Sequence record: MZ375256.1
Origin: Escherichia phage T7
Reading direction: 5' to 3' (one strand)
DNA length: 37,111 nt
Program-made: the position numbers and the translations under genes
Notes under the pieces: model-generated
The model's input: the letters and a program-made list of their open reading frames with translations, nothing else
Databases searched by the model: none
What the model was told of the DNA's origin: nothing
In this document: one piece after another, positions 1 through 37,111 of the stretch
Numbering within the stretch: position 1 is the stretch's first letter
How the letters are laid out: each line of letters starts with the position of its first letter

Positions 1-140
1 TCTCACAGTGTACGGACCTAAAGTTCCCCATAGGGGTACCTAAAGCCCAGCCAATCACCTAAAGTCAACCTTCGGTTGACCTTGAGGGTTCCCTAAGGGT
101 TTGTCTTTGGGTGTTACCTTGAGTGTCTCTCTGTGTCCCT
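1..140. repeat. Left direct terminal repeat (identical copy at 36972-37111)
   Basis: First 140 nt are repeated exactly at the last 140 nt of the window; T7-type terminal redundancy. Confidence 0.95.
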
Positions 141-154
141 ACCTGTAACAGTCT

Positions 155-318
155 CCTAAAGTATCCTCCTAAAGTCACCTCCTAACGTCCATCCTAAAGC
201 CAACACCTAAAGCCAACACCTAAAGACCCATCAAGTCAACGCCTATCTTAAAGTTTAAACATAAAGACCAGACCTAAAGACCAGACCTAAAGACACTACA
301 TAAAGACCAGACCTAAAG
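155..318. repeat. Array of short CCTAAAG-type repeats adjacent to the left terminal repeat
   Basis: Multiple spaced copies of cctaaag / acctaaag / ataaag visible between 155 and 318. Confidence 0.8.
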
Positions 319-367
319 ACGCCTTGTTGTTAGCCATAAAGTGATAACCTTTAATCATTGTCTTTAT

Positions 368-390
368 TAATACAACTCACTATAGGGAGA
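368..390 (+). promoter_or_regulatory. T7 RNAP promoter phiOL
   Basis: taatacaactcactatagggaga, one mismatch to the 23-bp T7 consensus. Confidence 0.8.
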
Positions 391-441
391 GACAACTTAA
401 AGAGACTTAAAAGATTAATTTAAAATTTATCAAAAAGAGTA

Positions 442-478
442 TTGACTTAAAGTCTAACCTATAGGATACTTACAGCCA
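442..478 (+). promoter_or_regulatory. Host sigma70 promoter A1
   Basis: -35 ttgact (442-447), 17-bp spacer, -10 gatact (465-470). Confidence 0.85.
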
Positions 479-568
479 TCGAGAGGGACACGGCGAATAG
501 CCATCCCAATCGACACCGGGGTCAACCGGATAAGTAGACAGCCTGATAAGTCGCACGAAAAACAGGTA

Positions 569-606
569 TTGACAACATGAAGTAACATGCAGTAAGATAC
601 AAATCG
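569..606 (+). promoter_or_regulatory. Host sigma70 promoter A2
   Basis: -35 ttgaca (569-574), 18-bp spacer, -10 taagat (593-598). Confidence 0.85.
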
Positions 607-693
607 CTAGGTAACACTAGCAGCGTCAACCGGGCGCACAGTGCCTTCTAGGTGACTTAAGCGCACCACGGCACATAAGGTGAAACAAAACGG

Positions 694-730
694 TTGACAA
701 CATGAAGTAAACACGGTACGATGTACCACA
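694..730 (+). promoter_or_regulatory. Host sigma70 promoter A3
   Basis: -35 ttgaca (694-699), 17-bp spacer, -10 tacgat (717-722). Confidence 0.85.
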
Positions 731-842
731 TGAAACGACAGTGAGTCACCACACTGAAAGGTGATGCGGTCTAACGAAACCTGACCTAAGACGCTCTTTA
801 ACAATCTGGTAAATAGCTCTTGAGTGCATGACTAGCGGATAA

Positions 843-876
843 CTCAAGGGTATCGCAAGGTGCCCTTTATGATATT
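843..876 (+). promoter_or_regulatory. RNase III processing hairpin R0.3
   Basis: aagggtatcgcaaggtgccctttatgat: inverted repeat plus the tttatgat motif shared with other copies. Confidence 0.6.
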
Positions 877-904
877 CACTAATAACTGCACGAGGTAACA
901 CAAG

Positions 905-1258
905 ATGGCTATGTCTAACATGACTTACAACAACGTTTTCGACCACGCTTACGAAATGCTGAAAGAAAACATCCGTTATGATGACATCCGTGACACTGAT
1001 GACCTGCACGATGCTATTCACATGGCTGCCGATAATGCAGTTCCGCACTACTACGCTGACATCTTTAGCGTAATGGCAAGTGAGGGCATTGACCTTGAGT
1101 TCGAAGACTCTGGTCTGATGCCTGACACCAAGGACGTAATCCGCATCCTGCAAGCGCGTATCTATGAGCAATTAACGATTGACCTCTGGGAAGACGCAGA
1201 AGACTTGCTCAATGAATACTTGGAGGAAGTCGAGGAGTACGAGGAGGATGAAGAGTAA
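905..1258 (+). CDS. 0.3: Ocr, DNA-mimic inhibitor of type I restriction-modification
   Basis: 117-aa ORF, acidic C-terminus, sequence recognisable as T7 gp0.3. Confidence 0.95.
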
Positions 1259-1389
1259 TGTCTACTACCAACGTGCAATACGGTCTGACCGCTCAAACTG
1301 TACTTTTCTATAGCGACATGGGGCGGCGTGGCATAGACGAAAGGAAAAGGTTAAAGCCAAGAAACTCGCCGCACTTGAACAGGCACTAG
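1258..1389 (+). pseudogene. 0.4: 43-codon fusion ORF: gene 0.4 N-terminus joined to residual 3' sequence of the 0.6 region
   Basis: ATG overlaps ocr stop (taATG); first 21 codons read [21 protein letters not shown] as in gp0.4, then unrelated tail; genes 0.5/0.6 absent. Confidence 0.55.
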
Positions 1390-1437
1390 CCAACACACTG
1401 AACGCTATCTCATAACGAACATAAAGGACACAATGCA

Positions 1438-2517
1438 ATGAACATTACCGACATCATGAACGCTATCGACGCAATCAAAGCACTGCCAATCTGTGAACTT
1501 GACAAGCGTCAAGGTATGCTTATCGACTTACTGGTCGAGATGGTCAACAGCGAGACGTGTGATGGCGAGCTAACCGAACTAAATCAGGCACTTGAGCATC
1601 AAGATTGGTGGACTACCTTGAAGTGTCTCACGGCTGACGCAGGGTTCAAGATGCTCGGTAATGGTCACTTCTCGGCTGCTTATAGTCACCCGCTGCTACC
1701 TAACAGAGTGATTAAGGTGGGCTTTAAGAAAGAGGATTCAGGCGCAGCCTATACCGCATTCTGCCGCATGTATCAGGGTCGTCCTGGTATCCCTAACGTC
1801 TACGATGTACAGCGCCACGCTGGATGCTATACGGTGGTACTTGACGCACTTAAGGATTGCGAGCGTTTCAACAATGATGCCCATTATAAATACGCTGAGA
1901 TTGCAAGCGACATCATTGATTGCAATTCGGATGAGCATGATGAGTTAACTGGATGGGATGGTGAGTTTGTTGAAACTTGTAAACTAATCCGCAAGTTCTT
2001 TGAGGGCATCGCCTCATTCGACATGCATAGCGGGAACATCATGTTCTCAAATGGAGACGTACCATACATCACCGACCCGGTATCATTCTCGCAGAAGAAA
2101 GACGGTGGCGCATTCAGCATCGACCCTGAGGAACTCATCAAGGAAGTCGAGGAAGTCGCACGACAGAAAGAAATTGACCGCGCTAAGGCCCGTAAAGAAC
2201 GTCACGAGGGGCGCTTAGAGGCACGCAGATTCAAACGTCGCAACCGCAAGGCACGTAAAGCACACAAAGCTAAGCGCGAAAGAATGCTTGCTGCGTGGCG
2301 ATGGGCTGAACGTCAAGAACGGCGTAACCATGAGGTAGCTGTAGATGTACTAGGAAGAACCAATAACGCTATGCTCTGGGTCAACATGTTCTCTGGGGAC
2401 TTTAAGGCGCTTGAGGAACGAATCGCGCTGCACTGGCGTAATGCTGACCGGATGGCTATCGCTAATGGTCTTACGCTCAACATTGATAAGCAACTTGACG
2501 CAATGTTAATGGGCTGA
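1438..2517 (+). CDS. 0.7: Ser/Thr protein kinase and host transcription shutoff protein
   Basis: 359-aa ORF, basic K/R-rich C-terminal half, T7 gp0.7. Confidence 0.95.
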
Positions 2518-2530
2518 TAGTCTTATCTTA

Positions 2531-2570
2531 CAGGTCATCTGCGGGTGGCCTGAATAGGTACGATTTACTA
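2531..2570 (+). promoter_or_regulatory. RNase III processing hairpin R1
   Basis: caggtcatctgcgggtggcctgaataggtacgat, related to the other hairpin copies. Confidence 0.45.
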
Positions 2571-2587
2571 ACTGGAAGAGGCACTAA

Positions 2588-5239
2588 ATGAACACGATTA
2601 ACATCGCTAAGAACGACTTCTCTGACATCGAACTGGCTGCTATCCCGTTCAACACTCTGGCTGACCATTACGGTGAGCGTTTAGCTCGCGAACAGTTGGC
2701 CCTTGAGCATGAGTCTTACGAGATGGGTGAAGCACGCTTCCGCAAGATGTTTGAGCGTCAACTTAAAGCTGGTGAGGTTGCGGATAACGCTGCCGCCAAG
2801 CCTCTCATCACTACCCTACTCCCTAAGATGATTGCACGCATCAACGACTGGTTTGAGGAAGTGAAAGCTAAGCGCGGCAAGCGCCCGACAGCCTTCCAGT
2901 TCCTGCAAGAAATCAAGCCGGAAGCCGTAGCGTACATCACCATTAAGACCACTCTGGCTTGCCTAACCAGTGCTGACAATACAACCGTTCAGGCTGTAGC
3001 AAGCGCAATCGGTCGGGCCATTGAGGACGAGGCTCGCTTCGGTCGTATCCGTGACCTTGAAGCTAAGCACTTCAAGAAAAACGTTGAGGAACAACTCAAC
3101 AAGCGCGTAGGGCACGTCTACAAGAAAGCATTTATGCGAGTTGTCGAGGCTGACATGCTCTCTAAGGGTCTACTCGGTGGCGAGGCGTGGTCTTCGTGGC
3201 ATAAGGAAGACTCTATTCATGTAGGAGTACGCTGCATCGAGATGCTCATTGAGTCAACCGGAATGGTTAGCTTACACCGCCAAAATGCTGGCGTAGTAGG
3301 TCAAGACTCTGAGACTATCGAACTCGCACCTGAATACGCTGAGGCTATCGCAACCCGTGCAGGTGCGCTGGCTGGCATCTCTCCGATGTTCCAACCTTGC
3401 GTAGTTCCTCCTAAGCCGTGGACTGGCATTACTGGTGGTGGCTATTGGGCTAACGGTCGTCGTCCTCTGGCGCTGGTGCGTACTCACAGTAAGAAAGCAC
3501 TGATGCGCTACGAAGACGTTTACATGCCTGAGGTGTACAAAGCGATTAACATTGCGCAAAACACCGCATGGAAAATCAACAAGAAAGTCCTAGCGGTCGC
3601 CAACGTAATCACCAAGTGGAAGCATTGTCCGGTCGAGGACATCCCTGCGATTGAGCGTGAAGAACTCCCGATGAAACCGGAAGACATCGACATGAATCCT
3701 GAGGCTCTCACCGCGTGGAAACGTGCTGCCGCTGCTGTGTACCGCAAGGACAAGGCTCGCAAGTCTCGCCGTATCAGCCTTGAGTTCATGCTTGAGCAAG
3801 CCAATAAGTTTGCTAACCATAAGGCCATCTGGTTCCCTTACAACATGGACTGGCGCGGTCGTGTTTACGCTGTGTCAATGTTCAACCCGCAAGGTAACGA
3901 TATGACCAAAGGACTGCTTACGCTGGCGAAAGGTAAACCAATCGGTAAGGAAGGTTACTACTGGCTGAAAATCCACGGTGCAAACTGTGCGGGTGTCGAT
4001 AAGGTTCCGTTCCCTGAGCGCATCAAGTTCATTGAGGAAAACCACGAGAACATCATGGCTTGCGCTAAGTCTCCACTGGAGAACACTTGGTGGGCTGAGC
4101 AAGATTCTCCGTTCTGCTTCCTTGCGTTCTGCTTTGAGTACGCTGGGGTACAGCACCACGGCCTGAGCTATAACTGCTCCCTTCCGCTGGCGTTTGACGG
4201 GTCTTGCTCTGGCATCCAGCACTTCTCCGCGATGCTCCGAGATGAGGTAGGTGGTCGCGCGGTTAACTTGCTTCCTAGTGAAACCGTTCAGGACATCTAC
4301 GGGATTGTTGCTAAGAAAGTCAACGAGATTCTACAAGCAGACGCAATCAATGGGACCGATAACGAAGTAGTTACCGTGACCGATGAGAACACTGGTGAAA
4401 TCTCTGAGAAAGTCAAGCTGGGCACTAAGGCACTGGCTGGTCAATGGCTGGCTTACGGTGTTACTCGCAGTGTGACTAAGCGTTCAGTCATGACGCTGGC
4501 TTACGGGTCCAAAGAGTTCGGCTTCCGTCAACAAGTGCTGGAAGATACCATTCAGCCAGCTATTGATTCCGGCAAGGGTCTGATGTTCACTCAGCCGAAT
4601 CAGGCTGCTGGATACATGGCTAAGCTGATTTGGGAATCTGTGAGCGTGACGGTGGTAGCTGCGGTTGAAGCAATGAACTGGCTTAAGTCTGCTGCTAAGC
4701 TGCTGGCTGCTGAGGTCAAAGATAAGAAGACTGGAGAGATTCTTCGCAAGCGTTGCGCTGTGCATTGGGTAACTCCTGATGGTTTCCCTGTGTGGCAGGA
4801 ATACAAGAAGCCTATTCAGACGCGCTTGAACCTGATGTTCCTCGGTCAGTTCCGCTTACAGCCTACCATTAACACCAACAAAGATAGCGAGATTGATGCA
4901 CACAAACAGGAGTCTGGTATCGCTCCTAACTTTGTACACAGCCAAGACGGTAGCCACCTTCGTAAGACTGTAGTGTGGGCACACGAGAAGTACGGAATCG
5001 AATCTTTTGCACTGATTCACGACTCCTTCGGTACCATTCCGGCTGACGCTGCGAACCTGTTCAAAGCAGTGCGCGAAACTATGGTTGACACATATGAGTC
5101 TTGTGATGTACTGGCTGATTTCTACGACCAGTTCGCTGACCAGTTGCACGAGTCTCAATTGGACAAAATGCCAGCACTTCCGGCTAAAGGTAACTTGAAC
5201 CTCCGTGACATCTTAGAGTCGGACTTCGCGTTCGCGTAA
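2588..5239 (+). CDS. 1: T7 DNA-directed RNA polymerase
   Basis: 883-aa ORF, recognisable as single-subunit T7 RNAP (starts MNTINIAKNDFSDIELAAIPFNTLADHYGERLAREQLALEHESYEMGEARFRKMFERQLK...). Confidence 0.98.
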   Translation: MNTINIAKNDFSDIELAAIPFNTLADHYGERLAREQLALEHESYEMGEARFRKMFERQLKAGEVADNAAAKPLITTLLPKMIARINDWFEEVKAKRGKRPTAFQFLQEIKPEAVAYITIKTTLACLTSADNTTVQAVASAIGRAIEDEARFGRIRDLEAKHFKKNVEEQLNKRVGHVYKKAFMRVVEADMLSKGLLGGEAWSSWHKEDSIHVGVRCIEMLIESTGMVSLHRQNAGVVGQDSETIELAPEYAEAIATRAGALAGISPMFQPCVVPPKPWTGITGGGYWANGRRPLALVRTHSKKALMRYEDVYMPEVYKAINIAQNTAWKINKKVLAVANVITKWKHCPVEDIPAIEREELPMKPEDIDMNPEALTAWKRAAAAVYRKDKARKSRRISLEFMLEQANKFANHKAIWFPYNMDWRGRVYAVSMFNPQGNDMTKGLLTLAKGKPIGKEGYYWLKIHGANCAGVDKVPFPERIKFIEENHENIMACAKSPLENTWWAEQDSPFCFLAFCFEYAGVQHHGLSYNCSLPLAFDGSCSGIQHFSAMLRDEVGGRAVNLLPSETVQDIYGIVAKKVNEILQADAINGTDNEVVTVTDENTGEISEKVKLGTKALAGQWLAYGVTRSVTKRSVMTLAYGSKEFGFRQQVLEDTIQPAIDSGKGLMFTQPNQAAGYMAKLIWESVSVTVVAAVEAMNWLKSAAKLLAAEVKDKKTGEILRKRCAVHWVTPDGFPVWQEYKKPIQTRLNLMFLGQFRLQPTINTNKDSEIDAHKQESGIAPNFVHSQDGSHLRKTVVWAHEKYGIESFALIHDSFGTIPADAANLFKAVRETMVDTYESCDVLADFYDQFADQLHESQLDKMPALPAKGNLNLRDILESDFAFA

Positions 5240-5247
5240 CGCCAAAT

Positions 5248-5270
5248 CAATACGACTCACTATAGAGGGA
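5248..5270 (+). promoter_or_regulatory. T7 promoter phi1.1A
   Basis: caatacgactcactatagaggga. Confidence 0.85.
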
Positions 5271-5274
5271 CAAA

Positions 5275-5309
5275 CTCAAGGTCATTCGCAAGAGTGGCCT
5301 TTATGATTG
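5275..5309 (+). promoter_or_regulatory. RNase III processing hairpin R1.1
   Basis: aaggtcattcgcaagagtggcctttatgatt. Confidence 0.6.
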
Positions 5310-5322
5310 ACCTTCTTCCGGT

Positions 5323-5345
5323 TAATACGACTCACTATAGGAGAA
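5323..5345 (+). promoter_or_regulatory. T7 promoter phi1.1B
   Basis: taatacgactcactataggagaa. Confidence 0.85.
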
Positions 5346-5423
5346 CCTTAAGGTTTAACTTTAAGACCCTTAAGTGTTAATTAGAGATTTAAATTAAAGA
5401 ATTACTAAGAGAGGACTTTAAGT

Positions 5424-5552
5424 ATGCGTAACTTCGAAAAGATGACCAAACGTTCTAACCGTAATGCTCGTGACTTCGAGGCAACCAAAGGTCGCAAGTT
5501 GAATAAGACTAAGCGTGACCGCTCTCACAAGCGTAGCTGGGAGGGTCAGTAA
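5424..5552 (+). CDS. 1.1: Gene 1.1 small basic protein, function unknown
   Basis: 42-codon ORF with RBS; MRNFEKMTKRSNRNARDFEATKGRKLNKTKRDRSHKRSWEGQ. Confidence 0.8.
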   Translation: MRNFEKMTKRSNRNARDFEATKGRKLNKTKRDRSHKRSWEGQ

Positions 5553-5553
5553 G

Positions 5554-5811
5554 ATGGGACGTTTATATAGTGGTAATCTGGCAGCATTCAAGGCAGCAAC
5601 AAACAAGCTGTTCCAGTTAGACTTAGCGGTCATTTATGATGACTGGTATGATGCCTATACAAGAAAAGATTGCATACGGTTACGTATTGAGGACAGGAGT
5701 GGAAACCTGATTGATACTAGCACCTTCTACCACCACGACGAGGACGTTCTGTTCAATATGTGTACTGATTGGTTGAACCATATGTATGACCAGTTGAAGG
5801 ACTGGAAGTAA
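5554..5811 (+). CDS. 1.2: Inhibitor of host dGTP triphosphohydrolase
   Basis: 85-aa ORF from MGRLYSGNLAAFK; the ORF track shows a longer upstream in-frame extension. Confidence 0.85.
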   Translation: MGRLYSGNLAAFKAATNKLFQLDLAVIYDDWYDAYTRKDCIRLRIEDRSGNLIDTSTFYHHDEDVLFNMCTDWLNHMYDQLKDWK

Positions 5812-5833
5812 TACGACTCAGTATAGGGACAAT
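5811..5833 (+). promoter_or_regulatory. T7 promoter phi1.3
   Basis: taatacgactcagtatagggaca, overlaps the gene 1.2 stop. Confidence 0.85.
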
Positions 5834-5836
5834 GCT

Positions 5837-5870
5837 TAAGGTCGCTCTCTAGGAGTGGCCTTAGTCATTT
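5837..5870 (+). promoter_or_regulatory. RNase III processing hairpin R1.3
   Basis: aaggtcgctctctaggagtggccttagtcat. Confidence 0.55.
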
Positions 5871-5891
5871 AACCAATAGGAGATAAACATT

Positions 5892-6971
5892 ATGATGAAC
5901 ATTAAGACTAACCCGTTTAAAGCCGTGTCTTTCGTAGAGTCTGCCATTAAGAAGGCTCTGGATAACGCTGGGTATCTTATCGCTGAAATCAAGTACGATG
6001 GTGTACGCGGGAACATCTGCGTAGACAATACTGCTAACAGTTACTGGCTCTCTCGTGTATCTAAAACGATTCCGGCACTGGAGCACTTAAACGGGTTTGA
6101 TGTTCGCTGGAAGCGTCTACTGAACGATGACCGTTGCTTCTACAAAGATGGCTTTATGCTTGATGGGGAACTCATGGTCAAGGGCGTAGACTTTAACACA
6201 GGGTCCGGCCTACTGCGTACCAAATGGACTGACACGAAGAACCAAGAGTTCCATGAAGAGTTATTCGTTGAACCAATCCGTAAGAAAGATAAAGTTCCCT
6301 TTAAGCTGCACACTGGACACCTTCACATAAAACTGTACGCTATCCTCCCGCTGCACATCGTGGAGTCTGGAGAAGACTGTGATGTCATGACGTTGCTCAT
6401 GCAGGAACACGTTAAGAACATGCTGCCTCTGCTACAGGAATACTTCCCTGAAATCGAATGGCAAGCGGCTGAATCTTACGAGGTCTACGATATGGTAGAA
6501 CTACAGCAACTGTACGAGCAGAAGCGAGCAGAAGGCCATGAGGGTCTCATTGTGAAAGACCCGATGTGTATCTATAAGCGCGGTAAGAAATCTGGCTGGT
6601 GGAAAATGAAACCTGAGAACGAAGCTGACGGTATCATTCAGGGTCTGGTATGGGGTACAAAAGGTCTGGCTAATGAAGGTAAAGTGATTGGTTTTGAGGT
6701 GCTTCTTGAGAGTGGTCGTTTAGTTAACGCCACGAATATCTCTCGCGCCTTAATGGATGAGTTCACTGAGACAGTAAAAGAGGCCACCCTAAGTCAATGG
6801 GGATTCTTTAGCCCATACGGTATTGGCGACAACGATGCTTGTACTATTAACCCTTACGATGGCTGGGCGTGTCAAATTAGCTACATGGAGGAAACACCTG
6901 ATGGCTCTTTGCGGCACCCATCGTTCGTAATGTTCCGTGGCACCGAGGACAACCCTCAAGAGAAAATGTAA
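5892..6971 (+). CDS. 1.3: ATP-dependent DNA ligase
   Basis: 359-aa ORF with the ligase adenylation motif KYDGVRG. Confidence 0.95.
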   Translation: MMNIKTNPFKAVSFVESAIKKALDNAGYLIAEIKYDGVRGNICVDNTANSYWLSRVSKTIPALEHLNGFDVRWKRLLNDDRCFYKDGFMLDGELMVKGVDFNTGSGLLRTKWTDTKNQEFHEELFVEPIRKKDKVPFKLHTGHLHIKLYAILPLHIVESGEDCDVMTLLMQEHVKNMLPLLQEYFPEIEWQAAESYEVYDMVELQQLYEQKRAEGHEGLIVKDPMCIYKRGKKSGWWKMKPENEADGIIQGLVWGTKGLANEGKVIGFEVLLESGRLVNATNISRALMDEFTETVKEATLSQWGFFSPYGIGDNDACTINPYDGWACQISYMEETPDGSLRHPSFVMFRGTEDNPQEKM

Positions 6972-6978
6972 TCACACT

Positions 6979-7010
6979 GGCTCACCTTCGGGTGGGCCTT
7001 TCTGCGTTTA
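6979..7010 (+). terminator. Early terminator TE (host RNAP, rho-independent)
   Basis: GC-rich hairpin ggctcaccttcgggtgggcc followed by a T-rich tract. Confidence 0.85.
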
Positions 7011-7021
7011 TAAGGAGACAC

Positions 7022-7044
7022 TTTTACGACTCACTAAAGGAGGT
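7022..7044 (+). promoter_or_regulatory. T7 promoter phi1.5, 5' end altered at the gene 1.4 deletion junction
   Basis: tttacgactcactaaaggaggta: positions -17 to -15 read ttt instead of taa. Confidence 0.7.
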
Positions 7045-7051
7045 ACACACC

Positions 7052-7141
7052 ATGATGTACTTAATGCCATTACTCATCGTCATTGTAGGATGCCTTGCGC
7101 TCCACTGTAGCGATGATGATATGCCAGATGGTCACGCTTAA
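7052..7141 (+). CDS. 1.5: Gene 1.5 small protein
   Basis: 29-codon ORF MMYLMPLLIVIVGCLALHCSDDDMPDGHA with RBS aggagg. Confidence 0.7.
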   Translation: MMYLMPLLIVIVGCLALHCSDDDMPDGHA

Positions 7142-7161
7142 TACGACTCACTAAAGGAGAC
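7139..7161 (+). promoter_or_regulatory. T7 promoter phi1.6
   Basis: taatacgactcactaaaggagac. Confidence 0.85.
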
Positions 7162-7166
7162 ACTAT

Positions 7167-7427
7167 ATGTTTCGACTTCATTACAACAAAAGCGTTAAGA
7201 ATTTCACGGTTCGCCGTGCTGACCGTTCAATCGTATGTGCGAGCGAGCGCCGAGCTAAGATACCTCTTATTGGTAACACAGTTCCTTTGGCACCGAGCGT
7301 CCACATCATTATCACCCGTGGTGACTTTGAGAAAGCAATAGACAAGAAACGTCCGGTTCTTAGTGTGGCAGTGACCCGCTTCCCGTTCGTCCGTCTGTTA
7401 CTCAAACGAATCAAGGAGGTGTTCTGA
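7167..7427 (+). CDS. 1.6: Gene 1.6 protein
   Basis: 86-aa ORF. Confidence 0.85.
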
Positions 7428-8009
7428 TGGGACTGTTAGATGGTGAAGCCTGGGAAAAAGAAAACCCGCCAGTACAAGCAACTGGGTGTATAGCTTGCTT
7501 AGAGAAAGATGACCGTTATCCACACACCTGTAACAAAGGAGCTAACGATATGACCGAACGTGAACAAGAGATGATCATTAAGTTGATAGACAATAATGAA
7601 GGTCGCCCAGATGATTTGAATGGCTGCGGTATTCTCTGCTCCAATGTCCCTTGCCACCTCTGCCCCGCAAATAACGATCAAAAGATAACCTTAGGTGAAA
7701 TCCGAGCGATGGACCCACGTAAACCACATCTGAATAAACCTGAGGTAACTCCTACAGATGACCAGCCTTCCGCTGAGACAATCGAAGGTGTCACTAAGCC
7801 TTCCCACTACATGCTGTTTGACGACATTGAGGCTATCGAAGTGATTGCTCGTTCAATGACCGTTGAGCAGTTCAAGGGATACTGCTTCGGTAACATCTTA
7901 AAGTACAGACTACGTGCTGGTAAGAAGTCAGAGTTAGCGTACTTAGAGAAAGACCTAGCGAAAGCAGACTTCTATAAAGAACTCTTTGAGAAACATAAGG
8001 ATAAATGTT

Positions 8010-8017
<8 letters not shown>
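7427..8017 (+). CDS. 1.7: Nucleotide kinase gp1.7
   Basis: 196-aa ORF. Confidence 0.9.
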
Positions 8018-8350
<333 letters not shown>

Positions 8351-8353
<3 letters not shown>

Positions 8354-8373
8354 TACGACTCACTATTAGGGAA
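8351..8373 (+). promoter_or_regulatory. T7 promoter phi2.5
   Basis: taatacgactcactattagggaa. Confidence 0.85.
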
Positions 8374-8418
8374 GACTCCCTCTGAGAAACCAAACGAAAC
8401 CTAAAGGAGATTAACATT

Positions 8419-9117
8419 ATGGCTAAGAAGATTTTCACCTCTGCGCTGGGTACCGCTGAACCTTACGCTTACATCGCCAAGCCGGACTACGGCAACGAAG
8501 AGCGTGGCTTTGGGAACCCTCGTGGTGTCTATAAAGTTGACCTGACTATTCCCAACAAAGACCCGCGCTGCCAGCGTATGGTCGATGAAATCGTGAAGTG
8601 TCACGAAGAGGCTTATGCTGCTGCCGTTGAGGAATACGAAGCTAATCCACCTGCTGTAGCTCGTGGTAAGAAACCGCTGAAACCGTATGAGGGTGACATG
8701 CCGTTCTTCGATAACGGTGACGGTACGACTACCTTTAAGTTCAAATGCTACGCGTCTTTCCAAGACAAGAAGACCAAAGAGACCAAGCACATCAATCTGG
8801 TTGTGGTTGACTCAAAAGGTAAGAAGATGGAAGACGTTCCGATTATCGGTGGTGGCTCTAAGCTGAAAGTTAAATATTCTCTGGTTCCATACAAGTGGAA
8901 CACTGCTGTAGGTGCGAGCGTTAAGCTGCAACTGGAATCCGTGATGCTGGTCGAACTGGCTACCTTTGGTGGCGGTGAAGACGATTGGGCTGACGAAGTT
9001 GAAGAGAACGGCTATGTTGCCTCTGGTTCTGCCAAAGCGAGCAAACCACGCGACGAAGAAAGCTGGGACGAAGACGACGAAGAGTCCGAGGAAGCAGACG
9101 AAGACGGAGACTTCTAA
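8419..9117 (+). CDS. 2.5: Single-stranded DNA-binding protein
   Basis: 232-aa ORF with acidic C-terminal tail ...DEDDEESEEADEDGDF. Confidence 0.95.
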   Translation: MAKKIFTSALGTAEPYAYIAKPDYGNEERGFGNPRGVYKVDLTIPNKDPRCQRMVDEIVKCHEEAYAAAVEEYEANPPAVARGKKPLKPYEGDMPFFDNGDGTTTFKFKCYASFQDKKTKETKHINLVVVDSKGKKMEDVPIIGGGSKLKVKYSLVPYKWNTAVGASVKLQLESVMLVELATFGGGEDDWADEVEENGYVASGSAKASKPRDEESWDEDDEESEEADEDGDF

Positions 9118-9537
9118 GTGGAACTGCGGGAGAAAATCCTTGAGCGAATCAAGGTGACTTCCTCTGGGTGTTGGGAGTGGCAGGGCGCTACGAACAATAA
9201 AGGGTACGGGCAGGTGTGGTGCAGCAATACCGGAAAGGTTGTCTACTGTCATCGCGTAATGTCTAATGCTCCGAAAGGTTCTACCGTCCTGCACTCCTGT
9301 GATAATCCATTATGTTGTAACCCTGAACACCGTTCCATAGGAACTCCAAAAGAGAACTCCACTGACATGGTAAATAAGGGTCGCTCACACAAGGGGTATA
9401 AACTTTCAGACGAAGACGTAATGGCAATCATGGAGTCCAGCGAGTCCAATGTATCCTTAGCTCGCACCTATGGTGTCTCCCAACAGACTATTTGTGATAT
9501 ACGCAAAGGGAGGCGACATGGCAGGTTACGGCGCTAA
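9118..9537 (+). CDS. 2.8: HNH endonuclease-family protein
   Basis: 139-aa ORF with GTG start; Cys/His motif CHRVMSN...HSCDNPLCCNPEH; clear paralog of the 17460-17852 ORF. Confidence 0.85.
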   Translation: MELREKILERIKVTSSGCWEWQGATNNKGYGQVWCSNTGKVVYCHRVMSNAPKGSTVLHSCDNPLCCNPEHRSIGTPKENSTDMVNKGRSHKGYKLSDEDVMAIMESSESNVSLARTYGVSQQTICDIRKGRRHGRLRR

Positions 9538-9967
9538 AGGAATCCGAAAGGTTGGAGCGTTTCGCTCTGGCCTAGAGGACAAGGTTTCAAAGCAGTTGGA
9601 ATCAAAAGGTATTAAATTCGAGTATGAAGAGTGGAAAGTGCCTTATGTAATTCCGGCGAGCAATCACACTTACACTCCAGACTTCTTACTTCCAAACGGT
9701 ATATTCGTTGAGACAAAGGGTCTGTGGGAAAGCGATGATAGAAAGAAGCACTTATTAATTAGGGAGCAGCACCCCGAGCTAGACATCCGTATTGTCTTCT
9801 CAAGCTCACGTACTAAGTTATACAAAGGTTCTCCAACGTCTTATGGAGAGTTCTGCGAAAAGCATGGTATTAAGTTCGCTGATAAACTGATACCTGCTGA
9901 GTGGATAAAGGAACCCAAGAAGGAGGTCCCCTTTGATAGATTAAAAAGGAAAGGAGGAAAGAAATAA
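9518..9967 (+). CDS. 3: Endonuclease I (Holliday junction resolvase)
   Basis: 149-aa ORF from MAGYGAKGIRK. Confidence 0.9.
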   Translation: MAGYGAKGIRKVGAFRSGLEDKVSKQLESKGIKFEYEEWKVPYVIPASNHTYTPDFLLPNGIFVETKGLWESDDRKKHLLIREQHPELDIRIVFSSSRTKLYKGSPTSYGEFCEKHGIKFADKLIPAEWIKEPKKEVPFDRLKRKGGKK

Positions 9968-10422
9968 TGGCTCGTGTACAGTTTAAACAACGTGAATCTA
10001 CTGACGCAATCTTTGTTCACTGCTCGGCTACCAAGCCAAGTCAGAATGTTGGTGTCCGTGAGATTCGCCAGTGGCACAAAGAGCAGGGTTGGCTCGATGT
10101 GGGATACCACTTTATCATCAAGCGAGACGGTACTGTGGAGGCAGGACGAGATGAGATGGCTGTAGGCTCTCACGCTAAGGGTTACAACCACAACTCTATC
10201 GGCGTCTGCCTTGTTGGTGGTATCGACGATAAAGGTAAGTTCGACGCTAACTTTACGCCAGCCCAAATGCAATCCCTTCGCTCACTGCTTGTCACACTGC
10301 TGGCTAAGTACGAAGGCGCTGTGCTTCGCGCCCATCATGAGGTGGCGCCGAAGGCTTGCCCTTCGTTCGACCTTAAGCGTTGGTGGGAGAAGAACGAACT
10401 GGTCACTTCTGACCGTGGATAA
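9967..10422 (+). CDS. 3.5: Lysozyme (N-acetylmuramoyl-L-alanine amidase) and RNAP inhibitor
   Basis: 151-aa ORF. Confidence 0.95.
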   Translation: MARVQFKQRESTDAIFVHCSATKPSQNVGVREIRQWHKEQGWLDVGYHFIIKRDGTVEAGRDEMAVGSHAKGYNHNSIGVCLVGGIDDKGKFDANFTPAQMQSLRSLLVTLLAKYEGAVLRAHHEVAPKACPSFDLKRWWEKNELVTSDRG

Positions 10423-12234
<1,812 letters not shown>

Positions 12235-12302
12235 CAGGATTCTTGACAGTTGTTTCATATGAAGAGATTGTTAAGTCACGATAATCAATAGGAGAAATCA
12301 AT

Positions 12303-14417
12303 ATGATCGTTTCTGACATCGAAGCTAACGCCCTCTTAGAGAGCGTCACTAAGTTCCACTGCGGGGTTATCTACGACTACTCCACCGCTGAGTACGTAAG
12401 CTACCGTCCGAGTGACTTCGGTGCGTATCTGGATGCGCTGGAAGCCGAGGTTGCACGAGGCGGTCTTATTGTGTTCCACAACGGTCACAAGTATGACGTT
12501 CCTGCATTGACCAAACTGGCAAAGTTGCAATTGAACCGAGAGTTCCACCTTCCTCGTGAGAACTGTATTGACACCCTTGTGTTGTCACGTTTGATTCATT
12601 TCAACCTCAAGGACACCGATATGGGTCTTCTGCGTTCCGGCAAGTTGCCCGGAAAACGCTTTGGGTCTCACGCTTTGGAGGCGTGGGGTTATCGCTTAGG
12701 CGAGATGAAGGGTGAATACAAAGACGACTTTAAGCGTATGCTTGAAGAGCAGGGTGAAGAATACGTTGACGGAATGGAGTGGTGGAACTTCAACGAAGAG
12801 ATGATGGACTATAACGTTCAGGACGTTGTGGTAACTAAAGCTCTCCTTGAGAAGCTACTCTCTGACAAACATTACTTCCCTCCTGAGATTGACTTTACGG
12901 ACGTAGGATACACTACGTTCTGGTCAGAATCCCTTGAGGCCGTTGACATTGAACATCGTGCTGCATGGCTGCTCGCTAAACAAGAGCGCAACGGGTTCCC
13001 GTTTGACACAAAAGCAATCGAAGAGTTGTACGTAGAGTTAGCTGCTCGCCGCTCTGAGTTGCTCCGTAAATTGACCGAAACGTTCGGCTCGTGGTATCAG
13101 CCTAAAGGTGGCACTGAGATGTTCTGCCATCCGCGAACAGGTAAGCCACTACCTAAATACCCTCGCATTAAGACACCTAAAGTTGGTGGTATCTTTAAGA
13201 AGCCTAAGAACAAGGCACAGCGAGAAGGCCGTGAGCCTTGCGAACTTGATACCCGCGAGTACGTTGCTGGTGCTCCTTACACCCCAGTTGAACATGTTGT
13301 GTTTAACCCTTCGTCTCGTGACCACATTCAGAAGAAACTCCAAGAGGCTGGGTGGGTCCCGACCAAGTACACCGATAAGGGTGCTCCTGTGGTGGACGAT
13401 GAGGTACTCGAAGGAGTACGTGTAGATGACCCTGAGAAGCAAGCCGCTATCGACCTCATTAAAGAGTACTTGATGATTCAGAAGCGAATCGGACAGTCTG
13501 CTGAGGGAGACACAGCATGGCTTCGTTATGTTGCTGAGGATGGTAAGATTCATGGTTCTGTTAACCCTAATGGAGCAGTTACGGGTCGTGCGACCCATGC
13601 GTTCCCAAACCTTGCGCAAATTCCGGGTGTACGTTCTCCTTATGGAGAGCAGTGTCGCGCTGCTTTTGGCGCTGAGCACCATTTGGATGGGATAACTGGT
13701 AAGCCTTGGGTTCAGGCTGGCATCGACGCATCCGGTCTTGAGCTACGCTGCTTGGCTCACTTCATGGCTCGCTTTGATAACGGCGAGTACGCTCACGAGA
13801 TTCTTAACGGCGACATCCACACTAAGAACCAGATAGCTGCTGAACTACCTACCCGAGATAACGCTAAGACGTTCATCTATGGGTTCCTCTATGGTGCTGG
13901 TGATGAGAAGATTGGACAGATTGTTGGTGCTGGTAAAGAGCGCGGTAAGGAACTCAAGAAGAAATTCCTTGAGAACACCCCCGCGATTGCAGCACTCCGC
14001 GAGTCTATCCAACAGACACTTGTCGAGTCCTCTCAATGGGTAGCTGGTGAGCAACAAGTCAAGTGGAAACGCCGCTGGATTAAAGGTCTGGATGGTCGTA
14101 AGGTACACGTTCGTAGTCCTCACGCTGCCTTGAATACCCTACTGCAATCTGCTGGTGCTCTCATCTGCAAACTGTGGATTATCAAGACCGAAGAGATGCT
14201 CGTAGAGAAAGGCTTGAAGCATGGCTGGGATGGGGACTTTGCGTACATGGCATGGGTACATGATGAAATCCAAGTAGGCTGCCGTACCGAAGAGATTGCT
14301 CAGGTGGTCATTGAGACCGCACAAGAAGCGATGCGCTGGGTTGGAGACCACTGGAACTTCCGGTGTCTTCTGGATACCGAAGGTAAGATGGGTCCTAATT
14401 GGGCGATTTGCCACTGA
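12303..14417 (+). CDS. 5: DNA polymerase
   Basis: 704-aa ORF, family A polymerase with 3'-5' exonuclease domain. Confidence 0.98.
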
Positions 14418-14462
14418 TACAGGAGGCTACTCCAAAGGCATAAAACTATAGGAGAAATTATT

Positions 14463-14762
14463 ATGGCTATGACAAAGAAATTTAAAGTGTCCTTCGACGT
14501 TACCGCAAAGATGTCGTCTGACGTTCAGGCAATCTTAGAGAAAGATATGCTGCATCTATGTAAGCAGGTCGGCTCAGGTGCGATTGTCCCCAATGGTAAA
14601 CAGAAGGAAATGATTGTCCAGTTCCTGACACACGGTATGGAAGGATTGATGACATTCGTAGTACGTACATCATTTCGTGAGGCCATTAAGGACATGCACG
14701 AAGAGTATGCAGATAAGGACTCTTTCAAACAATCTCCTGCAACAGTACGGGAGGTGTTCTGA
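14463..14762 (+). CDS. 5.5: Gp5.5, H-NS binding protein
   Basis: 99-aa ORF. Confidence 0.9.
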   Translation: MAMTKKFKVSFDVTAKMSSDVQAILEKDMLHLCKQVGSGAIVPNGKQKEMIVQFLTHGMEGLMTFVVRTSFREAIKDMHEEYADKDSFKQSPATVREVF

Positions 14763-14971
14763 TGTCTGACTACCTGAAAGTGCTGCAAGCAATCAAAAGT
14801 TGCCCTAAGACTTTCCAGTCCAACTATGTACGGAACAATGCGAGCCTCGTAGCGGAGGCCGCTTCCCGTGGTCACATCTCGTGCCTGACTACTAGTGGAC
14901 GTAACGGTGGCGCTTGGGAAATCACTGCTTCCGGTACTCGCTTTCTGAAACGAATGGGAGGATGTGTCTAA
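14762..14971 (+). CDS. 5.7: Gp5.7
   Basis: 69-aa ORF. Confidence 0.85.
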   Translation: MSDYLKVLQAIKSCPKTFQSNYVRNNASLVAEAASRGHISCLTTSGRNGGAWEITASGTRFLKRMGGCV

Positions 14972-15129
14972 TGTCTCGTGACCTTGTGACTATTCCACGC
15001 GATGTGTGGAACGATATACAGGGCTACATCGACTCTCTGGAACGTGAGAACGATAGCCTTAAGAATCAACTAATGGAAGCTGACGAATACGTAGCGGAAC
15101 TAGAGGAGAAACTTAATGGCACTTCTTGA
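14971..15129 (+). CDS. 5.9: Gp5.9, RecBCD inhibitor
   Basis: 52-codon ORF MSRDLVTIPRDVWNDIQGYIDSLERENDSLKNQLMEADEYVAELEEKLNGTS. Confidence 0.8.
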   Translation: MSRDLVTIPRDVWNDIQGYIDSLERENDSLKNQLMEADEYVAELEEKLNGTS

Positions 15130-16018
15130 CCTTAAACAATTCTATGAGTTACGTGAAGGCTGCGACGACAAGGGTATCCTTGTGATGGACGGCGACTGGC
15201 TGGTCTTCCAAGCTATGAGTGCTGCTGAGTTTGATGCCTCTTGGGAGGAAGAGATTTGGCACCGATGCTGTGACCACGCTAAGGCCCGTCAGATTCTTGA
15301 GGATTCCATTAAGTCCTACGAGACCCGTAAGAAGGCTTGGGCAGGTGCTCCAATTGTCCTTGCGTTCACCGATAGTGTTAACTGGCGTAAAGAACTGGTT
15401 GACCCGAACTATAAGGCTAACCGTAAGGCCGTGAAGAAACCTGTAGGGTACTTTGAGTTCCTTGATGCTCTCTTTGAGCGCGAAGAGTTCTATTGCATCC
15501 GTGAGCCTATGCTTGAGGGTGATGACGTTATGGGAGTTATTGCTTCCAATCCGTCTGCCTTCGGTGCTCGTAAGGCTGTAATCATCTCTTGCGATAAGGA
15601 CTTTAAGACCATCCCTAACTGTGACTTCCTGTGGTGTACCACTGGTAACATCCTGACTCAGACCGAAGAGTCCGCTGACTGGTGGCACCTCTTCCAGACC
15701 ATCAAGGGTGACATCACTGATGGTTACTCAGGGATTGCTGGATGGGGTGATACCGCCGAGGACTTCTTGAATAACCCGTTCATAACCGAGCCTAAAACGT
15801 CTGTGCTTAAGTCCGGTAAGAACAAAGGCCAAGAGGTTACTAAATGGGTTAAACGCGACCCTGAGCCTCATGAGACGCTTTGGGACTGCATTAAGTCCAT
15901 TGGCGCGAAGGCTGGTATGACCGAAGAGGATATTATCAAGCAGGGCCAAATGGCTCGAATCCTACGGTTCAACGAGTACAACTTTATTGACAAGGAGATT
16001 TACCTGTGGAGACCGTAG
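15116..16018 (+). CDS. 6: 5'-3' exonuclease
   Basis: 300-aa ORF. Confidence 0.95.
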   Translation: MALLDLKQFYELREGCDDKGILVMDGDWLVFQAMSAAEFDASWEEEIWHRCCDHAKARQILEDSIKSYETRKKAWAGAPIVLAFTDSVNWRKELVDPNYKANRKAVKKPVGYFEFLDALFEREEFYCIREPMLEGDDVMGVIASNPSAFGARKAVIISCDKDFKTIPNCDFLWCTTGNILTQTEESADWWHLFQTIKGDITDGYSGIAGWGDTAEDFLNNPFITEPKTSVLKSGKNKGQEVTKWVKRDPEPHETLWDCIKSIGAKAGMTEEDIIKQGQMARILRFNEYNFIDKEIYLWRP

Positions 16019-16119
16019 CGTATATTGGTCTGGGTCTTTGTGTTCTCGGAGTGTGCCTCATTTCGTGGGGCCTTTGGGACTTAGCCAGAATAATCAAGTC
16101 GTTACACGACACTAAGTGA
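16006..16119 (+). CDS. 6.3: Gp6.3 small protein
   Basis: 37-codon ORF with GTG start, overlapping the gene 6 end. Confidence 0.55.
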   Translation: METVAYIGLGLCVLGVCLISWGLWDLARIIKSLHDTK

Positions 16120-16139
16120 TAAACTCAAGGTCCCTAAAT

Positions 16140-16162
16140 TAATACGACTCACTATAGGGAGA
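16140..16162 (+). promoter_or_regulatory. T7 promoter phi6.5 (class III consensus)
   Basis: taatacgactcactatagggaga; flanked by the R6.5 hairpin arms actcaaggtccc ... ggggcctttacgat. Confidence 0.9.
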
Positions 16163-16216
16163 TAGGGGCCTTTACGATTATTACTTTAAGATTTAACTCT
16201 AAGAGGAATCTTTATT

Positions 16217-16471
16217 ATGTTAACACCTATTAACCAATTACTTAAGAACCCTAACGATATTCCAGATGTACCTCGTGCAACCGCTGAGTATCTACAGGTT
16301 CGATTCAACTATGCGTACCTCGAAGCGTCTGGTCATATAGGACTTATGCGTGCTAATGGTTGTAGTGAGGCCCACATCTTGGGTTTCATTCAGGGCCTAC
16401 AGTATGCCTCTAACGTCATTGACGAGATTGAGTTACGCAAGGAACAACTAAGAGATGATGGGGAGGATTGA
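16217..16471 (+). CDS. 6.5: Gp6.5
   Basis: 84-aa ORF. Confidence 0.85.
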
Positions 16472-16475
16472 CACT

Positions 16476-16742
16476 ATGTGTTTCTCACCGAAAATTAAAA
16501 CTCCGAAGATGGATACCAATCAGATTCGAGCCGTTGAGCCAGCGCCTCTGACCCAAGAAGTGTCAAGCGTGGAGTTCGGTGGGTCTTCTGATGAGACGGA
16601 TACCGAGGGCACCGAAGTGTCTGGACGCAAAGGCCTCAAGGTCGAACGTGATGATTCCGTAGCGAAGTCTAAAGCCAGCGGCAATGGCTCCGCTCGTATG
16701 AAATCTTCCATCCGTAAGTCCGCATTTGGAGGTAAGAAGTGA
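16476..16742 (+). CDS. 6.7: Gp6.7 virion protein
   Basis: 88-aa ORF from MCFSPKIKTPK. Confidence 0.85.
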   Translation: MCFSPKIKTPKMDTNQIRAVEPAPLTQEVSSVEFGGSSDETDTEGTEVSGRKGLKVERDDSVAKSKASGNGSARMKSSIRKSAFGGKK

Positions 16743-17143
16743 TGTCTGAGTTCACATGTGTGGAGGCTAAGAGTCGCTTCCGTGCAATCCGGTGGACTGT
16801 GGAACACCTTGGGTTGCCTAAAGGATTCGAAGGACACTTTGTGGGCTACAGCCTCTACGTAGACGAAGTGATGGACATGTCTGGTTGCCGTGAAGAGTAC
16901 ATTCTGGACTCTACCGGAAAACATGTAGCGTACTTCGCGTGGTGCGTAAGCTGTGACATTCACCACAAAGGAGACATTCTGGATGTAACGTCCGTTGTCA
17001 TTAATCCTGAGGCAGACTCTAAGGGCTTACAGCGATTCCTAGCGAAACGCTTTAAGTACCTTGCGGAACTCCACGATTGCGATTGGGTGTCTCGTTGTAA
17101 GCATGAAGGCGAGACAATGCGTGTATACTTTAAGGAGGTATAA
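16742..17143 (+). CDS. 7: Gp7 virion/host-range protein
   Basis: 133-aa ORF. Confidence 0.85.
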   Translation: MSEFTCVEAKSRFRAIRWTVEHLGLPKGFEGHFVGYSLYVDEVMDMSGCREEYILDSTGKHVAYFAWCVSCDIHHKGDILDVTSVVINPEADSKGLQRFLAKRFKYLAELHDCDWVSRCKHEGETMRVYFKEV

Positions 17144-17146
17144 GTT

Positions 17147-17446
17147 ATGGGTAAGAAAGTTAAGAAGGCCGTGAAGAAAGTCCCCAAGTCCGTTAAGAAA
17201 GTCGTTAAGGAAGGGGCTAGTCCGGTTAAACAGGTTGCTGGCGGTCTAGCTGGTCTGGCTGGTGGTACTGGTGAAGCACAGATGGTGGAAGTACCACAAG
17301 CTGCCGCACAGATTGTTGACGTACCTGAGAAAGAGGTTTCCACTGAGGACGAAGCACAGACAGAAAGCGGACGCAAGAAAGCTCGTGCTGGCGGTAAGAA
17401 ATCCTTGAGTGTAGCCCGTAGCTCCGGTGGCGGTATCAACATTTAA
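17147..17446 (+). CDS. 7.3: Gp7.3 tail-associated protein
   Basis: 99-aa ORF, Lys/Val-rich N-terminus. Confidence 0.9.
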   Translation: MGKKVKKAVKKVPKSVKKVVKEGASPVKQVAGGLAGLAGGTGEAQMVEVPQAAAQIVDVPEKEVSTEDEAQTESGRKKARAGGKKSLSVARSSGGGINI

Positions 17447-17459
17447 TCAGGAGGTTATC

Positions 17460-17852
17460 GTGGAAGACTGCATTGAATGGACCGGAGGTGTCAACTCTAA
17501 GGGTTATGGTCGTAAGTGGGTTAATGGTAAACTTGTGACTCCACATAGGCACATCTATGAGGAGACATATGGTCCAGTTCCAACAGGAATTGTGGTGATG
17601 CATATCTGCGATAACCCTAGGTGCTATAACATAAAGCACCTTACGCTTGGAACTCCAAAGGATAATTCCGAGGACATGGTTACCAAAGGTAGACAGGCTA
17701 AAGGAGAGGAACTAAGCAAGAAACTTACAGAGTCAGACGTTCTCGCTATACGCTCTTCAACCTTAAGCCACCGCTCCTTAGGAGAACTGTATGGAGTCAG
17801 TCAATCAACCATAACGCGAATACTACAGCGTAAGACATGGAGACACATTTAA
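17460..17852 (+). CDS. 7.7: HNH endonuclease-family protein
   Basis: 130-aa ORF with GTG start after RBS aggagg; motif HICDNPRCYNIKH; paralog of the 9118-9537 ORF. Confidence 0.85.
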   Translation: MEDCIEWTGGVNSKGYGRKWVNGKLVTPHRHIYEETYGPVPTGIVVMHICDNPRCYNIKHLTLGTPKDNSEDMVTKGRQAKGEELSKKLTESDVLAIRSSTLSHRSLGELYGVSQSTITRILQRKTWRHI

Positions 17853-19462
17853 TGGCTGAGAAACGAACAGGACTTGCGGAGGATGGCGCAAAGTCTGTCT
17901 ATGAGCGTTTAAAGAACGACCGTGCTCCCTATGAGACACGCGCTCAGAATTGCGCTCAATATACCATCCCATCATTGTTCCCTAAGGACTCCGATAACGC
18001 CTCTACAGATTATCAAACTCCGTGGCAAGCCGTGGGCGCTCGTGGTCTGAACAATCTAGCCTCTAAGCTCATGCTGGCTCTATTCCCTATGCAGACTTGG
18101 ATGCGACTTACTATATCTGAATATGAAGCAAAGCAGTTACTGAGCGACCCCGATGGACTCGCTAAGGTCGATGAGGGCCTCTCGATGGTAGAGCGTATCA
18201 TCATGAACTACATTGAGTCTAACAGTTACCGCGTGACTCTCTTTGAGGCTCTCAAACAGTTAGTCGTAGCTGGTAACGTCCTGCTGTACCTACCGGAACC
18301 GGAAGGGTCAAACTATAATCCCATGAAGCTGTACCGATTGTCTTCTTATGTGGTCCAACGAGACGCATTCGGCAACGTTCTGCAAATGGTGACTCGTGAC
18401 CAGATAGCTTTTGGTGCTCTCCCTGAGGACATCCGTAAGGCTGTAGAAGGTCAAGGTGGTGAGAAGAAAGCTGATGAGACAATCGACGTGTACACTCACA
18501 TCTATCTGGATGAGGACTCAGGTGAATACCTCCGATACGAAGAGGTCGAGGGTATGGAAGTCCAAGGCTCCGATGGGACTTATCCTAAAGAGGCTTGCCC
18601 ATACATCCCGATTCGGATGGTCAGACTAGATGGTGAATCCTACGGTCGTTCGTACATTGAGGAATACTTAGGTGACTTACGGTCCCTTGAAAATCTCCAA
18701 GAGGCTATCGTCAAGATGTCCATGATTAGCTCTAAGGTTATCGGCTTAGTGAATCCTGCTGGTATCACCCAGCCACGCCGACTGACCAAAGCTCAGACTG
18801 GTGACTTCGTTACTGGTCGTCCAGAAGACATCTCGTTCCTCCAACTGGAGAAGCAAGCAGACTTTACTGTAGCTAAAGCCGTAAGTGACGCTATCGAGGC
18901 TCGCCTTTCGTTTGCCTTTATGTTGAACTCTGCGGTTCAGCGTACAGGTGAACGTGTGACCGCCGAAGAGATTCGGTATGTAGCTTCTGAACTTGAAGAT
19001 ACTTTAGGTGGTGTCTACTCTATCCTTTCTCAAGAATTACAATTGCCTCTGGTACGAGTGCTCTTGAAGCAACTACAAGCCACGCAACAGATTCCTGAGT
19101 TACCTAAGGAAGCCGTAGAGCCAACCATTAGTACAGGTCTGGAAGCAATTGGTCGAGGACAAGACCTTGATAAGCTGGAGCGGTGTGTCACTGCGTGGGC
19201 TGCACTGGCACCTATGCGGGACGACCCTGATATTAACCTTGCGATGATTAAGTTACGTATTGCCAACGCTATCGGTATTGACACTTCTGGTATTCTACTC
19301 ACCGAAGAACAGAAGCAACAGAAGATGGCCCAACAGTCTATGCAAATGGGTATGGATAATGGTGCTGCTGCGCTGGCTCAAGGTATGGCTGCACAAGCTA
19401 CAGCTTCACCTGAGGCTATGGCTGCTGCCGCTGATTCCGTAGGTTTACAGCCGGGAATTTAA
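17852..19462 (+). CDS. 8: Portal (head-tail connector) protein
   Basis: 536-aa ORF from MAEKRTGLAEDGAK. Confidence 0.95.
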   Translation: MAEKRTGLAEDGAKSVYERLKNDRAPYETRAQNCAQYTIPSLFPKDSDNASTDYQTPWQAVGARGLNNLASKLMLALFPMQTWMRLTISEYEAKQLLSDPDGLAKVDEGLSMVERIIMNYIESNSYRVTLFEALKQLVVAGNVLLYLPEPEGSNYNPMKLYRLSSYVVQRDAFGNVLQMVTRDQIAFGALPEDIRKAVEGQGGEKKADETIDVYTHIYLDEDSGEYLRYEEVEGMEVQGSDGTYPKEACPYIPIRMVRLDGESYGRSYIEEYLGDLRSLENLQEAIVKMSMISSKVIGLVNPAGITQPRRLTKAQTGDFVTGRPEDISFLQLEKQADFTVAKAVSDAIEARLSFAFMLNSAVQRTGERVTAEEIRYVASELEDTLGGVYSILSQELQLPLVRVLLKQLQATQQIPELPKEAVEPTISTGLEAIGRGQDLDKLERCVTAWAALAPMRDDPDINLAMIKLRIANAIGIDTSGILLTEEQKQQKMAQQSMQMGMDNGAAALAQGMAAQATASPEAMAAAADSVGLQPGI

Positions 19463-19482
19463 TACGACTCACTATAGGGAGA
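19460..19482 (+). promoter_or_regulatory. T7 promoter phi9 (class III consensus)
   Basis: taatacgactcactatagggaga. Confidence 0.9.
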
Positions 19483-19561
19483 CCTCATCTTTGAAATGAG
19501 CGATGACAAGAGGTTGGAGTCCTCGGTCTTCCTGTAGTTCAACTTTAAGGAGACAATAATA

Positions 19562-20485
19562 ATGGCTGAATCTAATGCAGACGTATATGCATCTTTTGGC
19601 GTGAACTCCGCTGTGATGTCTGGTGGTTCCGTTGAGGAACATGAGCAGAACATGCTGGCTCTTGATGTTGCTGCCCGTGATGGCGATGATGCAATCGAGT
19701 TAGCGTCAGACGAAGTGGAAACAGAACGTGACCTGTATGACAACTCTGACCCGTTCGGTCAAGAGGATGACGAAGGCCGCATTCAGGTTCGTATCGGTGA
19801 TGGCTCTGAGCCGACCGATGTGGACACTGGAGAAGAAGGCGTTGAGGGCACCGAAGGTTCCGAAGAGTTTACCCCACTGGGCGAGACTCCAGAAGAACTG
19901 GTAGCTGCCTCTGAGCAACTTGGTGAGCACGAAGAGGGCTTCCAAGAGATGATTAACATTGCTGCTGAGCGTGGCATGAGTGTCGAGACCATTGAGGCTA
20001 TCCAGCGTGAGTACGAGGAGAACGAAGAGTTGTCCGCCGAGTCCTACGCTAAGCTGGCTGAAATTGGCTACACGAAGGCTTTCATTGACTCGTATATCCG
20101 TGGTCAAGAAGCTCTGGTGGAGCAGTACGTAAACAGTGTCATTGAGTACGCTGGTGGTCGTGAACGTTTTGATGCACTGTATAACCACCTTGAGACGCAC
20201 AACCCTGAGGCTGCACAGTCGCTGGATAATGCGTTGACCAATCGTGACTTAGCGACCGTTAAGGCTATCATCAACTTGGCTGGTGAGTCTCGCGCTAAGG
20301 CGTTCGGTCGTAAGCCAACTCGTAGTGTGACTAATCGTGCTATTCCGGCTAAACCTCAGGCTACCAAGCGTGAAGGCTTTGCGGACCGTAGCGAGATGAT
20401 TAAAGCTATGAGTGACCCTCGGTATCGCACAGATGCCAACTATCGTCGTCAAGTCGAACAGAAAGTAATCGATTCGAACTTCTGA
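19562..20485 (+). CDS. 9: Capsid assembly scaffolding protein
   Basis: 307-aa highly acidic ORF. Confidence 0.95.
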   Translation: MAESNADVYASFGVNSAVMSGGSVEEHEQNMLALDVAARDGDDAIELASDEVETERDLYDNSDPFGQEDDEGRIQVRIGDGSEPTDVDTGEEGVEGTEGSEEFTPLGETPEELVAASEQLGEHEEGFQEMINIAAERGMSVETIEAIQREYEENEELSAESYAKLAEIGYTKAFIDSYIRGQEALVEQYVNSVIEYAGGRERFDALYNHLETHNPEAAQSLDNALTNRDLATVKAIINLAGESRAKAFGRKPTRSVTNRAIPAKPQATKREGFADRSEMIKAMSDPRYRTDANYRRQVEQKVIDSNF

Positions 20486-20498
20486 TAGACTTCGAAAT

Positions 20499-20521
20499 TA
20501 ATACGACTCACTATATGGAGA
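20499..20521 (+). promoter_or_regulatory. T7 promoter phi10 with non-consensus +1 (T instead of G)
   Basis: taatacgactcactataTggaga followed by the gene 10 leader accacaacggtttccctctagaaataattttgtttaactttaagaaggagatatacat. Confidence 0.85.
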
Positions 20522-20578
20522 CCACAACGGTTTCCCTCTAGAAATAATTTTGTTTAACTTTAAGAAGGAGATATACAT

Positions 20579-21616
20579 ATGGCTAGCATGACTGGTGGAC
20601 AGCAAATGGGTACTAACCAAGGTAAAGGTGTAGTTGCTGCTGGAGATAAACTGGCGTTGTTCTTGAAGGTATTTGGCGGTGAAGTCCTGACTGCGTTCGC
20701 TCGTACCTCCGTGACCACTTCTCGCCACATGGTACGTTCCATCTCCAGCGGTAAATCCGCTCAGTTCCCTGTTCTGGGTCGCACTCAGGCAGCGTATCTG
20801 GCTCCGGGCGAGAACCTCGACGATAAACGTAAGGACATCAAACACACCGAGAAGGTAATCACCATTGACGGTCTCCTGACGGCTGACGTTCTGATTTATG
20901 ATATTGAGGACGCGATGAACCACTACGACGTTCGCTCTGAGTATACCTCTCAGTTGGGTGAATCTCTGGCGATGGCTGCGGATGGTGCGGTTCTGGCTGA
21001 GATTGCCGGTCTGTGTAACGTGGAAAGCAAATATAATGAGAACATCGAGGGCTTAGGTACTGCTACCGTAATTGAGACCACTCAGAACAAGGCCGCACTT
21101 ACCGACCAAGTTGCGCTGGGTAAGGAGATTATTGCGGCTCTGACTAAGGCTCGTGCGGCTCTGACCAAGAACTATGTTCCGGCTGCTGACCGTGTGTTCT
21201 ACTGTGACCCAGATAGCTACTCTGCGATTCTGGCAGCACTGATGCCGAACGCAGCAAACTACGCTGCTCTGATTGACCCTGAGAAGGGTTCTATCCGCAA
21301 CGTTATGGGCTTTGAGGTTGTAGAAGTTCCGCACCTCACCGCTGGTGGTGCTGGTACCGCTCGTGAGGGCACTACTGGTCAGAAGCACGTCTTCCCTGCC
21401 AATAAAGGTGAGGGTAATGTCAAGGTTGCTAAGGACAACGTTATCGGCCTGTTCATGCACCGCTCTGCGGTAGGTACTGTTAAGCTGCGTGACTTGGCTC
21501 TGGAGCGCGCTCGCCGTGCTAACTTCCAAGCGGACCAGATTATCGCTAAGTACGCAATGGGCCACGGTGGTCTTCGCCCAGAAGCTGCTGGTGCAGTGGT
21601 TTTCAAAGTGGAGTAA
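20579..21616 (+). CDS. 10A: Major capsid protein 10A
   Basis: 345-aa ORF starting MASMTGGQQMG. Confidence 0.98.
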   Translation: MASMTGGQQMGTNQGKGVVAAGDKLALFLKVFGGEVLTAFARTSVTTSRHMVRSISSGKSAQFPVLGRTQAAYLAPGENLDDKRKDIKHTEKVITIDGLLTADVLIYDIEDAMNHYDVRSEYTSQLGESLAMAADGAVLAEIAGLCNVESKYNENIEGLGTATVIETTQNKAALTDQVALGKEIIAALTKARAALTKNYVPAADRVFYCDPDSYSAILAALMPNAANYAALIDPEKGSIRNVMGFEVVEVPHLTAGGAGTAREGTTGQKHVFPANKGEGNVKVAKDNVIGLFMHRSAVGTVKLRDLALERARRANFQADQIIAKYAMGHGGLRPEAAGAVVFKVE

Positions 21617-21774
21617 TGCTGGGGGTGGCCTCAACGGTCGCTGCTAGTCCCGAAGAGGCGAGTGTTACTTCAACAGAAGAAACCTTAACGCCAGCACAGG
21701 AGGCCGCACGCACCCGCGCTGCTAACAAAGCCCGAAAGGAAGCTGAGTTGGCTGCTGCCACCGCTGAGCAATAA
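20579..21774 (+). CDS. 10B: Minor capsid protein 10B, made by -1 ribosomal frameshift near 21599-21604
   Basis: Slippery ggttttc at the 10A end; the -1 frame stays open to caa taa at 21772-21774. Confidence 0.8.
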
Positions 21775-21822
21775 CTAGCATAACCCCTTGGGGCCTCTAA
21801 ACGGGTCTTGAGGGGTTTTTTG
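21775..21822 (+). terminator. Tphi terminator for T7 RNA polymerase
   Basis: ctagcataaccccttggggcctctaaacgggtcttgaggggttttttg: hairpin plus U-tract. Confidence 0.95.
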
Positions 21823-21839
21823 CTGAAAGGAGGAACTAT

Positions 21840-22430
21840 ATGCGCTCATACGATATGAACGTTGAGACTGCCGCTGAGTTATCAGCTGTGAACGACATTC
21901 TGGCGTCTATCGGTGAACCTCCGGTATCAACGCTGGAAGGTGACGCTAACGCAGATGCAGCGAACGCTCGGCGTATTCTCAACAAGATTAACCGACAGAT
22001 TCAATCTCGTGGATGGACGTTCAACATTGAGGAAGGCATAACGCTACTACCTGATGTTTACTCCAACCTGATTGTATACAGTGACGACTATTTATCCCTA
22101 ATGTCTACTTCCGGTCAATCCATCTACGTTAACCGAGGTGGCTATGTGTATGACCGAACGAGTCAATCAGACCGCTTTGACTCTGGTATTACTGTGAACA
22201 TTATTCGTCTCCGCGACTACGATGAGATGCCTGAGTGCTTCCGTTACTGGATTGTCACCAAGGCTTCCCGTCAGTTCAACAACCGATTCTTTGGGGAACC
22301 GGAAGTAGAGGGTGTACTCCAAGAAGAGGAAGATGAGGCTAGACGTCTCTGCATGGAGTATGAGATGGACTACGGTGGGTACAATATGCTGGATGGAGAT
22401 GCGTTCACTTCTGGTCTACTGACTCGCTAA
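21840..22430 (+). CDS. 11: Tail tubular protein A
   Basis: 196-aa ORF. Confidence 0.95.
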
Positions 22431-22453
22431 CATTAATAAATAAGGAGGCTCTA

Positions 22454-24838
22454 ATGGCACTCATTAGCCAATCAATCAAGAACTTGAAGGGTGGTATCAG
22501 CCAACAGCCTGACATCCTTCGTTATCCAGACCAAGGGTCACGCCAAGTTAACGGTTGGTCTTCGGAGACCGAGGGCCTCCAAAAGCGTCCACCTCTTGTT
22601 TTCTTAAATACACTTGGAGACAACGGTGCGTTAGGTCAAGCTCCGTACATCCACCTGATTAACCGAGATGAGCACGAACAGTATTACGCTGTGTTCACTG
22701 GTAGCGGAATCCGAGTGTTCGACCTTTCTGGTAACGAGAAGCAAGTTAGGTATCCTAACGGTTCCAACTACATCAAGACCGCTAATCCACGTAACGACCT
22801 GCGAATGGTTACTGTAGCAGACTATACGTTCATCGTTAACCGTAACGTTGTTGCACAGAAGAACACAAAGTCTGTCAACTTACCGAATTACAACCCTAAT
22901 CAAGACGGATTGATTAACGTTCGTGGTGGTCAGTATGGTAGGGAACTAATTGTACACATTAACGGTAAAGACGTTGCGAAGTATAAGATACCAGATGGTA
23001 GTCAACCTGAACACGTAAACAATACGGATGCCCAATGGTTAGCTGAAGAGTTAGCCAAGCAGATGCGCACTAACTTGTCTGATTGGACTGTAAATGTAGG
23101 GCAAGGGTTCATCCATGTGACCGCACCTAGTGGTCAACAGATTGACTCCTTCACGACTAAAGATGGCTACGCAGACCAGTTGATTAACCCTGTGACCCAC
23201 TACGCTCAGTCGTTCTCTAAGCTGCCACCTAATGCTCCTAACGGCTACATGGTGAAAATCGTAGGGGACGCCTCTAAGTCTGCCGACCAGTATTACGTTC
23301 GGTATGACGCTGAGCGGAAAGTTTGGACTGAGACTTTAGGTTGGAACACTGAGGACCAAGTTCTATGGGAAACCATGCCACACGCTCTTGTGCGAGCCGC
23401 TGACGGTAATTTCGACTTCAAGTGGCTTGAGTGGTCTCCTAAGTCTTGTGGTGACGTTGACACCAACCCTTGGCCTTCTTTTGTTGGTTCAAGTATTAAC
23501 GATGTGTTCTTCTTCCGTAACCGCTTAGGATTCCTTAGTGGGGAGAACATCATATTGAGTCGTACAGCCAAATACTTCAACTTCTACCCTGCGTCCATTG
23601 CGAACCTTAGTGATGACGACCCTATAGACGTAGCTGTGAGTACCAACCGAATAGCAATCCTTAAGTACGCCGTTCCGTTCTCAGAAGAGTTACTCATCTG
23701 GTCCGATGAAGCACAATTCGTCCTGACTGCCTCGGGTACTCTCACATCTAAGTCGGTTGAGTTGAACCTAACGACCCAGTTTGACGTACAGGACCGAGCG
23801 AGACCTTTTGGGATTGGGCGTAATGTCTACTTTGCTAGTCCGAGGTCCAGCTTCGCGTCCATCCACAGGTACTACGCTGTGCAGGATGTCAGTTCCGTTA
23901 AGAATGCTGAGGACATTACATCACACGTTCCTAACTACATCCCTAATGGTGTGTTCAGTATTTGCGGAAGTGGTACGGAAAACTTCTGTTCGGTACTATC
24001 TCACGGGGACCCTAGTAAAATCTTCATGTACAAATTCCTGTACCTGAACGAAGAGTTAAGGCAACAGTCGTGGTCTCATTGGGACTTTGGGGAAAACGTA
24101 CAGGTTCTAGCTTGTCAGAGTATCAGCTCAGATATGTATGTGATTCTTCGCAATGAGTTCAATACGTTCCTAGCTAGAATCTCTTTCACTAAGAACGCCA
24201 TTGACTTACAGGGAGAACCCTATCGTGCCTTTATGGACATGAAGATTCGATACACGATTCCTAGTGGAACATACAACGATGACACATTCACTACCTCTAT
24301 TCATATTCCAACAATTTATGGTGCAAACTTCGGGAGGGGCAAAATCACTGTATTGGAGCCTGATGGTAAGATAACCGTGTTTGAGCAACCTACGGCTGGG
24401 TGGAATAGCGACCCTTGGCTGAGACTCAGCGGTAACTTGGAGGGACGCATGGTGTACATTGGGTTCAACATTAACTTCGTATATGAGTTCTCTAAGTTCC
24501 TCATCAAGCAGACTGCCGACGACGGGTCTACCTCCACGGAAGACATTGGGCGCTTACAGTTACGCCGAGCGTGGGTTAACTACGAGAACTCTGGTACGTT
24601 TGACATTTATGTTGAGAACCAATCGTCTAACTGGAAGTACACAATGGCTGGTGCCCGATTAGGCTCTAACACTCTGAGGGCTGGGAGACTGAACTTAGGG
24701 ACCGGACAATATCGATTCCCTGTGGTTGGTAACGCCAAGTTCAACACTGTATACATCTTGTCAGATGAGACTACCCCTCTGAACATCATTGGGTGTGGCT
24801 GGGAAGGTAACTACTTACGGAGAAGTTCCGGTATTTAA
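22454..24838 (+). CDS. 12: Tail tubular protein B
   Basis: 794-aa ORF. Confidence 0.95.
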   Translation: MALISQSIKNLKGGISQQPDILRYPDQGSRQVNGWSSETEGLQKRPPLVFLNTLGDNGALGQAPYIHLINRDEHEQYYAVFTGSGIRVFDLSGNEKQVRYPNGSNYIKTANPRNDLRMVTVADYTFIVNRNVVAQKNTKSVNLPNYNPNQDGLINVRGGQYGRELIVHINGKDVAKYKIPDGSQPEHVNNTDAQWLAEELAKQMRTNLSDWTVNVGQGFIHVTAPSGQQIDSFTTKDGYADQLINPVTHYAQSFSKLPPNAPNGYMVKIVGDASKSADQYYVRYDAERKVWTETLGWNTEDQVLWETMPHALVRAADGNFDFKWLEWSPKSCGDVDTNPWPSFVGSSINDVFFFRNRLGFLSGENIILSRTAKYFNFYPASIANLSDDDPIDVAVSTNRIAILKYAVPFSEELLIWSDEAQFVLTASGTLTSKSVELNLTTQFDVQDRARPFGIGRNVYFASPRSSFASIHRYYAVQDVSSVKNAEDITSHVPNYIPNGVFSICGSGTENFCSVLSHGDPSKIFMYKFLYLNEELRQQSWSHWDFGENVQVLACQSISSDMYVILRNEFNTFLARISFTKNAIDLQGEPYRAFMDMKIRYTIPSGTYNDDTFTTSIHIPTIYGANFGRGKITVLEPDGKITVFEQPTAGWNSDPWLRLSGNLEGRMVYIGFNINFVYEFSKFLIKQTADDGSTSTEDIGRLQLRRAWVNYENSGTFDIYVENQSSNWKYTMAGARLGSNTLRAGRLNLGTGQYRFPVVGNAKFNTVYILSDETTPLNIIGCGWEGNYLRRSSGI

Positions 24839-24868
24839 TTAAATATTCTCCCTGTGGTGGCTCGAAAT

Positions 24869-24891
24869 TAATACGACTCACTATAGGGAGA
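24869..24891 (+). promoter_or_regulatory. T7 promoter phi13 (class III consensus)
   Basis: taatacgactcactatagggaga. Confidence 0.9.
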
Positions 24892-24918
24892 ACAATACGA
24901 CTACGGGAGGGTTTTCTT

Positions 24919-25335
24919 ATGATGACTATAAGACCTACTAAAAGTACAGACTTTGAGGTATTCACTCCGGCTCACCATGACATTCTTGAAGCTAAGGCTG
25001 CTGGTATTGAGCCGAGTTTCCCTGATGCTTCCGAGTGTGTCACGTTGAGCCTCTATGGGTTCCCTCTAGCTATCGGTGGTAACTGCGGGGACCAGTGCTG
25101 GTTCGTTACGAGCGACCAAGTGTGGCGACTTAGTGGAAAGGCTAAGCGAAAGTTCCGTAAGTTAATCATGGAGTATCGCGATAAGATGCTTGAGAAGTAT
25201 GATACTCTTTGGAATTACGTATGGGTAGGCAATACGTCCCACATTCGTTTCCTCAAGACTATCGGTGCGGTATTCCATGAAGAGTACACACGAGATGGTC
25301 AATTTCAGTTATTTACAATCACGAAAGGAGGATAA
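24919..25335 (+). CDS. 13: Internal virion protein gp13
   Basis: 138-aa ORF. Confidence 0.9.
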   Translation: MMTIRPTKSTDFEVFTPAHHDILEAKAAGIEPSFPDASECVTLSLYGFPLAIGGNCGDQCWFVTSDQVWRLSGKAKRKFRKLIMEYRDKMLEKYDTLWNYVWVGNTSHIRFLKTIGAVFHEEYTRDGQFQLFTITKGG

Positions 25336-25339
25336 CCAT

Positions 25340-25930
25340 ATGTGTTGGGCAGCCGCAATACCTATCGCTATATCTGGCGCTCAGGCTATCAGTGGTCAGA
25401 ACGCTCAGGCCAAAATGATTGCCGCTCAGACCGCTGCTGGTCGTCGTCAAGCTATGGAAATCATGAGGCAGACGAACATCCAGAATGCTGACCTATCGTT
25501 GCAAGCTCGAAGTAAACTTGAGGAAGCGTCCGCCGAGTTGACCTCACAGAACATGCAGAAGGTCCAAGCTATTGGGTCTATCCGAGCGGCTATCGGAGAG
25601 AGTATGCTTGAAGGTTCCTCAATGGACCGCATTAAGCGAGTCACAGAAGGACAGTTCATTCGGGAAGCCAATATGGTAACTGAGAACTATCGCCGTGACT
25701 ACCAAGCAATCTTCGCACAGCAACTTGGTGGTACTCAAAGTGCTGCAAGTCAGATTGACGAAATCTATAAGAGCGAACAGAAACAGAAGAGTAAGCTACA
25801 GATGGTTCTGGACCCACTGGCTATCATGGGGTCTTCCGCTGCGAGTGCTTACGCATCCGGTGCGTTCGACTCTAAGTCCACAACTAAGGCACCTATTGTT
25901 GCCGCTAAAGGAACCAAGACGGGGAGGTAA
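25340..25930 (+). CDS. 14: Internal virion protein gp14
   Basis: 196-aa ORF from MCWAAAIPIAISGAQ; ORF track shows an upstream extension. Confidence 0.9.
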   Translation: MCWAAAIPIAISGAQAISGQNAQAKMIAAQTAAGRRQAMEIMRQTNIQNADLSLQARSKLEEASAELTSQNMQKVQAIGSIRAAIGESMLEGSSMDRIKRVTEGQFIREANMVTENYRRDYQAIFAQQLGGTQSAASQIDEIYKSEQKQKSKLQMVLDPLAIMGSSAASAYASGAFDSKSTTKAPIVAAKGTKTGR

Positions 25931-25936
25931 TGAGCT

Positions 25937-28180
25937 ATGAGTAAAATTGAATCTGCCCTTCAAGCGGCACAACCGGGACTCTCTCGGTTACGTGGTGGTG
26001 CTGGAGGTATGGGCTATCGTGCAGCAACCACTCAGGCCGAACAGCCAAGGTCAAGCCTATTGGACACCATTGGTCGGTTCGCTAAGGCTGGTGCCGATAT
26101 GTATACCGCTAAGGAACAACGAGCACGAGACCTAGCTGATGAACGCTCTAACGAGATTATCCGTAAGCTGACCCCTGAGCAACGTCGAGAAGCTCTCAAC
26201 AACGGGACCCTTCTGTATCAGGATGACCCATACGCTATGGAAGCACTCCGAGTCAAGACTGGTCGTAACGCTGCGTATCTTGTGGACGATGACGTTATGC
26301 AGAAGATAAAAGAGGGTGTCTTCCGTACTCGCGAAGAGATGGAAGAGTATCGCCATAGTCGCCTTCAAGAGGGCGCTAAGGTATACGCTGAGCAGTTCGG
26401 CATCGACCCTGAGGACGTTGATTATCAGCGTGGTTTCAACGGGGACATTACCGAGCGTAACATCTCGCTGTATGGTGCGCATGATAACTTCTTGAGCCAG
26501 CAAGCTCAGAAGGGCGCTATCATGAACAGCCGAGTGGAACTCAACGGTGTCCTTCAAGACCCTGATATGCTGCGTCGTCCAGACTCTGCTGACTTCTTTG
26601 AGAAGTATATCGACAACGGTCTGGTTACTGGCGCAATCCCATCTGATGCTCAAGCCACACAGCTTATAAGCCAAGCGTTCAGTGACGCTTCTAGCCGTGC
26701 TGGTGGTGCTGACTTCCTGATGCGAGTCGGTGACAAGAAGGTAACACTTAACGGAGCCACTACGACTTACCGAGAGTTGATTGGTGAGGAACAGTGGAAC
26801 GCTCTCATGGTCACAGCACAACGTTCTCAGTTTGAGACTGACGCGAAGCTGAACGAGCAGTATCGCTTGAAGATTAACTCTGCGCTGAACCAAGAGGACC
26901 CAAGGACAGCTTGGGAGATGCTTCAAGGTATCAAGGCTGAACTAGATAAGGTCCAACCTGATGAGCAGATGACACCACAACGTGAGTGGCTAATCTCCGC
27001 ACAGGAACAAGTTCAGAATCAGATGAACGCATGGACGAAAGCTCAGGCCAAGGCTCTGGACGATTCCATGAAGTCAATGAACAAACTTGACGTAATCGAC
27101 AAGCAATTCCAGAAGCGAATCAACGGTGAGTGGGTCTCAACGGATTTTAAGGATATGCCAGTCAACGAGAACACTGGTGAGTTCAAGCATAGCGATATGG
27201 TTAACTACGCCAATAAGAAGCTCGCTGAGATTGACAGTATGGACATTCCAGACGGTGCCAAGGATGCTATGAAGTTGAAGTACCTTCAAGCGGACTCTAA
27301 GGACGGAGCATTCCGTACAGCCATCGGAACCATGGTCACTGACGCTGGTCAAGAGTGGTCTGCCGCTGTGATTAACGGTAAGTTACCAGAACGAACCCCA
27401 GCTATGGATGCTCTGCGCAGAATCCGCAATGCTGACCCTCAGTTGATTGCTGCGCTATACCCAGACCAAGCTGAGCTATTCCTGACGATGGACATGATGG
27501 ACAAGCAGGGTATTGACCCTCAGGTTATTCTTGATGCCGACCGACTGACTGTTAAGCGGTCCAAAGAGCAACGCTTTGAGGATGATAAAGCATTCGAGTC
27601 TGCACTGAATGCATCTAAGGCTCCTGAGATTGCCCGTATGCCAGCGTCACTGCGCGAATCTGCACGTAAGATTTATGACTCCGTTAAGTATCGCTCGGGG
27701 AACGAAAGCATGGCTATGGAGCAGATGACCAAGTTCCTTAAGGAATCTACCTACACGTTCACTGGTGATGATGTTGACGGTGATACCGTTGGTGTGATTC
27801 CTAAGAATATGATGCAGGTTAACTCTGACCCGAAATCATGGGAGCAAGGTCGGGATATTCTGGAGGAAGCACGTAAGGGAATCATTGCGAGCAACCCTTG
27901 GATAACCAATAAGCAACTGACCATGTATTCTCAAGGTGACTCCATTTACCTTATGGACACCACAGGTCAAGTCAGAGTCCGATACGACAAAGAGTTACTC
28001 TCGAAGGTCTGGAGTGAGAACCAGAAGAAACTCGAAGAGAAAGCTCGTGAGAAGGCTCTGGCTGATGTGAACAAGCGAGCACCTATAGTTGCCGCTACGA
28101 AGGCCCGTGAAGCTGCTGCTAAACGAGTCCGAGAGAAACGTAAACAGACTCCTAAGTTCATCTACGGACGTAAGGAGTAA
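25937..28180 (+). CDS. 15: Internal core protein gp15
   Basis: 747-aa ORF. Confidence 0.95.
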   Translation: MSKIESALQAAQPGLSRLRGGAGGMGYRAATTQAEQPRSSLLDTIGRFAKAGADMYTAKEQRARDLADERSNEIIRKLTPEQRREALNNGTLLYQDDPYAMEALRVKTGRNAAYLVDDDVMQKIKEGVFRTREEMEEYRHSRLQEGAKVYAEQFGIDPEDVDYQRGFNGDITERNISLYGAHDNFLSQQAQKGAIMNSRVELNGVLQDPDMLRRPDSADFFEKYIDNGLVTGAIPSDAQATQLISQAFSDASSRAGGADFLMRVGDKKVTLNGATTTYRELIGEEQWNALMVTAQRSQFETDAKLNEQYRLKINSALNQEDPRTAWEMLQGIKAELDKVQPDEQMTPQREWLISAQEQVQNQMNAWTKAQAKALDDSMKSMNKLDVIDKQFQKRINGEWVSTDFKDMPVNENTGEFKHSDMVNYANKKLAEIDSMDIPDGAKDAMKLKYLQADSKDGAFRTAIGTMVTDAGQEWSAAVINGKLPERTPAMDALRRIRNADPQLIAALYPDQAELFLTMDMMDKQGIDPQVILDADRLTVKRSKEQRFEDDKAFESALNASKAPEIARMPASLRESARKIYDSVKYRSGNESMAMEQMTKFLKESTYTFTGDDVDGDTVGVIPKNMMQVNSDPKSWEQGRDILEEARKGIIASNPWITNKQLTMYSQGDSIYLMDTTGQVRVRYDKELLSKVWSENQKKLEEKAREKALADVNKRAPIVAATKAREAAAKRVREKRKQTPKFIYGRKE

Positions 28181-28206
28181 CTAAAGGCTACATAAGGAGG
28201 CCCTAA

Positions 28207-31200
28207 ATGGATAAGTACGATAAGAACGTACCAAGTGATTATGATGGTCTGTTCCAAAAGGCTGCTGATGCCAACGGGGTCTCTTATGACCTTTTACGTA
28301 AAGTCGCTTGGACAGAATCACGATTTGTGCCTACAGCAAAATCTAAGACTGGACCATTAGGCATGATGCAATTTACCAAGGCAACCGCTAAGGCCCTCGG
28401 TCTGCGAGTTACCGATGGTCCAGACGACGACCGACTGAACCCTGAGTTAGCTATTAATGCTGCCGCTAAGCAACTTGCAGGTCTGGTAGGGAAGTTTGAT
28501 GGCGATGAACTCAAAGCTGCCCTTGCGTACAACCAAGGCGAGGGACGCTTGGGTAATCCACAACTTGAGGCGTACTCTAAGGGAGACTTCGCATCAATCT
28601 CTGAGGAGGGACGTAACTACATGCGTAACCTTCTGGATGTTGCTAAGTCACCTATGGCTGGACAGTTGGAAACTTTTGGTGGCATAACCCCAAAGGGTAA
28701 AGGCATTCCGGCTGAGGTAGGATTGGCTGGAATTGGTCACAAGCAGAAAGTAACACAGGAACTTCCTGAGTCCACAAGTTTTGACGTTAAGGGTATCGAA
28801 CAGGAGGCTACGGCGAAACCATTCGCCAAGGACTTTTGGGAGACCCACGGAGAAACACTTGACGAGTACAACAGTCGTTCAACCTTCTTCGGATTCAAAA
28901 ATGCTGCCGAAGCTGAACTCTCCAACTCAGTCGCTGGGATGGCTTTCCGTGCTGGTCGTCTCGATAATGGTTTTGATGTGTTTAAAGACACCATTACGCC
29001 GACTCGCTGGAACTCTCACATCTGGACTCCAGAGGAGTTAGAGAAGATTCGAACAGAGGTTAAGAACCCTGCGTACATCAACGTTGTAACTGGTGGTTCC
29101 CCTGAGAACCTCGATGACCTCATTAAATTGGCTAACGAGAACTTTGAGAATGACTCCCGCGCTGCCGAGGCTGGCCTAGGTGCCAAACTGAGTGCTGGTA
29201 TTATTGGTGCTGGTGTGGACCCGCTTAGCTATGTTCCTATGGTCGGTGTCACTGGTAAGGGCTTTAAGTTAATCAATAAGGCTCTTGTAGTTGGTGCCGA
29301 AAGTGCTGCTCTGAACGTTGCATCCGAAGGTCTCCGTACCTCCGTAGCTGGTGGTGACGCAGACTATGCGGGTGCTGCCTTAGGTGGCTTTGTGTTTGGC
29401 GCAGGCATGTCTGCAATCAGTGACGCTGTAGCTGCTGGACTGAAACGCAGTAAACCAGAAGCTGAGTTCGACAATGAGTTCATCGGTCCTATGATGCGAT
29501 TGGAAGCCCGTGAGACAGCACGAAACGCCAACTCTGCGGACCTCTCTCGGATGAACACTGAGAACATGAAGTTTGAAGGTGAACATAATGGTGTCCCTTA
29601 TGAGGACTTACCAACAGAGAGAGGTGCCGTGGTGTTACATGATGGCTCCGTTCTAAGTGCAAGCAACCCAATCAACCCTAAGACTCTAAAAGAGTTCTCC
29701 GAGGTTGACCCTGAGAAGGCTGCGCGAGGAATCAAACTGGCTGGGTTCACCGAGATTGGCTTGAAGACCTTGGGGTCTGACGATGCTGACATCCGTAGAG
29801 TGGCTATCGACCTCGTTCGCTCTCCTACTGGTATGCAGTCTGGTGCCTCAGGTAAGTTCGGTGCAACAGCTTCTGACATCCATGAGAGACTTCATGGTAC
29901 TGACCAGCGTACTTATAATGACTTGTACAAAGCAATGTCTGACGCTATGAAAGACCCTGAGTTCTCTACTGGCGGCGCTAAGATGTCCCGTGAAGAAACT
30001 CGATACACTATCTACCGTAGAGCGGCACTAGCTATTGAGCGTCCAGAACTACAGAAGGCACTCACTCCGTCTGAGAGAATCGTTATGGACATCATTAAGC
30101 GTCACTTTGACACCAAGCGTGAACTTATGGAAAACCCAGCAATATTCGGTAACACAAAGGCTGTGAGTATCTTCCCTGAGAGTCGCCACAAAGGTACTTA
30201 CGTTCCTCACGTATATGACCGTCATGCCAAGGCGCTGATGATTCAACGCTACGGTGCCGAAGGTTTGCAGGAAGGGATTGCCCGCTCATGGATGAACAGC
30301 TACGTCTCCAGACCTGAGGTCAAGGCCAGAGTCGATGAGATGCTTAAGGAATTACACGGGGTGAAGGAAGTAACACCAGAGATGGTAGAGAAGTACGCTA
30401 TGGATAAGGCTTATGGTATCTCCCACTCAGACCAGTTCACCAACAGTTCCATAATAGAAGAGAACATTGAGGGCTTAGTAGGTATCGAGAATAACTCATT
30501 CCTTGAGGCACGTAACTTGTTTGATTCGGACCTATCCATCACTATGCCAGACGGACAGCAATTCTCAGTGAATGACCTAAGGGACTTCGATATGTTCCGC
30601 ATCATGCCAGCGTATGACCGCTGTGTCAATAGTGACATCGCCATCATGGGGTCTACTGGTAAAACCACTAAGGAACTTAAGGATGAGATTTTGGCTCTCA
30701 AAGCGAAAGCTGAGGGAGACGGTAAGAAGACTGGCGAGGTACATGCTTTAATGGATACCGTTAAGATTCTTACTGGTCGTGCTAGACGCAATCAGGACAC
30801 TGTGTGGGAAACCTCACTGCGTGCCATCAATGACCTAGGGTTCTTCGCTAAGAACGCCTACATGGGTGCTCAGAACATTACGGAGATTGCTGGGATGATT
30901 GTCACTGGTAACGTTCGTGCTCTAGGGCATGGTATCCCAATTCTGCGTGATACACTCTACAAGTCTAAACCAGTTTCAGCTAAGGAACTCAAGGAACTCC
31001 ATGCGTCTCTGTTCGGGAAGGAGGTGGACCAGTTGATTCGGCCTAAACGTGCTGACATTGTGCAGCGCCTAAGGGAAGCAACTGATACCGGACCTGCCGT
31101 GGCGAACATCGTAGGGACCTTGAAGTATTCAACACAGGAACTGGCTGCTCGCTCTCCGTGGACTAAGCTACTGAACGGAACCACTAACTACCTTCTGGAT

Positions 31201-32163
31201 GCTGCGCGTCAAGGTATGCTTGGGGATGTTATTAGTGCCACCCTAACAGGTAAGACTACCCGCTGGGAGAAAGAAGGCTTCCTTCGTGGTGCCTCCGTAA
31301 CTCCTGAGCAGATGGCTGGCATCAAGTCTCTCATCAAGGAACATATGGTACGCGGTGAGGACGGGAAGTTTACCGTTAAGGACAAGCAAGCGTTCTCTAT
31401 GGACCCACGGGCTATGGACTTATGGAGACTGGCTGACAAGGTAGCTGATGAGGCAATGCTGCGTCCACATAAGGTGTCCTTACAGGATTCCCATGCGTTC
31501 GGAGCACTAGGTAAGATGGTTATGCAGTTTAAGTCTTTCACTATCAAGTCCCTTAACTCTAAGTTCCTGCGAACCTTCTATGATGGATACAAGAACAACC
31601 GAGCGATTGACGCTGCGCTGAGCATCATCACCTCTATGGGTCTCGCTGGTGGTTTCTATGCTATGGCTGCACACGTCAGAGCATACGCTCTGCCTAAGGA
31701 GAAACGTAAGGAGTACTTGGAGCGTGCACTGGACCCAACCATGATTGCCCACGCTGCGTTATCTCGTAGTTCTCAATTGGGTGTTCCTTTGGCTATGGTT
31801 GACCTAGTTGGTGGTGTTTTAGGGTTCGAGTCCTCCAAGATGGCTCGCTCTACGATTCTACCTAAGGACACCGTGAAGGAACGTGACCCAAACAAACCGT
31901 ACACCTCTAGAGAGGTAATGGGCGCTATGGGTTCAAACCTTCTGGAACAGATGCCTTCGGCTGGCTTTGTGGCTAACGTAGGGGCTACCTTAATGAATGC
32001 TGCTGGCGTGGTCAACTCACCTAATAAAGCAACCGAGCAGGACTTCATGACTGGTCTTATGAACTCCACAAAAGAGTTAGTACCGAACGACCCATTGACT
32101 CAACAGCTTGTGTTGAAGATTTATGAGGCGAACGGTGTTAACTTGAGGGAGCGTAGGAAATAA
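28207..32163 (+). CDS. 16: Internal core protein gp16 with N-terminal lytic transglycosylase domain
   Basis: 1318-aa ORF; SLT-like segment TESRFVPTAKSKTGPLGMMQFTKATAKALGL near the N-terminus. Confidence 0.95.
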   Translation: MDKYDKNVPSDYDGLFQKAADANGVSYDLLRKVAWTESRFVPTAKSKTGPLGMMQFTKATAKALGLRVTDGPDDDRLNPELAINAAAKQLAGLVGKFDGDELKAALAYNQGEGRLGNPQLEAYSKGDFASISEEGRNYMRNLLDVAKSPMAGQLETFGGITPKGKGIPAEVGLAGIGHKQKVTQELPESTSFDVKGIEQEATAKPFAKDFWETHGETLDEYNSRSTFFGFKNAAEAELSNSVAGMAFRAGRLDNGFDVFKDTITPTRWNSHIWTPEELEKIRTEVKNPAYINVVTGGSPENLDDLIKLANENFENDSRAAEAGLGAKLSAGIIGAGVDPLSYVPMVGVTGKGFKLINKALVVGAESAALNVASEGLRTSVAGGDADYAGAALGGFVFGAGMSAISDAVAAGLKRSKPEAEFDNEFIGPMMRLEARETARNANSADLSRMNTENMKFEGEHNGVPYEDLPTERGAVVLHDGSVLSASNPINPKTLKEFSEVDPEKAARGIKLAGFTEIGLKTLGSDDADIRRVAIDLVRSPTGMQSGASGKFGATASDIHERLHGTDQRTYNDLYKAMSDAMKDPEFSTGGAKMSREETRYTIYRRAALAIERPELQKALTPSERIVMDIIKRHFDTKRELMENPAIFGNTKAVSIFPESRHKGTYVPHVYDRHAKALMIQRYGAEGLQEGIARSWMNSYVSRPEVKARVDEMLKELHGVKEVTPEMVEKYAMDKAYGISHSDQFTNSSIIEENIEGLVGIENNSFLEARNLFDSDLSITMPDGQQFSVNDLRDFDMFRIMPAYDRCVNSDIAIMGSTGKTTKELKDEILALKAKAEGDGKKTGEVHALMDTVKILTGRARRNQDTVWETSLRAINDLGFFAKNAYMGAQNITEIAGMIVTGNVRALGHGIPILRDTLYKSKPVSAKELKELHASLFGKEVDQLIRPKRADIVQRLREATDTGPAVANIVGTLKYSTQELAARSPWTKLLNGTTNYLLDAARQGMLGDVISATLTGKTTRWEKEGFLRGASVTPEQMAGIKSLIKEHMVRGEDGKFTVKDKQAFSMDPRAMDLWRLADKVADEAMLRPHKVSLQDSHAFGALGKMVMQFKSFTIKSLNSKFLRTFYDGYKNNRAIDAALSIITSMGLAGGFYAMAAHVRAYALPKEKRKEYLERALDPTMIAHAALSRSSQLGVPLAMVDLVGGVLGFESSKMARSTILPKDTVKERDPNKPYTSREVMGAMGSNLLEQMPSAGFVANVGATLMNAAGVVNSPNKATEQDFMTGLMNSTKELVPNDPLTQQLVLKIYEANGVNLRERRK

Positions 32164-32183
32164 TACGACTCACTATAGGGAGA
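32161..32183 (+). promoter_or_regulatory. T7 promoter phi17 (class III consensus)
   Basis: taatacgactcactatagggaga, overlaps the gene 16 stop. Confidence 0.9.
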
Positions 32184-32235
32184 GGCGAAATAATCTTCTC
32201 CCTGTAGTCTCTTAGATTTACTTTAAGGAGGTCAA

Positions 32236-33897
32236 ATGGCTAACGTAATTAAAACCGTTTTGACTTACCAGTTAGATGGCTCCAATCGTGATTTTAATAT
32301 CCCGTTTGAGTATCTAGCCCGTAAGTTCGTAGTGGTAACTCTTATTGGTGTAGACCGAAAGGTCCTTACGATTAATACAGACTATCGCTTTGCTACACGT
32401 ACTACTATCTCTCTGACAAAGGCTTGGGGTCCAGCCGATGGCTACACGACCATCGAGTTACGTCGAGTAACCTCCACTACCGACCGATTGGTTGACTTTA
32501 CGGATGGTTCAATCCTCCGCGCGTATGACCTTAACGTCGCTCAGATTCAAACGATGCACGTAGCGGAAGAGGCCCGTGACCTCACTACGGATACTATCGG
32601 TGTCAATAACGATGGTCACTTGGATGCTCGTGGTCGTCGAATTGTGAACCTAGCGAACGCCGTGGATGACCGCGATGCTGTTCCGTTTGGTCAACTAAAG
32701 ACCATGAACCAGAACTCATGGCAAGCACGTAATGAAGCCTTACAGTTCCGTAATGAGGCTGAGACTTTCAGAAACCAAGCGGAGGGCTTTAAGAACGAGT
32801 CCAGTACCAACGCTACGAACACAAAGCAGTGGCGCGATGAGACCAAGGGTTTCCGAGACGAAGCCAAGCGGTTCGAGAATACGGCTGGTCAATACGCTAC
32901 ATCTGCTGGGAACTCTGCTTCCGCTGCGCATCAATCTGAGGTAAACGCTGAGAACTCTGCCACAGCATCCGCTAACTCTGCTCATTTGGCAGAACAGCAA
33001 GCAGACCGTGCGGAACGTGAGGCAGACAAGCTGGAAAATTACAATGGATTGGCTGGTGCAATTGATAAGGTAGATGGAACCAATGTGTACTGGAAAGGAA
33101 ATATTCACGCTAACGGGCGCCTTTACATGACCACAAACGGTTTTGACTGTGGCCAGTATCAACAGTTCTTTGGTGGTGTCACTAATCGTTACTCTGTCAT
33201 GGAGTGGGGAGATGAGAACGGATGGCTGATGTATGTTCAACGTAGAGAGTGGACAACAGCGATAGGCGGTAACATCCAGTTAGTAGTAAACGGACAGATC
33301 ATCACCCAAGGTGGAGCCATGACCGGTCAGCTAAAATTGCAGAATGGGCATGTTCTTCAATTAGAGTCCGCATCCGACAAGGCGCACTATATTCTATCTA
33401 AAGATGGTAACAGGAATAACTGGTACATTGGTAGAGGGTCAGATAACAACAATGACTGTACCTTCCACTCCTATGTACATGGTACGACCTTAACACTCAA
33501 GCAGGACTATGCAGTAGTTAACAAACACTTCCACGTAGGTCAGGCCGTTGTGGCCACTGATGGTAATATTCAAGGTACTAAGTGGGGAGGTAAATGGCTG
33601 GATGCTTACCTACGTGACAGCTTCGTTGCGAAGTCCAAGGCGTGGACTCAGGTGTGGTCTGGTAGTGCTGGCGGTGGGGTAAGTGTGACTGTTTCACAGG
33701 ATCTCCGCTTCCGCAATATCTGGATTAAGTGTGCCAACAACTCTTGGAACTTCTTCCGTACTGGCCCCGATGGAATCTACTTCATAGCCTCTGATGGTGG
33801 ATGGTTACGATTCCAAATACACTCCAACGGTCTCGGATTCAAGAATATTGCAGACAGTCGTTCAGTACCTAATGCAATCATGGTGGAGAACGAGTAA
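32236..33897 (+). CDS. 17: Tail fibre protein
   Basis: 553-aa ORF. Confidence 0.95.
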   Translation: MANVIKTVLTYQLDGSNRDFNIPFEYLARKFVVVTLIGVDRKVLTINTDYRFATRTTISLTKAWGPADGYTTIELRRVTSTTDRLVDFTDGSILRAYDLNVAQIQTMHVAEEARDLTTDTIGVNNDGHLDARGRRIVNLANAVDDRDAVPFGQLKTMNQNSWQARNEALQFRNEAETFRNQAEGFKNESSTNATNTKQWRDETKGFRDEAKRFENTAGQYATSAGNSASAAHQSEVNAENSATASANSAHLAEQQADRAEREADKLENYNGLAGAIDKVDGTNVYWKGNIHANGRLYMTTNGFDCGQYQQFFGGVTNRYSVMEWGDENGWLMYVQRREWTTAIGGNIQLVVNGQIITQGGAMTGQLKLQNGHVLQLESASDKAHYILSKDGNRNNWYIGRGSDNNNDCTFHSYVHGTTLTLKQDYAVVNKHFHVGQAVVATDGNIQGTKWGGKWLDAYLRDSFVAKSKAWTQVWSGSAGGGVSVTVSQDLRFRNIWIKCANNSWNFFRTGPDGIYFIASDGGWLRFQIHSNGLGFKNIADSRSVPNAIMVENE

Positions 33898-33955
33898 TTG
33901 GTAAATCACAAGGAAAGACGTGTAGTCCACGGATGGACTCTCAAGGAGGTACAAG

Positions 33956-34159
33956 GTGCTATCATTAGACTTTAACAACGAATTGATTAAGGCTGCTCCA
34001 ATTGTTGGGACGGGTGTAGCAGATGTTAGTGCTCGACTGTTCTTTGGGTTAAGCCTTAACGAATGGTTCTACGTTGCTGCTATCGCCTACACAGTGGTTC
34101 AGATTGGTGCCAAGGTAGTCGATAAGATGATTGACTGGAAGAAAGCCAATAAGGAGTGA
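33956..34159 (+). CDS. 17.5: Holin
   Basis: 67-aa ORF with one hydrophobic transmembrane segment and charged C-terminus. Confidence 0.9.
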   Translation: MLSLDFNNELIKAAPIVGTGVADVSARLFFGLSLNEWFYVAAIAYTVVQIGAKVVDKMIDWKKANKE

Positions 34160-34164
34160 TATGT

Positions 34165-34434
34165 ATGGAAAAGGATAAGAGCCTTATTACATTCTTAGAG
34201 ATGTTGGACACTGCGATGGCTCAGCGTATGCTTGCGGACCTTTCGGACCATGAGCGTCGCTCTCCGCAACTCTATAATGCTATTAACAAACTGTTAGACC
34301 GCCACAAGTTCCAGATTGGTAAGTTGCAGCCGGATGTTCACATCTTAGGTGGCCTTGCTGGTGCTCTTGAAGAGTACAAAGAGAAAGTCGGTGATAACGG
34401 TCTTACGGATGATGATATTTACACATTACAGTGA
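34165..34434 (+). CDS. 18: Terminase small subunit
   Basis: 89-aa ORF from MEKDKSLITFLEMLDTAMAQ. Confidence 0.9.
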   Translation: MEKDKSLITFLEMLDTAMAQRMLADLSDHERRSPQLYNAINKLLDRHKFQIGKLQPDVHILGGLAGALEEYKEKVGDNGLTDDDIYTLQ

Positions 34435-34437
34435 TAT

Positions 34438-34475
34438 ACTCAAGGCCACTACAGATAGTGGTCTTTATGGATGTC
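34438..34475 (+). promoter_or_regulatory. RNase III processing hairpin R18.5
   Basis: actcaaggccactacagatagtggtctttatggat: stem ccactac/gtagtgg. Confidence 0.6.
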
Positions 34476-34528
34476 ATTGTCTATACGAGATGCTCCTACG
34501 TGAAATCTGAAAGTTAACGGGAGGCATT

Positions 34529-34786
34529 ATGCTAGAATTTTTACGTAAGCTAATCCCTTGGGTTCTCGCTGGGATGCTATTCGGGTTAGGATGGCATCTA
34601 GGGTCAGACTCAATGGACGCTAAATGGAAACAGGAGGTACACAATGAGTACGTTAAGAGAGTTGAGCCCAGAAGGGTGACGCATGGATTCGTGCGTTACA
34701 GGATACTATTCGTGAACTGCAACGTAAGTAGGAAATCAAGTAAGGAGGCAATGTGTCTACTCAATCCAATCGTAATGCGCTCGTAG
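34529..34786 (+). pseudogene. 18.5: Truncated and frameshifted i-spanin gene 18.5 (Rz-like); embedded o-spanin gene 18.7 (Rz1-like) reduced to an 11-codon stub at 34644-34679
   Basis: First 46 codons MLEFLRKLIPWVLAGMLFGLGWHLGSDSMDAKWKQEVHNEYVKRVE match gp18.5, then an out-of-frame tail PRRVTHGFVRYRILF... running into gene 19; about 229 bp missing relative to the canonical 143-aa gene. Confidence 0.75.
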
Positions 34787-36513
34787 TGGCGCAACTGAAA
34801 GGAGACTTCGTGGCGTTCCTATTCGTCTTATGGAAGGCGCTAACCCTACCGGTGCCCACTAAGTGTCAGATTGACATGGCTAAGGTGCTGGCGAATGGAG
34901 ACAACAAGAAGTTCATCTTACAGGCTTTCCGTGGTATCGGTAAGTCGTTCATCACATGTGCGTTCGTTGTGTGGTCCTTATGGAGAGACCCTCAGTTGAA
35001 GATACTTATCGTATCAGCCTCTAAGGAGCGTGCAGACGCTAACTCCATCTTTATTAAGAACATCATTGACCTGCTGCCATTCCTATCTGAGTTAAAGCCA
35101 AGACCCGGACAGCGTGACTCGGTAATCAGCTTTGATGTAGGCCCAGCCAATCCTGACCACTCTCCTAGTGTGAAATCAGTAGGTATCACTGGTCAGTTAA
35201 CTGGTAGCCGTGCTGACATTATCATTGCGGATGACGTTGAGATTCCGTCTAACAGCGCAACTATGGGTGCCCGTGAGAAGCTATGGACTCTGGTTCAGGA
35301 GTTCGCTGCGTTACTTAAACCGCTGCCTTCCTCTCGCGTTATCTACCTTGGTACACCTCAGACAGAGATGACTCTCTATAAGGAACTTGAGGATAACCGT
35401 GGGTACACAACCATTATCTGGCCTGCTCTGTACCCAAGGACACGTGAAGAGAACCTCTATTACTCACAGCGTCTTGCTCCTATGTTACGCGCTGAGTACG
35501 ATGAGAACCCTGAGGCACTTGCTGGGACTCCAACAGACCCAGTGCGCTTTGACCGTGATGACCTGCGCGAGCGTGAGTTGGAATACGGTAAGGCTGGCTT
35601 TACGCTACAGTTCATGCTTAACCCTAACCTTAGTGATGCCGAGAAGTACCCGCTGAGGCTTCGTGACGCTATCGTAGCGGCCTTAGACTTAGAGAAGGCC
35701 CCAATGCATTACCAGTGGCTTCCGAACCGTCAGAACATCATTGAGGACCTTCCTAACGTTGGCCTTAAGGGTGATGACCTGCATACGTACCACGATTGTT
35801 CCAACAACTCAGGTCAGTACCAACAGAAGATTCTGGTCATTGACCCTAGTGGTCGCGGTAAGGACGAAACAGGTTACGCTGTGCTGTACACACTGAACGG
35901 TTACATCTACCTTATGGAAGCTGGAGGTTTCCGTGATGGCTACTCCGATAAGACCCTTGAGTTACTCGCTAAGAAGGCAAAGCAATGGGGAGTCCAGACG
36001 GTTGTCTACGAGAGTAACTTCGGTGACGGTATGTTCGGTAAGGTATTCAGTCCTATCCTTCTTAAACACCACAACTGTGCGATGGAAGAGATTCGTGCCC
36101 GTGGTATGAAAGAGATGCGTATTTGCGATACCCTTGAGCCAGTCATGCAGACTCACCGCCTTGTAATTCGTGATGAGGTCATTAGGGCCGACTACCAGTC
36201 CGCTCGTGACGTAGACGGTAAGCATGACGTTAAGTACTCGTTGTTCTACCAGATGACCCGTATCACTCGTGAGAAAGGCGCTCTGGCTCATGATGACCGA
36301 TTGGATGCCCTTGCGTTAGGCATTGAGTATCTCCGTGAGTCCATGCAGTTGGATTCCGTTAAGGTCGAGGGTGAAGTACTTGCTGACTTCCTTGAGGAAC
36401 ACATGATGCGTCCTACGGTTGCTGCTACGCATATCATTGAGATGTCTGTGGGAGGAGTTGATGTGTACTCTGAGGACGATGAGGGTTACGGTACGTCTTT
36501 CATTGAGTGGTGA
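34753..36513 (+). CDS. 19: Terminase large subunit (DNA maturase B)
   Basis: 586-aa ORF with Walker A-like GIGKS. Confidence 0.95.
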
Positions 36514-36594
36514 TTTATGCATTAGGACTGCATAGGGATGCACTATAGACCACGGATGGTCAGTTCTTTAAGTTACTGAAAAGACACGATAAAT

Positions 36595-36617
36595 TAATAC
36601 GACTCACTATAGGGAGA
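36595..36617 (+). promoter_or_regulatory. T7 promoter phiOR (class III consensus)
   Basis: taatacgactcactatagggaga. Confidence 0.9.
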
Positions 36618-36771
36618 GGAGGGACGAAAGGTTACTATATAGATACTGAATGAATACTTATAGAGTGCATAAAGTATGCATAATGGTGTACCTAGAGTGA
36701 CCTCTAAGAATGGTGATTATATTGTATTAGTATCACCTTAACTTAAGGACCAACATAAAGGGAGGAGACTC

Positions 36772-36819
36772 ATGTTCCGCTTATTGTTGAACCTACTGCG
36801 GCATAGAGTCAAGTCCTAA
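36772..36819 (+). pseudogene. 19.5: Gene 19.5 truncated to 15 codons
   Basis: RBS gggaggag then ATG; reads MFRLLLNLLRHRVKS* whereas the canonical gene is about 49 codons; size accounting implies about 189 bp missing here. Confidence 0.5.
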
Positions 36820-36905
36820 GGTATACCCATAAAGAGCCTCTAATGGTCTATCCTAAGGTCTATACCTAAAGATAGGCCATCCTATCAGTGTCACCTAAAG
36901 AGGGT
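36816..36905. repeat. Short CCTAAAG/CCTAAGG-type repeats adjacent to the right terminal repeat
   Basis: cctaaggtatacc, cctaaggtctatacctaaagatagg, cacctaaagaggg. Confidence 0.65.
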
Positions 36906-36971
36906 CTTAGAGAGGGCCTATGGAGTTCCTATAGGGTCCTTTAAAATATACCATAAAAATCTGAGTGACTA

Positions 36972-37111
36972 TCTCACAGTGTACGGACCTAAAGTTCCCC
37001 ATAGGGGTACCTAAAGCCCAGCCAATCACCTAAAGTCAACCTTCGGTTGACCTTGAGGGTTCCCTAAGGGTTTGTCTTTGGGTGTTACCTTGAGTGTCTC
37101 TCTGTGTCCCT
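36972..37111. repeat. Right direct terminal repeat (identical to 1-140)
   Basis: Exact 140-nt match to the window start. Confidence 0.95.

Follow-up and report, generated by a model that had tools for sequence, protein, structure and literature searches.

Sequence at the concatemer junction

The DNA analysed here, referred to as the window, is the whole 37,111-nt sequence record MZ375256.1 of Escherichia phage T7. Features of its left end, of the terminal repeats (TR) that form the concatemer junction (CJ) and of the RNA polymerase gene are collected in Table 1. Immediately after the left TR, positions 141-156 read acctgtaacagtctcc, and the first seven of these bases, on the + strand, are ACCTGTA where wild-type T7 has ATCTGTT. 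In the alignment with the reference V01146, reference positions 161-171 read ATCTGTTACAG and window positions 141-151 read ACCTGTAACAG, each preceded by CCCT. Just two bases differ between the heptamers, through T162C (window 142) and T167A (window 147), and no further substitution lies within 60 nt on either side. An earlier note, made from the letters of the window, had given ATCTGTT as the canonical sequence of this spot directly after the left TR and had taken two of its seven bases to be altered; the alignment bears out the canonical sequence, the placement (TR at 1-140, heptamer from 141) and the count. Chance resemblance of ACCTGTA to a T7 signal is excluded, since the site lies at the homologous position in a genome more than 99.8% identical to T7 outside the deletions.

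The surroundings of the site are those of the T7-group junction, with identical direct repeats, the site at the first unique base, and co-orientation with the + strand downstream of the promoter phiOR. phiOR is presumably the last promoter upstream of the junction and the source of the polymerase that reaches the site on concatemers. Locus and orientation are the same as for the CJ class II signal of T7 (Lyakhov et al. 1997/98, He et al. 1998, Zhang & Studier 2004), and the window and wild type are alike in that the heptamer forms the first seven bases after the TR, follows a T, lies downstream of phiOR and has no U-run. The window departs from the canonical signal at two of seven positions, one of which is invariant, so that it carries a derived and probably non-functional allele.

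Table 1. Features of the window that bear on the concatemer junction (window coordinates; substitutions are named by their V01146 positions)
Feature	Position	Strand	Remarks
Left TR, 140 nt (160 nt in wild type)	1..140	+	Identical to 36972-37111; delC30, delG34 and an 18-bp deletion of reference 99-116
Scar of the 18-bp TR deletion	95..101	+	Hairpin and U-tract lost (reference 94-119 plus TTTGTCTTTG), ~45 nt upstream of the heptamer
Mutated CJ class II heptamer	141..147	+	Homologous to the 'concatemeric junction' annotated in phage 13a
T162C, heptamer base 2	142..142	+	Invariant in natural relatives; earliest allele of the lineage (T7_20S)
T167A, heptamer base 7	147..147	+	Natural T/A polymorphism; also the -12 T of a cryptic sigma70 TGnTA promoter
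T235A, -11 A of the leftward E. coli promoter A0	215..215	-	TTGACT-17-TAGGCT, +1 at reference 224
phiOL T7 promoter, +1 A>G (A405G, window 385)	368..390	+	Moves toward consensus
Q184R, gene 1 (T7 RNA polymerase, window 2588-5239)	codon 3137..3139	+	4-5 residues past K179/K180, in the region of the 172-180 loop
phiOR T7 promoter TAATACGACTCACTATAGGGAGA	36595..36617	+	Corresponds to V01146 phiOR at 39229
Right TR	36972..37111	+	Abuts window 141 in the concatemer, forming the concatemer junction

Origin of the window in an evolution experiment

The window is a plaque-purified clone of a laboratory-evolved, genome-reduced T7 line and not a natural strain variant. Its nearest relatives are MZ375259 (clone T7_140L), MZ375261 and other T7_nnnL/S records, at 99.9-100% identity over 25 kb. 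The sister records (MZ375233-294 and OL964739-41) are entitled 'Mutant Escherichia phage T7 clone T7_nnnL/S', where the number is the transfer and L or S denotes a large or small plaque. Relative to V01146 the window has seven deletions (1353-1903, 7608-7763, 11254-11542, 13278-14272, 16483-16820, 37055-37280 and 39429-39608) and, beside these, about 30 substitutions.

The window and the sister records MZ375233-294 almost certainly derive from the CRISPR/Cas9 iterative genome reduction (CiPGr) of Yuan et al. 2022 (Nucleic Acids Res 50:13183, PMC9825161). The host for the serial passages was E. coli MG1655 equipped with Cas9, lambda Red and a spacer library, designed for each non-essential gene and supplied with homology arms. 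Each transfer involved about 1e9 phage at a multiplicity of ~1 or more; 60 clones, sampled every 10 transfers to transfer 300, were sequenced, and ~60 T7 point mutations were reported genome-wide (PMC9825161). The published clone names, T7_300L among them, the sampling scheme and the number of clones fit the sister records. The main text of PMC9825161 mentions neither the junction nor intergenic changes nor T7 promoters. On a plain host, the best evolved T7 has a fitness below that of the wild type.

Natural variation of the heptamer

In the natural relatives T3, phiYeO3-12, phiA1122 and 13a, which span two genera, CCCT followed by ATCTGTTA stands right after the annotated terminal repeats, and the record of phage 13a labels the spot 'concatemeric junction'. 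A complete scan of IMG/VR with the pattern CTNTGTGTCCCT-NN-CTGT-N-A returned 35 stretches. Among 24 contigs of T7-like length (36-45 kb) the heptamer is ATCTGTT in 12 and ATCTGTA in the other 12. The single deviating contig of 36-45 kb (GCCTGTT) has its match in a coding-like, non-junction context, and the matches outside the 24 contigs lie in unrelated or coding-like contexts.

Across the four reference phages and the 24 contigs, bases 1-6 (ATCTGT) are thus invariant and base 7 is T or A. By this measure T162C is a disruptive change, as base 2 is invariant, and T167A a tolerated one, as base 7 is naturally T or A; the window departs from the natural pattern ATCTGT(T/A) through its C at base 2, its A at base 7 being inside the natural range. 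The consensus that Zhang and Studier are said to have given in 2004, (C/T)ATCTGT(T/A), agrees with the natural junctions found here. The 12 contigs with ATCTGTA (38-41 kb) resemble the window in having A at base 7 after a repeat that ends in ...TGTGTCCCT. In these phages, however, ATCTGT is intact, without the window's C at base 2, and the polymerases are their own.

Expected effect on pausing and packaging

To our knowledge, the only natural signals that halt T7 RNA polymerase are T-phi and the junction pause site. Recruitment of terminase by the paused polymerase has been the centrepiece of the T7 maturation model for more than 20 years, most of the evidence for it coming from mutants of polymerase and lysozyme and from plasmid-packaging assays. 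The junction copy has no downstream U-run and works as a pause. The polymerase-lysozyme complex paused at the junction is proposed to contact gp18/gp19 and so to start maturation and packaging (PMC3276506, citing Zhang & Studier). Class II signals are described in bioRxiv 10.1101/2021.01.11.426313 and 10.64898/2026.02.12.705533, which cite He 1998 and Lyakhov 1997/98, as having a strictly conserved ATCTGTT in which any base change abolishes termination. The latter preprint, in its account of He et al. 1998, adds that the heptamer must follow A, C or T. In vitro, a class II signal makes the polymerase pause or terminate 6-8 nt further downstream, an effect that T7 lysozyme enhances. At the window junction the preceding base, position 140, is T. 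The heptamer itself departs from the class II definition (ATCTGTT on the non-template strand) by mismatches at bases 2 and 7. Given the published strict conservation of ATCTGTT, ACCTGTA should go unrecognised, and T162C should abolish sequence-specific pausing.

A comparable phenotype can be predicted from the polymerase side. Class II recognition is lost in T7 RNA polymerase with del172-173 or R173C or with a nick at 178/179 (bioRxiv 10.1101/2021.01.11.426313). Such mutants, like the window, would be expected not to pause at the junction. Lyakhov is said to have reported in 1997 that they are defective for phage growth, whereas the cis-site mutants of the present lineage are viable over hundreds of transfers.

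A second ATCTGTT able to stand in for the altered one, a possibility that the earlier note had raised, is missing from the transcribed (+) strand of the window, all 4 further matches being on the minus strand. Nor does ATCTGT(T/A) occur anywhere on the sense strand of the whole window. Wild-type T7 has sense-strand ATCTGT(T/A) at the junction only, and eight antisense copies. As there is no replacement on the transcribed strand, the clones mature and package their DNA without the canonical pause signal. Plaque-purified clones are viable without the canonical heptamer, and T7 is evidently able to package DNA without this site. Compensation by the proteins concerned is not needed for T162C, since clone T7_20S carries this change without any amino-acid change in RNA polymerase, gp18 or gp19.

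A new or substitute pause signal near the junction was also considered and was rejected, there being no near-match 7-mer between phiOR and phiOL: on the sense strand of this interval no 7-mer other than the mutated site lies within one mismatch of ATCTGT(T/A).

Alleles of the heptamer among sister clones

The census of heptamer alleles covers about 58 sister records and combines a comparison of the left ends of 17 genomes with allele-specific searches of the phage collection (Table 2). The lineage holds at least four distinct changes of the heptamer (T162C, A161C, T167A and a 1-bp insertion), T162C appearing by transfer 20 and A161C by transfer 40. Past transfer 20 no sampled clone has the wild-type ATCTGTT. 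The window's ACCTGTA recurs in the sister clones MZ375248, MZ375250 and MZ375258, each sequenced independently; most sisters carry other changes of the same heptamer (ACCTGTT, CTCTGTT, ACTCTGTT). No heptamer change occurs in the other laboratory T7 genomes listed (PP3843xx, LR7457xx, MZ3183xx, PV2238xx, AY264774 and T7.1). The heptamer is a recurrent mutational target of the lineage, and this is more than one odd strain. The earlier reading stands in its sequence-level claims, and its expectation of reduced or abolished pausing is in line with the literature; to be added are the origin of the window in a laboratory-evolved line, the unequal weight of the two changes and the repeated mutation of the heptamer in that line.

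Table 2. Heptamer alleles in the evolved lineage
Sequence	Change	Records
ATCTGTT	Wild type	T7_10L, 10S and 20L only
ACCTGTT	T162C	16 records, 20S to 170L, plus OL964739 and OL964740; also 260S with an extra T148C
CTCTGTT	A161C	33 records, 40S through 300; nearly all clones past transfer 180
ACCTGTA	T162C + T167A	80S, 90S, 130S and the window
ATCTGTA	T167A alone	100S
ACTCTGTT	1-bp insertion	280L

All clones come from one evolving population, and alleles that count as independent share a history. Recombination instead of new mutation may account for some of the combinations, for example ATCTGTA in T7_100S.

The concentration of changes bears on whether they could be neutral. If the pause signal were simply dispensable in rich medium, heptamer changes could hitch-hike with beneficial deletions, helped by a mutational hot spot at the border where terminase cuts and the TR is duplicated. 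T162C is indeed first seen together with the first large deletion, in T7_20S, and early linkage is tight, T7_20L and T7_20S differing at four nucleotides genome-wide. The TR and its border also show many other changes, including homopolymer indels, which suggests a local excess of mutation or assembly noise. Four events in 7 bp, however, have a Poisson probability of ~5e-10 against the ~60 point mutations genome-wide, and at least four distinct changes remain very improbable at the elevated rate of the left end (P ~4e-5, against ~25 events in its 924 non-coding nt). At the population sizes and multiplicities of the passages, T7 recombination should moreover uncouple hitch-hikers, and the wild type is absent from the sampled clones past transfer 20. 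A neutral origin of this kind is therefore unlikely.

An artefact of sequencing or assembly at the genome end is scarcely credible. Genome ends are hard to assemble, and TR homopolymer lengths vary erratically among clones. The heptamer, by contrast, belongs to the unique sequence that directly follows the repeat, and its alleles turn up again in dozens of clones, each sequenced separately, in a coherent order over time and in association with plaque type.

Possible escape from Cas9

The most serious rival explanation is that the junction changes are seed mutations that block cleavage by Cas9, loss of the pause being a side effect. Only two protospacers overlap the heptamer, both on the minus strand, at reference 161-180 (PAM AGG) and 160-179 (PAM GGG), and the mutated bases 161, 162 and 167 fall at seed positions 1, 2 and 7 of one or 2, 3 and 8 of the other, in agreement with the PAM and seed requirements of SpCas9. 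In the experiment as published, 23.5% of the T7 point mutations lie in spacer or PAM regions (PMC9825161). Among the laboratory T7 records listed, CJ changes are confined to this Cas9-based experiment, and several alleles, rapid fixation and a double mutant make up a typical escape pattern. The spacers of interest for escape at the junction are TTTAGGAGACTGTAACAGAT or TTAGGAGACTGTAACAGATA.

The design of the library speaks against this, for its spacers were made per predicted gene, and the authors' own records begin their gene numbering with gene 0.3, which starts at 925, and have no annotation before it. A guide directed elsewhere in T7 and acting off target is argued against by the absence of any other T7 protospacer within 6 mismatches: even the nearest differs at 7 or more positions, with 2 or more of the differences in the seed, which far exceeds what SpCas9 tolerates. 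No clone has a mutation of the PAM (CC at 157-159), and the neighbouring fixed change A405G cannot be an escape mutation. For the other left-end mutations the PAM and seed test does not discriminate, CCN being dense on that strand; A405G is the exception. On balance there is a small chance that Cas9 escape accounts for the junction alleles.

Transcription signals around the junction

The heptamer is one of several transcription signals altered at the left end. The 18-bp deletion in the TR, fixed from about transfer 80, removes a hairpin that is also flagged by a promoter and terminator scan; the predicted RNA fold weakens from -15.6 to -17.1 kcal/mol in the wild type to -3.9 kcal/mol in the window. 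Besides T235A, the leftward promoter A0 has further alleles in the lineage, T235C (-11) in T7_80S and A259C (-35) in T7_300L.2. In T7_100S, T7_170L and T7_5t1, phiOL also carries A394G (-11), which makes it an exact consensus promoter. Q184R in RNA polymerase appears by transfer 40 and is found in every later clone examined; a search found no literature on this substitution. The double-allele sisters T7_80S, T7_90S and T7_130S share with the window the TR deletion, T235A, phiOL A405G and Q184R.

The polymerase change allows for a co-evolutionary reading, in which Q184R shifts the pause preference, the junction is re-tuned to match and pausing is retained. Q184R lies close to the loop region 172-179, where alterations abolish class II recognition (bioRxiv 10.1101/2021.01.11.426313), and its presence in all later clones examined would suit such an adjustment. 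T162C is older than Q184R, though, and exists without it in T7_20S; Q184R, for its part, coexists with at least five junction sequences, unlike one half of a matched pair. Re-tuning is very improbable on these grounds.

The selected target could also be E. coli RNA polymerase, if a cryptic extended -10 (TGnTA) sigma70 promoter at the junction was being removed along with A0. CJ is described as a strong, context-dependent sigma70 promoter in which the -12 T is important (bioRxiv 10.64898/2026.02.12.705533). T167 is that -12 T, and T162 and A161 stand at -17 and -18, where T is preferred; A0 is mutated at -11 (two alleles) and at -35 within the same lineage. In the window the TG is kept (144-145) and -12 is A and not T (147), so TGnTA is no longer present, and T167A would disable this promoter activity as well. 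The earliest and dominant alleles, T162C and A161C, nevertheless spare both TG and TA and change positions that are not decisive in bioRxiv 10.64898/2026.02.12.705533 and are critical for class II. In its native T7 context the promoter activity of the CJ is putative, and the authors of that preprint themselves point out that transcripts from the region are not abundant. A consensus scan finds no sigma70 promoter at the junction in the wild type or the window, with a tool that ignores extended -10 promoters. Loss of a sigma70 promoter matches T167A but fails for the dominant base-1 and base-2 alleles, and as an explanation of the whole allele series it is quite improbable.

Taken with the heptamer, the neighbouring changes, which hit regulatory elements at key bases (loss of the TR hairpin, a knock-out of A0, an up-mutation of phiOL) and include Q184R, point to a broad remodelling of transcription signals at the left end, which suggests selection on transcription across the junction and the left end, with loss of the heptamer as one part. 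Selection other than by CRISPR acts on this region, because A405G lies only on a PAM 'N' and cannot be Cas9 escape. Any benefit would be specific to the regime (Cas9 and Red at high multiplicity), the best evolved T7 being less fit on the plain host.

Probable maturation without the pause signal

The explanation preferred here is that the CRISPR-reduced T7 lost its class II pause signal under selection and that DNA maturation continues without it; as a whole this account is rather probable, with both the loss of pausing and its selection argued from sequence and allele distribution. Under this explanation T7 RNA polymerase from phiOR would normally pause at ATCTGTT as it crosses the junction, and the paused complex, as proposed, would recruit terminase and prohead and start DNA maturation. 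With ACCTGTA, T162C would end sequence-specific pausing, while T167A would stay within the natural range and also remove the -12 T of the overlapping cryptic sigma70 promoter. Loss of the heptamer would be favoured under the passaging regime, as at least four separate changes and the disappearance of the wild type past transfer 20 suggest, and maturation and packaging would proceed without the canonical pause. With ACCTGTA the window has a genuine and derived knock-out allele of a familiar element, not a new kind of feature. What is new is the repeated destruction of the junction pause signal during this evolution, together with the viability of phage that have lost it.

A further-reaching reading, possible if on the doubtful side, is that the junction pause is dispensable for T7 packaging and costly under high-multiplicity passage with Cas9 and lambda Red. 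Obstacles to rightward transcription would then have been cleared in turn (the TR hairpin and U-tract, the heptamer and the opposing A0), while phiOL was strengthened and the polymerase altered beside its class II-recognition loop. A sharper version can be built on the direction of packaging, which according to Son and Serwer is reportedly from right to left. In that case the signal, though located at the left end of genome n+1, would trigger the cut that matures genome n, and its loss may be a 'selfish' cis-mutation favoured in co-infected cells. If the dispensable or the selfish version is true, the Zhang-Studier model of pause-triggered packaging needs revision.

The requirement for the pause in cis is directly testable with existing clones, among them the near-isogenic T7_20L and T7_20S. 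Work that engineers or minimises T7 should reckon with a non-coding left end whose elements (repeat, junction signal, A0 and phiOL) change fast under passaging, and gene-centred analysis misses change of this kind. The lineage supplies the cis-acting alleles ACCTGTT, CTCTGTT, ATCTGTA, ACCTGTA and ACTCTGTT in plaque-purified form, after up to 280 transfers. One of them, the ATCTGTA of T7_100S, lies within natural variation and is possibly a functional allele that was still around at transfer 100.

Junction allele and plaque type

At transfer 20 the large- and small-plaque clones of the line, T7_20L and T7_20S, differ genome-wide by just 4 nucleotides: the junction heptamer substitution T162C, one synonymous substitution within gene 1, and single-base changes in gp12 (T>G at reference 25964) and gp17 (A>G at reference 35095). 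Across transfers 20-170, clones carrying T162C only comprise 12 large and 2 small, while those with other junction alleles comprise 3 large and 11 small (Fisher p = 0.002). All four database clones that contain T167A, the second heptamer substitution in the window, are of the small-plaque type.

In the whole genome of wild-type T7 (V01146) the transcribed strand has a single copy of the class II motif ATCTGT(T/A), the one at the junction, while the antisense strand carries eight. Such an asymmetry fits with selection against stray pause signals within T7 transcription units. Because a similar motif lies at both boundaries of the terminal repeat (window 36965-36982 and 134-152), the heptamer may overlap a determinant of the terminase cut site in addition to the polymerase signal. 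The left boundary reads GACTA|TCTCACAG, and the right boundary in wild type reads CCCT|ATCTGTTACAG.

Terminal repeat

The wild-type terminal repeat contains a hairpin with a U-tract, reading CCTAAGGGTT-GGGG-ATGACCCTTGGG followed by TTTGTCTTTG; hairpin and U-tract together have a predicted RNA folding energy of approximately -16 kcal/mol. Both are gone from the window through an 18-bp deletion between GGGTT direct repeats, a deletion also present in every sister clone examined from transfer 80 on. The hairpin deletion has variant boundaries in 190S, 260S and 280L, and in T7_170L reference 70-80, which belongs to the CAACCTTCGGTTG hairpin, is missing as well. Elsewhere in the repeat, the palindrome CCCCCATAGGGGG (window 26-36) has become CCCCATAGGGG in both repeat copies, a symmetric change with one base gone from each arm, and sister clones carry other, asymmetric forms of it, namely CCCCCCATAGGGTG and CCCCCATAGTGGG. 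The palindrome shortening could be genuine or could instead reflect sequencing noise at homopolymers.

Features of the window and their coordinates
Feature	Window	Reference V01146	Detail
Scar of 18-bp terminal-repeat deletion	95-101	94-129 (hairpin plus U-tract)	
T235A in A0	215	235	leftward E. coli promoter; replaces -11 A
phiOL initiating base A -> G	385	405	toward consensus
Substitution/insertion clusters	1322-1327, 9332-9333, 12224-12239		
T7 RNA polymerase Q184R	3137-3139 (gene 1, 2588-5239)		context ...KRVGHVYKKAFMQVV...
DNA polymerase S100F, K404T	12601 and 13513 (gene 5)		
phi10 promoter +1 G -> T	20516	22904	TATAGGGAGA -> TATATGGAGA
gp19 (large terminase subunit) N31T	34844 (gene 19)		

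Promoter changes

The major capsid gene is transcribed from phi10, of all late promoters the strongest. The substitution at its initiating base should weaken phi10 and might be a cause of a small-plaque phenotype; it is not found in T7_140L, a clone that also lacks gp19 N31T and DNA polymerase K404T.

At the left end, A0 (TTGACT-17-TAGGCT, +1 at reference 224) is altered in several clones. The base changed in the window is also changed in T7_80S, there as T235C, and T7_300L.2 carries A259C within the -35 element. A0 is a target of repeated knock-out mutations in the lineage. In T7_100S, T7_170L and T7_5t1 an additional change, A394G, turns phiOL into the exact class III consensus TAATACGACTCACTATAGGGAGA. 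The phiOL initiating-base change is not obligatory, since T7_5t3 retains the wild-type promoter.

Coding changes and mutation clusters

The RNA polymerase substitution Q184R lies directly past the K172/R173 and K179/K180 loop, is seen earliest in T7_40S and is kept onward. Later clones also carry V137A, R96C and E245G in this polymerase, all of them in the N-terminal promoter-binding domain. A literature search for Q184R of T7 RNA polymerase found nothing.

Substitutions and small insertions are tightly clustered along the borders of deletions and also within gene 2.8 (reference 10071-10072), and these clusters resemble scars left by Cas9 escape or by repair during genome reduction.

Follow-up and report, generated by a model that had tools for sequence, protein, structure and literature searches.

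A 563-bp early-region deletion at an imperfect direct repeat in a laboratory genome-reduced phage T7

We identified the interruption of the early region between genes 0.3 and 0.7 as a 563-bp deletion relative to wild-type phage T7. In all likelihood it arose in the laboratory without having been designed, by way of an imperfect 12-nt direct repeat, and most probably during CiPGr passage with a Cas9 spacer library. The genome analysed here in its entirety (37,111 bp, hereafter the window) is that of a laboratory genome-reduced phage T7 whose 563-bp deletion has already been deposited in GenBank, and its missing early genes are therefore not to be read as natural variation. The route of formation, recombination at short direct repeats, has long been known, and the deletion is an ordinary by-product of it. 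Food for further thought is offered by one mildly interesting residue, the pair of pure junction alleles found at the imperfect repeat.

Extent of the deletion and the deposited clone series

The window aligns to the T7 reference (V01146) over its whole length, and identity exceeds 99.6% in all long blocks but the 5' one, which stands at 98% because of indels in the terminal repeat and mismatches at the junction. Seven internal deletions, together with the shortened terminal repeat, account for its length of 37,111 bp as against the 39,937 bp of the reference (Table 1). In the early region, window positions 1-1321 correspond to reference positions 1-1341 and window 1321 onward corresponds to reference 1904 onward; the absent interval is reference 1342-1904 or, equivalently, 1341-1903. 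A preliminary description of this DNA had proposed a deletion from wild-type T7 with its junction near 1320-1324, and the alignment agrees on both counts: the reference does not have this contiguous sequence, and the junction falls on a G shared by the two flanks. Both ends of the deletion are intragenic and four annotated ORFs are touched, in that gene 0.4 loses codons 22-51, genes 0.5 and 0.6A are lost whole and gene 0.6B loses its first 89 codons. The minor E. coli promoter B (reference 1514) also lies within the lost interval. So does the R0.5 RNase III stem-loop, annotated in the T7.1 record (DQ100054) at reference 1428-1479 and cut near 1469, which forms a strong predicted hairpin in the reference and is missing from the window. 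The earlier statement that 0.5, most of 0.6 and the R0.5 site had been removed therefore stands and can be made more specific, the loss from 0.6 being all of 0.6A and most of 0.6B.

Table 1. Features of the early region and positions of all internal deletions in the window (ref, position in V01146)
Feature	Window position	Strand	Remarks
Gene 0.3 (ocr), intact	905..1258	+	Zero differences from the reference in this stretch
GAGGAGG, Shine-Dalgarno-like sequence	1241..1247	+	Native 0.4 initiation region; ref 1261-1267; 10 nt upstream of ATG 1258
Chimeric 43-codon ORF	1258-1389	+	gp0.4 residues 1-21, C-terminal 22 residues of gp0.6B, 0.6B stop
Gene 0.4-derived segment, codons 1-21	1258..1320	+	Ref 1278-1340, by comparison with the reference
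Deletion junction	1321	.	Single G common to ref 1341 and ref 1904; 1-nt ambiguity
Surviving hybrid repeat copy	1321..1332	.	Wholly right-hand (0.6B) type, GGGCGGCGTGGC
Gene 0.6B-derived segment, last 22 codons and TAG	1321..1389	+	Ref 1904-1972, by comparison with the reference
0.6B-0.7 intergenic region, unchanged	1390..1437	+	Holds the 0.7 ribosome-binding site AAGGA (1424-1428)
Gene 0.7 (protein kinase), intact	1438..2517	+	
Gene 1.4 deletion	7024/7025		156 bp, exactly the CDS (ref 7608-7763); 0 nt microhomology
Gene 3.8 deletion	10514/10515		292 bp
Deletion from the end of 4.2 through 4.7	12240-12246		1019 bp; 7-nt microhomology TTCTTGA
Gene 5.3 deletion	14432/14433		338 bp
Gene 18.7 deletion	34666/34667		229 bp
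Gene 19.5 deletion	36803-36811		189 bp; 9-nt repeat ATAGAGTCA

Apart from the internal deletions, the terminal repeat measures 140 bp instead of 160 bp (window 1-140 and 36972-37111) and carries the same changes at both ends, namely an 18-bp deletion at a GGGTT direct repeat (reference 99-116) and two single-base losses in homopolymer runs; in the early clone T7_30L it is full-length. Two promoters are altered at position +1: phiOL (window 385, A to G), which acquires the consensus TATAGGGAGA, and phi10, the promoter of the capsid gene (window 20516, G to T), which acquires TATATGGAGA. About 20 further substitutions relative to V01146 (window 9332-9333, 17183, 17219, 30622-31784, 32875 and elsewhere) lie in genes 1, 2.8, 5, 7.3, 11, 12, 16, 17 and 19.

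A 563-bp deletion in this position recurs in 41 GenBank records, all deposited as Escherichia phage T7; every record that was opened bears the title "Mutant Escherichia phage T7 clone T7_nnL/S" or similar. This clone naming, together with the sampling described, fits the CRISPR/Cas9 genome-reduction study of Yuan et al. (2022; PMC9825161). According to its main text, T7 was passaged on E. coli MG1655 with Cas9 and a plasmid library, and large and small plaques were sampled every 10 transfers. The CiPGr library is described there as spacers with 2 x 50-bp repair templates against genes not excluded as known essential, in two designs: cassette-gene, which removes whole genes, and cassette-100, which removes 100 bp. 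The same text lists undesigned "large fragment" losses of gp0.3-0.6, gp4.3-4.7 and gp19.5, some of them attributed to CRISPR escape. In clone T7_10L, from transfer 10, the 0.4-0.6 region is intact; the deletion therefore arose during the experiment. The 563-bp form is present to the end of the series, where the clone names are inferred from accession order.

These records also bear on whether the junction could stem from faulty assembly, from a natural T7-like variant or from a deletion inherited from an old stock. We regard all of these as scarcely credible, because a junction of the same size is carried by 41 separately deposited genomes and because exact-pattern scans of IMG/VR, GTDB genomes and JGI metagenomes found neither junction allele (see below). 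Moreover, the flanks are identical to T7, and the full region is found in T7_10L of the very same series.

The imperfect repeat and its two junction alleles

The breakpoints lie in a 12-nt direct repeat (reference 1341-1352, GTGCGCTGTGGC; reference 1904-1915, GGGCGGCGTGGC), the left copy of which occupies codons 22-25 of gene 0.4, while the right copy is found 22 codons before the end of 0.6B. A short direct repeat had been suggested in the preliminary description as something to look for at the breakpoints; one is indeed present, but it is imperfect, the copies agreeing at 9 of 12 positions in register. In a simulation over the same interval, 979 of 200,000 randomly placed junctions (0.49%) reached this level of in-register agreement. 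A repeat at both endpoints with one copy kept is the pattern of a deletion between short direct repeats. At each of the three positions where the copies differ (1322, 1326 and 1327) the window has the base of the right-hand copy, which places the crossover at the leftmost shared G, where exact homology amounts to 1 nt only.

A sister allele carries a deletion of the same size with a repeat copy of the left-hand type (GTGCGCTGTGGC), its crossover lying at the opposite end of the repeat, within the 5-nt stretch GTGGC. The right-type junction, identical to that of the window, is found in 31 GenBank records (MZ375237...292) and the left-type junction in 10 (seven MZ records and OL964739-41); among the listed records there is no mosaic junction. 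With clone names partly inferred from accession order, the right-type junction first appears at transfer 30 and the left-type junction at transfer 150.

We propose that a break, made by Cas9 or otherwise, would have fallen between the repeat copies in the 0.4-0.6 interval, and that repair by annealing or illegitimate recombination between the imperfect copies would have left a single hybrid copy. Annealing of the 12-nt repeat would create a heteroduplex with three mismatches, and its segregation or co-repair could produce a junction of either pure type; the window would then be the all-right form of the resolved heteroduplex and the sister clones the all-left form. That the two alleles represent the two strands of one such annealing intermediate is a tentative suggestion, which we hold to be somewhat doubtful. 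Independent reuse of this weak repeat is at least as likely, because of the later first appearance of the left-type allele (transfer 150, against transfer 30 for the right type). An annealing-and-trimming model would also more naturally yield the left-type (GTGGC) allele than the allele of the window. Each alternative has its own implication. A single intermediate would mean that T7 break repair anneals a poor repeat and passes the heteroduplex to replication without mismatch correction, and independent use on two occasions would make the repeat a deletion hotspot.

The alleles matter as well for the possibility that the deletion was designed, that is, copied in from the homology template of a CiPGr plasmid once Cas9 had cut. 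Other deletions in the window do have a designed look, such as that of gene 1.4, which takes out precisely the CDS, and the 2 x 50-bp templates of CiPGr would provide the means. Nonetheless, neither end of the 563-bp deletion lies at a gene boundary, and an event of 563 bp over four annotated ORFs, with its ends in a repeat, resembles neither a cassette with 50-bp arms at gene boundaries nor a 100-bp internal cassette, both free of microhomology. Furthermore, the two alleles differ at the three polymorphic positions of the repeat, and one synthetic template therefore cannot account for both. Together with the statement in the main text of PMC9825161 that large-fragment losses here were not designed, this makes design highly improbable. 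The preferred reading, an undesigned deletion through the imperfect repeat, also agrees with the other junctions in the same genome. The presumed designed deletions (1.4, 5.3, 3.8 and 18.7) lie at or near gene boundaries and have no microhomology, whereas the three junctions that match the undesigned fragments of the paper (0.4-0.6B, 4.2-4.7 and 19.5) all lie in short direct repeats. This contrast within one genome points to phage escape from multiplexed Cas9 via short, even imperfect, repeats.

Two of the companion deletions alter neighbouring reading frames. The 3.8 deletion (window 10486-10535) leaves the start codon of gene 3.8 in frame with gene 4A, and initiation there would extend the N-terminus of the primase-helicase by 16 residues. 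In the case of the 18.7 deletion (window 34529-34790), gene 18.5 (Rz-like spanin) is frameshifted after residue 46 because 229 bp is not a multiple of three, and both spanin components would thus appear to be lost.

The chimeric reading frame and the remaining early region

The two gene remnants at the junction form one ORF, whose ATG (1258) overlaps the stop TAA of gene 0.3 (1256-1258) in the sequence TAATG. The preliminary description had given its coordinates and peptide sequence correctly, and had seen in it a gp0.4 N-terminus of 21 codons fused to residual 3' sequence from the 0.6 region; comparison with the reference upholds this and assigns the tail to the gp0.6B frame. Residues 1-21 of the 43-aa translation are identical to residues 1-21 of T7 gp0.4. 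The part after the marked junction reads GRRGIDERKRLKPRNSPHLNRH and ends at the native 0.6B stop (reference 1972); these 22 residues agree throughout with the C-terminus of gp0.6B and are strongly basic. PHROG recovers both origins of the chimera: the profile of the gp0.4 family (phrog_7202) is matched over 2-25 of its 50 positions, and that of the gp0.6B family (phrog_8393) over 88-111 of its 111. Pfam gave no family for the chimera, gp0.4, gp0.5 or gp0.6A.

Neither parent protein survives in the fusion. Full-length gp0.4 has about 51 aa in two antiparallel helices, of which the chimera keeps residues 1-21 only, and gp0.6B has 111 aa, made up of the 0.6A body and a frameshifted extension, of which only the last 22 residues remain. 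Of the residues of gp0.4 that contact FtsZ (V15, V22, W28, M32, L35 and Y39), the chimera has V15 alone; it has G at position 22, and the 0.6B tail stands in place of residues 28-39. In published mutagenesis, V22A, W28A, M32A, L35A and Y39A each abolish the toxicity of gp0.4, and W28L and L35P abolish its binding to FtsZ (PMC13423816). With the required residues lost or changed, these data back the earlier claim that the deletion removes 0.4 function.

The preliminary description called the peptide expressed; to judge from the sequence, the unaltered start region of gene 0.4 makes its translation plausible. One might go further and suppose that the peptide has a function for which it was selected, for instance a partial gp0.4 activity or a role as a new basic peptide: the start region is intact, and the fusion runs into a genuine coding frame that supplies the strongly basic tail. 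However, an in-frame fusion of this kind is expected by chance for one frame in three, the junction residues differ in the sister allele (VRCG in place of GRRG), a 676-bp deletion in other clones of the series leaves just a 14-aa remnant, and the residues for FtsZ binding are absent (PMC13423816). For these reasons we consider function very improbable, and the peptide is most likely a passive, non-functional by-product. The ORF is, moreover, unannotated in all 41 records with the 563-bp deletion.

Beyond the peptide, the deletion has consequences for the early region as a whole. We infer that the strain is without both cytoskeleton inhibitors, since gp0.4 is cited as an inhibitor of FtsZ and gp0.6 as an inhibitor of MreB (PMC5624674). 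With the R0.5 processing site lost, genes 0.3 and 0.7 are expected to lie on a single early mRNA; the RNase III-processed message from R0.3 to R1 would then carry 0.3, the chimeric ORF and 0.7. Folding across the junction (window 1255-1445) was no better than that of shuffled sequences (z = -0.16), and no new stable structure replacing R0.5 was found in this segment. An Rfam scan of window 1-3000 (E <= 1) gave zero matches; this region, with the junction in it, is therefore without a curated RNA family. A scan for promoters and terminators in window 850-2650 found no site created by the junction. Users of such strains should be aware that gp0.4, gp0.6 and R0.5 are absent and that an unannotated 43-codon fusion ORF is present. 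Additionally, escape from defences that sense gp0.4, such as CapRel(Ebc), is predicted.

Selection and comparison with known deletions

Within the deleted interval we counted 49 complete candidate SpCas9 sites, among them all sites in 0.5 and 0.6A. One deletion would, on this count, confer resistance to many members of the library simultaneously. The deletion would have spread because it frees three or four targeted genes of many Cas9 sites at once and at little cost, and a shorter early region may also have been helpful in rapid passage.

Two further deletions of the early region, likewise undesigned and at repeats, are found elsewhere in the series. A 676-bp deletion lies at an imperfect 9-nt repeat (CTGACCGCT/CTGAACGCT; 425-495 of L009, MZ375239) in clones from transfers 40-100, and leaves residues 1-10 of gp0.4 followed by four further residues. 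A 1480-bp deletion between the copies of a perfect 13-nt repeat, one in 0.3 and one in 0.7 (395-407 of L013-L015; MZ375235, 236 and 238), occurs in clones from transfers 20-30 and fuses 0.3 in frame with the C-terminal part of 0.7, an ORF annotated there as "protein kinase". With deletions of 563, 676 and 1480 bp in one series, the early region was therefore lost independently at least three times.

This recurrence invites the question of whether selection was mainly general adaptation to rapid passage and not escape from Cas9. A shorter early region could give faster genome entry and a shorter cycle, with dispensable early proteins left unmade. Three different deletions of this non-essential interval had appeared by transfer 40, the 563-bp form lasted to the end of the series (with the caveat on final clone names given above), and the removed genes are dispensable in the laboratory, as indicated by the main text of PMC9825161 and partly by general knowledge of T7. 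Nonetheless, gp0.4 has been reported to aid the growth of T7 in dividing cells (PMC5624674), and the main text of PMC9825161 describes most gene losses as detrimental and wild-type T7 as near optimal. Cas9 pressure on 0.4, 0.5 and 0.6 is, by comparison, a direct and sufficient selective agent. We therefore consider it unlikely that passage adaptation was the main force, although Cas9 escape and passage adaptation are compatible and not mutually exclusive.

Spontaneous deletions of the T7 early region between short direct repeats are reportedly a classical finding, and deletion between direct repeats is said to be stimulated by double-strand breaks. The deletion described here likewise removes non-essential early sequence, has its endpoints in a short direct repeat and keeps one copy, and in both cases the event was probably set off by a double-strand break between the repeats. 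It differs in that its repeat is imperfect (9/12) and in that exact homology at the crossover is limited to 1 nt. Literature searches on the endpoints of the classical T7 deletions ("D111") and on microhomology in the escape of T7 from Cas9 found nothing usable.

The closest known system is the CiPGr mutant collection itself (MZ375233-293 and OL964739-41). The junction of the window is identical in 31 of the deposited clones, and the window shares with the collection the companion deletions of 1.4, 3.8, 4.2-4.7, 5.3, 18.7 and 19.5. The main text of PMC9825161, which calls the losses in this region not designed, names them "gp0.3-0.6", whereas gene 0.3 is intact in the window; this label may mean the 1480-bp deletion and not the 563-bp one. 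Neither the anatomy of the junction nor the chimeric ORF is described in that main text. A further comparison is offered by the gene 0.4 mutants of T7 that escape CapRel(Ebc) (PMC13423816). There too, gp0.4 is truncated or altered and residues for FtsZ binding are lost. However, those escapers carry point mutations or a 1-nt frameshift and were selected under a toxin-antitoxin defence, whereas the deletion in the window spans 563 bp, belongs to a Cas9 setting and takes 0.5 and 0.6 with it.

What the first reader, a model, noticed from the sequence alone, without database searches (positions are those of the whole stretch)
7011..7046. Deletion scar 2: ORF-precise loss of gene 1.4 that clips the first three bases of promoter phi1.5
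Immediately after the TE terminator and an RBS (taaggagacacttt) the sequence runs straight into tacgactcactaaaggagg. That is the phi1.5 promoter with ttt in place of the taa at -17 to -15. In canonical T7 the 156-bp gene 1.4 sits here and its TAA stop forms those three promoter bases, so the missing length equals the gene 1.4 ORF exactly. T7 RNAP contacts the -17 region, so phi1.5 may be weakened. An exact ORF excision is more typical of engineering than of repeat-mediated deletion.
Basis: partly seen in the sequence, partly recalled or inferred. Interest (0 to 1): 0.5.

Follow-up and report, generated by a model that had tools for sequence, protein, structure and literature searches.

The report
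Engineered gene 1.4 deletion in T7
This is the scar of a deliberate, published CRISPR-guided deletion of the small non-essential gene 1.4 from a laboratory phage T7, which also changes two outer bases of the next phage promoter; it is ordinary and already known.

Summary
The window is a nearly complete genome-reduced phage T7. At window 7024|7025 it lacks exactly reference bases 7608-7763 (NC_001604). That is 156 bp, from the ATG to the TAA of gene 1.4, with no shared bases at the junction and no ambiguity in placing it.

The lost TAA was positions -17..-15 of promoter phi1.5. TTT from the gene 1.4 leader now sits there, so the net change is -16 A>T and -15 A>T, and -17 stays T. Positions -14 to +6, terminator TE, the gene 1.5 ribosome-binding site and promoter phi1.6 are untouched.

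The identical junction is in dozens of GenBank records named "Mutant Escherichia phage T7 clone T7_30L ... T7_150L". These come from the CiPGr study (Yuan et al., NAR 2022), whose "cassette-gene" library deletes whole genes using Cas9 and 50-bp repair arms. Clones from transfers 10 and 20 still carry gene 1.4, and clones from transfer 30 onward do not.

An independent chassis phage, T7-B, has the same deletion. Natural relatives without gene 1.4 look different, because they have no leftover ribosome-binding site and an intact TAA.

Published in vitro variant data suggest phi1.5 is weakened by roughly 2- to 7-fold, not abolished. The likely consequence for the phage is small. Already known; low interest.

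The parts
5892..6971 (+). Gene 1.3 (DNA ligase) CDS, intact, directly upstream of the scar
   Evidence: ORF listed. It corresponds to ref 6475-7554 and is identical to the reference apart from one distant substitution in the block.
6979..7009 (+). Early terminator TE: hairpin 6979-6998 plus a T-rich tail. The annotated termination point ref 7588 maps to window 7005. Unchanged by the deletion.
   Evidence: Annotation. Fold (8-bp stem, -18.3 kcal/mol, z = -3.2). The simple terminator scan did not flag it because the T run is interrupted.
7011..7024 (+). Orphaned leader and ribosome-binding site of the deleted gene 1.4 (taaggagacacttt). Its last three bases, TTT, now occupy promoter positions -17..-15.
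   Evidence: No start codon follows at a usable spacing (sequence). Natural phages without gene 1.4 lack this remnant.
7024..7025 (.). Deletion junction: ref 7608-7763 (156 bp, gene 1.4 ATG to TAA) is missing between these two bases, with 0 bp microhomology
7022..7044 (+). Promoter phi1.5, -17..+6, with +1 at 7039. The sequence TTTTACGACTCACTAAAGGAGGT replaces wild-type TAATACGACTCACTAAAGGAGGT.
   Evidence: The +1 coordinate comes. Comparison with the 17 annotated T7 promoters is: -15 is A in 17/17 and -16 is A in 16/17. The log-odds score falls from 34.9 to 25.1 bits, below the weakest natural promoter, phi4.7, at 26.6.
7052..7141 (+). Gene 1.5 CDS (29 codons), intact, with its own ribosome-binding site at about 7037-7044
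   Evidence: Ref 7791-7880 at offset -739. The ORF end is 7141.
7139..7161 (+). Promoter phi1.6, intact (+1 at 7156), 117 bp downstream of the phi1.5 start
   Evidence: identical to reference, score 33.8

Best explanation
[quoted passage not shown] In that method, host cells carry Cas9, a guide against gene 1.4 and a 100-bp repair template. The template joins the 50 bp before the gene's ATG to the 50 bp after its stop codon. Wild-type phage genomes are cut, and genomes repaired from the template lose exactly ATG..TAA and escape further cutting, so the deletion sweeps through the passaged population. Gene 1.4's stop codon doubled as -17..-15 of promoter phi1.5. The design therefore removed those three promoter bases as a side effect and replaced TAA with TTT. 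The expected effect is a moderate drop in phi1.5 initiation and little effect on the phage. Three reasons support this: -14..+6 is intact, T7 RNA polymerase also arrives from phi1.1A, phi1.1B and phi1.3 upstream, and phi1.6 lies 117 bp downstream. What is shown: the deletion, its exact boundaries, its occurrence in the CiPGr clone series, and its timing. What is inferred: the specific repair template used, and the size of the promoter effect.
For: Boundaries: the deletion is exactly ref 7608-7763, the annotated gene 1.4 CDS, with 0 bp microhomology. The flanks are 100% identical to T7 with no foreign bases.

Origin: the same junction, in one uninterrupted piece, is in MZ375237-MZ375293 and OL9647xx, titled 'Mutant Escherichia phage T7 clone T7_30L', 'T7_150L' and 'T7_5t2'. 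The clone naming (T7_300L, L = large plaque) matches Yuan et al. 2022 (PMC9825161).

Method: that paper describes a 'cassette-gene' library with 50-bp arms designed to delete entire genes, run over 300 transfers.

Time series: T7_10L and T7_20L still have gene 1.4, while T7_30L and later clones lack it.

Whole-genome pattern: the window has seven deletions. Four have 0-bp microhomology: gene 1.4, inside gene 3.8, gene 5.3 from its ATG, and gene 18.7 up to its stop. Three have 1, 7 and 9 bp of microhomology: 0.4-0.6, 4.3-4.7 and 19.5. Those three are exactly the regions the authors list as undesigned large deletions.

Independent rebuild: T7-B (PV223880) has the same junction, made by 'seamless' Red-ccdB recombineering, with near wild-type plaques and a burst size of 197 vs 224.

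Promoter effect (Komura et al. 2018 supplementary data, in vitro T7 RNAP, read ratios): consensus 142-188, -16 A>T 114.5, -15 A>T 115.7, and -16 A>G 21.8. Multiplying the two single effects gives about 0.46. The quadruple variant that carries the -16/-15 A>T pair implies about 0.14.
Against: The supplementary tables of the CiPGr paper (cassette sequences, accession list) are not held, so neither the gene 1.4 repair template nor the accession-to-paper link could be read directly. The link rests on clone names and record titles. No record in the collection is identical to the window over its whole length, so the window's own clone name is unknown. The authors say they avoided likely regulatory elements, yet this deletion removes three promoter bases, so their stated design rule does not fully describe it. 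The exact TTT variant of phi1.5 has no measured activity in the data I could read.
Confidence: 0.95

Rival explanations
1. A spontaneous deletion (replication slippage or recombination between short repeats, for example a CRISPR-escape event) that happens to coincide with the ORF.
For: The same genome does carry spontaneous deletions, with 1-, 7- and 9-bp repeats at their ends. The authors report such undesigned events.
Against: There is no shared base at the junction, and both ends fall on the first and last base of the ORF. The authors' list of undesigned deletions does not include gene 1.4. A second laboratory obtained the same junction by design.
Confidence: 0.02
2. A natural allele: the phage inherited a gene-1.4-less arrangement like that of related Teseptimaviruses, by descent or recombination.
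For: Gene 1.4 is sporadic in nature. tblastn finds it in only 46 of 50,697 phage records, almost all of them T7 itself. Phages 13a, C5, JacobBurckhardt and 3A_8767 go straight from TE to phi1.5.
Against: Those natural phages lack the 13-nt ribosome-binding-site remnant and keep an intact TAATACGACTC, with the TAA supplied by the terminator tail (...GCGTTTAATACGACTC). The window keeps the remnant, has TTT, and is identical to T7 on both sides, whereas the natural relatives differ at several flanking positions.
Confidence: 0.01
3. The same designed deletion, but made by another route (for example the Red-ccdB/ExoCET segment engineering used for T7-B) rather than CiPGr.
For: T7-B carries the same ORF-precise deletion.
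Against: T7-B has an extra T>A at -14 that the window lacks. T7-B also has a different, larger deletion upstream, which puts its junction at record position about 6127 compared with window position 7024. The window shares its other scars and most substitutions with CiPGr clone T7_150L: 99.97% identity in one block over 34.7 kb.
Confidence: 0.02

Closest known systems
CiPGr genome-reduced T7 clones (GenBank MZ375237-MZ375293, OL9647xx; Yuan et al., Nucleic Acids Res 2022, PMC9825161)
   Same: Identical gene 1.4 junction. The same 563-bp 0.4-0.6 deletion and the same deletions in 3.8, 4.3-4.7 and 5.3. T7_150L matches window 1-34666 at 99.97% in one block.
   Different: No listed record matches the window end to end. 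Relative to T7_150L, the window has two further deletions (229 bp in 18.5/18.7 and 189 bp at 19.5) and about ten substitutions, including G>T at +1 of phi10.
T7-B chassis phage (PV223880; mBio 2025, PMC12153263)
   Same: An independent 'seamless' deletion of gene 1.4 with the same ATG-to-TAA boundaries, leaving the same remnant before phi1.5.
   Different: It was made by Red-ccdB recombineering of cloned segments. It carries an additional T>A at phi1.5 -14, and its set of other deletions differs.
Natural Teseptimaviruses without gene 1.4 (13a, C5, JacobBurckhardt, Salmonella phage 3A_8767)
   Same: TE is followed within a few bases by phi1.5 and gene 1.5, showing that gene 1.4 is dispensable in nature.
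   Different: They have no leftover gene 1.4 ribosome-binding site, and phi1.5 is complete because the terminator tail supplies TAA. Relative to them, T7 has a 169-bp insert (ribosome-binding site plus gene), of which the engineered deletion removes only 156 bp.
Refactored T7.1 (Chan, Kosuri and Endy 2005; DQ100054)
   Same: It deals with the same problem: T7 genes and promoters physically overlap, as with the gene 1.4 stop and phi1.5. The record appears among the hits. The rationale is from my own knowledge of that paper.
   Different: T7.1 separates overlapping elements and keeps them all, including gene 1.4. Here the gene was removed and the overlap was sacrificed.

Membership tests
Designed whole-gene deletion of the CiPGr 'cassette-gene' type | Deletion ends coincide with the gene's boundaries | tested here: met
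   Ref 7608-7763 equals the annotated gene 1.4 CDS
Designed whole-gene deletion of the CiPGr 'cassette-gene' type | Clean join of wild-type flanks (50-bp arms), with no repeat at the ends and no foreign bases | tested here: met
   0 bp microhomology, and the flanks are 100% identical to T7
Designed whole-gene deletion of the CiPGr 'cassette-gene' type | Appears in phage passaged on the cassette library and is absent from the starting phage | tested here: met
   T7_10L and T7_20L have gene 1.4. T7_30L and later clones carry the junction.
Designed whole-gene deletion of the CiPGr 'cassette-gene' type | A synthesized cassette whose repair template joins ref 7607 to 7764, with a guide inside gene 1.4 | not testable with these tools
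   The supplementary tables with cassette sequences are not held
Spontaneous repeat-mediated or CRISPR-escape deletion | A short direct repeat shared by the two ends | tested here: not met
   0 bp here, against 1, 7 and 9 bp at the three deletions the authors call undesigned
Natural gene-1.4-less Teseptimavirus arrangement | TE tail runs directly into an intact TAATACGACTC with no gene 1.4 leader | tested here: not met
   The window keeps taaggagacacttt and has TTT at -17..-15
T7 RNA polymerase promoter (class II, phi1.5) | Core recognition and initiation region -14..+6 matches a known T7 promoter | tested here: met
   Identical to wild-type phi1.5 from -14 to +6
T7 RNA polymerase promoter (class II, phi1.5) | A at -16 and -15, as in natural T7 promoters | tested here: not met
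   Both are T. Among the 17 T7 promoters, -15 is A in 17/17 and -16 is A in 16/17. The stretch remains A/T-rich.
T7 RNA polymerase promoter (class II, phi1.5) | Initiates transcription with T7 RNA polymerase | not testable with these tools
   There are only indirect published in vitro values for related variants

The most novel reading that the evidence does not exclude
The clipped promoter is not a neutral side effect. Under this reading, reduced phi1.5 firing next to the terminator, or loss of the small hydrophobic gp1.4, gives a measurable fitness change. That change helped this allele fix by transfer 30 and shaped later changes at other promoters in this lineage (phiOL towards consensus, phi10 +1 G>T). 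Nothing here excludes this, but Cas9 pressure alone explains the fixation.
Probability: 0.07. Interest if true: 0.25.

Novelty: already known. Interest (0 to 1): 0.08.

Why it matters
It matters little beyond annotation. It identifies the window as a published, engineered, genome-reduced T7, and it explains one of its scars. The one useful lesson concerns phage genome design. In T7, a deletion that is 'seamless' at the ORF level can still alter a promoter, because the gene 1.4 stop codon is part of phi1.5. Two laboratories made the same cut. Natural phages without gene 1.4 show the arrangement that keeps the promoter whole.

Tried and rejected
- The consensus terminator scan found nothing at TE because the T run is interrupted. 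I used the reference annotation and a fold instead.
- I looked for a record identical to the window over its full length, and none was listed. The closest for the first 34.7 kb is T7_150L.
- A search of papers by accession number found nothing, and the CiPGr supplements are not held.
- The PhageMaP preprint does not mention gene 1.4 in its main text.
- The exact TTT variant of the promoter was not in the stored part of the Komura data, so I bracketed its effect from single and combined variants.
- The 49-codon ORF from GTG 6992 that now reads into gene 1.5 was rejected as a gene. Its start lies inside the terminator stem and has no ribosome-binding site.
- A simple design rule for how many bases were kept before the next gene does not fit the four designed deletions: 27, 19 and 30 nt for three of them.

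Full report
**What is in the sequence.** The surrounding 2.5 kb is 100% identical to many phage T7 records. The whole window aligns to the T7 reference NC_001604 as eight collinear blocks at 98.0-99.98% identity. It is therefore a nearly complete T7 genome, 37,111 bp against 39,937 bp.

**The deletion.**
- A pairwise alignment across the site shows one clean gap.
- An explicit walk from both sides shows the left flank matching up to window 7024 (ref 7607) and the right flank from window 7025 (ref 7764).
- This leaves 156 bp missing and no base shared between the two ends.
- The reference annotation places the gene 1.4 CDS at exactly 7608-7763, TE at 7588 and the phi1.5 start at 7778.
- The deletion is therefore the ORF from the A of ATG to the last A of TAA. 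Its placement is unambiguous because the bases on either side of each end differ.

**The promoter.**
- With +1 at ref 7778 (window 7039), positions -17..-15 are ref 7761-7763, which is the TAA stop of gene 1.4.
- In the window those positions (7022-7024) are TTT, the end of the gene 1.4 leader.
- Since -17 is T in both versions, the net change is -16 A>T and -15 A>T. Positions -14 to +6 are unchanged.
- Among the 17 annotated T7 promoters, -15 is A in all 17 and -16 is A in 16 (phi4.7 has T).
- A simple log-odds score built from those 17 falls from 34.9 to 25.1 bits, just under the weakest natural promoter, phi4.7, at 26.6. This score measures departure from the family, not activity.

**What is untouched.**
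- The TE hairpin at 6979-6998 still folds (-18.3 kcal/mol, z = -3.2).
- Gene 1.5 (7052-7141) is intact with its own ribosome-binding site.
- Promoter phi1.6 (+1 at 7156) is intact.
- The orphaned gene 1.4 ribosome-binding site is not followed by a start codon at a usable distance.
- Because 156 is a multiple of three and genes 1.4 and 1.5 share a frame, a mechanical ORF now runs from a GTG inside the terminator stem into gene 1.5. It has no ribosome-binding site, and I do not regard it as a gene.

**Where it comes from.**
- A 101-bp probe across the junction matches in one uninterrupted piece only in records titled 'Mutant Escherichia phage T7', among those sampled: MZ375238-MZ375293, OL964740/48 and PV223880/82.
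- Wild-type T7 records match the same probe in two pieces 156 bp apart.
- The MZ3752xx records are clones named T7_10L, T7_20L, T7_30L, T7_150L and so on.
- This naming is that of Yuan et al. 2022 (PMC9825161), who describe T7_300L and use 'L' for large plaques.
- Their method, CiPGr, passages phage on cells carrying Cas9 and a pooled plasmid library. Each 200-bp cassette has a guide and a repair template with two 50-bp arms.
- One library ('cassette-gene') is designed to delete entire genes.
- T7_10L and T7_20L still carry gene 1.4, while T7_30L and later clones carry the junction. The deletion therefore arose during the experiment.

**The whole-genome pattern agrees.** The window has seven deletions relative to the reference.

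| Deleted region | Size | Microhomology at junction |
|---|---|---|
| Gene 1.4 | 156 bp | 0 bp |
| Ref 11254-11545, inside gene 3.8 | 292 bp | 0 bp |
| Ref 16483-16820, from the ATG of gene 5.3 | 338 bp | 0 bp |
| Ref 37055-37283, ending at the stop of gene 18.7 | 229 bp | 0 bp |
| 0.4-0.6 | 563 bp | 1 bp |
| 4.3-4.7 | 1019 bp | 7 bp |
| 19.5 | 189 bp | 9 bp |

- The three deletions with microhomology are the three regions the authors list as large deletions they did not design.
- These seven deletions, plus 20 bp lost in each terminal repeat, account for the whole length difference of 2,826 bp.
- The window is closest to T7_150L, at 99.97% in one block over 34.7 kb, but has two more deletions.
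- No listed record equals the window end to end.

**Independent confirmation that this is how engineers cut this gene.** T7-B (PV223880) was built by a different route, 'seamless' Red-ccdB recombineering of cloned segments (PMC12153263). It has the same junction, plus a T>A at -14. Its plaques are comparable to wild type, and its burst size is 197 against 224. This argues that neither gene 1.4 nor a fully intact phi1.5 matters much under laboratory conditions. That phage carries other deletions too, so the argument is indirect.

**Comparison with nature.**
- Gene 1.4 is rare. tblastn finds it in 46 of 50,697 phage records, nearly all of them T7 itself, with a few relatives at 60-66% identity.
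- Close relatives 13a, C5, JacobBurckhardt and 3A_8767 have no gene 1.4.
- In them the terminator tail runs straight into the promoter (...CTGCGTTTAATACGACTCACTAAAGG), so the TAA at -17..-15 is supplied by the terminator's own tail and no ribosome-binding-site remnant is present.
- The engineered scar differs from the natural arrangement by exactly the 13-nt remnant and the two changed promoter bases. This rules out a natural allele.

**How much is phi1.5 weakened?**
- T7 RNA polymerase reads -17..-13 through its AT-rich recognition loop (stated in PMC10138996).
- The supplementary data of Komura et al. 2018 (PMC5937735) give in vitro RNA/DNA read ratios for promoter variants, shown in the table below.
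- A/T swaps in this stretch are therefore mild compared with A>G.
- Multiplying the two single A>T effects predicts about 46% of parental activity.
- Dividing the quadruple variant by the product of its other two effects predicts about 14%.
- These are single-barcode measurements in the class III consensus context, and the exact TTT variant was not in the stored data. The 15-45% range is an inference, not a measurement.

| Variant | Read ratio |
|---|---|
| Consensus | 142-188 (the authors' mean 169) |
| -2 T>A, as in phi1.5 | 161 and 138 |
| -16 A>T | 114.5 |
| -15 A>T | 115.7 |
| -16 A>G | 21.8 |
| -17 T>A with -16 A>T | 83.7 |
| -6 A>G | 49 and 46 |
| -16 A>T with -6 A>G | 22.5 |
| +2 G>A | 76.4 |
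| -16 A>T with +2 G>A | 57.0 |
| Quadruple: -16 A>T, -15 A>T, -6 A>G, +2 G>A | 2.93 |

**Expected consequence for the phage.** The effect should be small. Only the 29-codon gene 1.5 lies between phi1.5 and phi1.6. T7 RNA polymerase also enters this region from phi1.1A, phi1.1B and phi1.3, which are all intact in the window. That it reads through TE is established T7 biology and was not tested here.

**Verdict.** The feature is a known, published engineering scar, so its novelty is 'already known' and its interest is low. The only mildly instructive point is that an ORF-precise deletion in T7 is not neutral at the regulatory level, because the gene 1.4 stop codon is part of phi1.5. The authors state that they avoided likely regulatory elements, yet this cut alters one.

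Noticed in passing
window 20516 (promoter phi10, +1): The start base of the major capsid promoter phi10 is T instead of G (TAATACGACTCACTATA-T-GGAGA). The reference and sibling clone T7_150L both have G. T7 RNA polymerase strongly prefers G at +1, so this could lower or shift capsid-gene transcription in this heavily reduced clone.
   Followed up: partly
window 385 (promoter phiOL, +1): phiOL has A>G at +1 relative to the reference, which moves it towards the class III consensus. T7_150L has this change and also A>G at -11, giving a perfect consensus. This is possible adaptive tuning of the leftmost T7 promoter in the passaged lineage.
   Followed up: partly
window 10486-10536 (junction at 10514|10515): The 292-bp deletion inside gene 3.8 (ref 11254-11545) fuses the first 10 codons of gene 3.8 in frame to 6 linker codons and then to gene 4A ([22 protein letters not shown]...). 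The primase/helicase can therefore be made with a 16-residue N-terminal extension. Sibling GenBank records annotate the protein from that upstream ATG.
   Followed up: partly
window 1321, 12240-12246, 36803-36811: Three other deletions carry 1, 7 (TTCTTGA) and 9 (ATAGAGTCA) bp of microhomology: 563 bp in 0.4-0.6, 1019 bp in 4.3-4.7 (which also removes promoters phi4.3 and phi4.7), and 189 bp at 19.5. They match the regions the CiPGr authors call undesigned large deletions.
   Followed up: yes
window 14432|14433 and 34666|34667: Two further deletions have zero microhomology. One is gene 5.3 from its ATG to 19 nt before its stop, which keeps the gene 5.5 ribosome-binding site. The other is 229 bp ending exactly at the gene 18.7 stop, inside gene 18.5, which disrupts both spanin genes.
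   Followed up: partly
window 1-140 and 36972-37111 (terminal repeats): Relative to the reference, the left end lacks an 18-bp stretch (ref 99-116). Two single bases (ref 30 and 34) are missing from both terminal-repeat copies. The right-end alignment stops at ref 39880, so the 18-bp loss there is inferred from the length accounting. T7_150L does not share these differences fully. They could be real changes or an assembly effect at the genome ends.
   Followed up: no
L004 (PV223880, T7-B) 751-770, corresponding to window 7025: The independently built T7-B chassis has the same gene 1.4 scar plus T>A at phi1.5 -14, a position that is T in all 17 T7 promoters. It may be a construction error or a selected change, and it is not discussed in the passages of the paper I read.
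   Followed up: partly
L006-L009 (13a, JacobBurckhardt, C5, 3A_8767) against L003 7595-7763: Relative to natural relatives, T7's gene 1.4 and its ribosome-binding site look like a discrete 169-bp insert sitting between the TE tail and phi1.5, bounded by TA/TAA on both sides. It may be a small gene cassette gained by T7 or lost by the others.
   Followed up: partly

Follow-up and report, generated by a model that had tools for sequence, protein, structure and literature searches.

The retention of two paralogous genes of predicted HNH endonucleases, 2.8 and 7.7, in a T7 genome that has lost genes 3.8 and 5.3 is very probably a by-product of pooled CRISPR deletion and not a sign of indispensability of the retained genes. 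The DNA analysed here (the window, 37,111 nt, the whole of record MZ375256.1) is the complete genome of a genome-reduced laboratory deletion mutant of phage T7 from the CiPGr series (PMC9825161). Comparison of window positions 8400-18400 with GenBank phage records by megablast revealed 99.9-100% identity to records entitled 'Mutant Escherichia phage T7 clone T7_xxx', and the block of matching clones (MZ375246-MZ375293 and OL9647xx) originates from the CiPGr work of Yuan et al. (NAR 2022, PMC9825161), who propagated T7 for up to 300 passages on E. coli with SpCas9 and a pooled plasmid library, in which each plasmid carried one guide and a template of 2 x 50 bp homology designed for a single-gene deletion, and the targets comprised every T7 gene except the known essential ones. 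Cas9-escape mutations are reported there as a class, and some removable genes, described as 'quasi-essential', were seen deleted only at a frequency of <5%; 3.7% of the cassettes of the library were undetected. The list of genes deleted or disrupted includes gp7.7, and the 'disrupted' list includes gp2.5 (PMC9825161).

The deletions listed in Table 1 were mapped by aligning the complete window with wild-type T7 (V01146, 39,937 bp). Two of them, those of 4.2-4.7 (~1 kb; window 12221-12246) and of 0.4-0.6 (~0.56 kb; window 1321-1332), have their junctions at overlaps of imperfect direct repeats of 26 nt and 12 nt, respectively, and are spontaneous, repeat-mediated events rather than designed ones. 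Both losses fit the 'unplanned large fragments' described as lost in the CiPGr experiment (PMC9825161). The deletion in the 18.5/18.7 region (a lambda Rz-like lysis gene with an ORF nested inside it) is 230 bp long and out of frame (window about 34663-34666), and 18.5 is kept in the sibling clones T7_150L and T7_250L. Gene 19.5 is mostly gone as a result of a deletion of ~180 bp at window about 36803-36811; in the T7-B chassis study, the deletion of 19.5 alone led to much smaller plaques. The left terminal repeat has an 18-bp deletion (WT 99-116, window about 97), with a matching gap in the right repeat at about 37068. This left-end deletion is common to the siblings T7_150L and T7_250L, and the first 400 nt of the window contain a few further differences from V01146. 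The terminal differences might stem from polymorphism of the phage stock or from sequence assembly.

Table 1. Coordinates of the genes, junctions and deletions discussed in the text (window, MZ375256.1; WT, wild-type T7, V01146).
Feature	Coordinates	Sequence	Strand	Remarks
Gene 2.8, 139 aa, predicted HNH (His-Me finger) endonuclease with C-terminal helix-turn-helix	9118..9537	window	+	BLASTP, PHROG, Pfam, AlphaFold, Foldseek
TA>GT dinucleotide substitution, L72R	9332..9333	window	+	difference from V01146; affects the CCNPEH-L motif in the gp2.8 core
Gene 3 (endonuclease I)	9518..9967	window	+	start and RBS (GGGAGG) within the last 30 nt of 2.8
Remnant of gene 3.8	10486..10533	window	+	first 10 codons, then 6 codons of the former 3' sequence of 3.8, in frame to the 4A ATG
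Junction of the 5.3 deletion	14432..14433	window	.	designed; RBS of 5.3 adjoins the 3'-terminal 19 nt of 5.3 with the RBS of 5.5
Gene 7.7, 130 aa, predicted HNH endonuclease, paralogue of 2.8	17460..17852	window	+	Pfam, PHROG, BLASTP
Deletion	about 1353-1915	WT		genes 0.4 (3' end), 0.5 and 0.6
Deletion	7608-7763	WT		gene 1.4 exactly
Deletion	about 11254-11545	WT		internal to gene 3.8, ~290 bp
Deletion	about 13278-14298	WT		genes 4.2 (3' end), 4.3, 4.5 and 4.7
Deletion	16483-16820	WT		gene 5.3, from ATG to 19 nt before the gene end
Deletion	about 37055-37284	WT		genes 18.5/18.7
Deletion	about 39429-39608	WT		gene 19.5

The coordinates and the GTG start codons given for 2.8 and 7.7 in an earlier note, made from the sequence of the window, were confirmed by our analysis. 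The GTG codon of 2.8 comes immediately after the TAA codon of gene 2.5. In the case of 7.7, the GTG codon is preceded, at a distance of 5 nt, by the Shine-Dalgarno sequence AGGAGG (17449-17454), and a longer 7.7 ORF that starts at 17427 has no Shine-Dalgarno sequence of such kind. As pointed out in the earlier note, 2.8 overlaps gene 3 and 7.7 abuts gene 8: the former overlap amounts to 20 nt (window 9518-9537) and the latter to one base, as 7.7 ends with the A of the ATG codon of gene 8, which has its RBS inside 7.7. Positions, GTG starts and overlaps of both genes are unchanged as compared to wild-type T7. The product of 7.7 is identical to its wild-type counterpart (NP_041994, 'HNH endonuclease'), whereas that of 2.8 differs from the wild-type protein (NP_041971, 'endonuclease') by one residue, L72R.

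The amino acid sequences of gp2.8 and gp7.7 are 47% identical over 134 columns (BLASTP, E=2e-35), or 49% identical (E=3e-36) when the annotated 130-aa form of gp7.7 is used, and all motifs of the shared scaffold that had been noticed by eye are present in the alignment. This degree of similarity indicates that 2.8 and 7.7 are true paralogues. A search of 5.8 billion proteins revealed 47 relatives, and those of the matches that are named or lie on long contigs represent T7-like phage genomes. In phage 13a, a diverged HNH gene of the 7.7 type is present at the same locus, despite the lack of a megablast match over 7.7; hence, the 7.7 locus is not simply empty in relatives.

The results of profile searches and structure prediction point to the membership of gp2.8 and gp7.7 in the His-Me finger (HNH_3) superfamily, as small, free-standing predicted endonucleases. 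When compared with the Pfam HNH_3 model (PF13392, cut-off 24.8 bits), gp7.7 scored 49.6 bits (E=3e-13) and wild-type gp2.8 scored 26.1 bits, which is narrowly above the cut-off, while the score of gp2.8 of the window, with its L72R substitution, was 17.6 bits and fell below it. Wild-type gp2.8 scored also 26.2 bits with the zf-His_Me_endon model (PF05551), just under the cut-off of 27 bits. Both proteins matched PHROG 59, 'HNH endonuclease' (E=5e-27 for gp2.8 and E=3e-33 for gp7.7); a search of NCBIfam yielded no model for gp2.8, gp7.7, gp3.8 or gp5.3. In an alignment of 45 homologues, H59, C66, H71, and N80 (gp2.8 numbering here and below) are invariant, and C18, W19, E20, G29, Y30, H45, R46, C61, D62, N63, C67, N68, P69, L72, T76, D83, and R89 are at least 90% conserved. 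The residues H59 and N80, which correspond to H48 and N69 of gp7.7, are 21 residues apart and align with the relevant H and N of I-HmuI and I-PpoI.

These two homing endonucleases were reached among PDB sequences only with the use of the 45-sequence profile, as single-sequence phmmer searches of PDB sequences with gp2.8 and gp7.7 as queries returned nothing meaningful. The profile matched I-HmuI (1u3e) with E=3e-5 (profile positions 26-139, a stretch that takes in the C-terminal helix-turn-helix) and I-PpoI with E of about 1e-3 over the core, with H-x-C-x4-C-x4-H-L...N in register. We take the I-PpoI residues at the aligned positions to be the general base (His98), the metal-binding Asn119 and, from the first zinc site, three ligands out of four (C100, C105, and H110). 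The AlphaFold model of gp2.8 of the window (pLDDT 89.6) comprises N-terminal strands, a beta-beta-alpha unit (56-59, 72-75, and 77-86) and three C-terminal helices (98-129). A Foldseek search of the PDB with this model indicated I-HmuI 1u3e as the best match (probability 0.99) and I-PpoI at ranks 2-5, although the E-values were modest (4.5e-3). There were also sub-threshold helix-turn-helix matches in Pfam, and the profile had weak matches to helix-turn-helix proteins. Taken together with the Pfam results, the profile matches and the predicted structure back the 'HNH/zinc-finger homing-endonuclease-like' fold that had been proposed for these proteins by inspection.

By analogy with the two homing endonucleases, the working parts of gp2.8 and gp7.7 may be proposed as follows. 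A beta region at the N terminus, with C-W-E-W and GYG, would precede a beta-beta-alpha-metal core, in which His59 of gp2.8 (His48 of gp7.7) would serve as a general base activating water and Asn80 (Asn69) would hold a divalent metal. The residues C18, C61, C66, and H71 of gp2.8 (C4, C50, C55, and H60 of gp7.7) would form a zinc-stabilised finger, with spacing exactly as in the first zinc site of I-PpoI. The three C-terminal helices, with their helix-turn-helix, would provide DNA anchoring or site recognition, as in I-HmuI. The latter enzyme, from Bacillus phage SPO1, resembles the T7 proteins in the HNH_3 family assignment and in the combination of a nuclease core with a C-terminal helix-turn-helix. 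However, its core has no Cys/His zinc ligands and contains residues of the D-x4-N-x4-N type where gp2.8 has C-x4-C-x4-H, and it is encoded by an intron, whereas the genes 2.8 and 7.7 are free-standing and shorter. In the case of I-PpoI, a His-Cys box enzyme of Physarum (1a73/1cz0), the register of the core is identical to that of gp2.8 and gp7.7, but the second zinc motif and the dimerisation tail of this enzyme are absent from the T7 proteins, which carry the C-terminal helix-turn-helix instead. Also the origins differ, as I-PpoI comes from a eukaryotic nuclear intron and gp2.8 and gp7.7 from a bacteriophage.

Genes 3.8 and 5.3 had been regarded as the two other members of the same family, cleanly removed from this genome. 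Their clean loss is borne out by comparison with V01146, and the family assignment stands in the case of 3.8, though for its core only, and fails in the case of 5.3. The wild-type gp3.8 protein scored 56 bits with Pfam HNH_3, and its similarity to gp7.7 (BLASTP, E=5e-11) and gp2.8 (E=4e-7) extends only across the core of ~50 residues; an hhalign comparison with the 2.8/7.7 profile gave a probability of 94% over 48 columns. It shares with gp2.8 and gp7.7 the HNH_3 family and the distance of 22 residues between H and N of the core, but differs from them in having no cysteines, in belonging to PHROG 4578 instead of 59 and in a distinct C-terminal half. The junction of the 3.8 deletion is located at about 10512-10514, and the promoter and RBS of 3.8 remain. 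The remnant reading frame predicts a 3.8-4A fusion, namely, a primase/helicase with 16 extra N-terminal residues, beside the normal 4A; in GenBank records of siblings, the 582-aa form is annotated.

The product of 5.3 (WT 16483-16839), described in RefSeq as a 'hypothetical protein', contains a D...QVK motif and scored 42.1 bits with Pfam PDDEXK_5 (cut-off 26.1). BLASTP detected no match of gp5.3 to gp2.8, gp7.7, or gp3.8, and its hhalign probability against the 2.8/7.7 profile was 0.08%. The best match of gp5.3 among PDB sequences was 2ost (E=0.013, residues 5-97, nearly the full length of gp5.3), which we take to be I-Ssp6803I, a PD-(D/E)XK homing endonuclease. Judging from these matches, gp5.3 does not belong to the HNH family; it is most plausibly a PD-(D/E)XK protein resembling I-Ssp6803I and may be a homing-endonuclease-like protein of another fold. 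Like 2.8 and 7.7, gene 5.3 is small, phage-encoded, non-essential, located between essential genes and specifies a nuclease-like protein, but the fold of this protein is unrelated to theirs. The paralogy of 2.8 and 7.7, the core match of 3.8 and the lack of a match of 5.3 together reduce the HNH genes of T7 to three, plus one unrelated nuclease-like gene. This number agrees with that in a recent preprint, in which 2.8, 3.8, and 7.7 are named as the three homing endonucleases of T7, by homology only (10.1101/2025.09.07.674715).

The L72R substitution in gp2.8 appeared in the course of the CRISPR experiment: the clone from transfer 10, T7_10L, does not have it, and an exact 44-nt probe of the mutant sequence matched 39 records, all from the CiPGr mutant series. 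Assuming that the accessions follow the order of passage, with two clones per 10 transfers, L72R occurs in one clone each at about transfers 30 and 120 and in all clones from about transfer 140 on. The changed bases are located 6-7 nt from an AGG PAM, and the affected leucine, one of the residues conserved in at least 90% of the homologues, aligns with the HL of I-PpoI. The substitution probably weakens or cripples gp2.8, as suggested by this conservation and by the fall of the HNH_3 score, and it is probably a Cas9-escape mutation. Since ~77% of the positions of gene 2.8 lie either in an NGG PAM or no more than 8 nt from one, the proximity to a PAM and its seed region is by itself weak evidence for escape, and hitch-hiking of L72R with another sweep is possible.

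Changes in other genes of this series were also noticed. Gene 7.3 has two substitutions, at window positions 17183 and 17219 (WT 19571 A>C and 19607 C>A), which are common to the window, T7_150L and T7_250L and not present in T7_10L; either escape or adaptation may have given rise to them in this targeted but undeleted gene. In the T7_250L record (MZ375281), gene 2.5 differs by G>T at position 8335 (WT 9734), and its CDS is annotated as 579 vs. 699 nt. Judged from this position, codon 193 is affected and would become a stop codon, with the loss of the C-terminal 40 residues. The acidic tail of gp2.5, which lies within these residues, is generally regarded as essential.

The suggestion that the removal of 2.8 and 7.7 was prevented by their overlaps with the neighbouring genes is refuted by phages that lack them. 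Gene 7.7 is missing in at least four plaque-purified sibling clones (MZ375281, i.e., T7_250L, MZ375289, MZ375290, and OL964749), in which the match ends exactly at the base before the 7.7 start. In T7_250L, the deletion covers WT 19848-20216 and leaves the last 24 nt of the gene with the RBS of gene 8. The downstream RBS is spared in all of the designed deletions of 5.3, 3.8, and 7.7, which implies that an overlap of this kind is no barrier to deletion. The T7-B chassis, constructed in an independent study, is devoid of 0.4-0.7, 1.4, 1.7, 3.8, 4.3-4.7, 5.3, and 7.7, and forms plaques of wild-type size, with a burst of 197 vs. 224. Moreover, T7 from which 2.8, then 7.7 and then 3.8 were removed by recombination is viable and forms plaques in numbers similar to those of the wild type (10.1101/2025.09.07.674715). 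Both 2.8 and 7.7 are, therefore, non-essential accessory or selfish genes. The evolved T7 lines of the Bull laboratory (AY264775/6), which we suspected of lacking 7.7, turned out to retain it. In the case of 2.8, no T7 record without this gene was found in the phage collection: the 2.8 probe had 113 matches vs. 114 of the gene 3 control probe, and the breakdown of the matches by organism was identical but for one Aeromonas phage. Thus, 2.8 is deleted in none of the sequenced CiPGr isolates of this collection, which leaves room for a real cost of its loss under the conditions of that experiment.

How, then, could 2.8 and 7.7 have remained in a genome that lost 3.8 and 5.3? Two answers were considered in the earlier note, and the one that was offered there as the alternative, a coincidental loss, proves to be essentially right. 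In a pooled library, the designed deletions would be gained in a random, lineage-specific order, and those of 2.8 and 7.7 would simply not have been picked up by the lineage of the window, which carries in 2.8 a two-base change, probably in a protospacer seed, in place of the deletion. Assuming that ~14 of the 28 removable genes were lost per clone, the deletion of exactly two of any four chosen genes is the modal outcome (P=0.40), so that the observed pattern is what would be expected as a by-product of the deletions that this lineage had gained. The time course of sequenced clones is also on record: deletions of 3.8 and 5.3 are present by about transfer 150, and that of 7.7 is seen solely in late sibling lineages. 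The other answer, that the deletions were aimed at dispensable selfish endonucleases and that 2.8 and 7.7 survived since their overlaps with genes 3 and 8 forbid deletion, is extremely improbable. It could draw on the location of the gene 3 RBS and the first 20 nt of gene 3 inside 2.8, on that of the gene 8 RBS inside 7.7 and on the presence of 2.8 in all sequenced T7 records of the phage collection. However, the aim that it presumes is not borne out, as the library covered all genes not known to be essential and most of the genes lost encode proteins other than endonucleases. The barrier that it presumes is at odds with the sparing of downstream RBS by the designed deletions, with the absence of 7.7 from plaque-purified siblings and from the healthy T7-B chassis, and with the viability of the phage that lacks 2.8 in addition to 7.7 and 3.8.

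A by-product of pooled deletion remains our preferred explanation also when 2.8 is considered separately. One might argue that this gene was kept since its deletion costs fitness, so that deletion mutants were rare (<5%) and escape by point mutation was favoured, the retention of 7.7 still being a matter of chance. Such a cost could possibly arise if gene 3 were no longer translationally coupled to 2.5 by way of 2.8, or if a useful activity of gp2.8 were lost. Such an explanation would account for the lack of 2.8 deletions among the sequenced mutants of the collection, in which deletions of 3.8, 5.3, and 7.7 do occur, and for the double substitution in the seed region of 2.8 in the lineage of the window. 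It would be also in line with the tight packing of 2.8 between the 2.5 stop codon and the gene 3 start, with the class of removable genes deleted only at low frequency in the CiPGr study (PMC9825161), and with the omission of 2.8 from the genes removed in the later, CiPGr-guided T7-B work. Against it speak the plaque numbers of T7 without 2.8, which elsewhere were comparable to those of the wild type (10.1101/2025.09.07.674715), and the L72R substitution itself: as it affects a nearly invariant residue of the core and takes 8.5 bits off the HNH_3 score, it argues that the activity of gp2.8 was not under strong selection here. Additionally, with a pooled library that supplies each cell with a single guide, selection per target is weak, so the missing 2.8 deletion may be due to chance or, given the undetected cassettes, to a poor one. 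On balance, we find a fitness cost of 2.8 loss an unlikely reason for its retention. Similarly doubtful is a variant of this explanation in which the reading frame of 2.8 is needed in cis, as a coupling bridge from 2.5 to gene 3, and the nuclease activity is expendable or costly. If it were true, the experiment would have selected in L72R an escape mutation that preserves the ORF and kills the activity.

The identity of 2.8 and 7.7, their HNH nature, and their dispensability were already annotated or published, and the genome in which they were noticed is an engineered one. What our analysis adds is a correction of the number of T7 HNH genes, which is three (2.8, 3.8, and 7.7) and not four, together with the recognition of gp5.3 as a probable PD-(D/E)XK protein like the homing endonuclease I-Ssp6803I. 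The copy of 2.8 retained here is probably a crippled Cas9-escape allele, which calls for caution when such phages are used as chassis or when the essentiality of T7 genes is deduced from reduced genomes.

Follow-up and report, generated by a model that had tools for sequence, protein, structure and literature searches.

The 68-bp linker between genes 4 and 5 in Escherichia phage T7 record MZ375256.1, whose full 37,111 nucleotides we call the window, is a genuine deletion scar relative to canonical T7. We consider it very likely that the scar arose as an undesigned 1,019-bp deletion between imperfect 13-bp repeats, probably after a Cas9 cut, and that loss of the Cas9 targets was then selected. 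The window is a laboratory genome-reduced T7 of the CiPGr series, and the loss of gp4.3-4.7 in reduced T7 is already published. Both the deletion and the dispensability of the block were thus known, and what is new here is the precise repeat signature together with three junction variants. The features of the window on which the argument draws are, in window coordinates:

10534..12234, + strand, gene 4A primase-helicase; protein identical to wild type
11623..11645 (+1 at 11640), + strand, T7 promoter phi4c, inside gene 4; 29.7 bits, same as wild-type phi4c
11957..12262, + strand, truncated ORF 4.2; 101 aa vs 112 aa
12234..12246, + strand, hybrid repeat copy ACAGG[A/T]TTCTTGA; single copy kept, wild-type copies at 13265-13277 and 14284-14296
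12235..12302, + strand, gene 4–gene 5 linker; wild-type 13266-13277 + 14297-14352
12242..12275, + strand, predicted RNA hairpin in the linker; same hairpin predicted in wild-type RNA
12247..12284, + strand, gene 4.7 remnant; last 38 bp, stop TAA at 12282-12284, without a start codon
12290..12294, + strand, gene 5 ribosome-binding site AGGAG; same as wild type
12303..14417, + strand, gene 5 DNA polymerase, 704 aa; S100F (12601 C>T) and K404T (13513 A>C) vs wild type
16140..16162, + strand, T7 promoter phi6.5, the next downstream; from the promoter matrix scan

Read directly from the sequence, the linker extends from the gene 4 stop codon TGA (12232-12234) to the gene 5 ATG (12303), the two genes having been identified by megablast as primase-helicase and DNA polymerase. 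The same interval measures 1,087 bp (13266-14352) in the NC_001604 annotation, so 1,019 bp are missing from the window, and alignment to NC_001604 places the deletion at wild-type 13278-14296. Sequence comparison with wild-type T7 resolves the linker exactly into NC_001604 13266-13277 (12 bp) followed by 14297-14352 (56 bp), the junction having been placed by hand alignment with an exact sequence check against NC_001604. The deletion therefore removes 94% of the DNA between the essential genes 4 and 5 and leaves both genes untouched. The original prediction had given the 68-bp spacing with exact coordinates and had proposed that about 1 kb of a canonical ~1.09 kb was missing, both in agreement with the alignment. 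Its guess that the junction lay between attcttga and cagttg was also right, as the microhomology check finds the junction in TTCTTGA (12240-12246). Its description of a missing 4.2-4.7 block holds for 4.3, 4.5 and most of 4.7, which are gone, but not for 4.2, most of which overlaps gene 4 and survives, with just its 3' end cut back.

The lost segment comprises the last 49 bp of ORF 4.2, phi4.3, 4.3, 4.5, phi4.7 and most of 4.7. Positions of the lost elements in wild type, from the reference annotation, are:

+1 at wild-type 13341, promoter phi4.3; lost
wild-type 13352-13564, gene 4.3; lost
wild-type 13584-13853, gene 4.5; lost
+1 at wild-type 13915, promoter phi4.7; lost
wild-type 13927-14334, gene 4.7; all but the last 38 bp lost

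At the left edge, ORF 4.2 (wild-type 12988-13326) exchanges its final 16 codons for 5 new ones, so that its first 96 residues are wild type and are followed by a 5-residue tail, translated across the junction, that ends SCFI before the stop. RNA folding predicts a hairpin in the R4.7 region (wild-type 13854-13903, -24.1 kcal/mol), between gene 4.5 and phi4.7, and we take the R4.7 site itself to lie at ~13892 on the Dunn & Studier 1983 map. R4.7 is listed as an RNase III cleavage site (Jack et al. 2019). Phi4.3, phi4.7 and this RNase III site had all been predicted to be missing, and all three fall within the lost 13278-14296. Scanning of the junction region indicated that the deletion generated no new promoter, terminator or RNA structure there: no sigma-70-like sites were found at the junction, and two terminator-like matches, no more than chance would give, fall within genes 4 and 5. 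The hairpin in the linker (12242-12275) was not created by the deletion and leaves the gene 5 ribosome-binding site uncovered. With regard to the genes themselves, 4.2, 4.3, 4.5 and 4.7 were of low essentiality in a genome-wide T7 knockout screen. Both gp4.3 and gp4.5 are toxic upon expression in E. coli, and gp4.5, a Lon-dependent toxin-antitoxin inhibitor, matters more on some clinical hosts.

The provenance of the window is clear from its relatives. It is 99.8-100% identical to the records named 'Mutant Escherichia phage T7 clone T7_###S/L' (MZ375233-294 and OL9647xx), and for the MZ375xxx records this identity spans 25 kb as well as the final 12 kb. None of the records in the phage collection searched aligned with the window along its full length. 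The clones come from the CiPGr work of Yuan, Shi, Jiang & Ma (Nucleic Acids Res 2022, PMC9825161), in which T7 was taken through up to 300 passages (>2,000 phage generations) on E. coli MG1655 that expressed Cas9 and harboured a library of plasmids, every one with a guide and two 50-bp repair arms against one non-essential gene. Those authors class the losses of gp0.3-0.6, gp4.3-4.7 and gp19.5 as undesigned large-fragment losses, probably the result of CRISPR escape (PMC9825161). Whole-genome comparison with wild type finds seven deletions in the window: ~0.4-0.6, 1.4, 3.8, 4.3-4.7, 5.3, part of 18.5/18.7, and 19.5. Three of them are gene-precise with 0 bp of junction overlap, namely 1.4 (wild-type 7608-7763, start to stop codon), 5.3 (16483-16820) and 3.8 (292 bp), whereas the 4.3-4.7 endpoints lie off gene boundaries. 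The published gp4.3-4.7 loss and that of the window show no substantive difference: the phage, the 1.4/3.8/5.3 deletions and the 1,019 bp are the same, and the junction of the window is that of T7_140L and T7_240S. The main text of PMC9825161 uses neither 'direct repeat' nor 'microhomology' and is silent on the flanking repeat and on variant junctions. Cas9 was directed at this interval: in T7_90L a designed deletion takes 195 bp of gene 4.3 (wild-type 13353-13547), and a gp4.7 cassette was tracked by PCR in CiPGr (PMC9825161). Another engineered phage, T7_mini (PP384394, PP384396), likewise lacks 4.3, 4.5, 4.7, phi4.3 and phi4.7 and has gene 5 near gene 4. Independently engineered and deposited as a complete phage genome, T7_mini differs in its 160-bp gene 4–5 spacer, in retaining more of both flanks, and in its joint, which lies away from the native repeat and includes ~20 bp foreign to T7.

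Both ends of the deletion coincide with that native direct repeat. The left wild-type copy, ACAGGATTCTTGA (13265-13277), starts on the third base of the gene 4 TGA, and the right copy, ACAGGTTTCTTGA (14284-14296), ends 56 bp before the gene 5 ATG. In direct orientation the copies match at 12 of 13 positions, with a 7-bp exact core TTCTTGA, so that the near-repeat bracketing the 4.3-4.7 block can be written ACAGGWTTCTTGA. The junction sequence of the window, CAGGATTCTTGACAGTTG, retains one hybrid copy (12234-12246), and the 1,019 bp lost equal the repeat spacing. Because the window has the base of the left copy, A, at 12239, the crossover into the right copy must have fallen within TTCTTGA (12240-12246). 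Exact 7-bp repeats begin at 1.3e-4 of position pairs in the wild-type interval, so the location of both endpoints at a repeat is not a matter of chance. End-joining or illegitimate deletion, for which 0-3 bp of homology would be expected, was rejected given a junction with 7 bp exact and 12/13 overall. The undesigned 19.5 deletion of the same genome has a 9-bp exact repeat, ATAGAGTCA, vs 0 bp at the designed deletions. This 19.5-region deletion (wild-type 39429-39608) keeps one ATAGAGTCA copy, at window 36803-36811, a signature like that of 4.3-4.7.

Homology length alone is insufficient to account for the choice of endpoints. Among the ungapped direct-repeat pairs of the interval, the pair used ranks second and has the widest spacing of all, being the outermost one available. 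The best-ranked pair, formed by the phi4.3 and phi4.7 promoter cores (10-bp exact, 16/17), was unused in the clones inspected, and it is for this reason that we invoke selection for the removal of all targets. Only the widest pair removes all 4.3/4.5/4.7 guide targets in one step, which would explain why it was used rather than the longest repeat.

We hypothesize the following sequence of events. Cas9 would cleave within 4.3, 4.5 or 4.7, the cut ends would be resected by the T7 gene 6 exonuclease, and the exposed single strands would pair at the repeat, perhaps with the assistance of gp2.5. Flap trimming and nick sealing would then leave a single hybrid repeat copy, and the product, without any guide target of the block, would be favoured under continued Cas9 pressure. 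Deletion between short direct repeats is reported for T7 (Studier et al. 1979), as is its stimulation by breaks that fall between the repeats (Kong & Masker 1994). Those deletions, like the one here, reportedly had repeat endpoints, one retained copy and a setting with double-strand breaks between the copies. They differ from the 4.3-4.7 deletion in that the repeat here is imperfect (12/13, 7 exact) and the break would have come from Cas9 rather than from a restriction enzyme as in the earlier T7 work. Our search of the literature turned up no usable account of T7 evading Cas9 through microhomology.

The sibling genomes provide further information on the junction. With a 121-bp junction probe, at least 28 genomes in GenBank were seen to share the 1,019-bp loss, and the probe is 100% identical in MZ375259, 261, 276, 280, 282, 284 and 290. 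Three junction types were found among them:

junction A..C, ACAGGATTCTTGAC; the window, T7_130L, 140L, 180S, 210S, 240S and 270S
junction T..C, ACAGGTTTCTTGAC; T7_70S, six accession-adjacent records and OL964741
junction A..T, ACAGGATTCTTGAT; PV223880-3

These types vary solely at the two sites where the wild-type copies differ, and at each site the base is that of either one copy or the other. Such variants are the expected outcome of pairing along the entire imperfect repeat, and their source would be either differing crossover points or one heteroduplex (with an A·A mismatch at repeat position 6) segregating both. The existence of A- and T-type junctions does not in our view prove that the deletion arose twice, because the A·A heteroduplex of one annealing would segregate both. 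The T type appears in the transfer-70 clone, and the A type in clones of transfer 130 and later; among T-type records the clone name was checked for T7_70S alone, and accession order suggests a 70-110 range for the others. The 'recombinant T7-B' series of 2025 (PV223880-3; PV223880.1 10757-10877) shares the 1,019-bp loss. The sizes of the 1.4 and 5.3 deletions in PV223880 equal the CiPGr designs, which suggests descent from CiPGr stock, and as the two may share stock we do not claim this series as an independent recurrence.

The strongest competitor to Cas9-initiated collapse, which we regard as unlikely though well worth weighing, is replication slippage or copy-choice between the 13-bp repeats without a double-strand break, Cas9 acting only later as a selective agent. 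The junction anatomy is equally compatible with slippage, the >2,000 phage generations of the experiment offered ample opportunity for it, and spontaneous short-repeat deletions have long been known in T7 (Studier et al. 1979). However, Cas9 cutting within the interval was continuous in CiPGr, and breaks between repeats are reported to stimulate such deletions in T7 (Kong & Masker 1994). Further, a single slippage event would yield one junction type, yet three are seen, although repeated events could also give three.

We also considered what the deletion means for transcription of gene 5. A promoter weight matrix built from the 17 annotated T7 promoters was used to scan the window, in which phiOL, 1.1A, 1.1B, 1.3, 1.5, 1.6, 2.5, 3.8 and 4c are retained upstream and 6.5, 9, 10, 13, 17 and OR downstream, each at 25 bits or more. 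From phi4c (11623-11645) to phi6.5 (16140-16162) the scan found no T7 promoter, the top score being 2.4 bits. This re-inspection upholds the earlier statement that the stretch is free of T7 promoter consensus. The accompanying proposal that gene 5 is transcribed wholly by read-through is also correct, phi4c being the last promoter upstream. Such a read-through-only supply of gene 5 is no large departure from wild type, because wild-type T7 has no terminator before Tphi and already contains a promoter-free stretch of similar length, the 4.63 kb from phi4.7 to phi6.5 vs 4.52 kb from phi4c to phi6.5 in the window. In wild type, too, eight class II promoters farther upstream already supply gene 5 by read-through. 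In the work of Jack et al. 2019, class II promoters are modelled as equally strong and the region from 3.8 to 6.5 is without terminators. Compared with the wild-type class II unit (Dunn & Studier 1983 map; Jack et al. 2019), the window shows the same polycistronic read-through with no pre-Tphi terminator, and shares phi4c and phi6.5 as well as, by coordinate offset, R3.8 and R6.5. The wild-type unit differs in having phi4.3, phi4.7, R4.7 and 10 promoters before gene 5, whereas the window is without these elements and has 8.

The number of class II promoters feeding gene 5 would accordingly appear to fall from 10 to 8, and if promoters are equal as in the Jack et al. model, the ratio of gene 5 to gene 4A transcription would drop to 8:7, compared with 10:7 in wild type. 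Loss of R4.7 should place genes 4 and 5 together on a single R3.8-R6.5 mRNA of ~5.7 kb, and under the directional-degradation model of Jack et al. the loss of R4.7 could stabilise the gene 5 message. The loss of two promoters and the loss of R4.7 cleavage could thus pull in opposite directions. An altered gene 5 dosage, as originally suggested, is plausible from the sequence, and its size is probably modest. All genes downstream of the deletion are also 1,019 bp closer to the leading end of the genome.

The replication proteins themselves vary among the clones. In the window the gp4 sequence is wild type and gp5 carries S100F and K404T, two changes that are absent from the parental records and polymorphic across CiPGr clones. 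S100F occurs in 16 records, most with the A-type deletion and three with a different block state. K404T occurs in 35 records, several of which keep 4.5 and 4.7; of the records with higher numbers that were checked (MZ375266-294), almost every one has it, with or without the 4.3-4.7 deletion. We rejected the idea that S100F and K404T are deletion-specific compensation, since K404T is found with the block kept and S100F with another block state. Several later A-type clones have a T>C change (equivalent to window 12202, where the window is wild type) that produces gp4 S557P, and T7_210S has a 1-bp insertion at the same spot that frameshifts the last 10 residues. Both of these changes lie in the acidic gp4 C-terminal tail. 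The gp4 C-terminal tail contacts DNA polymerase. At the other end of the gene, the designed 3.8 deletion (292 bp) leaves 29 nt from the start of 3.8 fused, in frame, with the 4A leader (window 10486-10533), giving a possible 16-residue N-terminal extension on the primase-helicase. GenBank annotation of sibling clones gives gene 4 as a 582-aa ORF (10486-12234), and the native 4A ribosome-binding site and ATG (10534) are kept.

These observations bear on two further readings. In the first, which we judge improbable, selection acted mainly on retuned replication-gene expression or on a shorter genome and not on Cas9 escape. Candidates for such retuning are a changed gene 5:gene 4 ratio, downstream genes that enter the cell sooner, and removal of the toxic gp4.3 or gp4.5, and this reading could draw on the disappearance of two promoters and an RNase III site ahead of gene 5, on the toxicity of gp4.3 and gp4.5 in E. 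coli, and on gp5 S100F and K404T and the gp4 C-terminal tail changes of sibling clones. However, in the absence of Cas9 the fitness of the reduced T7 mutants was below that of wild type, which outcompeted even the best of them, the smallest genome had a burst of 2.1 vs 143, and re-adding 1.5-2.5 kb of neutral DNA left burst size unchanged (PMC9825161). The gp5 changes are also not specific to the deletion, with K404T present in block-retaining clones and S100F in clones of another block state. A bolder reading, in which ACAGGWTTCTTGA is a built-in excision hotspot, 4.3-4.7 a facultative cassette, and a gp5:gp4 shift might drive S100F, K404T and the gp4 tail changes, strikes us as more doubtful still.

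Templating by a plasmid donor, through a designed cassette or PCR-chimeric arms and ordinary homologous recombination, has in our estimation only a very slim chance of being right. The library does hold 50-bp arms for genes of the block. Chimeras are common in oligonucleotide pools. Nevertheless, the authors call the loss undesigned, and the designed deletions have ends that coincide with gene boundaries or fall close to them and show 0 bp of homology at their junctions, whereas here the left end is 12 bp past the gene 4 stop inside ORF 4.2 and the right end is inside 4.7, exactly at the native repeat. One donor would moreover give one junction sequence, contrary to the variants found. Finally, an assembly artefact or a natural T7 variant is effectively ruled out by the same 1,019-bp loss in at least 28 separate assemblies and in population sequencing, by the absence of the junction from natural phage records in the phage collection searched, and by the full length of parental records MZ375233 and MZ375234.

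The window differs from wild type at several other places. At phi10 (20499-20521), the promoter of the major capsid gene, a G>T change at +1 gives TATATGGAGA vs wild-type TATAGGGAGA and lowers the score from 38.6 to 33.8 bits, a change that could reduce capsid-gene transcription. At phiOL (368-390), an A>G change at +1 brings the promoter closer to the class III consensus. The 1.4 deletion takes the first three bases of phi1.5 (7022-7044), replacing TAA with TTT at -17 to -15 and lowering its score from 33.4 to 25.1 bits. The left 1.3 kb (1-1332) has 7 mismatches and 3 small gaps (20 bp lost) vs wild type. Towards the right end, the 18.5/18.7 deletion of ~226 bp (wild-type ~37055-37280; window 34663-34710) truncates the Rz/Rz1-like spanin genes.

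The scar marks the window as an engineered, published T7 derivative and agrees with the known dispensability of 4.3-4.7 on the laboratory host. If the deletion arose by repeat collapse after Cas9 cleavage followed by selection for target loss, as we favour, then Cas9-driven reduction of phage genomes would proceed preferentially by collapse between existing short repeats. Repeat collapses of this kind can take regulatory elements together with genes, here two promoters and an RNase III site. The reduced phage would also lose accessory counter-defence functions, such as that of gp4.5, which appear dispensable on the laboratory host. These considerations are relevant to the design of minimal T7 chassis and to the reading of fitness losses and host-range limits in reduced phages, for example those that may follow from the loss of gp4.5.

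Follow-up and report, generated by a model that had tools for sequence, protein, structure and literature searches.

The question raised by this locus is why the genes 5 and 5.5 of a bacteriophage T7 genome are separated by only 45 bp, in comparison to 383 bp in the wild-type phage. The window, by which the whole analysed stretch of DNA is meant, is a 37,111-bp T7 derivative about 99.9% identical to the reference NC_001604, with which it aligns in eight collinear blocks interrupted by seven deletions. In the sequence-only reading the short interval was regarded as the scar left by removal of gene 5.3, and the absence of T7 positions 16483-16820 from the window bears this out. It can be said with a probability of about 95% that the 45-bp spacer is a designed whole-gene deletion of gene 5.3, produced by CiPGr, the CRISPR/Cas9-based iterative genome reduction of Yuan, Shi, Jiang and Ma (Nucleic Acids Res 2022, NAR 50:13183; PMC9825161).

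On the left the interval is bordered by an intact gene 5, encoding the DNA polymerase (704 aa; 12303-14417, plus strand), which was recognised from the list of open reading frames and from its identity to T7 gene 5; its TGA stop occupies 14415-14417 and it carries two substitutions relative to NC_001604, S100F and K404T. The right border is the ATG at 14463 of an equally intact gene 5.5 (14463-14762, plus strand), assigned from the open reading frame list and annotation to the H-NS-binding protein of 99 aa. The distance between the gene 5 stop and the gene 5.5 start (14418-14462) was found to be exactly 45 bp both in the open reading frame list and by direct reading of the sequence, in agreement with the coordinates and letters given previously (tacaggaggctactc|caaaggcataaaactataggagaaattatt, in continuous form tacaggaggctactccaaaggcataaaactataggagaaattatt). 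Its first part is the native 15-bp spacer between genes 5 and 5.3 (14418-14432, plus strand; T7 16468-16482), as determined from the sequence and by flank extension, and it still contains the gene 5.3 Shine-Dalgarno motif AGGAGG at 14421-14426, now orphaned and with no start codon downstream. The second part comprises the 3'-terminal 19 nt of gene 5.3 (14433-14451, plus strand; T7 16821-16839), defined by reference annotation and flank extension and closed by the old TAG stop at 14449-14451, followed by the native 11-nt spacer, which gives exactly 30 retained nt before the gene 5.5 ATG. The Shine-Dalgarno motif of gene 5.5 (AGGAG, 14450-14454, plus strand), seen directly in the sequence 8 nt 5' of its ATG, overlaps the former gene 5.3 stop codon, and for this reason the stub of gene 5.3 had to be kept. 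It was claimed that the gene 5.5 ribosome-binding site had been preserved; AGGAG is indeed intact within the 30 retained nt.

The breakpoints were placed by comparison with NC_001604, in which 16467 is the last position of gene 5, gene 5.3 takes up 16483-16839 and the first position of gene 5.5 is 16851. When 1.1 kb around the site was used as a query, wild-type T7 records matched at 100% identity in two pieces, with 1,439 bp of the reference spanned. Base-by-base extension showed that identity of the left flank runs to window position 14432 (T7 16482) and that identity of the right flank begins at 14433 (T7 16821), so the junction at 14432-14433 joins T7 16482 to 16821, and 338 bp (T7 16483-16820) are missing, with a unique placement. 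This is the alignment to the reference that had been suggested as a check, as was an inspection of the breakpoints for microhomology, of which 0 bp was found. The first deleted base is the A of the gene 5.3 ATG, exactly where the retained 5' part had been said to end, and the deletion stops 19 nt short of the end of the gene. Since the sequence on either side agrees with T7 at 100% identity, a chance feature is ruled out.

The same junction is present in deposited mutants. A 54-mer whose 28-base words all cross the gene 5.3 junction was searched against the records of the phage collection and matched 46 of them, all within MZ375249-94 and OL964739-41; no natural phage was among these 46 matches. 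With a 100-bp junction query the listed matches were wild-type T7 only, each in two pieces. All opened records bear the title "Mutant Escherichia phage T7 clone", and the series with the junction includes T7_150L (MZ375261), T7_260S (MZ375284) and T7_240S (MZ375280). The junction coordinate varies from 13630 to 15720 across the matching records, hence the deletions that accompany the junction are combined in many ways. Over its first 25 kb the window gave a one-piece match to several records, including T7_150L, T7_240S and T7_260S, which have the same other deletions over this part, and in T7_240S the junction coordinate equals that of the window. For the last 12 kb there was no one-piece match among the matches listed, and no single record among them has the window's combination with the 18.7 and 19.5 deletions. 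It is by its shared junctions that the window would take a place in this clone series.

In the study of Yuan et al., 200-bp cassettes were synthesised on chips, each comprising a spacer and a 50x2-bp template for homologous recombination, and two types were used: "cassette-gene", removing an entire gene, and "cassette-100", removing 100 bp (PMC9825161). Phage was serially transferred on MG1655 with the library, and large (L) or small (S) plaques were taken every 10 transfers. Genes gp5.3 and gp4.7 served as worked examples, the gp5.3 deletion was detected by PCR in populations, and the gp5.3 mutant rose to dominance (PMC9825161). This study is matched by the clone names, which consist of a transfer number and the L or S of the plaque, by the sizes of the genomes and by the set of genes. 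At the 5.3 locus there is essentially no difference between the window and the CiPGr clones (MZ375249-94, OL964739-41), whose cassette-gene deletion has the identical junction T7 16482|16821, and the method accounts for the scarless boundary keyed to a codon. The other cassette type has left its footprint too: OL964749 (clone T7_1t2) has an exact 100-bp deletion inside gene 5.3 (T7 16642-16741), template-directed like the scar discussed here and made in the same gene and the same study, but there a truncated open reading frame stays, whereas in the window the frame is gone from its ATG on. Gene 5.3 was not mentioned in the PhageMaP preprint (PMC11482910).

The proposed course of events is as follows. 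T7 would have been passaged on E. coli harbouring Cas9 together with a library of plasmids, in which a guide RNA directed at a non-essential gene was paired each time with a repair template of 2x50 bp. Cas9 would cleave within gene 5.3, and recombination with the template would link T7 16482 directly to 16821. Progeny deprived of the target site, with the protospacers lost, would evade further cutting and then take over. The two arms of the repair template would correspond to T7 16433-16482 and 16821-16870, which places its footprint at 14383-14482 (plus strand); this match of template to junction is deduced from the cassette design (PMC9825161) and the junction position rather than read. Such a template would drop the reading frame from its first base and spare the 30 nt before gene 5.5, leaving the ribosome-binding site of the latter functional, and we infer that these 30 nt were retained deliberately in order to preserve gene 5.5 translation. 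The window would then be one clone of the CiPGr series, with additional designed and spontaneous deletions.

The junction has the features of a designed one: it is scarless, placed by gene coordinates and independent of microhomology, it recurs in deposited mutants, and gene 5.3 is among the targets of the library. Zero microhomology taken alone is weak evidence, as about half of random junctions would have it; the deletions of genes 1.4, 3.8 and 18.7 are likewise keyed to codons with 0 bp of microhomology, which supports design. A spontaneous deletion in serial passage, by replication slippage or microhomology-mediated end joining and possibly as a CRISPR escape, is nevertheless conceivable in such a phage, because undesigned fragment losses and CRISPR-escape mutations were reported in the source study (PMC9825161), passaged T7 lines likewise lose non-essential genes spontaneously, for instance in the early region or by microhomology-mediated deletion, and three junctions of this appearance are present in the same genome. 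Their boundaries are independent of genes: the 4.2-4.7 deletion (1,019 bp, T7 13271-14289; window 12240-12246) has 7 bp of microhomology, TTCTTGA, the 19.5 deletion (189 bp, T7 39420-39608; window 36803-36811) has 9 bp, ATAGAGTCA, and extends 70 bp beyond gene 19.5, and the 0.4-0.6 deletion (563 bp, T7 1341-1903; window 1321) has 1 bp. The gene 5.3 junction differs from them in lying on gene boundaries. The short direct repeat required for a microhomology-mediated deletion is absent from its breakpoints (0 bp); the deletion starts on base 1 of the ATG, and what remains before the gene 5.5 ATG is a round 30 nt. Moreover, an identical junction in 46 clones with many different deletion backgrounds, and a whole-gene cassette for gene 5.3 in the published design, argue against a spontaneous origin, which is considered very unlikely. 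In summary of the seven deletions, those of 1.4, 3.8, 5.3 and 18.7 look designed, while 0.4-0.6, 4.2-4.7 and 19.5 look spontaneous and are probably the undesigned CRISPR-escape or slippage events mentioned in the source paper. The earlier view of repeated, near-ORF-precise removal stands to the extent that several such deletions exist, but only four of the seven are keyed to codons.

Two further explanations are less probable still. The locus could be a natural empty site, that is, a wild T7-like phage which never gained the accessory, possibly mobile, endonuclease gene 5.3, and the patchy occurrence of gp5.3 homologues speaks for it: among 50,697 phage records, a homologue is encoded in only 100, most of them T7 itself, in comparison to 691 records that match the surrounding gene 5/5.5 region. 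Such a distribution fits an accessory gene and does not affect the question of the scar's origin. Against an empty site, the 19-nt 3' stub of gene 5.3 with its stop codon remains, the flanks and the genome as a whole are those of T7 to the extent given above, and the 54-mer search found the junction in no natural phage record; the candidate is effectively refuted by the retained stub. An assembly or sequencing artefact collapsing the gene 5.3 region is similarly hard to credit. Nothing specific favours it, apart from small differences in terminal repeat length that could be consensus errors, and it is opposed by breakpoints lacking repeats able to cause a collapse, by the presence of the junction in 46 independently assembled clone genomes and by the positive PCR reported for this deletion in the populations (PMC9825161). 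The designed CiPGr deletion is therefore the explanation adopted here.

It was also stated that gene 5.3 encodes a protein of the HNH family, and this label has to be corrected. T7 gp5.3 matches the Pfam family PDDEXK_5 (PF11645) over residues 5-96 of 118, with E = 1.1e-10 and 42.1 bits against a curated gathering cut-off of 26.1. No HNH model was found among its Pfam matches at E <= 1, the other match in this range being the sub-threshold Rh5. Judged by this profile match, gp5.3 is a PD-(D/E)XK-type endonuclease-like protein and not an HNH one. In T7 the HNH annotation belongs to genes 3.8 and 7.7.

The scar itself is already known, having been published and deposited many times, and its meaning is mainly one of provenance: it marks the window as a T7 that was engineered and reduced in a published CRISPR-based series, and therefore the other scars of this genome call for the same reading rather than one in terms of natural biology. 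Growth on the laboratory host, as the scar confirms, does not depend on gene 5.3. Prediction of RNA folding around the gene 5.5 start gave a probability of being unpaired of 0.52 in the wild type and 0.45 in the mutant for the Shine-Dalgarno motif, and of 0.33 and 0.26, respectively, for the AUG; because the predicted folding differs only slightly, no regulatory claim is made for gene 5.5. It is rather unlikely, though conceivable, that the loss of gp5.3 in itself benefits T7 on E. coli K-12, or is neutral to it, apart from the escape from Cas9. An advantage may come from the removal of a costly PD-(D/E)XK nuclease or from altered gp5.5 translation, as gene 5.5 now stands 45 nt behind gene 5 with an orphan second Shine-Dalgarno motif upstream. 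Either route, if true, would explain the sweep of the gene 5.3 deletion through populations and its fixation in later clones.

The remaining codon-keyed deletions have local effects of their own. Gene 1.4 was lost with the exact boundaries of its coding sequence (T7 7608-7763; window 7024|7025; microhomology 0 bp). Its TAA stop doubles as positions -17 to -15 of the phi1.5 promoter, the start of which now reads TTTTACGACTCACTAAAGGAG, formerly TAATACGACTCAC..., and the promoter may be weakened in consequence of the deletion. The gene 3.8 deletion (T7 11254-11545; microhomology 0 bp) ends 19 nt 5' of the gene 4A ATG. The first 29 nt of gene 3.8 and the 19 nt of upstream sequence are in frame with gene 4A, and therefore the longest open reading frame at 10486-12234 starts at the gene 3.8 ATG and has 582 aa. 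From this reading frame, the primase/helicase may be longer by 16 residues at its N-terminus. The gene 18.7 deletion (T7 37055-37283; window 34666|34667; microhomology 0 bp) looks designed and extends exactly to the final base of the stop codon of this Rz1-like spanin gene. Both spanin genes are disrupted, because it also takes 229 bp lying inside 18.5, encoding the Rz-like spanin.

Apart from the deletions, the window differs from NC_001604 by 20 substitutions (for example at window positions 3138, 12601, 13513, 17183, 17219, 30622-31784 and 32875). All 15 coding substitutions are non-synonymous: Q184R in gene 1, L72R in 2.8, the already mentioned S100F and K404T in gene 5, T13P and R25S in 7.3, A153E in 11, T468A in 12, R806C, G809S, K1158R and A1193V in 16, K214E in 17 and N31T in 19. 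Such a pattern suggests that selection acted in the course of prolonged serial passage, or else that the parental stock already differed. Each copy of the terminal repeat (window 1-100 and 36972-37072) is 20 bp shorter than in the reference, with the loss of single bases at T7 26 and 34 and of 18 bp at T7 99-116, and the right end is changed alike; these differences may be real variants or consensus errors. Annotated start positions of two promoters are substituted as well, namely that of phiOL (A>G, window 385, T7 405) and that of phi10 (G>T, window 20516, T7 22904).

Follow-up and report, generated by a model that had tools for sequence, protein, structure and literature searches.

A G>T change at position +1 of the phi10 capsid promoter in a serially passaged, genome-reduced bacteriophage T7

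The window analysed here, a 37,111-nt stretch of phage T7 DNA (record MZ375256.1), carries between genes 9 and 10 the phi10 promoter, the textbook strong promoter that is the basis of pET expression and whose GGG start is, to our knowledge, treated as invariant. In the window, positions 20499-20521 read TAATACGACTCACTATA-T-GGAGA. The features on which the analysis turns are listed below in window coordinates, all of them on the plus strand.

368..390, plus strand: phiOL promoter, with a +1 A>G change at window 385; AGGAGA thereby becomes the consensus GGGAGA, so that phiOL and phi10 changed in opposite directions
2588..5239, plus strand: gene 1, T7 RNA polymerase, with Q184R at window 3138; it reads these promoters and evolves in the same lines
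19460..19482, plus strand: phi9 promoter, wild type in the window; its read-through covers gene 10 and would buffer a weak phi10 (Paff et al., 2018)
20499..20521, plus strand: phi10 class III promoter, -17 to +6, with a perfect -17 to -1 consensus and TGGAGA for GGGAGA; aligns to NC_001604 nt 22887-22909
20516, plus strand: G>T mutation at phi10 +1 (T7 nt 22904), the base specifying the initiating nucleotide; the same allele occurs in 33 other isolates and in T7_250L
20517..20518, plus strand: GG at +2/+3, the predicted new initiation dinucleotide, which would place the transcript start one base downstream (PMC3950665)
20516..20578, plus strand: gene 10 leader, with a 5' hairpin (20516-20536) that is without its terminal G-C pair and an unchanged ribosome-binding site
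20579..21616, plus strand: gene 10A, major capsid protein, directly served by phi10 (coordinates as annotated in T7_240S)

A 17-mer scan of the window returned 14 T7-type promoters, against 0.11 expected by chance. GGGAGA follows each of the perfect 17-mers at 16140 (phi6.5), 19460 (phi9), 24869 (phi13), 32161 (phi17) and 36595 (phiOR), and GGAGAA follows another at 5323 (phi1.1B, class II). The phi10 copy matches the TAATACGACTCACTATA consensus exactly from -17 to -1 (window 20499-20515) and lies in the interval between genes 9 and 10, ahead of the gene 10 leader and ribosome-binding site, but it continues with TGGAGA; in sequence and position, phi10 here has the defining features of a class III promoter except the +1 G. 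When the window was aligned to V01146/NC_001604, position 20516 fell on nt 22904, the annotated phi10 start, where the reference base is G, and the T of the window is therefore a derived G>T change at +1. The scan and the alignment both agree with an earlier note on this DNA, which had pointed to T at phi10 +1 against G at the other class III promoters. The site is intergenic, with the end of gene 9 lying 31 nt upstream, and no coding sequence is affected. Two candidate effects were rejected: a coding-sequence effect of the T, since the site sits between genes 9 and 10, and the creation of a new sigma-70 promoter or terminator, none of which was found.

The window is a genome-reduced, CRISPR-streamlined and serially passaged T7 that has lost ~2.8 kb relative to wild type. 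Its nearest relatives are GenBank records MZ375233-294, entitled 'Mutant Escherichia phage T7 clone T7_<transfer>L/S', and the MZ3752xx series comes from the CiPGr experiment (Yuan et al., NAR 2022; PMC9825161). In that experiment, T7 was passaged 300 times on E. coli MG1655 with Cas9, lambda-Red and a guide/repair library against non-essential genes. At intervals of 10 transfers, an isolate with large plaques and one with small plaques were taken for sequencing, with de novo assembly of the short reads, and population metagenomes were sampled at the same interval; the killing ability of the phage fell as transfers accumulated (PMC9825161). Point mutations were treated in aggregate by Yuan et al. 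(2022; PMC9825161), and promoters were left undiscussed. We called variants in 23 genomes of this study against T7_10L, a comparison reference that is essentially wild type and whose numbering corresponds to NC_001604 minus 1 before ~nt 577 and plus 1 after ~2 kb. Compared to T7_10L, the window is missing genes 0.4-0.6, 1.4, 3.8, 4.3-4.7, 5.3 and 19.5 and carries ~20 substitutions. The same deletions (0.4-0.6, 1.4, 3.8, 4.3-4.7, 5.3 and 19.5) are present in the MZ3752xx isolates, which places the window in the CiPGr lineage, and SNPs at 3722, 19572, 19608, 19807, 34068 and 34173 are common to the window and these isolates. Accession number order tracks transfer number in MZ375233-294 (verified on 21 records), and going by this order the window (MZ375256) is most likely clone T7_120S; its haplotype is compatible with transfers ~120-170. 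The earlier note had allowed that the change was adaptive or compensatory and that the strain had been evolved or streamlined, and on the second point the origin from the MZ3752xx series bears it out.

Several other differences from T7_10L were observed in the window. A 226-bp deletion in genes 18.5/18.7 (T7_10L 37056-37281; window ~34663-34666), with one added G at the junction, and the gene 19 change N31T (window 34844) occur in the window only, among the 23 genomes compared. The terminal repeats (window 1-160 and 36973-37111) each show two single-base deletions; the left repeat is additionally without 18 bp (after window 96), and in the right repeat a 13-bp gap (T7_10L 39882-39894) lies just beyond the end of the alignment (window 37072). 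These terminal-repeat differences may be real or may be assembly effects at the genome ends. Gene 5, encoding T7 DNA polymerase, carries S100F in its N-terminal region (window 12601), which might affect proofreading and in that way add to the many point mutations of these lines, and K404T (window 13513); gene 7.3 carries T13P, R25S and H91R within 236 bp (window 17183, 17219 and 17418), and gene 16 carries G809S, K1158R and A1193V (window 30631, 31679 and 31784). All of the gene 7.3 changes, together with K1158R and A1193V, are shared by all isolates sampled at or after transfer 100, and G809S (33020) is missing from several late isolates. The coding substitutions of the window are all non-synonymous, which suggests that the adsorption and ejection proteins are adapting to the K-12 host.

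A 69-nt query centred on the T gave exact matches in 33 records, all of them from the CiPGr series and each separately isolated and assembled; in addition, T7_250L carries the +1 T together with a second phi10 change, -11 G>A. The T was found in none of 22 isolates from transfers 10-110, in 8 of the 11 from transfers 120-170 (9 of 12 when the window is counted) and in 25 of the 26 from transfers 180-300. The comparison with other T7 isolates that the earlier note had proposed shows the T to be confined to the CiPGr series: all T7 records outside it have G at phi10 +1, and none has T. Among 108 IMG/VR matches to ACGACTCACTATA-N-GGAGA, the variable base was G in 106, A in 2 (both phiOL-like) and T in none, and exact scans for the T variant in IMG/VR, JGI metagenomes and GTDB genomes gave no T7-like match. 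These scans returned 4 matches to two non-T7 sequences, approximately the number expected by chance for a 19-mer. The 19-mer, ACGACTCACTATATGGAGA, was found in two sequences, one common to a Nanoarchaeia MAG and a JGI contig, the other to a Clostridia MAG and a Spirochaetaceae MAG; the records of each pair are unrelated and are identical over ~79 nt. These matches, which have no further T7-like promoter nearby, probably reflect chance or a shared contaminant. A literature search for a mutation at T7 nt 22904 returned nothing relevant.

The earlier note had also allowed for a sequencing error, and the genomes were indeed assembled de novo from short reads across a 23-bp promoter that is repeated six times. 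Against such a sequencing or assembly artefact, the T recurs in 34 other CiPGr isolates with a clean and coherent time course, and the G and T alleles are found together at the same transfers; moreover, the T is absent from every other copy of the promoter, which leaves no source for mis-assembly. We thus hold an artefact to be extremely improbable, and T at phi10 +1 is almost certainly a real evolved mutation.

As to the expected effect of the change, T7 RNA polymerase requires GTP and prefers GG at initiation (PMC3950665), the initiating guanine is recognised through specific contacts (PMC11617373), and replacement of the +1 G by A, U or C yields heterogeneous 5' ends (PMC3683919). In the barcode library of Komura et al. 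(2018; PMC5937735 supplement), the wild-type promoter gave an RNA/DNA ratio of 153-188 (100%), the +1 G>A variant gave 68 (~38% of wild type), and the -6 A>G variant gave 46-49 (~27% of wild type). The +1 G>T variant gave 13.8 (~8% of wild type), a figure that comes from one barcode, in vitro, in a construct with A at +3, where the promoter studied here (phi10-T) has G. The G at +3 may support better initiation at +2 than in the Komura construct. The earlier note had expected a +1 change to weaken initiation and to perturb the 5' end, in agreement with the literature (PMC3950665, PMC3683919, PMC5937735), and on these published measurements the T likely weakens phi10. The template would specify U at +1, which T7 RNA polymerase should use poorly, so that initiation would fall and most starts would probably go to the GG at +2/+3. 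Given GG at +2/+3 of phi10-T, where the Komura construct has A at +3, weaker initiation from +2 is the most likely outcome. The gene 10 mRNA would then be shortened by one base. Its 5' hairpin is predicted to go from 8 bp to 7 bp, with a minimum free energy of -16.1 kcal/mol for the wild-type leader and -12.4 kcal/mol for the mutant leader, the latter value holding for a start at +1 or at +2. A disruption of the leader structure was considered and rejected, since the 5' hairpin is shortened by a single terminal pair.

Paff et al. (2018; PMC6068830) found that knockout of phi10 did not significantly lower fitness (P = 0.075), that the drop in 10A RNA on knockout of phi9 was about equal to the drop on knockout of phi10, and that the double knockout of phi9 and phi10 reduced 10A RNA by 84-86%. 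The phage would tolerate phi10-T thanks to transcripts that reach gene 10 from phi9 and from promoters further upstream. On our preferred reading, which we judge to be probable, phi10 was weakened and its start moved to +2, a change that the phage tolerates and that was probably selected, set within a wider retuning of promoters and polymerase. The G>T transversion at T7 nt 22904 would have arisen during the CiPGr passages on MG1655 carrying the Cas9 and lambda-Red plasmids. As the T went from undetected to near fixation, lower transcription of the capsid and scaffold genes would probably have been favoured, or at least not penalised, and the T would be one among alternative T7 promoter and T7 RNA polymerase changes in these lines.

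The near-neutrality of the phi10 knockout (PMC6068830) would also suit a neutral or slightly deleterious passenger, that is, a chance G>T, perhaps favoured by the exposure of the oxidation-prone GGG when the open complex forms, which rose by drift or by hitchhiking in Cas9-escape sweeps and was buffered by phi9 read-through. G>T and C>A changes are frequent in the CiPGr lines (31 of 131 sites; the isolate T7_1t2 is especially rich in G>T), and the rise of the T coincides with an escape double substitution in gene 2.8 and the deletion of gene 3.8, as hitchhiking would have it. However, a linked driver was not seen. The T is found together with differing sets of deletions and SNPs, its best r2 with any other variant is 0.47, and all four gametes are present with markers on either side of it, down to 62 bp; the low r2 and the four-gamete violations indicate recombination rather than a linked driver. 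The occurrence of the T on several deletion backgrounds also leaves the earlier note's 'compensatory' unsupported, if taken to refer to one particular deletion.

The isolates that kept G are also informative. From transfer 120 onward there are four of them, and all have another change in the expression signals of genes 9 and 10: 140L, 150L and 170L carry phi9 -6 A>G, and 170L and 220S carry T>C at the base preceding the gene 10 ATG. Thus, no sampled isolate at or beyond transfer 120 has fully wild-type gene 9/10 signals, which argues against a mere passenger. In the whole collection, phi9 -6G was present in six records and never together with phi10 +1 T. The ATG-1 T>C change (T7 nt 22966; CATATG to CACATG) was likewise present in six records, including 170L, 220S and T7_250L, and is possibly a tuning of capsid-gene translation initiation. 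T7_1t2 (OL964749), which belongs to the separate cassette-100 library, has a different set of 100-bp deletions and appears to be the 'optimal' T7_100_t2 of Yuan et al., carries phi10 +2 G>T, TATAGTGAGA (T7_10L 22906), and phi13 +6 A>C (T7_10L 27280). Further evidence against a passenger is that phi10 was hit at +1, +2 and -11, whereas five promoters with the identical 23 bp never gained G>T at +1 or +2.

Promoters also collected more substitutions than the rest of the genome. The 391 bp of the 17 T7 promoters hold 11 out of the 168 distinct sites at which substitutions occurred, or 28/kb, a density 3-fold above the 8.9/kb of other non-coding DNA (Fisher P = 0.003) and above the 3.7/kb of coding DNA (binomial P = 1e-6); this excess over other non-coding DNA, too, is not what a passenger predicts. 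The pattern by which positive selection was judged here, parallel hits and the lack of a linked driver, was found: phi10 was hit at +1, -11 and +2, alternative alleles occur at phi9 -6 and ATG-1, and no variant tracks the T.

Some of the isolates point the other way. T7_5t1-3, the three fastest killers on a plasmid-free host, from pooled cassette-gene populations, have G at phi10 +1, as a passenger would allow; they carry phi9 -6G and/or ATG-1 C, and their smaller deletion load confounds the comparison. Two of the three cassette-100 isolates, T7_1t1 and T7_1t3, are wild type at phi9, phi10 and phi13, so a change at these promoters is not obligatory. The cassette-gene and cassette-100 libraries have some SNPs in common, which makes their independence incomplete. 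Fitness and killing ability fell across the transfers, a further point in favour of a passenger; since killing ability fell, rising alleles need not be beneficial. Taken together, the sequence patterns make positive selection of the phi10 +1 T somewhat better than an even prospect, and we regard a passenger, the main rival, as rather unlikely. Of the earlier note's 'adaptive', it is the pattern that finds support, in the parallel hits, the lack of a hitchhiking partner and the enrichment of changes in promoters.

Selection could also have come from Cas9 itself. Three protospacers cover the site, two being the promoter repeat itself and the third being TCACTATAGGGAGACCACAA followed by CGG. The T would allow escape from a designed or off-target guide by destroying the AGG PAM at window 20515-20517 or by placing a mismatch 12 nt from the CGG PAM in TCACTATAGGGAGACCACAA, and both footprints are present. 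In the source study, 23.5% of T7 point mutations lay in spacer or PAM regions (Yuan et al., 2022; PMC9825161), and escape-type changes are found 2-7 nt from PAMs in gene 2.8 (10072-73) and in gene 3.8 (11392 C>A, 2 nt from a TGG PAM). However, proximity weighs little, as most bases of the genome lie near some NGG, and known essential genes were left out of the guide design (PMC9825161), with phi10 located between the essential genes 9 and 10. The protospacer with the AGG PAM is identical at phi6.5, phi13 and phiOR, which are unchanged, and the overlapping GGG PAM becomes TGG, which is still a PAM. TCACTATAGGGAGACCACAA has a near-twin protospacer with 2 mismatches at phi3.8, which would favour escape, but this twin lies outside the deleted segment of gene 3.8, for which the working spacer is apparently 11374-11393. 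Furthermore, the AGG PAM that is lost through phi10 +1 G>T is gained at phiOL through its +1 A>G change. These results make Cas9 escape at phi10 very improbable. The gene 2.8 change TA>GT (L72R; window 9332-9333) lies 6-7 nt upstream of an AGG PAM and has the appearance of seed escape from Cas9, gene 2.8 being non-essential and targeted.

To return to a tolerated, probably selected weakening of phi10, other T7 promoters changed in the same lines. In NC_001604, phiOL +1 is A (nt 405), directly after TATA; the earlier note's survey of the promoters was right about phi10 and missed this one, which is G here (window 385). The phiOL +1 A>G change is first seen at transfer 30 (MZ375237), and every isolate sampled at transfer 100 or later has it; the in vitro value of Komura et al. 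for +1 A (~38% of G) suggests that it is an up-mutation. In some sister isolates, phiOL -11 A>G makes phiOL a perfect class III promoter. The reverse change, -11 G>A, was detected at four class III promoters (phi10, phi9, phi13 and phiOR); the isolates concerned in these -11 changes are T7_250L, T7_300L.2, 130L, 200S, 220S and T7_5t1, and in 130L and T7_5t1, -11 G>A and phiOL -11 A>G occur together. The recurrent exchange of G and A at -11 is possibly due to gene conversion between promoter copies or to parallel selection. A further promoter change in the genomes of the study is phi1.1A -17 C>T.

The polymerase itself also changed. Q184R occurs in T7_1t2 and in all isolates sampled at or after transfer 100, and later isolates carry the further T7 RNA polymerase changes V137A, R96C (in the AT-rich recognition loop), E245G, P862S and W797L; the promoter-binding domain of the polymerase is evolving alongside the promoters. 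We tentatively propose, as a reading that falls somewhat short of even odds, that under long passage and genome reduction selection repeatedly dimmed the strongest late promoters (phi10 +1/+2 G>T, phi9 -6 A>G, and -11 G>A at phi9, phi10, phi13 and phiOR) and raised phiOL (+1 A>G and -11 A>G), together with changes in the promoter-binding N-terminal domain of the polymerase (Q184R, V137A, R96C and E245G). On the same tentative reading, wild-type capsid transcription would lie above its optimum under these conditions, promoters and polymerase would co-evolve as a unit, and a +1 pyrimidine would be a workable natural dimmer of a T7 promoter in vivo.

A pyrimidine at phi10 +1 has thus come near fixation in a replicating phage, a result left unexploited within public data, with the source paper silent on promoters. 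If the T was selected, maximal capsid transcription would not be optimal for T7 in every setting and promoter strength would be an evolvable dial in streamlined phages, which would bear on the design of refactored or minimal phages, on attenuation by promoter ablation and on models of T7 gene expression. If it is a tolerated passenger, it would be a minor footnote on how well phi9 read-through buffers phi10.

Compared to phi10 of wild-type T7 (nt 22904), the promoter of the window is identical from -17 to -1 and from +2 to +6, as are the leader, the ribosome-binding site and gene 10; it differs by T for G at +1, by which the GGG initiation triplet is cut to GG at +2/+3. With wild-type phiOL (TAATACAACTCACTATA-A-GGAGA, nt 405), the only natural T7 promoter of N-GGAGA form with a non-G +1, it has this layout in common. 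The +1 base of phiOL is the purine A, which the polymerase can use, whereas that of phi10-T is a pyrimidine, and phiOL evolved towards G here. Variants of the T7 promoter with +1 substitutions were reportedly studied in vitro by Imburgio et al. in 2000. The in vitro variants of Komura et al. (2018) include the identical +1 G>T, but on synthetic templates, whereas here it is found in a replicating phage. The phi9 and phi10 knockouts of Paff et al. (2018) are deliberate attenuating replacements of 18-23 bp, whereas here a spontaneous single-base change rose in frequency, so that evolution ran the other way; by analogy, phi10-T should have part of the functional effect of the engineered phi10 knockout. 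The phi10 +2 G>T of T7_1t2, phi9 -6 A>G and ATG-1 T>C are also spontaneous changes in the gene 9/10 signals, at different positions. What is new in the present case is that a +1 variant arose and spread in vivo, with parallel hits; the variant was already in public records, uninterpreted.

What the first reader, a model, noticed from the sequence alone, without database searches (positions are those of the whole stretch)
21596..21607. Programmed -1 frameshift site at the end of gene 10A is intact
The slippery run g-gtt-ttc-aaa lies 3 codons before the 10A stop, and the -1 frame stays open for 56 more codons to taa at 21772-21774, immediately before the Tphi hairpin. This is the textbook arrangement giving the minor capsid protein 10B; it is noted here because the phi10 promoter upstream is variant while this element is untouched.
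Basis: partly seen in the sequence, partly recalled or inferred. Interest (0 to 1): 0.2.

Follow-up and report, generated by a model that had tools for sequence, protein, structure and literature searches.

The report
Intact T7 capsid gene frameshift site
This is the well-known ribosomal frameshift signal at the end of phage T7's major capsid gene, base-for-base identical to reference T7 in a laboratory genome-reduced T7 strain, so it is real but ordinary.

Summary
The window is a genome-reduced laboratory mutant of phage T7 from the MZ3752xx series.

- **Gene 10A** is 20579-21616 (345 aa).
- **Shift site:** the in-frame heptamer G_GTT_TTC lies at 21598-21604, three codons before the TAA stop (21614-21616).
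- **-1 frame:** it stays open for 56 further codons to TAA at 21772-21774. That is 7 nt before the T-phi terminator hairpin (21782-21817), and the predicted 10B is 398 aa.
- **Identity to reference T7:** in the aligned stretch 20400-21900 the only difference from V01146 is G->T at phi10 +1 (20516). A whole-window comparison shows the next difference at 22297. The shift site, the 10B extension and T-phi, including its CCCC, are therefore all wild type.

The heptamer alone occurs at chance frequency, so context is what makes this significant:
- Only 1.2% of in-frame positions have a -1 frame open for 56 or more codons.
- GTT_TTC and an open -1 frame are conserved in nine phages of at least four genera.
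- Substitutions in the extension concentrate at -1-frame third positions (16 of 20, against 5 and 4).

No canonical nearby stimulatory structure was found, and the published dependence on T-phi remains unexplained.

The parts
20499..20521 (+). T7 class III promoter phi10, variant: +1 G->T at 20516 (TAATACGACTCACTATA-T-GGAGA)
   Evidence: It is the only difference from V01146 in window 20400-21900. V01146 annotates the phi10 start at 22904, which corresponds to window 20516.
20579..21616 (+). Gene 10A, major capsid protein, 345 aa, stop TAA 21614-21616
   Evidence: ORF list. Identical to V01146 10A. Pfam Gp10A-like PF21703, E=1e-114, covers residues 62-341. Matches PDB 2xvr/3j7v 'major capsid protein 10A'.
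21598..21604 (+). Slippery heptamer G_GTT_TTC: Val341-Phe342 in the 0 frame, GGT-TTT in the -1 frame
   Evidence: Named as the T7 gene 10 shift site in the Atkins et al. 2016 review and in Slootweg 2006. GTT_TTC is invariant in 9 phages of at least four genera.
21604..21774 (+). -1-frame extension of 10B: 56 codons (QSGVMLGV...KEAELAAATAEQ) plus TAA at 21772-21774. 10B = join(20579..21604, 21604..21774), 398 aa
   Evidence: There are no stops in the -1 frame in all 9 relatives, whereas the +1 frame always has stops and the 0 frame has them in 8 of 9. Third-position bias of substitutions is 5/4/16.
21782..21821 (+). T7 RNA polymerase terminator T-phi: 15-bp hairpin 21782-21817 plus T-run 21816-21821. 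It contains the CCCC (21784-21787) reported to influence frameshifting
   Evidence: V01146 annotates T-phi here. The review states that a CCCC in the terminator is involved. Identical to reference T7.
21840..22430 (+). Gene 11 (tail tubular protein A). It marks the end of the 10A-11 interval that the 10B extension and T-phi fill

Best explanation
This is the programmed -1 ribosomal frameshift cassette of phage T7 gene 10, unaltered.

Mechanism, taken from established knowledge and inferred here by sequence identity:
- Most ribosomes translating gene 10 mRNA decode ...GTG GTT TTC AAA GTG GAG TAA and release the 345-aa major capsid protein 10A.
- A minority (about 10% in wild-type T7) slip one base backwards on G_GUU_UUC. 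The A-site tRNA-Phe re-pairs from UUC to UUU. The P-site tRNA-Val re-pairs imperfectly from GUU to GGU.
- Those ribosomes then read CAA AGT GGA... for 56 codons to TAA 21772-21774. The product is the 398-aa minor capsid protein 10B, which co-assembles into the head.
- Efficient shifting in T7 also needs 3' sequence extending to the T-phi terminator. The mechanism of that requirement is unexplained in the literature.

All of this sequence is wild type in the window. The cassette should therefore work as in T7, giving a fixed 10A:10B ratio regardless of the phi10 +1 G->T change, which can only affect transcript amount or the 5' end.
For: Shown here:
- The sequence and both reading frames are as described.
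- Aligned window 20400-21900 differs from V01146 at a single base, 20516. A whole-window comparison shows no further difference until 22297.
- V01146 annotates the 10B joined CDS and T-phi at the corresponding positions.
- A long open -1 frame is rare: 1.2% of in-frame positions.
- GTT_TTC lies 9-12 nt before the 10A stop and the -1 frame is stop-free for 45-56 codons in nine phages of Teseptimavirus, Berlinvirus, Helsettvirus and Kayfunavirus. The +1 frame carries stops in all nine and the 0 frame in eight.
- The extension motif LTPxQKAARTRAANKARKEAEL is conserved, with variable columns at -1-frame codon positions 1/2/3 of 5/4/16. T7 versus fPS-53 shows 15 nt differences but 1 aa difference.
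- The capsid-fold Pfam domain ends at residue 341, exactly at the shift site.

From the literature:
- G_GU... in T7 gene 10 is an X_XXY_YYZ-type site, and a CCCC in the terminator is involved (PMC5009743).
- 10B arises from about 10% of translations, and GGTTTTC without its native 3' context gives <1% (PMC1635266).
- The 10A:10B ratio is about 10:1, with lengths 345 and 398 aa (PMC8067280).
Against: - No expression data exist for this particular mutant strain.
- The heptamer alone is at chance frequency.
- No canonical stimulator 5-9 nt downstream was found. A small hairpin (21624-21642) has a few compensatory changes, but its spacing from the heptamer differs between genera, 19 versus 28 nt.
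- No significant pairing between the shift-site region and T-phi was found.
- The primary 1991 papers could not be read, so mechanistic detail rests on secondary citations and on my own knowledge.
Confidence: 0.95

Rival explanations
1. The -1-frame ORF is a separate small gene. Ribosomes terminating at the 10A TAA re-initiate at the overlapping ATG (TAATG, 21614-21618) and make a free 52-aa peptide rather than a 10A fusion.
For: The ORF list shows ATG 21616..21774, 52 aa. Several relatives' records annotate exactly such a small ORF: Ebrios 'capsid and scaffold protein', Bas104 'head protein', C5 'minor capsid protein', fPS-53 g033. A GGAG lies 2 nt upstream of the ATG.
Against: The ATG is absent in Berlinvirus-type phages (TTAACTT) and in K1F, yet their -1 frame is still open and conserved all the way from the heptamer. 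Conservation begins at GTT_TTC, not at the ATG. The GGAG-ATG spacing of 2 nt is poor for initiation. The literature describes 10B as a 398-aa capsid protein sharing the 10A N-terminus. The small-ORF annotations are most simply gene-caller artefacts.
Confidence: 0.03
2. 10B arises from transcriptional slippage: RNA polymerase inserts or deletes a base in the T-run, rather than ribosomes slipping.
For: The site contains a homopolymeric T4 run, and a one-base deletion in the mRNA would give the same protein (inference).
Against: Four T residues are far shorter than the runs known to support polymerase slippage (own knowledge). The review files T7 gene 10 under ribosomal X_XXY_YYZ sites. The T3-type relative shifts at C_CCA_AAG, a classical ribosomal A_AAG site with no homopolymer run.
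Confidence: 0.01
3. The cassette is intact in sequence, but 10B output in this strain differs from wild type. Possible reasons are the phi10 +1 G->T change, which alters which transcripts carry gene 10 (more read-through from phi9 and phi6.5), or the seven deletions, which may alter infection physiology.
For: phi10 is the only one of the six consensus class III promoters in the window with a change. The genome carries seven deletions and about 30 point changes. Frameshift efficiency in T7 depends on poorly understood long-range context.
Against: All reported cis determinants lie 3' of the site and are unchanged. Upstream-promoter transcripts still end at the same T-phi. A promoter change alters mRNA amount, not the per-ribosome slip probability (inference).
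Confidence: 0.1
4. It is a chance coincidence of a slippery-looking heptamer with a fortuitously open frame, with no function.
For: GGTTTTC occurs at the random expectation, 5 against 4.9.
Against: Searches show rarity of the open frame, conservation across at least four genera, and codon-position bias. The site is experimentally established in T7.
Confidence: 0.01

Closest known systems
Phage T7 gene 10A/10B programmed -1 ribosomal frameshift (reference genome V01146; Condron, Atkins & Gesteland 1991, cited)
   Same: Everything in the cassette is identical base for base: the heptamer G_GUU_UUC, its distance of 9 nt to the 10A stop, the 56-codon extension, the 10B stop, and the T-phi hairpin with CCCC.
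   Different: Only the genetic background differs. This is a genome-reduced T7 (37,111 bp against 39,937 bp, seven deletions) with phi10 +1 G->T, 63 nt upstream of the 10A ATG.
T3-type (Teetrevirus) gene 10 -1 frameshift, e.g. Enterobacteria phage 3/7 gp10B
   Same: [quoted passage not shown] The record annotates it 'produced by a -1 frameshift'.
   Different: The heptamer is C_CCA_AAG instead of G_GTT_TTC. The extension is 89 codons and is a Big_2 Ig-like domain (Pfam E=2.7e-10), unrelated to the T7-type helical or charged tail.
E. coli dnaX -1 frameshift (A_AAA_AAG with upstream Shine-Dalgarno and downstream hairpin)
   Same: A bacterial-ribosome tandem -1 slippage that gives two products in a fixed ratio.
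   Different: dnaX has well-defined flanking stimulators and about 50% efficiency. In T7 gene 10 no upstream SD-like element was evident by eye at dnaX-like spacing and no properly spaced hairpin was found. Efficiency is about 10%, and there is an unexplained dependence on the distant terminator.
Phage lambda G/GT tail-assembly-chaperone frameshift
   Same: A phage structural-gene -1 frameshift near the end of the upstream ORF that sets a fixed stoichiometry of short and extended products (own knowledge; cited as ref. 21).
   Different: The proteins are unrelated and the role differs (chaperone, not a virion shell component). The slippery sequence is also different.

Membership tests
T7-type gene 10 programmed -1 ribosomal frameshift | In-frame slippery heptamer of X_XXY_YYZ type (G_GUU_UUC) near the end of the major capsid ORF | tested here: met
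   21598-21604, in the 0 frame as G|GTT|TTC, 9 nt before TAA.
T7-type gene 10 programmed -1 ribosomal frameshift | -1 frame open from the site, giving a C-terminally extended product (398 aa in T7) | tested here: met
   56 codons to TAA 21772-21774. 342 + 56 = 398 aa. Matches the V01146 10B joined CDS.
T7-type gene 10 programmed -1 ribosomal frameshift | Native 3' context through the T-phi terminator, including its CCCC, which is reported to be required for full efficiency | tested here: met
   100% identity to V01146 from the shift site through T-phi. Hairpin at 21782-21817 and CCCC at 21784-21787. The requirement itself is taken from the review.
T7-type gene 10 programmed -1 ribosomal frameshift | Evolutionary conservation of the site and purifying selection on the -1-frame extension | tested here: met
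   Nine phages of at least four genera. Variable columns at codon positions 1/2/3 are 5/4/16.
T7-type gene 10 programmed -1 ribosomal frameshift | Defined RNA stimulator (hairpin or pseudoknot 5-9 nt 3' of the site, or long-range pairing) | tested here: inconclusive
   The minimum-free-energy fold has a stem starting 4-5 nt after the site. The only element with covariation (21624-21642) has spacing that is inconsistent between genera. Pairing with T-phi is no better than shuffles.
T7-type gene 10 programmed -1 ribosomal frameshift | Actual synthesis of 10B at about 10% of 10A and its incorporation into capsids in this strain | not testable with these tools
   Requires SDS-PAGE, western blot or mass spectrometry of virions.
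Gp10A-like HK97-fold major capsid protein (Pfam PF21703) | Significant match to the family profile and to solved T7 capsid chains | tested here: met
   PF21703 E=1.2e-114, residues 62-341. PDB 2xvr/3izg/3j7v E=8e-222 over residues 1-343.

The most novel reading that the evidence does not exclude
The small hairpin 19 nt 3' of the heptamer (T7 21624-21642, GGUGGCC-UCAAC-GGUCGCU) keeps its pairing through compensatory changes in Berlinvirus, Helsettvirus and Kayfunavirus relatives. It could be a previously undescribed local component of the poorly understood 3' stimulator of gene 10 frameshifting. That would help explain why the bare heptamer gives <1% shifting but the native context gives about 10%.
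Probability: 0.07. Interest if true: 0.3.

Novelty: already known. Interest (0 to 1): 0.05.

Why it matters
It matters little beyond correct annotation. The 10B product should be annotated as join(20579..21604, 21604..21774) in this and sibling mutant genomes. At least one of them, MZ375283, lacks a 10B annotation in this region.

It also confirms that extensive CRISPR-driven genome reduction left the frameshift cassette and T-phi untouched, while changing the adjacent phi10 start site.

The comparative by-products are small but useful:
- The shift position is conserved across Studiervirinae, with two different heptamers and two unrelated extensions.
- Small 'head protein' ORFs are frequently mis-annotated in relatives.

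These are reminders for annotators, not discoveries.

Tried and rejected
1. **Primary papers.** I tried to read the 1991 papers (PMC209055, PMC328964, PMC5952207). They are not held, so I used the 2016 review and later papers instead.
2. **Accession search.** Searching the literature for the accession MZ375233 returned nothing. The supplement of the CiPGr paper is not held. The link between the window and that study therefore rests on clone naming (T7_260L against T7_300L, where 'L' means large plaque) and on the accession series.
3. **Motif enrichment.** I tested whether the heptamer is enriched. It is not: 5 against 4.9 expected.
4. **Conserved 3' stimulator.** RNAalifold on 9 sequences gave only a weak candidate whose spacing is inconsistent between genera.
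5. **Long-range pairing.** I tested pairing between the 50 nt after the heptamer and T-phi to explain the published CCCC effect. In T7 the result was no better than 30% of shuffles, and it was not consistent across relatives. Rejected.
6. **Independent small ORF at TAATG.** Rejected, because the ATG is not conserved while the frame is.
7. **Transcriptional slippage.** Rejected, because the T-run is only 4 nt.
8. **Exact source record.** I looked for a 37,111-bp record. The closest are MZ3752xx siblings, but no listed record has that exact length.

Full report
**What is there**

Reading window 20300-22000 and listing ORFs shows a 345-aa ORF at 20579-21616. It is preceded by a T7 promoter and the familiar gene 10 leader, and its product begins MASMTGGQQMG.

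The last 0-frame codons are GTG(21596) GTT TTC AAA GTG GAG TAA(21614-21616). The heptamer G_GTT_TTC therefore occupies 21598-21604, three sense codons before the stop.

Translating from 21598 in the -1 frame gives GF followed by 56 codons (QSGVMLGVASTVAASPEEASVTSTEETLTPAQEAARTRAANKARKEAELAAATAEQ) and TAA at 21772-21774. The frameshift product would be 342 + 56 = 398 aa.

A 15-bp G+C-rich hairpin followed by a T-run lies at 21782-21821, 7 nt after that stop. Gene 11 begins at 21840. The only refinement is that the quoted span 21596-21607 is four codons that contain the heptamer.

**Identity of the window**

Megablast of 20400-21900 against the phage collection finds 104 records at 99% identity or more, all T7. 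Ten mutant T7 records (MZ3752xx, e.g. 'Mutant Escherichia phage T7 clone T7_260L') are 100% identical. Reference T7 (V01146) is 99.9% identical.

V01146 annotates this region as follows:
- gene 10A: 22967-24004
- gene 10B: a two-piece joined CDS, 22967-24162
- the phi10 start: 22904
- T-phi: 24210

A base-by-base alignment shows one difference in 1,501 columns, G->T at window 20516. This is position +1 of phi10, giving TAATACGACTCACTATA-T-GGAGA.

A whole-window comparison shows a near-complete T7 genome of 37,111 bp. It has seven internal deletions, which remove genes 0.4(end)-0.6, 1.4, 3.8, 4.2(end)-4.7, 5.3, part of 18.5/18.7, and 19.5. It also has about 30 point changes. None falls between 20517 and 22296. 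The shift site, the entire 10B extension, T-phi and the start of gene 11 are thus wild type.

The deletion pattern and clone names fit the CRISPR/Cas9 iterative genome-reduction study of T7 (PMC9825161). I could not confirm the accession list, because the supplement is not held.

**Is it more than chance?**

The heptamer alone is not: GGTTTTC occurs 5 times on both strands against 4.9 expected. The context is significant.
- Among 9,983 in-frame codon positions of the 24 long plus-strand ORFs, the median open length of the -1 frame is 5 codons. Only 1.2% reach 56 codons.
- Where other genes have a long -1 frame at their end, that frame is simply the next gene. Here it fills the otherwise non-coding interval between 10A and T-phi.

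**Comparative evidence**

I fetched the gene 10 3' region from these relatives:
- Ebrios, Bas104 and C5, which are T7-like; Ebrios and C5 are classified as Teseptimavirus, while the Bas104 record gives no genus
- ErnstBeyeler and CarlSpitteler (Berlinvirus)
- a Berlinvirus-like Yersinia phage
- fPS-53 (Helsettvirus)
- K1F (Kayfunavirus)
- the T3-like phage 3/7 (Teetrevirus)

In all nine non-T3-type genomes, counting the window, three things hold:
- GTT_TTC is invariant and lies 9-12 nt before the 10A stop. It is preceded by G in eight genomes and by C in Ebrios.
- The -1 frame has no stop for 45-56 codons. The +1 frame has 4-5 stops in every genome, and the 0 frame has 1-3 stops in eight of nine (none in fPS-53).
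- The extension ends just before a T-phi-like hairpin in eight of nine.

The extension carries a conserved motif, LTPxQKAARTRAANKARKEAEL. Within a 20-codon block of it, variable alignment columns fall 5, 4 and 16 at -1-frame codon positions 1, 2 and 3. T7 and fPS-53 differ at 15 nucleotides there but at only 1 amino acid. This is the signature of a translated frame under purifying selection.

The -1-frame ATG that overlaps the 10A stop in T7 (TAATG) is missing in the Berlinvirus-type phages and in K1F. The extension therefore cannot depend on independent initiation.

The T3-like phage shifts at the same position, with its heptamer ending 9 nt before the stop. It uses C_CCA_AAG, and its 89-codon extension is a Big_2 Ig-like domain.

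**Protein context**

The assembled 10B sequence matches solved T7 capsid chains named 'major capsid protein 10A' over residues 1-343 only. The Pfam Gp10A-like domain spans residues 62-341. The capsid fold therefore ends at the shift site, and the extension is an appended tail with no Pfam family.

**Mechanism**

- The 2016 recoding review lists T7 gene 10 as an X_XXY_YYZ-type site in which X_XX is G_GU. It notes that a CCCC in the transcription terminator, more than 200 nt 3' of the site, is involved, and calls this an unexplained long-range effect.
- Slootweg et al. state that the frameshift yields 10B in about 10% of translations. They found that GGTTTTC transplanted without its native 3' context gave <1%.
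- Another paper gives the capsid ratio as about 10:1 and the lengths as 345 and 398 aa.

The slip itself is inference from established knowledge of tandem slippage. The A-site tRNA-Phe moves from UUC to UUU, and the P-site tRNA-Val moves from GUU to GGU.

I looked for stimulators.
- The minimum-free-energy fold of 21598-21825 is more stable than shuffles (z = -2.7). It has a composite stem starting 4-5 nt after the heptamer and a local T-phi hairpin, and it shows no pairing between the region just 3' of the shift site and T-phi.
- A consensus fold of nine relatives supports only a 7-bp hairpin (T7 21624-21642) with some compensatory changes. Its distance from the heptamer differs between genera, 19 versus 28 nt.
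- Duplex prediction between the 50 nt after the heptamer and T-phi is no better than shuffled controls in T7, and it is inconsistent across relatives.

The 3' requirement therefore stays unexplained. In the window, however, all of that sequence is wild type.

**Rivals**
- *Independent translation of a 52-aa ORF from the TAATG.* This is contradicted by the non-conservation of the ATG and by the literature on 10B.
- *Transcriptional slippage.* This is implausible on a 4-nt run.
- *Chance.* This is excluded by the conservation data.
- *Altered 10B output in this strain.* A quantitative change because of the phi10 +1 mutation or the reduced background cannot be excluded without experiments. The known cis determinants are nevertheless unchanged.

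**Verdict**

This is the textbook T7 10A/10B frameshift, already known and already annotated in the reference genome. Interest is low. The only mildly noteworthy items are side observations, listed separately.

Noticed in passing
window 20516 (phi10 promoter 20499-20521): The phi10 transcription start base is G->T (+1). This is the only one of the six consensus class III T7 promoters in the window with any change; phi6.5, phi9, phi13, phi17 and phiOR are perfect. At least ten sibling mutant records (MZ3752xx) share the identical sequence. It is likely to lower initiation or shift the start to +2 G (own knowledge). Whether it is adaptive or a CRISPR-escape change is unknown.
   Followed up: partly
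window 385 (phiOL promoter 368-390): phiOL +1 is G here against A in V01146 (T7 405). This makes the phiOL start region match the consensus TATAGGGAGA, which is the opposite direction to the phi10 change.
   Followed up: partly
window junctions ~1321-1332, 7024/7025, ~10512, ~12221-12246, 14432/14433, ~34663, ~36803-36811: There are seven internal deletions relative to T7: T7 coordinates 1353-1903, 7608-7763, 11254-11542, 13278-14272, 16483-16820, 37055-37280 and 39429-39608. They remove genes 0.4(end)-0.6, 1.4, 3.8, 4.2(end)-4.7, 5.3, part of 18.5/18.7, and 19.5. This is consistent with the CiPGr genome-reduction mutants (PMC9825161). The possible 0.6A/0.6B frameshift region of T7 is lost with the first deletion.
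   Followed up: partly
window ~97 and ~37070 (both terminal repeats): An 18-bp deletion (T7 99-116, GGGTTGGGGATGACCCTT) and two single-base deletions are present in both the left and the right terminal repeat copies relative to V01146.
   Followed up: no
L004 617-775, L009 614-772, L010 614-772, L006 596-751; L002 (MZ375283): In several relatives the 10B extension is annotated as a free-standing small ORF ('capsid and scaffold protein', 'head protein', 'minor capsid protein') rather than as a frameshift fusion. In MZ375283 no 10B is annotated in this region. These are probably annotation artefacts.
   Followed up: partly
L005 614-620, L006 614-620, L012 (Berlinvirus/Helsettvirus relatives): These phages carry a second slippery motif, C_AAA_AAG, immediately after and overlapping G_GTT_TTC (GGTTTTCAAAAAG). 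This gives two adjacent potential -1 shift sites that feed the same extension frame.
   Followed up: no
L007 701-976 (Enterobacteria phage 3/7, T3-like): The T3-type 10B uses C_CCA_AAG at the same distance from the 10A stop. It appends an 89-codon Big_2 Ig-like domain (Pfam E=2.7e-10), unrelated to the T7-type tail. The recoding position is the same but the module is different.
   Followed up: partly
window 21624-21642: A 7-bp hairpin (GGUGGCC-UCAAC-GGUCGCU) inside the 10B extension keeps its pairing through some compensatory changes in other genera. Its stem-loop sequence also resembles the upper part of T-phi (GGGGCC-UCUAAAC-GGGUCU). Its significance is unknown and the statistical support is weak.
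   Followed up: partly
window 9332-9333 (T7 10071-10072, gene 2.8): There is an adjacent double substitution TA->GT relative to V01146. Together with the other scattered point changes (genes 1, 5, 7.3, 11, 12, 16, 17, 19), it was not analysed further.
   Followed up: no

Follow-up and report, generated by a model that had tools for sequence, protein, structure and literature searches.

Genes 18.5 and 18.7 of the T7 genome analysed here, the equivalents of lambda Rz and Rz1, now constitute a null allele of a two-component spanin. A spanin is a protein pair that breaks the host outer membrane at lysis. In the window (i.e., the whole 37,111-bp stretch of DNA that was analysed, Escherichia phage T7 record MZ375256.1), one 229-bp deletion truncates both reading frames, and the locus now falls outside the spanin families since the periplasmic and lipoprotein features that define them were tested for and are absent. 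The window is a member of the CiPGr series of engineered, genome-reduced T7 mutants. As a CRISPR/Cas9-engineered clone of that series, it very probably owes the 229-bp gap to a designed deletion of 18.7.

A sequence-only reading of this region had proposed that both spanin genes were inactivated by the loss of about 229 bp, the extent of which was to be fixed by alignment to a reference. We aligned the whole window with wild-type T7 (V01146, 39,937 bp), which revealed that T7 positions 37055-37283 are missing. Pairwise alignment of window positions 34500-34800 with V01146 yielded one gap of 229 columns, with GAGTTGAG before it and CCCAGAAGG after it, all other columns being 100% identical. T7 records matched at 99.9% by a 1.4-kb query around the site always aligned in two pieces, with a span 229 bp longer in the record. 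Being a deterministic difference from the reference, the deletion raises no question of chance. The missing 229 bp and the gp18.7 and gp18.5(47-143) peptides had no match elsewhere in the window, apart from an out-of-frame 3' remnant of 18.5 at 34669-34728. Likewise, neither an intact 18.5 ORF of approximately 143 codons nor an embedded ORF of approximately 83 codons is present among the ORFs of the window. The remaining features of the locus and its neighbour are as follows.

34529..34666, + strand: 5' part of gene 18.5, codons 1-46, identical to V01146 36917-37054
34529..34786, + strand: chimeric 85-codon ORF, gp18.5 residues 1-46 followed by 39 frameshifted residues, stopping 31 nt inside gene 19
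34644..34679, + strand: gene 18.7 stub, MSTLRELSPEG plus stop, read against the wild-type gp18.7 translation
34667..34731, + strand: 3' end of gene 18.5, 65 nt corresponding to wild-type codons 123-143 plus the TAG stop, out of frame and lacking a start codon of its own
34753..36513, + strand: gene 19, terminase large subunit, intact, carrying N31T, its ribosome-binding site now overlapped by the chimeric ORF

Codons 1-46 of 18.5 encode the N-terminal transmembrane anchor plus about 25 residues on the periplasmic side, and are preceded by the gene's own Shine-Dalgarno sequence (GGAGG, 34520-34524). BLASTP confirmed that residues 1-46 of the chimeric ORF, LIPWVLAGMLFGLGW included, are identical to gp18.5 and that identity stops at residue 46, precisely as expected from the earlier description of 46 canonical codons containing a transmembrane-like segment. 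The 39 unrelated codons said to follow the frameshift and run into gene 19 proved equally exact. The type II (N-in/C-out) anchor of the i-spanin is therefore kept in the chimeric ORF. The periplasmic alpha-helical/coiled-coil part and the C-terminal region contacting the o-spanin are absent, residues 47-122 being deleted and residues 123-143 out of frame; tblastn located gp18.5 residues 124-143 at 34669-34728, in a frame separate from that of the 5' part. While wild-type gp18.5 matches the Rz-like spanin family phrog_1327 end to end and PF03245 (Rz lysis protein) over residues 34-118, the chimeric ORF matches phrog_1327 over residues 1-50 only, and a search of its 85 residues against Pfam matched no family. 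Its frameshifted 39-residue tail is strongly cationic (8 K/R versus 1 D/E), and an exact-product look-up of the 85-residue protein in public assemblies found no gene on record. In annotation, this ORF should not carry a spanin name.

Gene 18.7 has fared no better. Its ATG at 34644, 6 nt after a GGAGG, still lies in the +1 frame within the ORF at 34529-34786, and the frame now ends at a stop codon at 34677-34679, so that the 11-residue stub is exactly the one first read from the letters. The signal peptide, the lipobox (ISGC, with the acylated cysteine) and the whole mature lipoprotein of the o-spanin were encoded in the deleted DNA. Wild-type gp18.7 matches phrog_4306 as well as PF17531 (O_Spanin_T7), the latter over residues 25-83, a stretch that lies wholly within the deletion. 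Neither of the two overlapping ORFs now encodes a spanin: with 18.7 nested in 18.5 in the +1 frame, a single deletion is enough to abolish both subunits. The deletion itself is confirmed, all statements of the sequence-only reading about the letters hold, and its interpretation of the scar as spanin inactivation is supported.

The chimeric ORF reads through the Shine-Dalgarno sequence and the GTG start codon of gene 19. Thermodynamic folding with four context lengths gave a mean unpaired probability over positions -18 to +12 of the gene 19 ribosome-binding site of 0.46-0.52 in the mutant versus 0.41-0.53 in the wild type. A structural polar effect on gene 19 was dropped because this predicted accessibility does not change consistently. 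Ribosomes translating the chimeric ORF could possibly interfere at the gene 19 start. Within gene 19 itself, the N31T substitution maps to window position 34844 (T7 37461 A>C), 178 nt downstream of the spanin deletion and 6 nt from a CGG PAM. No further record of the phage collection has this allele, nor does the closest sibling clone described below; the substitution is possibly a Cas9-escape mutation, a compensation or a sequencing error.

The spanin deletion does not stand alone. Whole-genome alignment revealed seven internal deletions in the window relative to V01146, for each of which microhomology was taken as the distance that the deletion can slide without altering the product.

Genes 0.4-0.6: T7 1341-1903, 563 bp, window junction 1320/1321, microhomology 1 bp
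Gene 1.4, exactly its CDS: T7 7608-7763, 156 bp, window junction 7024/7025, microhomology 0 bp
Gene 3.8: T7 11254-11545, 292 bp, window junction 10514/10515, microhomology 0 bp
Genes 4.3-4.7: T7 13271-14289, 1019 bp, window junction 12239/12240, microhomology 7 bp
Gene 5.3, beginning at its ATG: T7 16483-16820, 338 bp, window junction 14432/14433, microhomology 0 bp
Genes 18.5/18.7: T7 37055-37283, 229 bp, window junction 34666/34667, microhomology 0 bp
Gene 19.5, most of the gene: T7 39420-39608, 189 bp, window junction 36802/36803, microhomology 9 bp

Several of these deletions recur in other records. The 40-mer spanning the 1.4 junction was found at 100% identity in 63 records and that spanning the 5.3 junction in 46, in both cases exclusively in T7 entries of the MZ3752xx and OL9647xx series. 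The title of one entry, MZ375280, reads "Mutant Escherichia phage T7 clone T7_240S". This clone has the six other deletions in common with the window, its 18.5/18.7 region being intact. The CiPGr study of Yuan, Shi, Jiang and Ma (Nucleic Acids Res 2022, PMC9825161), from which these records stem, describes an iterative reduction of the T7 genome by CRISPR/Cas9 over 300 transfers, in which Cas9 was combined with homologous recombination templates of 50 x 2 bp, each designed to remove either 100 bp or a whole gene (PMC9825161). Both gp18.5 and gp18.7 are listed there among the genes deleted or disrupted in the mutant populations, and large deletions of gp0.3-0.6, gp4.3-4.7 and gp19.5 are reported as undesigned (PMC9825161).

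The 229-bp gap would then be a designed "cassette-gene" deletion of 18.7, introduced through a donor with two 50-bp homology arms while Cas9 would counter-select undeleted phage. The edges of the junction bear on this proposal. The junction is blunt: its left edge falls directly after codon 46 of 18.5, at a codon boundary, and its right edge sits on the final base of the stop codon of 18.7. Several base pairs of microhomology, the mark of spontaneous deletion between short direct repeats, are absent at this site (0 bp), and the deletions of 1.4, 3.8 and 5.3 are blunt in the same way. The 7 and 9 bp at 4.3-4.7 and 19.5 fit this distinction, because both deletions are called undesigned in the CiPGr paper (PMC9825161). 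All 18 SpCas9 PAM sites within the 229 bp are gone. Against a design, the first 23 nt of 18.7, ATG included, are still in place, and consequently the "entire gene" as annotated in V01146 was not removed. Furthermore, the 40-mer across the 18.5/18.7 junction had no match among 50,697 phage records; since the junction occurs in no record of this collection, the design is without confirmation from a second independent clone. On balance, we infer with considerable confidence that this junction came about by design and not as an undesigned escape deletion.

Such an escape deletion, in which a Cas9 cut in 18.7 would have selected a viable product of illegitimate recombination or end joining without any donor, is the most serious competitor, albeit an unlikely one. 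It draws on the acknowledged presence of undesigned deletions (gp0.3-0.6, gp4.3-4.7, gp19.5) in the same lineage, on a left edge located away from any boundary of 18.7 and on the uniqueness of the junction in the phage collection. Yet it fits poorly with 0 bp of microhomology in a genome where the 4.3-4.7 and 19.5 deletions display 7 and 9 bp, with a right edge set on the exact last base of the 18.7 stop codon and a left edge set on an 18.5 codon boundary, and with other blunt deletions (1.4, 5.3) that are identical in dozens of clones, as designed edits should be. Far less probable is an artefact of assembly or sequencing concealing a real phage with intact spanin genes. While the records of the series do differ at scattered bases and in their terminal repeats, in part in a noise-like manner, the junction is clean with 100% identity on either side, a 229-bp gap ending at a stop codon would be an atypical assembler error in a non-repetitive region, no repeat of the segment exists in the window, and deletion or disruption of gp18.5/gp18.7 is itself reported for the mutant populations (PMC9825161). 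Finally, although some phages of Gram-negative bacteria naturally lack spanins and use other outer-membrane disruptors (bioRxiv 10.1101/515445), a natural T7-like phage reflecting natural variation in gene content has a negligible probability: the window is about 99.7-99.98% identical to T7 in every long aligned block, exact deletion junctions are shared with records titled as laboratory mutants, every natural relative among the matches listed for an 81-bp junction search (T3, phiA1122, Yersinia phages, Bas phages) aligns in two pieces spanning approximately 310 bp and is annotated there with 18.5/18.7-type spanin genes, and hence carries the full segment, and a 30-mer across the junction had no match in IMG/VR or in JGI metagenomes. 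The scar is most likely neither spontaneous nor natural and represents a deletion made by design through Cas9 and homologous recombination.

Besides its deletions, the window differs from V01146 by approximately 25 substitutions and by minor changes in each copy of the terminal repeat. Identity of the long aligned blocks is about 99.7-99.98%, falling to 98.0% in the first 1.35 kb, where the variant terminal repeat is located. The two repeat copies (1-140 and 36972-37111) diverge from V01146 in the same manner, through a 2-bp deletion, three substitutions and an 18-bp deletion of one GGGTT.. unit. T7_240S differs again at several bases of the repeat, and consequently some of this variation may be noise from end sequencing. 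Two substitutions common to the window and T7_240S affect promoter +1 positions. At 20516 (T7 22904 G>T), the phi10 promoter now reads TAATACGACTCACTATATGGAGA and has lost the initiating G ahead of the capsid gene; at 385 (T7 405 A>G), the phiOL promoter now reads ...CACTATAGGGAGA, which is nearer the consensus. Among the 15 substitutions checked in coding regions, 14 change an amino acid on their own, the exception being 10072 A>T, which adjoins 10071 T>G in the same codon of gene 2.8. The coding changes cluster in tail, fibre and internal-core genes, and include R806C and G809S in gene 16 (30622 and 30631), K214E in gene 17 (32875), A153E in gene 11 (22297), T468A in gene 12 (23855) and Q184R in gene 1 (3138); gp16 G809S is found in the window and not in T7_240S. 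This pattern suggests adaptation over more than 200 transfers on MG1655/Cas9 hosts, or errors in the reference, rather than neutral drift.

The other two lysis genes of the clone have been spared.

33956..34159, + strand: gene 17.5, class II holin, PF10746 (E = 7.5e-38), no difference from V01146
9967..10422, + strand: gene 3.5, amidase/lysozyme, no difference from V01146 10706-11161, with a lysozyme at the same coordinates in MZ375280

Both are thus identical to wild type, in agreement with the initial statement that holin and amidase are intact. Upstream of the holin gene, T7_240S lacks 13 bp (junction 33923/33924) that correspond to window positions 33924-33936 and are kept in the window and in wild type; in MZ375280, the CDS annotated as "type II holin" is longer and begins at 33898.

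The i-spanin has lost its whole periplasmic coiled-coil and C-terminal domain but keeps its membrane anchor, and the o-spanin has lost signal peptide, lipobox and mature part alike. The clone therefore lacks, at the genetic level, the third step of lysis, namely disruption of the outer membrane by a complex spanning the periplasm once holin and amidase have acted. According to the current view, lysis fails absolutely in spanin nulls, except where the spherical cells are broken by shear. In phage lambda, Rz/Rz1 carry out the last step of Gram-negative lysis, and knockout of either subunit leads to fragile spherical cells bounded by the outer membrane, which shear breaks in shaken flasks except when the outer membrane is stabilised by divalent cations at millimolar concentration (PMC6139136). 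With holin and amidase intact and functional spanin subunits absent, behaviour like that of the lambda nulls is expected. By analogy, infected cells of this clone would turn into fragile outer-membrane-bounded spheres that break by shear when shaken and persist under millimolar Mg2+, so that lysis in shaken culture is expected to be blocked by Mg2+. We found no T7-specific data on lysis or phenotype of an 18.5/18.7 null in the searchable literature. The phage was isolated and sequenced and is consequently viable without spanins. That some other factor replaces the spanin (and 19.5) in disrupting the outer membrane appears very improbable. The inner-membrane-anchored 85-residue product, whose cationic tail loosely resembles "disruptin" peptides, may be one candidate, and the clone-specific substitutions gp19 N31T and gp16 G809S may be another. 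Dispensability of spanins through shear in shaken cultures and plaque handling is a simpler reading than a replacement factor.

The spanin deletion is an artificial knockout of a lysis function that is well understood, in a strain from a published genome-reduction screen in which gp18.5 and gp18.7 are already listed as removable. Its value as a discovery is small, and its practical value lies in annotation. Being genetically both spanin-null and 19.5-null, the clone nevertheless offers a convenient background in which to measure the dependence of T7 lysis on spanins.

Compared with wild-type T7, the 18.5/18.7 locus of the window retains the same promoter-proximal context, the Shine-Dalgarno sequences, the two start codons and 46 codons at the start of 18.5 (7 of 18.7), but lacks the 229 bp, by which the PF17531 domain and the PF03245 region (residues 34-118) are largely or wholly removed. 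Among CiPGr clones, the closest sibling is T7_240S (MZ375280), in which the deletions of 0.4-0.6, 1.4, 3.8, 4.3-4.7, 5.3 and 19.5 are identical and which also shares the blunt type of junction and many substitutions, including those at the +1 positions of phi10 and phiOL; it differs in having neither the 229-bp deletion of 18.5/18.7 nor gp19 N31T and gp16 G809S, all of which are found in the window. Lambda Rz/Rz1 nulls belong to another phage, whereas in T7 the endolysin is an amidase with a second role as regulator of T7 RNA polymerase, and the window clone is further deprived of 19.5, for which a part in lysis has been proposed (PMC8365609). In both systems, the embedded spanin subunits are lost together while the holin and the endolysin remain intact.
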